Below are positions 1 through 11,850 of a stretch of DNA of 11,850 bases, one piece after another. Where the stretch lies: NCBI GenBank assembly GCA_038888155.1, contig JAWAJB010000032.1, forward strand, positions 1-11,850, written 5' to 3'. This DNA is from Desulfurococcaceae archaeon (GTDB lineage: Archaea > Thermoproteota > Thermoprotei_A > Sulfolobales > Desulfurococcaceae). The notes under the pieces were generated by a model. The model was not told where the DNA came from. It saw only the letters and a list, made by a program, of their open reading frames with translations, and did no database searches. The translations under genes and the position numbers were made by a program. Numbering within the stretch: the first letter of the stretch is position 1; each line of letters begins with the position of its first letter.

Positions 1-216
1 CACGGGAAGCTCCCTCCTCAGAGCTAGGCACCTAGCCTGGATACGGCTCTACCATCACTTGGAGCTGAGCCAGTTAGCTCTTCCCAAGCTAGAAGCGTGA
101 ATAGATAAAAGGTGGGTAGAACAGCTCTGACTCATTATGTGCCCTACGGCTTCAGGAACGTAATTTGAGCCGATAACTATAGATAGGCCCAGCGAGCCTC
201 GCTAACCTCCAAAGCA

Positions 217-618
217 TTAGAGAGTTACCGGCTTGATGCGCGTTAGACCGGGTACCTTTCCGTAGGCTTTGTCGAAAGAAATAATTTTACTCTAGGTTCA
301 GCGCGGTCGCGGCATAGTGCGAGTCAAAGAAAAACAGGTTGAGCGTCTGCCTCAAGTACACGCTCGTAAGCACTACGTCAGGTGTTAGTGCCACGTACTC
401 CACGTTCGGTAGTGCAGCGAGAGCAGCTAAGTCCTTCAGGAGCCTACCCTCCCTCTTCTCGCTCCTGCAGATGGGTTCCACTCGAGTTGGCTGATGCTTG
501 AAATCTCTACGCGGAGTTCACCCCTCCTAAGTTTCTCGAATATCCCCTCAGCAATTTCGTGGTTTGGGTTGTACTCGTTCAAGTATGCGAAGATTACGTT
601 GTTCTCCAGTAGGGGCAT
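217..618 (-). pseudogene. vapC: PIN-domain (VapC-like) toxin, split by two frameshifts
   Basis: Three minus-strand frames join into one ~130-aa PIN protein. The first is MPLLENNVIFAYLNEYNPNHEIAEGIFEKLRRGELRVEISSISQLE (from ATG at 618). A shift at ~480 leads to (M)EPICRSEKREGRLLKDLAALAALPNVEYVALTPDVVLTSVYLRQTLNLFFFDSHYAATALNL. A shift at ~289 leads to KIISFDKAYGKVPGLTRIKPVTL* (TAA at 217-219). The 'S..E', 'FDSHYAATA' and 'IISFD' segments are typical PIN motifs. Confidence 0.85.
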
Positions 619-624
619 GAAGTA

Positions 625-859
625 TCATCTCAGTGCCTCCTCTTCAGCGATGAGCTCGGCTTGCTTTCTCAGTTCTTTAAACGACTTCTCAGTGTTGAAC
701 GCGCCGTGTAGTGCTTTAAACGGGTCTGAGGGTATGGGGACTATTTTGATTTGAGATAATCACCGGTATTTATGACCAGAACCTTTTTCCCAATACCTAG
801 GGGGATACTCTAACCCGCTTCGGGATCGTCAACCTGCTGTCAAGCTCCAGTATGCTCAT
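625..859 (-). pseudogene. AbrB/MazE/SpoVT-type antitoxin (VapB-like), split by two frameshifts
   Basis: The ATG at 859 reads MSILELDSRLTIPKRVRVS. A shift in the C5 run (800-804) leads to LGIGKKVLVINTGDYLK. A shift at a tandem TCAAA duplication (~746-755) leads to IVPIPSDPFKALHGAFNTEKSFKELRKQAELIAEEEALR* (TGA at 625-627), which ends 6 bp before the PIN start. The 'LD...RLTIPK.VR..LGI..KV.V.....L.I.P' pattern is the AbrB swapped-hairpin signature. This gene is not in the ORF track. Confidence 0.8.
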
Positions 860-871
860 CTCATCTTAATA

Positions 872-889
872 ACATTGAATTCAAAATGT
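872..889. promoter_or_regulatory. Palindromic putative autoregulatory operator
   Basis: A perfect 10-bp palindrome TTGAATTCAA (875-884) lies within the near-palindrome ACATTGAATTCAAAATGT, between the TATA box and the antitoxin start. Confidence 0.4.
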
Positions 890-890
890 G

Positions 891-910
891 GGATTTAAAC
901 TTTTATCGCT
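891..910 (-). promoter_or_regulatory. Archaeal BRE/TATA promoter of the antitoxin-toxin operon
   Basis: The minus strand reads AGCGATAAAAG-TTTAAA-TCC: a purine-rich BRE followed by TTTAAA (894-899), ~35 bp upstream of the ATG at 859. Confidence 0.6.
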
Positions 911-1148
911 TTTCCAGTGGTCAGAACCTAAGCGTTAGCACTTCGTCTACCGGCCTGAGTACTTTCGAGAGGAGAGCTTAACCTTAGACGCGTAGAGGTG
1001 TTTTCCAGAGCTGGAAAAGCCTCGAGAAATCTGGCCCTGGTATAGCTGGAAACCCAGATACTCTCGACAGGGAGACTGCGCTTTTCCTAAGCCTTTTCTC
1101 GCTGTGAAGGAAGTTACTACCTGGCGAATCCCGATGCCTCTTTAGCGA

Positions 1149-1244
1149 ATCGAAGCCGGAGTTAACGAGAGCTGAACTCACAATCTCCCTACCGCCTCTG
1201 AGGAACCTTATCCTCAGCTCCGCTCTTACCGCAACGAGGGGCAC
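1149..1244 (-). pseudogene. N-terminal fragment of an archaeal retropepsin/clan-AA aspartyl-protease-like protein (N-S-G variant)
   Basis: The first ~32 codons of ORF 984..1244 read (M)PLVAVRAELRIRFLRGGREIVSSALVNSGFD. This matches the 'V..RI......E....ALV[DN][ST]G[FY]' pattern of this fold. The remainder of the ORF loses any resemblance, which suggests truncation. Confidence 0.4.
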
Positions 1245-2241
1245 CCCTCTTGATGGGGTAGTTATGGCCGAACCTACCCCTCAGCCCACTAGTGCCCGCG
1301 AAGTCCCTCTAGGCTCGCTTTTTGTGATTAATAGTTGTACGTGCGGGCTGGCTTAAAAACGCGAAGTCTTAACACCTCTTTAGCGCTCAATTTCCTGCAA
1401 GCTGCGGGGGCTCTCACACCAGTTTCAAATTCTTTCATACCGCTGATCGGGCTTCCCGTCAGCTCGACGTAGCTGTTCATACGCGCAACAGGCTGGGTAA
1501 AGTCTCGATCACCGGCTGCTGGAGCTTAGGGATCAGAGTGGGTGGAATAAAAACTCCTTTACTCCTATTTTTGCCTAAAGGTGGAAGCAGGAGGTTAGGG
1601 GCTTGGTATGGAGATAATGAACGCGGTACTTCGAGGTCGGACTGGGCTCTGCACTGGGATCTCAGTAAGGCTAGAGATACCAGTGGGGGCTATCCTCGCC
1701 ACGGATGGAATGATGTACGCCGCAAAGGAGTTTAGGCTTTTCGGCTTGGCCTACTGGCCGATTTCAGCCTGTTCCACGATAGCCCCTGCTCACTCCTCGA
1801 CTCCGCTGGCATCGAAAAGCCGTACGTTGACGAACAGCTGATTGAGGAGGGAGCGGGGGCTCGAGCTTTTAAGGGTGCAGCCGAGCTTAACTCGCTAATC
1901 AGATTGATCTCAACGAAAATGTGGCTGGCTTCCAAGGCGGGTACTACTTCTCCTCCGAAACCTTTACCCCCTAGGCACTAAGGATGTGTCAATTCTCGTC
2001 GGAGCCAGAGGATGTGAGAGCATGGCTTAACAGCAAGGGGATGGCGCCCTCAGCGACACAGGGAGCTAAAGGTATCAAGAGTCCATTACTGGTTTCCAGC
2101 ACACCTGCGAAAGAGGGGGAACGAAAACTGCTAAGTACTAAAAAATAGGATCCAGCGCTCAGCTTCGGCTTGTACAAGAGGAACGCGAGCAAGAGGCTGA
2201 GTACCTCTGTGGCAAGTTGATCTGGGTAGCATAATTATTTG

Positions 2242-2274
2242 AAAGTAAAAAAGAAAGAAAAGGGGAAGAAAAGA
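2242..2274 (-). terminator. Oligo-U/pyrimidine-rich archaeal terminator
   Basis: Immediately after the TAA at 2280, the minus strand reads TTCTTTTCTTCCCCTTTTCTTTCTTTTTTACTTT. Confidence 0.7.
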
Positions 2275-2279
2275 ATCCT

Positions 2280-4301
2280 TTAACCTCCTGCCACTCGAGC
2301 AATGAACTCAGGGTAGGCGAAGGTGAAGAAGGCTATGAAAGCCGTGATTATGACTATAGCGCCATAGCCAGCGCAGTAACCAGCGGAAAACGGTATCACG
2401 TACTTATCATGCAGCCTAGCACCACCAATTCTTATCACTATGAACTTTAGGAGGAATGCTACTAGCCACGTCGGCCACCACCAGTGGGGGAGTACCATCA
2501 TCCCTATCGGGTTCAGGAAGAACCATGGGAACCTTAACCTAGCCCAGTAAACGAGGAAGGTGAAAATAACCGCTGCAGCTACATAGCCGATCTCCTCCGT
2601 TAACGGGATCGGTGGTGGAGTACCGTAAGAGAAACTCCATGGACCACCAAGGTTCCACACGTGGTACTCGATCGCTCTACTCCTAGCGTACCCCCCAACG
2701 TACGCGTACCACCACGGCCACGTCAAGTACCCAAATATCGAGGTTGTGATTATCGTTATCAGCGAAACGATAAGGACGTCCCTAGCTAACGTTTTCGTAT
2801 TGGCAGCCAGCCTATATGATTTGAAGTGATGATGCATAGCGAGCGAAGACATCCTGGCTCCGCCCATACCAAAGCTGTAGTAGAACGCCATCCCGGGTAG
2901 AGCCCTAGGGTCGGGTGCCGGACCCCACGCACCAACCGCTTGGCCTATACCATATGCAAGAATGTTATAAAATGGTACGCTTGGCATGAACTCCTGCGCC
3001 TCACCCATCATCCGTGTCCAGCCCCACATAAAGAGCACATAAAATGGCACTATAACCACTGCAAAAATGGGGTTGACACCCCCTGCGACCATTAAAGCTA
3101 CTAACACTATCCACGCGAGTATACCACCCCAGACGATAAGGCGATACGGTACTCCCTCCTCCTCTGCCGGAGCCTTACCTCCGCCTCTAAACCCGGCTCT
3201 AAGTACGCTTAGAATATGCTGCCTGTAGTTGATCAGCATCCAAAGGCCGAGGCCTATCGATAAGTGCCATGAGAACCTCATCCACTTCCACGGGCCAACA
3301 GTCCAAGCGAACTCAGTGCCAGTTGAGCCTGGAGTGTAAGGCAGGAAGCCTGCCCTTACGCCGATCGTCTGGTAAAGCACACCCCAGATGAACCACCAAA
3401 GCACGGCTGTCGCTAACACATCGAGCGACATAAACTGCCCAACGAATACGTCTGTGATGTATAGGGCACCTGCAAACGTTGCTCCGGGGAGAATTCCGCT
3501 CGTAATTGCTAGCAAGTCTACTGGGAATTGATGTATGTACCAGAGCCATGGGGAGGGTAAAAAGGCATTTATCACTATTGGGGCACTAGATAATGCTCCC
3601 ACAAGGAAACCGATCCAGAAGATCCTTGTGTCTAACGAAGCTAAATTGAAAAGTCTTCGCCTCTTATCCTCGTCAATTGTGTAGTAACTTTCCACTATGT
3701 AGACTGTCGGCATAATACCGGGGAATGGCATCCTTTCCACTTCTATGAGGGGTTTCCGCAGGGGGAAGGCCCATAGAAGGCCTCCGCAGAACAGTGCTAT
3801 TGCCCAAATCATCCAGAAAACCATCGAGGGGAGCCACACGGCGAAATTAAAATGACCACCGTAGTAGAAGGCATTTAACTGATCCTCTGCTAGCGGCGCT
3901 ATATAGCTCGGGAATAGTTTCCTGTAAACTGCGCTGTAAGGCTCCATAAGATTCCCGAAAATGAAATGCGCGTAGTTCCAGGTTATAAGCGGTACACTCG
4001 TCCAATAATGCAAGCCGTAACTAACATACATGCTGCCAGCAGTGATAAAGTTGATAACTGTGAATAACGTCATTTCCTGCGGCGATATAGAAACCCTCCC
4101 CCTGGTAGCCTTCTCAAGCGCATAAAAGAGTATCAAGTACCATATCATGGGCAATGGTATTATGGCAGGCCACAGCCACCAGCGTCCAAGGCTCTGCATC
4201 CAATTGTTAAAGAAGAAGGCGATGGGAGGGAAGATTATCGCATAAGCGATAATCCAAGGCTTCAACCCAGAAACCCGTTCAACAGCTTCACGCGCTCCCA
4301 T
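2280..4301 (-). CDS. OPT-superfamily-like polytopic membrane protein (resembles the DUF6785/DUF6784-type putative peptide transporters)
   Basis: Intact 673-aa ORF that is hydrophobic throughout, with many candidate TM helices. It carries IEVERMPFP (cf. the OPT 'L.FP' motif), ISPQE near the N-terminus and a C-terminal RLRFPWFFLNPIG...AFLLKFIVIRIGG. It has an upstream TATA box and a downstream terminator. The DUF assignment is from recall and needs a Pfam check. Confidence 0.8.
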   Translation of the reverse strand: MGAREAVERVSGLKPWIIAYAIIFPPIAFFFNNWMQSLGRWWLWPAIIPLPMIWYLILFYALEKATRGRVSISPQEMTLFTVINFITAGSMYVSYGLHYWTSVPLITWNYAHFIFGNLMEPYSAVYRKLFPSYIAPLAEDQLNAFYYGGHFNFAVWLPSMVFWMIWAIALFCGGLLWAFPLRKPLIEVERMPFPGIMPTVYIVESYYTIDEDKRRRLFNLASLDTRIFWIGFLVGALSSAPIVINAFLPSPWLWYIHQFPVDLLAITSGILPGATFAGALYITDVFVGQFMSLDVLATAVLWWFIWGVLYQTIGVRAGFLPYTPGSTGTEFAWTVGPWKWMRFSWHLSIGLGLWMLINYRQHILSVLRAGFRGGGKAPAEEEGVPYRLIVWGGILAWIVLVALMVAGGVNPIFAVVIVPFYVLFMWGWTRMMGEAQEFMPSVPFYNILAYGIGQAVGAWGPAPDPRALPGMAFYYSFGMGGARMSSLAMHHHFKSYRLAANTKTLARDVLIVSLITIITTSIFGYLTWPWWYAYVGGYARSRAIEYHVWNLGGPWSFSYGTPPPIPLTEEIGYVAAAVIFTFLVYWARLRFPWFFLNPIGMMVLPHWWWPTWLVAFLLKFIVIRIGGARLHDKYVIPFSAGYCAGYGAIVIITAFIAFFTFAYPEFIARVAGG

Positions 4302-4383
4302 CGTCTCTCATAAATCAAATATGTGACCCCTTTAAATATTTAACTCTAGAAAACTTAAAATAGGAATAGAGCCATTCCATCCT
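4302..4383. promoter_or_regulatory. Divergent promoter region with back-to-back TATA boxes
   Basis: 82-bp AT-rich gap. On the plus strand, AGAAAA-CTTAAAAT (4348-4361) is centred ~27 bp upstream of the GTG at 4384, with no SD, consistent with a leaderless mRNA. On the minus strand, TTTAAA (4336-4331) lies ~30 bp upstream of the ATG at 4301. A 12-bp palindrome TTAAATATTTAA sits at 4332-4343. Confidence 0.7.
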
Positions 4384-7300
4384 GTGAGAGGTGTTAAAGA
4401 AGAAGTAGTACAATGGTTGCTTATTGCGACATGCGTGCTAATAGCCACATCACCCTTGGCGGACTCGATTACGTCACCTTTGATAAGCTCGGGAACTCAG
4501 ATTAGAGAATATAGGAGTCTTTCCGCTGACGATTTCAAAAAAGTTATCAATATGATTGATTATGACAACATTTTTAAACATATATCCTCTCTTGTAGCAT
4601 ACGAATCCCGTGTAACAGGTTACGAAGGTTGCGAAAAAAGCGCAGAATACATCGCGAACATTTTTAAGACTCTTAATTTAACGGTGGAAATCCAGGAATA
4701 TAAGGTTCTATCACCAATCGATAAAGGTTCGGCAATACTCTATTCCGAGAACGGTAGCGTAAATGAAATCCCTGCGTATGCTATTTGGCCCAATTATGTT
4801 GTAACGGGTTTCGTCCCCTCTTCAAAGCCGATCAGAGGAAGGCTACTCTACGTCGGCAAAGGGGATCTAAAAGACTTTAATGGAGAGGAAGTAGAGGGGA
4901 GTATTGTATTGATGGACTTCAACAGCGGAGACAACTGGAAGAATGCCATGAAGCTCGGAGCCAAAGCAGTTATATTCTTGGAGCCGATGGAAACATCATA
5001 TAGGGAAGCCATATCGAAGTTCTCGTTAATCCCGGTGCATTTCCCAAGGCTGTACGTTCAGCGGCGGTACGCAGCTAAATTACTGGAACTCGCGCTGAAG
5101 AGAGCAGAAGTAGAAGTTTACTCAAACATGAAGTGGGAAGAGGTTACAGCTAAAAATGTAATCGGGATAATCGAAGGAAGCGAGCGTCCGAACGATGTTA
5201 TAATCGTGGCGGCTCACTACGACACATGGTCGGTCGTACCTAAGCTCGCGCCAGGAGCTGACGAGGCGGTCTCAGTGGCTAGCTTGCTCGAGCTAGCTAG
5301 AATTTTCTCCATCTTGCGCCCAAAGTATACTATCTGGTTCGTCGCTCTCTCAGGTCATTGGTTAGCTCTCGCAGGGGCGAGAGAGTTTGTTGAAAACTAC
5401 TTTTTCGACTGGAGCGTCTTGAACGGAAGCAAGAAACTATGGGCTTTTATAGCTCTGGATTTCTCGACTGATAGCACCAAGCTTAACCTCCTGTACGCTG
5501 GACACTTTTATGAGTACACAGGTGGTGCGATAACTCCAATTGAAACAAGGTGGACAAGGTGGCTTGAGCCGAAGATTTTCAGGGAAGTTCTCCCGCGACT
5601 CGAGGAAGCTACTGGGAGGAGGTACGACGTTGAATCCGGGTTTATGGGTATCTATGGGTGGTGGGGCTCGGTGTACGGCCCCTACATGTTGGACAGTGAG
5701 CCGTTCGCTATAGCCCACGGTTTAGGCTTCGCCATTAGAACGGTAGGTTTGAGAGAACACTGGGGTCATCCTCTTAGTACGGTTGAAAAAGTTCAGCTGA
5801 AGAACCTCAAGCCCCAGCTGGAGGTTGCAGCTGCCATAGTCTTCGCGCTGGCTGAGGAAGGCGTGGGCATGAGATGGGAGCATGTGTCACCAGCGAGAGC
5901 TTTGTACGTTGCTGGAGGGGCGGAGGTAGCAGGTTACATCACATTACACGGGAGGGTGCTACAGTTTAACTATAGCAAGGGATGGTACGACCCCGTACCA
6001 AACGCTATAGTTGCTATATTGAGAGGGGGCCCTGGGTACACGTCGTATCCGTTTTCCAGAATCCTTGTGAAAAGCGACGAGAAAGGTGAGTTCATAGTTC
6101 ACGGCATAGGTGGGCTCTTCGCGGTGTCTCACGCCGGTTGGGGTGGTGCACAGATATACGTTGAAGCTTACAAGATTGATGATGAAACCGGTCTCATAGT
6201 TTATGCCCCTGACCTCGGGCAGTACGGCCAAATGCAGATACCCTTCTACTACCAGCCAGATAGACATCCTTTCAACGTCTCTACAGTGGTTTTCGAGTGC
6301 TCTTCAATCGTTATTTTTGACGTAGGCGCTCCAATGATGTTAGCTCCAAAAATCTTCTTCGACCCTCGTTTCGAGAGCTGGCACTATGGTGCATGGCATT
6401 CGATTCCATTCTTAATCCAAGTATTGGACTTTAACACGCTTGGGCCCTTCTTGAATTGGGGATCCTCCTACCTCCCATTTGACGACATAGCTGTTGTTTT
6501 TGTTCCCCCGAATTCACGGGCAGCGATCCTCTATAAGTTAACAGCTGCATATAGGAACGTTGGCATTCTGGTTAACGCCTCTGAGTGGAGCCCAGAGGGC
6601 GAGGGGATACATGTAAGTGAGAGAACCCAACTGGTGATACCCTTGACCGCTTATAGGTTCGCCGAGGAGGCTTATTTACTGAGCTTAAATCGTTACAGCA
6701 AGCTAACGTCGAGATTCGTGCTAAGCTACGTGGCTGAGCAGCACCTTTCGGAAAGCTCTAAGTGGCTTAATGAAGCTAGGAAAGCTCTCGCTGAGAGAAG
6801 GTACGATGCAGCGTACACTTACGCTAAGTTAGCGTGGATACGCGCGTTTTACGCTTATGAAGAGGTCATGAGGCTGTTGTATGATACCGTCAACGTTAAC
6901 TCTATTTTCCTAATTGTAGCGGTAATATTTGCGGCATTATTCGAAACTCTTGTAATAGGGGCTTCGGGAAAGAGTAAAATGGTGAGCTTAACGGTAATTC
7001 TTATAACGTTGATCATTCTCTTTTACTTCGTTCATCCGGCACCTCAAGTAGCATCTGTTTATTGGATGGCGCCCTTAAGCGTTGGCATACTGCTTCTGCT
7101 CTTGTTTGTTTCACTTCTCTTCATGAGCAGAGCAAGAGAAATAACTTTAAGTTACAGAGAGGCCCTTGCCGGAAAACACTTTTTCGTGGAAGTTTCCAGG
7201 GTAGATCTAATGTTAACGCTTTTTTCAACATCTATACAGTTTATGAAAAAGAGGAAAATTAGAACCATTTTGACTTTAATTATTGTTGTTACGGTAATAT

Positions 7301-8931
7301 TCTCATTGCTGAGTTTAACTTCAACCGTATACACTACTGCTGCAACACTGACTAGACCAACGATTTACAGCCCATCTTATAAAGGGATACTCATAACCAG
7401 GCCTACTCCACTCAAGGAACAGGGAACCACCATCCCTGGAGGGGCGGTAGTACCTATCCTAAGCTATGGCGATCTAGACCTGATAAAAACTCTGATAAGA
7501 TCTGACAAATTCTCTGTTAGGGTATGGTGGTATCCGCAATCAGTTCGTTCTAAGGCAGTTTATGCAACATTGGTAGGGAGGAACGGCTCCTACAATATCA
7601 AAGCTATTTTAGGCCTTTCGCCAGACGAAGTCCTTGACTTGCGTCAAGCCATAATAAATGGTTCTTGGCTTCCGAGCTTCGCCGAGAATGTCTGCATCCT
7701 TCCCGTAAACATCGCTAAGTCCCTCGGCGTTAGTGTTGGGGATCAAGTATGGCTGGAAGGTTACAATCTCAATTTAACAGTTGTCGGTATATTAGACCCA
7801 CGAGTAGCTAATGTCATCAAGGACTTAGATGCGTACCCCGTAACTCCGCCTAGCCCTGATTCGATCGCCGCGCTTTTGAGGGGCTTTATTCAGGAGCAGC
7901 AATGGTTACCACTTTCATTCGAGGAAGTAATTGTAGTCCCGTACCAAATACTTTTAGATAAGGGCGGCTTTATCGCAAGCGTCGCAGCTCAGGTAGAAGA
8001 TTTCGAGGCATTAAAGGAGAAGGCGGCAGAACTTGCTATGTACTTCGAACTCATACGTATATACATCTCTGATGGAAAAGATGTCTTAATGGTTAGCCCA
8101 TTCCTCGCCTTCGGTTTTTATGGGTGGGCTAATCTTGCGGTACCGCTTTTAATAGCTGCTTTAATGCTGACTAACGTCATTTTAGGTAATGTAAGAGAGC
8201 GGCGTAGGGAGGTTGAAACATTTTCAGCGCTTGGTCTAGCTCCGAGGGAAGTTAGTTGGTTTTTCGTTGCAGAAGCACTGGTATTCTCGCTAATTGGCTA
8301 CGTGATCGGCTATCTACTAGGCCTGGTATCGAATATAATACTGTTTAAGTCTAAGCTTTTACCTCCTAACTTCATTGTAAATATTTCATCACTTGCGACA
8401 ATACTATCATTGATGATTGGCTTACTTGCAATACTGGCACCTAGCGTATACCCAGCGATAATGGTGTCGCGAACCGTAGTGCCATCCCTCGAGAGGAAGT
8501 GGAAAGTTCCTACTAAGCCAAGGGGGGACGAGTGGGAGATTCCGCTTCCTTATGCAGCGGTAAGTAAGGAGGAAGCACTCGGATTCCTTGAATTTTTGAG
8601 AGAATTCTTTGATTTTCACAGGAAGGAGTCGGTGGAGGTTTTCATCACAGATGATATATCATTCGACATGGGCAATCTACAGCTAGTAGTCGTATCCAGG
8701 TTGCAACCACTTGAAAGCGGCGTCGTCCAGAAGGCAACGTTTTCCGCTATATACTTGCGGGGAGAGGGGAGGTACACATTCTTGGCGAATGTAAAGTTGC
8801 TAAGCGGAAAGCGAGAAGCTTGGCTAGCGAAAGTTCCCGCGTTTATTGATTCTGTTAGGAAGCAAATGTTGATGTGGAGAGGTTTAACGCCTACCGAAAG
8901 GGCTAAGTACGTAGCTAAAGTTGTAAGTTGA
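4384..8931 (+). CDS. Secreted PA/M28-peptidase-fold ectodomain fused to a MacB/FtsX-type ABC permease (1515 aa)
   Basis: Signal peptide at ~1-26. M28 N-terminal motif SRVTGYEGCEKSAEYI. PA domain GRLLYVGKGDLKDFNGEEVEGSIVLM...AMKLGAKAVIF. M28 core NVIGIIEG...IIVAAHYD...PGADE..SVASLLELAR. Beta-sandwich motif PVPNAIV...KSDEKGEFIVHGI. Three TM helices follow, then the MacB TM1 (KRKIRTILTLIIVV, ~aa 960) and the MacB extracytoplasmic core (NGSWL...CILPVNIAKSLGVSVGDQV...LTVVGIL). FtsX motif VRERRREVETFSALGLAPREVSWFFVAEA at ~aa 1270. Confidence 0.9.
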   Translation: MRGVKEEVVQWLLIATCVLIATSPLADSITSPLISSGTQIREYRSLSADDFKKVINMIDYDNIFKHISSLVAYESRVTGYEGCEKSAEYIANIFKTLNLTVEIQEYKVLSPIDKGSAILYSENGSVNEIPAYAIWPNYVVTGFVPSSKPIRGRLLYVGKGDLKDFNGEEVEGSIVLMDFNSGDNWKNAMKLGAKAVIFLEPMETSYREAISKFSLIPVHFPRLYVQRRYAAKLLELALKRAEVEVYSNMKWEEVTAKNVIGIIEGSERPNDVIIVAAHYDTWSVVPKLAPGADEAVSVASLLELARIFSILRPKYTIWFVALSGHWLALAGAREFVENYFFDWSVLNGSKKLWAFIALDFSTDSTKLNLLYAGHFYEYTGGAITPIETRWTRWLEPKIFREVLPRLEEATGRRYDVESGFMGIYGWWGSVYGPYMLDSEPFAIAHGLGFAIRTVGLREHWGHPLSTVEKVQLKNLKPQLEVAAAIVFALAEEGVGMRWEHVSPARALYVAGGAEVAGYITLHGRVLQFNYSKGWYDPVPNAIVAILRGGPGYTSYPFSRILVKSDEKGEFIVHGIGGLFAVSHAGWGGAQIYVEAYKIDDETGLIVYAPDLGQYGQMQIPFYYQPDRHPFNVSTVVFECSSIVIFDVGAPMMLAPKIFFDPRFESWHYGAWHSIPFLIQVLDFNTLGPFLNWGSSYLPFDDIAVVFVPPNSRAAILYKLTAAYRNVGILVNASEWSPEGEGIHVSERTQLVIPLTAYRFAEEAYLLSLNRYSKLTSRFVLSYVAEQHLSESSKWLNEARKALAERRYDAAYTYAKLAWIRAFYAYEEVMRLLYDTVNVNSIFLIVAVIFAALFETLVIGASGKSKMVSLTVILITLIILFYFVHPAPQVASVYWMAPLSVGILLLLLFVSLLFMSRAREITLSYREALAGKHFFVEVSRVDLMLTLFSTSIQFMKKRKIRTILTLIIVVTVIFSLLSLTSTVYTTAATLTRPTIYSPSYKGILITRPTPLKEQGTTIPGGAVVPILSYGDLDLIKTLIRSDKFSVRVWWYPQSVRSKAVYATLVGRNGSYNIKAILGLSPDEVLDLRQAIINGSWLPSFAENVCILPVNIAKSLGVSVGDQVWLEGYNLNLTVVGILDPRVANVIKDLDAYPVTPPSPDSIAALLRGFIQEQQWLPLSFEEVIVVPYQILLDKGGFIASVAAQVEDFEALKEKAAELAMYFELIRIYISDGKDVLMVSPFLAFGFYGWANLAVPLLIAALMLTNVILGNVRERRREVETFSALGLAPREVSWFFVAEALVFSLIGYVIGYLLGLVSNIILFKSKLLPPNFIVNISSLATILSLMIGLLAILAPSVYPAIMVSRTVVPSLERKWKVPTKPRGDEWEIPLPYAAVSKEEALGFLEFLREFFDFHRKESVEVFITDDISFDMGNLQLVVVSRLQPLESGVVQKATFSAIYLRGEGRYTFLANVKLLSGKREAWLAKVPAFIDSVRKQMLMWRGLTPTERAKYVAKVVS

Positions 8932-10868
8932 GCACGGTGGTAAGCATGGAAAGTAGGGGGACTCTTTACAAGCCAGGTTTCACTTGGAGAGCGGCACTTG
9001 CGATTCTTTTCGCTTCGGTAACGATTCTTCCAGTTAACTTATACCTGTCACTTGTTGCTGGTGCTACAATAGCTGCAGCCGCATCCTATATAACGCTCAT
9101 ACTGTTCACTGAGGTAGCGCTGTTAATGGGCTCCTCCATCTCTAAGCAAGAGGCGTTCATAATTTTCACAATGTCGTCCGTCGTGGCGGCGAGCCCCGTA
9201 TACATAAACTTTGTCTATAGGTCGTTTTTCGTAGAATCACCCATAACGCGTATTTTCAAGGATCCTTATACTGGTAAACCTTTGCCTGAGGTTATACCGA
9301 GTTTTTGGGCGCCCCCTCCTTCTTCGCCAGCACATACTGTTAGGTCGTTCCTTCACCCAGACTGGATAGCTCCACAGCTCATCTCCCACTTCCAGTATGG
9401 CATACTATTCATAATTCAGGAGATAGCACTAACGATTATCTGTAGCATGCTGTATAACGAGGTGGAAAGGCTACCTTTCCCGTTAGCAGACGTGACAAGC
9501 CAGCTGATAACTACGATCGTTGAGCGACCACGCGAGAGAATGGGCATGTTCCTCGCCGCCACACTAGCTAGCGGTTTTTACTCGTTCCTAGCGTACGGGG
9601 TACCAACTCTCACTTACGGCTTGTTTGGCGTACAAATGCAACTCGTACCAGTTCCATGGATAGATTTAACGACGGGGTACCTAGGTGTAGAGAAAGTGCT
9701 ACCGGGGGCTATCCTAGGAATTTCAACTGATCCGATGACTTTCGTAGCTGGCTTTATATTACCGCTTAGAACCCTAACCTACATGTTGATCGGTTCGGTT
9801 ACTGTGTGGATCTTGGGGAACTGGATGGCTTTGACGGTCTTCCGCGACTTTTTCCCAGAGTGGGCAAATGAGTGGAGCAGGGGCATGAGCATCCCCCTTG
9901 TGTTACAGCGCTCTATGCTTAGAGTGTGGTTAGCACCGCACATAGGAGTTACAGTTGGGTTAGCATTGGCCACGCTGGCTTCAAGTTCCAGCTCGATAAT
10001 AAAGTCACTAAAAACCCTGGCGAGAGTCAAAGAAGTCGGAAGTTATTCCTCCCTACCAACACTGCTGGCTATGTACCTCGGCGCGACATTTCTCTCCGTG
10101 CTCATCTTTCACTATCTCGTTCCGGACTTCCCTGTATGGCTCGCCGCTGCTCTCTCGATAGGTTTCAGTTTTCTGAACGCGCTTGTCGCGACCAGAGTGA
10201 GAGGAGAGACAACAATAACTATTTCAATCCCTTATGTATGGTGGGGGGCTATACTACTTTCAGGCTACCCTAAGGTCGATGCTTTCTTCTTCTCTCCTGT
10301 CATCGGTGGCAGCTTAGCACCTTCGTGGGTGGAATCGCTTCGAGTGGCTGAGCTAACGGAAACTAAACAGACTGACTTTTTCAAAGCATTCGTGTACGCA
10401 TTCGCCCTTTATACGGTCTTCAGCTTCATTTTCGTCTCCTTCTTCTGGATGATGGCGCCTATACCATCATCCGTTTACCCATGGACAATAATACAGTGGC
10501 CGATACAAGCGATGATAGAGGGGATGTGGTACACGCGGCAGATAACGGTAAGAGCCGACCTAATTCTCGGCTTTGCAGCGTTAGCCTTCGCTCTAGGGGT
10601 TCTCCAGAAAGCACTTAGAGCCATCGGAATACCTTTCGACGCGATAGCGTTATTAACGGGAACCCAGGTTATTCCAACGTCCACGATAACGATGCTTCTG
10701 GGCGGGGTCGTTGGTCACTACTTGCTGAGGAGGGCAATGGGGAAGGAAAGGTGGGAGTATTACAGGCTGACTATCGCTGCAGGTGTAGCAACTGGAATGG
10801 GACTAGTTGTCGGAGTTTTGTCAGCATTCGCCCTAATATTTAAGACAGCTTGGATTAAACCGTACTAA
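8928..10868 (+). CDS. OPT-superfamily (oligopeptide transporter-like) membrane protein
   Basis: Intact 646-aa hydrophobic ORF. The N-terminal GFTWRAALAILFA...NLYLSLVAG, SKQE and EVERLPFPLA segments are OPT-like motifs. The start is either the TTG at 8928, overlapping the upstream TGA (TTGA), or the ATG at 8946, which has GGTGG 5 nt upstream. Confidence 0.85.
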   Translation: MSTVVSMESRGTLYKPGFTWRAALAILFASVTILPVNLYLSLVAGATIAAAASYITLILFTEVALLMGSSISKQEAFIIFTMSSVVAASPVYINFVYRSFFVESPITRIFKDPYTGKPLPEVIPSFWAPPPSSPAHTVRSFLHPDWIAPQLISHFQYGILFIIQEIALTIICSMLYNEVERLPFPLADVTSQLITTIVERPRERMGMFLAATLASGFYSFLAYGVPTLTYGLFGVQMQLVPVPWIDLTTGYLGVEKVLPGAILGISTDPMTFVAGFILPLRTLTYMLIGSVTVWILGNWMALTVFRDFFPEWANEWSRGMSIPLVLQRSMLRVWLAPHIGVTVGLALATLASSSSSIIKSLKTLARVKEVGSYSSLPTLLAMYLGATFLSVLIFHYLVPDFPVWLAAALSIGFSFLNALVATRVRGETTITISIPYVWWGAILLSGYPKVDAFFFSPVIGGSLAPSWVESLRVAELTETKQTDFFKAFVYAFALYTVFSFIFVSFFWMMAPIPSSVYPWTIIQWPIQAMIEGMWYTRQITVRADLILGFAALAFALGVLQKALRAIGIPFDAIALLTGTQVIPTSTITMLLGGVVGHYLLRRAMGKERWEYYRLTIAAGVATGMGLVVGVLSAFALIFKTAWIKPY

Positions 10869-10886
10869 CAACCATGATAGATCTTT

Positions 10887-10893
10887 AGGTGAT
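10887..10893 (+). promoter_or_regulatory. Shine-Dalgarno site
   Basis: AGGTGAT lies just upstream of the GTG at 10897. This is typical of an internal gene in an archaeal operon. Confidence 0.7.
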
Positions 10894-10896
10894 CAA

Positions 10897-11850
10897 GTGA
10901 ACTCGTGGGAGCGCGTAGTAAGGGCTATGCAGCACGAGACCCCGGATAGAATACCTATCTACGAGATGCACATACCGCCGAAAATAGCAGCAGTAATACT
11001 GGGTAAGAGGCCGGATGAGATCTTCCTCCACAACCCTGAGGCATTCTACAATCTAGTCATCTCCGCTGGTGCGAAAAACGTCGATTTAGGCAAGGTCAAT
11101 AGGAAGATAGCCGATGAGCTGCTGACGTTGTACTCGAAACTCGGGTTGGACTGGATACGCGTTGTTTGGGCTCACGTGAGAGTGCCAAGCGTAGAGAGGG
11201 TTGACGAACGCACATACAGGGTGGATGGGAGGTTAGTTGTGCGTGGCGGAGAGACGCTGTGGGAGAGGGAGGCCTTGTGGGATCTCTGCGAGGCCTACGC
11301 TTATGACCCAGATCAAGTGAAAAGGTACTGCGAGAATGAGCGCGTCGAAGTCGATGAGAGGGTTTTCGATATACTGAGGTTCTTGGCTAGTAAGGTTAAA
11401 GGTAAGATGTTCCTCTCGTTCGACTCTGATGGAACTTGGGGGCCCATAGTTTCCTCTCCACCATTGCTTAGGAAGGTCCTCGTATGGGCGTACAAGAGGC
11501 CGGATGTGGTTGAGGCCATCATAAGTTACTACACACGCATCGCTATAGAGTACGGGAAAGCAGCTATCGATGAGGGGGCCGATGCAATCCAGCTGTGCGT
11601 CGATTACGGGAACAAGAATGGGCCTTGGCTCCCCCCAGCCTTGTTCAGGAGGTTCGTGAAACCAGCGCTACGGCAGCACGTCGATGCATTCAAGAAGAGG
11701 GGTGCCTTCGTTGTCTTACACTCGGACGGAAACATAATGCCTTTGCTCCCGGATATCGTGGAAGCGGGGGTAGACGCTTACCAGGGTATCGACGTTATAG
11801 CGGGCATGTCGCTTAAAGAGGTAAAGGAGAAGTTCGGCGATAAACTGTGC
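10897..11850 (+). CDS. Uroporphyrinogen decarboxylase / MtaA-CmuA methyltransferase superfamily protein (3'-truncated by the window edge)
   Basis: Manual translation from the GTG at 10897 is open for 318 codons to the window end: MNSWERVVRAMQHETPDRIPIYE...AIDEGADAIQLCVDYGNKNGPWLPPALFRRFVKP...VVLHSDGNIMPLLPDIVEAGVDAYQGIDVIAGMSLKEVKEKFGDKLC. The 'ER......E.PDR.P', 'D.G...G....P..FR.F..P' and 'HSDG' motifs mark the URO-D-like TIM barrel. It is absent from the ORF track because there is no stop codon in the window. Confidence 0.9.
   Translation, partial: MNSWERVVRAMQHETPDRIPIYEMHIPPKIAAVILGKRPDEIFLHNPEAFYNLVISAGAKNVDLGKVNRKIADELLTLYSKLGLDWIRVVWAHVRVPSVERVDERTYRVDGRLVVRGGETLWEREALWDLCEAYAYDPDQVKRYCENERVEVDERVFDILRFLASKVKGKMFLSFDSDGTWGPIVSSPPLLRKVLVWAYKRPDVVEAIISYYTRIAIEYGKAAIDEGADAIQLCVDYGNKNGPWLPPALFRRFVKPALRQHVDAFKKRGAFVVLHSDGNIMPLLPDIVEAGVDAYQGIDVIAGMSLKEVKEKFGDKLC

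Follow-up and report, generated by a model that had tools for sequence, protein, structure and literature searches.

A conserved cassette of a giant MacB/FtsX-fold permease and two OPT-superfamily permeases, a candidate import system of archaea

Introduction

An archaeal contig carries, around one divergent spacer, a 1515-residue protein with peptidase-like and permease-like parts, two permeases resembling OPT transporters, and a URO-D-like gene. The locus raises the question of which of these genes belong to a single membrane system, and what such a system would do. The initial annotation proposed that the ectodomain of the giant protein captures or processes a surface substrate, that the MacB module drives its conformational cycle, that the OPT-like pair imports the substrate and that the URO-D-like enzyme acts on the product, and remarked that no characterised machine combines FtsX and OPT proteins. 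The last point agrees with our literature search, which found no paper on a system of these three permeases and none joining FtsX with OPT. The window referred to below is the entire 11.85-kb contig (11,850 nt; G000:C32), which may come from outside its genome bin.

Results

A conserved three-gene cassette

All four ORFs of the initial annotation are intact at the coordinates given (Table 1); the window stops where the contig does, and the fourth frame is still open there. The spacing described for them is likewise confirmed from the sequence, with 82 bp between the divergent genes 1 (D85-type permease) and 2 (fusion protein). Gene 3 (OPT-type permease) can begin at a TTG overlapping the fusion TGA by 4 bp, or at an ATG at 8946, which leaves a 14-bp gap, has GGTGG ahead of it and is a better fit to the N-terminal consensus of the family; the ATG appears the more likely start. 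The 28-bp gap before the GTG of gene 4 contains AGGTGATC, a strong Shine-Dalgarno-like site.

Table 1. Features of the window, with positions, strands and the basis of each assignment
Feature	Position	Strand	Basis
DUF6785/DUF6784 permease ('D85-type'; gene 1), polytopic OPT-superfamily member, 673 aa	2280..4301	-	Pfam, hhalign
Divergent spacer, 82 bp, TATA-like TTTAAATATTTAA at 4331-4343	4302..4383	.	Sequence reading; putative promoter
Giant fusion protein ('FUS'; gene 2), 1515 aa	4384..8931	+	ORF, Pfam, hydropathy
PA/M28-fold pseudo-peptidase domain, aa 43-494	4510..5865	+	Model pLDDT 90.4, fold matches
Rest of ectodomain, aa 495-840: beta-rich part and long helical stalk	5866..6903	+	Model secondary structure
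Three extra transmembrane helices, aa 841-913, before MacB module	6904..7122	+	Hydropathy, model helices
MacB/FtsX (type VII ABC) permease module, aa 961-1370	7264..8493	+	Pfam, model pLDDT 83.8
Conserved cytoplasmic C-terminal alpha/beta domain, aa 1378-1503	8515..8892	+	Model
OPT-type permease (gene 3), 646 aa from TTG at 8928	8928..10868	+	Pfam OPT
URO-D/MtaA-like gene (gene 4), 318 aa, cut at contig end; neighbour, probably outside system	10897..11850	+	Pfam, NCBIfam

This layout is not a product of chance: 41 homologous loci, chosen by the fusion protein alone in 29 other genomes, repeat the gene set, as does a second cassette of identical gene order in the same bin (G000:C125). An OPT-superfamily gene adjoins the fusion in 36 of the 41 loci (the OPT-type in 31, the D85-type in 14), both types lie within 20 kb of it in 34, and in 18 the OPT-type gene is directly downstream on the same strand with gaps of -50 to +33 bp, consistent with the proposal of a conserved unit. 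No fusion-OPT protein in a single chain was found, a point against a joint system. The cassettes evolve and are inherited as units: the fusion, OPT-type and D85-type proteins diverge in step (Mantel r 0.89, 0.94 and 0.91, values reached by none of 2000 permutations), and paralogous cassettes of one genome match those of other genomes alike for all three proteins. Many genomes have two or more divergent cassettes.

The fusion is matched at E <= 1e-15 in 81 of the 401 genomes sampled from the phylum. Its homologues at E <= 1e-10 number 219, of which the nearest shares 69% identity, and several bacterial phyla are represented. The bacterial versions (2335-2474 aa) carry an additional LysM domain, and current database labels for the homologues are 'M28 peptidase', 'FtsX-like permease' or 'hypothetical'. 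Genes 1 to 3 are one cassette of a widespread, conserved and unstudied membrane system.

The two OPT-superfamily permeases

Gene 3 matches the OPT profile (PF03169) with 33.0 bits against a cut-off of 25.8, over profile positions 130-622 of 623; the OPT / Yellow-Stripe-like family is TC 2.A.67. Among OPT-type relatives the profile is matched at E <= 0.001 in 12 of 31, and the type forms a separate clade (38 sequences, SH-aLRT 100). Gene 1, with 11 hydrophobic segments by hydropathy, matches DUF6785 (57.5 bits, cut-off 25) and DUF6784 (30.9 bits, cut-off 26.4), domains that are found in 27 and 21 of its 30 relatives respectively. It has no match to OPT itself, and PF03169 is reached in one of the 30, but it is homologous to its OPT-type partner over the full length (hhalign 99.9%, E 6e-37, 597 columns); as judged from these profiles, the D85-type and OPT-type permeases are ancient paralogues. 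No solved chain was found with the sequence profiles of either permease.

The ectodomain resembles a peptidase lacking its catalytic residues

In the fusion protein, Pfam and hydropathy indicate an N-terminal anchor leading into a large ectodomain, which is followed by three extra membrane helices, the MacB/FtsX module and, on the cytoplasmic side, a C-terminal domain. The ectodomain matches Peptidase_M28 (PF04389; 48.7 bits, cut-off 21.3), with PA below its cut-off (19.6 against 23.9 bits), and the model of its M28 domain is close to 1rtq_A (VIA Z 30.7, rmsd 2.3 Å, 269 of 291 residues aligned) and 2ek8 (Foldseek E 2e-25). Fold searches of the ectodomain were swamped by matches to this M28 part and gave no fold for aa 495-840.

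The catalytic Glu and the metal-ligand Glu of M28 enzymes are Glu151 and Glu152 in the Aeromonas enzyme. In alignments to 2ek8 and 2anp these two positions are occupied by H325-W326, with His in place of the catalytic Glu and Trp in place of the ligand Glu. Across 42 family members the first position is His in 37, Tyr in 4 and Phe in 1, and the second is Trp in 25, Tyr in 12 and another residue in 5; the Glu-Glu pair is absent from all 42. The co-catalytic metal ligands are not conserved (His97-equivalent in 21 of 42, Asp117-equivalent in 13), and D359 (32 of 42) and E439 (40 of 42) may correspond to the other two ligand positions, as placed by motif position alone. In the fusion of the window, H278, D293 and D359 are present and could together ligate one metal. 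Because the catalytic pair has been lost, the M28 domain is unlikely to process a substrate, contrary to what had been suggested, and the outer domain most likely has a binding role in place of a cutting one.

The giant protein has the fold of a type VII ABC permease

The fusion matches Pfam FtsX (PF02687; 58.8 bits, cut-off 25.5) over aa 1255-1364 and MacB_PCD (PF12704; 30.1 bits, cut-off 27), and in the model TM1 of the module is followed by an extracytoplasmic core domain and TM2-TM4; a short helix lies in the TM2-TM3 loop. Foldseek and VIA assign aa 940-1370 to the MacB/LolC/YtrF/FtsX fold, with matches to MacB 5gko (Foldseek E 1.6e-12), YtrF 9o9x_C (VIA Z 17.5, 342 residues aligned), MacB 5nik_J (Z 16.5) and the MacB periplasmic domain 3ftj_A (Z 13.3, rmsd 3.9). 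The giant protein is therefore a permease of the type VII ABC (MacB/FtsX-fold) class. Its TM2-TM3 loop contains the motif ERxREI...G..P, in which E1272, R1273, G1284 and P1287 are kept in 37, 40, 41 and 41 of 42 sequences, and the short cytoplasmic helix comprises model residues 425-433. In solved type VII ABC members this helix and motif dock the ATPase.

Following the module, the motif PSLERKWK.PTKP.GD.WEIPLP, whose residues are kept in 35-41 of 42 sequences, precedes the C-terminal domain. This domain is not an ATPase; its weak fold likeness is to KA1, BamC-N and Aha1-type domains (3ost_A: Z 8.7, rmsd 2.9, 104 residues aligned).

The URO-D-like gene is probably a chance neighbour

Gene 4 matches URO-D (PF01208) with 77.9 bits against 23.9, in a match confined to aa 192-316, and its best NCBIfam models are methylcobamide:CoM methyltransferases, at 54.8 bits where the equivalog cut-off is 244, for a gene cut by the contig end. 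Five of the 41 loci have a URO-D gene within 20 kb of the fusion, and the genomes concerned carry 16-31 copies each, so that about this number is expected by chance; URO-D is thus unlinked to the cassette and gene 4 is probably a chance neighbour. Its proposed membership of the system is not upheld, and it can be dropped from the model.

A candidate motor encoded elsewhere

The initial annotation suggested a test for co-occurrence of the fusion with both OPT-like types and with an ABC ATPase. The first part holds, as described above, and the second does not: Pfam finds no ABC ATPase in the window, and none of the 41 loci has one next to the fusion. A candidate is provided by a four-helix protein of about 200 aa (the small FtsX), which is usually beside a LolD/MacB-type ATPase. 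The complete genome G083 has, some 9 kb away from its fusion gene, an operon of one four-helix FtsX gene (188 aa) and two LolD/MacB-type ATPase genes. The best-scoring models for the candidate partner ATPases are those of LolD, MacB, YbbA, DevA and FtsE. Of 400 sampled genomes, 77 have a small-FtsX ortholog (E 1e-18 to 1e-30, with frames of roughly 195-270 aa), and in 13 of 20 small-FtsX loci the next gene codes for a highly conserved ATPase (E 1e-111 to 1e-122).

Among the 400 genomes, 65 have both the fusion and the small FtsX, 5 the fusion only, 12 the small FtsX only and 318 neither, an association that is inflated by shared ancestry. Six of the 12 genomes with a small FtsX and no full-length fusion have shorter fusion-family proteins, the presence of the fusion covaries with that of the small FtsX within families f1, f34 and f37, and the third fusion carrier of f1 (G017) also possesses the small FtsX/ATPase pair. 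In genus g90 a single 19-kb block encodes a PqqD-like protein, the small FtsX, a 1072-aa fusion-family permease, D85-type and OPT-type permeases and the conserved ATPase; the PqqD-like gene is beside the small FtsX there and within the fusion operon in f1. The pair usually lies among housekeeping genes and could serve another FtsX protein. The bin of the window yielded neither a small-FtsX ortholog nor one of its ATPase, so that for this copy the motor is no more than a candidate, and the best ATPase match there is 47% identical and beside an ordinary FtsX gene of about 400 aa. The motor of the cassette is likely to be the small FtsX with LolD/MacB-type ATPases, usually encoded elsewhere and joined in some lineages by the PqqD-like protein.

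Neighbouring genes suggest glycan-derived substrates

Of the 142 genes that flank the cassettes most closely, 23 are carbohydrate genes, spread over 18 of the 41 loci, a count taken from related, non-independent loci and with no genome-wide baseline. They include GFO/IDH/MocA oxidoreductases (nine), TrmB regulators (three), GH2, GH4, GH57 (two), NamZ, sulfatases (two), galactokinase, SIS, GT2 and an epimerase. Only three of the 142 are peptidase-like. These flanking genes, together with the LysM domain of the bacterial versions, suggest substrates that are glycan-derived more than plain peptides. The operon of family f1 also encodes an exported, C-terminally anchored protein of 606-612 aa and a starch-synthase-like glycosyltransferase.

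Discussion

The fusion shares with type VII ABC systems (MacAB-TolC, LolCDE, FtsEX-EnvC, YtrEF, YbbAP-TesA, HrtBA, BceAB) the four-helix FtsX domain, the MacB-type core domain between TM1 and TM2 and the TM2-TM3 motif. It differs in having about 930 extra N-terminal residues (the pseudo-peptidase ectodomain and three helices), a 145-aa C-terminal domain, a cassette without an ATPase, and a constant pairing with two permeases of predicted OPT fold that our literature search finds in no described member. Gene 3 resembles the OPT / Yellow-Stripe-like transporters in passing the PF03169 cut-off over nearly the full profile, and gene 1 is its full-length paralogue; the cassette permeases are nonetheless very distant from classical OPTs and always occur as two paralogue types beside an FtsX giant. 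The PA and M28 folds on the outer face of a membrane protein recall transferrin receptor 1 (TfR1), nicalin and GCPII, all among the sequence and fold matches; TfR1 and nicalin are non-catalytic PA/M28 ectodomains that have lost their catalytic residues, whereas GCPII is an active relative. Unlike TfR1 and nicalin, the fusion is prokaryotic, has its ectodomain in one chain with an ABC-type permease, and continues for about 350 ectodomain residues after M28. Gene 4 resembles the URO-D / MtaA-type methyltransferases in its C-terminal half, but is far below every equivalog cut-off, and related genomes have enlarged the family to 16-31 copies.

On balance we favour, with moderate confidence, an import system in which the giant type VII ABC permease acts with the OPT pair, the motor is encoded elsewhere and the URO-D-like gene is incidental. 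The cassette proteins would form a physical complex in which ATP, used by this copy as by others, drives movements of the giant and small FtsX proteins, an uneven pair that would resemble LolC/LolE, and these movements would be relayed to the ectodomain. The ectodomain would capture an oligomeric substrate and pass it to the OPT-fold pair for import, with the small FtsX and its LolD/MacB-type ATPases usually supplied from another genomic site. A more specific form, in which a giant and a minimal FtsX, two LolD-like ATPases and a dead-peptidase receptor load oligomers, probably glycan-derived, into an OPT-fold heterodimer, as a new kind of hybrid importer in many uncultured archaea and several bacterial phyla, is offered tentatively and is rather doubtful. 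Import is itself at odds with the type VII ABC systems studied so far, which to our knowledge export, extract or signal, none of them importing.

That precedent, with the closest folds all belonging to exporters, extractors or mechanotransducers, invites the opposite reading, an export or envelope-assembly machine whose motor and OPT-fold pair move outward or extract a surface glycan, lipid-linked oligosaccharide or surface protein. The exported anchored protein and glycosyltransferase of the f1 operon, the glycosyltransferase and sulfatase neighbours at other loci and the housekeeping context of the small FtsX/ATPase pair are consistent with it. We nevertheless regard outward transport as unlikely, as the OPT members studied so far are, as far as we know, importers, catabolic functions are common among the neighbours (glycoside hydrolases, GFO/IDH/MocA oxidoreductases, a sugar kinase, TrmB regulators), and two or more divergent cassettes per genome are commoner for nutrient transporters of differing specificity. 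The associated role for the dead peptidase domain, holding cargo or a partner enzyme in the manner of FtsEX-EnvC, LolCDE or YbbAP-TesA, is similarly improbable.

The favoured import reading must also be set against one without ATP, in which the giant is a passive receptor or scaffold of a proton-driven OPT-fold heterodimer, the FtsX module is a relic that serves only to anchor it in the membrane, and the small FtsX/ATPase pair is part of a different system. The lack of an ATPase in the window and next to the fusion elsewhere, the failure to find the small FtsX and its ATPase in this bin, and a conserved non-ATPase domain on the cytoplasmic side all point that way, but the TM2-TM3 loop motif and helix, which dock the ATPase in solved relatives, are nearly invariant, and the 65/5/12/318 co-distribution, the single block in g90 and the PqqD-like gene bridging both loci argue for a shared system; we consider the passive role improbable. 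Far less probable still is the original scheme of peptide capture, trimming and uptake, with an active M28 aminopeptidase and a URO-D-like enzyme acting on the imported product. The Pfam names M28 and OPT, the position of gene 4 28 bp downstream behind its Shine-Dalgarno-like site, and the three possible metal ligands H278, D293 and D359 speak for it, and are outweighed by the His and Trp at the Glu positions, metal ligands that the family does not conserve, the chance-level occurrence of URO-D and the few peptidase-like genes (3 of 142) flanking the cassettes.

The cassette is abundant in the sampled archaeal phylum (81 of 401 genomes), often in two or more copies, and extends to several bacterial phyla, and its seemingly missing motor now has a concrete candidate, with a one-block version in genus g90. 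If the favoured reading is true, the system would connect the mechanotransmission (type VII) ABC class with OPT-fold secondary transporters for the first time. Should the cassette prove to import nutrients, metabolic reconstructions in which its genes are taken for peptidases and peptide transporters may be misassigning the carbon sources of sediment and hot-spring archaea.

Organization of the window and placement of its contig

The four genes and their spacings are as the initial annotation gave them, judged by ORF listing, Pfam and a reading of the sequence (table), and no NCBIfam equivalog was found for any of the four. A TATA-like element lies within the 82-bp divergent spacer between the genes for the D85-type (DUF6785/DUF6784) permease and the fusion of PA/M28 with MacB/FtsX. 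The fusion and OPT-type genes either overlap by 4 bp, with a start at 8928, or, with the ATG at 8946 as start, are separated by 14 bp; this ATG has GGTGG upstream and fits the family N-terminus better than the start at 8928. The gap before the fourth gene, for a URO-D/MtaA-like protein, is 28 bp long and contains AGGTGATC. Positions 1–2279 constitute 2.3 kb with no ORF larger than 86 aa. Searches there for tRNAs and for Rfam and Pfam families came back empty, as did those for direct repeats (just three short imperfect inverted repeats were seen), for a second copy in the bin, and for vestiges of genes known from related loci.

Coordinates of the cassette genes and of the regions of the fusion protein
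Feature	Position	Strand	Description
D85-type permease	2280-4301	-	673 aa; Pfam DUF6785 + DUF6784
Fusion	4384-8931	+	1515 aa; Pfam Peptidase_M28, MacB_PCD, FtsX; PA below its cut-off
OPT-type permease	8928-10868	+	646 aa; Pfam OPT
URO-D gene	10897-11850	+	318 aa, open at contig end; Pfam URO-D
Fusion, N-terminal anchor	aa 8-26
Fusion, ectodomain	aa ~27-840
Fusion, three extra helices	aa 841-913		followed by cytoplasmic linker
Fusion, TM1	aa 961-979		followed by extracytoplasmic core domain
Fusion, TM2-TM4	aa 1244-1352
Fusion, cytoplasmic C-terminal domain			145 aa, after TM4
Second cassette (contig C125), D85-type permease			divergent
Second cassette (contig C125), fusion	240-4808	-
Second cassette (contig C125), OPT-type permease	3-194	-	start of gene, downstream of fusion

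The window is contig C32 in its entirety. The bin (G000) comprises 2.42 Mb with 6.4% contamination, compared with 0.9–1.5 Mb for genomes of the same genus, and appears to be mixed. It holds a second cassette (G000:C125:3-5357) with the same gene order, whose fusion is 43% identical to that of the window. All three cassette proteins of the window have their nearest matches in families f18 and f45 rather than in f1, the family of the bin. The tetranucleotide correlation of the window's contig, C32, with contigs C1, C3 and C4 is 0.68–0.71, and among those three it is 0.90–0.98, although placement is not settled by composition; C32 may have been binned wrongly or may be a transferred island.

The cassette is conserved and inherited as a unit

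A first scan for related loci using the single fusion protein as query identified no relative. Among the genomes of 41 relatives, full-length fusion matches are restricted to the bin itself (C32 and C125) and G017, and 15 other genomes of the genus have weak FtsX-domain matches or none. A fusion match at E <= 1e-15 is present in 81 of 401 genomes sampled from the phylum; such matches cluster by family (f18, 16/17; f21, 8/8; f25, 5/6; f28, 7/8) and are rare in f1, to which the bin belongs (2/16).

To examine linkage, we took 41 loci (20 kb at most) in 29 genomes, picked by fusion match alone, and labelled their ORFs by phmmer, clustering and Pfam. The FtsX-OPT gene set of the initial annotation is conserved: one or other permease adjoins the fusion in 36 of the 41 loci (OPT-type in 31, D85-type in 14). 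Anywhere in the locus, the OPT-type gene is present in 38 and the D85-type in 35; the predicted co-occurrence with both types holds in 34, whereas the ABC ATPase sought in the same neighbourhood check adjoins the fusion in none (0/41) and lies elsewhere in the locus in 10. Neither permease is present in two loci, both of genus g90, where the 339- and 296-aa genes that follow the fusion were considered as OPT-like and rejected (hhalign probability 0.1%). In 18 loci the fusion is followed, codirectionally, by the OPT-type gene, at a spacing of between -50 and +33 bp.

The two permeases are homologous over their full length (hhalign 99.9%, E 6e-37, 597 columns) and separate into two clean clades, one with 38 and the other with 41 sequences (SH-aLRT 100); PDB sequence searches with both profiles returned no matches. 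Pairwise distances of the three cassette proteins over 33 loci are strongly correlated (Mantel r 0.89–0.94, with none of 2000 permutations as high), and paralogous cassettes within one genome match up with the same foreign cassettes whichever of the three proteins is compared. Together, these sequence comparisons indicate that the cassette is inherited as a unit.

Two full cassettes lie less than 17 kb apart on one contig at G399:C6:88008-104807 (L041, L042). Shorter fusion-family proteins (669–1008 aa), which appear to lack the M28 ectodomain, are often found beside an OPT-type gene (L032, L053, L016, L029, L044, L045, L052), and some share a locus with a full-length fusion. No fused fusion-OPT protein was found among the longer proteins searched with the OPT-type gene or its alignment; the best 150 of 1206 OPT-type profile matches are all 443–700 aa, which is weak evidence against such a fusion.

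Architecture of the fusion and loss of the peptidase site

The layout of the fusion was derived from hydropathy and two AlphaFold models (pLDDT 83.8 for aa 850–1515 and 90.4 for aa 28–860). The fold of the C-terminal half is that of type VII ABC permeases, by Foldseek against MacB 5gko (E 1.6e-12) and by VIA against YtrF (Z 17.5) and MacB (Z 16.5), and the family motif and short helix of the TM2-TM3 loop are kept. The last domain, which together with the preceding motif PSLERKWK.PTKP.GD.WEIPLP is among the best-conserved parts of the protein, has a weak likeness to alpha/beta folds of the KA1, BamC-N or Aha1 type (Z 8.7), which may reflect a common arrangement and nothing more. Fold comparison led us to reject this domain as an ATPase, and an ESM Atlas search with it gave no usable match. 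Bacterial homologues of 2335–2474 aa (P0109, P0112, P0116, P0118 and P0119, of which P0116 carries the source label Poribacteria) have an N-terminal LysM ahead of the M28/FtsX architecture.

The first part of the ectodomain adopts a PA/M28 fold (Z 30.7 against Aeromonas aminopeptidase 1rtq_A); its fold lists are filled by the M28 part, and the remaining ~350 residues are barely covered. In alignments to 2ek8 and 2anp, H325-W326 of the window's fusion occupy the Glu-Glu position of active enzymes. Across 42 family members the first of these positions is His in 37, Tyr in four and Phe in one, and the second is Trp in 25, Tyr in 12 and another residue in five. With no Glu at either position, the pair is absent from all 42, which argues against the 'processing' role initially proposed for the ectodomain. 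In Aeromonas enzyme numbering, the His97 equivalent is retained in 21 of 42 members and that of Asp117 in 13; from motif position, D359 and E439 are the putative equivalents of the last two metal ligands. We read the M28 domain as a likely binding module, not an enzyme.

Flanking genes and the URO-D gene

The initial annotation also had the URO-D-like enzyme acting on the imported product. Five of the 41 loci have a URO-D gene within 20 kb, and the genomes of those loci have 31, 18, 25 and 16 URO-D matches, such that the estimated chance of finding one in a random 20-kb stretch is about 17–25%. Because these many copies make 5/41 close to chance, the link to the cassette is unsupported, and so is the proposed step. 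The URO-D gene of the window is the sole URO-D match in the bin. The URO-D/MtaA-like family is expanded to 16–31 copies per ~2-Mb genome in G107, G345, G321 and G129, and MTTB-like and B12-radical-SAM genes are frequent near cassettes.

We scanned the 142 nearest flanking genes (144 were selected and two long ones dropped). Carbohydrate-related genes account for 23, spread over 18 of the 41 loci, peptidase-like genes for three, and corrinoid/methyl-transfer genes (URO-D, MTTB, B12-radical SAM) for a further 10. The sugar context is a lead rather than a result, as the loci are related and the counts stand without a genome-wide baseline. In three f1 loci (L013, L050, L051) the operon includes, upstream of the fusion, a 606–612-aa exported protein with a C-terminal anchor, along with two small unknown proteins, a PqqD-like protein and a starch-synthase-like glycosyltransferase, and a GH57 gene lies 3' of the OPT-type gene. 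M28 peptidases and an OPT transporter are reported in the Fervidibacter sacchari metaproteome, with no tie to the cassette in the part of the report available (PMC11535203).

A candidate motor encoded elsewhere

The window contains no ABC_tran domain. In the complete genome G083, which has 43 ABC_tran matches, we inspected 15 regions representing its 16 ATPase frames of up to 288 aa. One operon, ~9 kb from the fusion gene, encodes a 188-aa four-helix protein consisting of an FtsX domain only, followed by two LolD/MacB-type ATPases. Full-length orthologs of this small FtsX (frames of ~195–270 aa, E 1e-18 to 1e-30) occur in 77 genomes of the 401-genome sample. Among 400 genomes, 65 have both a full-length fusion and a small FtsX, five the fusion only, 12 the small FtsX only and 318 neither, although a Fisher value for this co-distribution overstates it as related genomes are not independent; six of the 12 with small FtsX only have shorter fusion-family proteins. 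The two also vary together within families: in f1 only genus g25 and G017 have either, and genus g83 of f34 and genera g102 and g149 of f37 have neither.

An ATPase directly follows the small FtsX in 13 of 20 small-FtsX loci (E 1e-111 to 1e-122 when compared with its G083 counterpart). This ATPase is ~70% identical across families, a conservation far above that of the fusion. The small FtsX/ATPase pair of L072 and L076 has housekeeping genes as neighbours (RPA-like OB-fold protein, Alba, DNA polymerase small subunit, Elf1 and PcrB), and clustering places homologues of these in several other small-FtsX loci, at 4–5 loci per cluster (e.g. L073, L075, L084, L085).

It is genus g90, the exception to fusion-OPT adjacency, that supplies the link between motor and cassette. 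A 19-kb block (G133:C1:1373000-1392999) encodes a PqqD-like protein, the small FtsX, a 1072-aa fusion-family permease, D85-type and OPT-type permeases and the conserved ATPase, with identical spacing in G156 and G308, and its PqqD-like protein clusters with that encoded inside the f1 fusion operon. The 280–283-aa protein beside the f1 PqqD-like gene was rejected as an ATPase (no Walker A, no Pfam match), and it has no likeness to the TIM-barrel gene 3' of the small FtsX in g90.

As to mechanism, we infer from the co-distribution, the g90 block, the PqqD-like bridge and the TM2-TM3 motif together that the cassette's motor is most likely encoded at a separate genomic site. The bin yielded no ortholog of either motor gene, which would be explained if C32 is misplaced or a transferred island.

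We found no paper on DUF6785, DUF6784, PF20581 or PF20580, nor on FtsX with PqqD and OPT. The portions of the literature retrieved on archaeal FtsX/OPT/M28, archaeal type VII ABC mechanotransmission and OPT/MacB in Bathyarchaeota describe no such system, in agreement with the earlier statement that no characterised machine is known to combine FtsX and OPT. In databases the fusion homologues are named 'hypothetical protein', 'M28 family peptidase', 'FtsX-like permease' or 'ABC-type antimicrobial peptide transport permease'. A conserved FtsX-OPT machine, the core of the original interpretation, is supported, and the window holds an unremarkable copy of a system that is widespread though undescribed.
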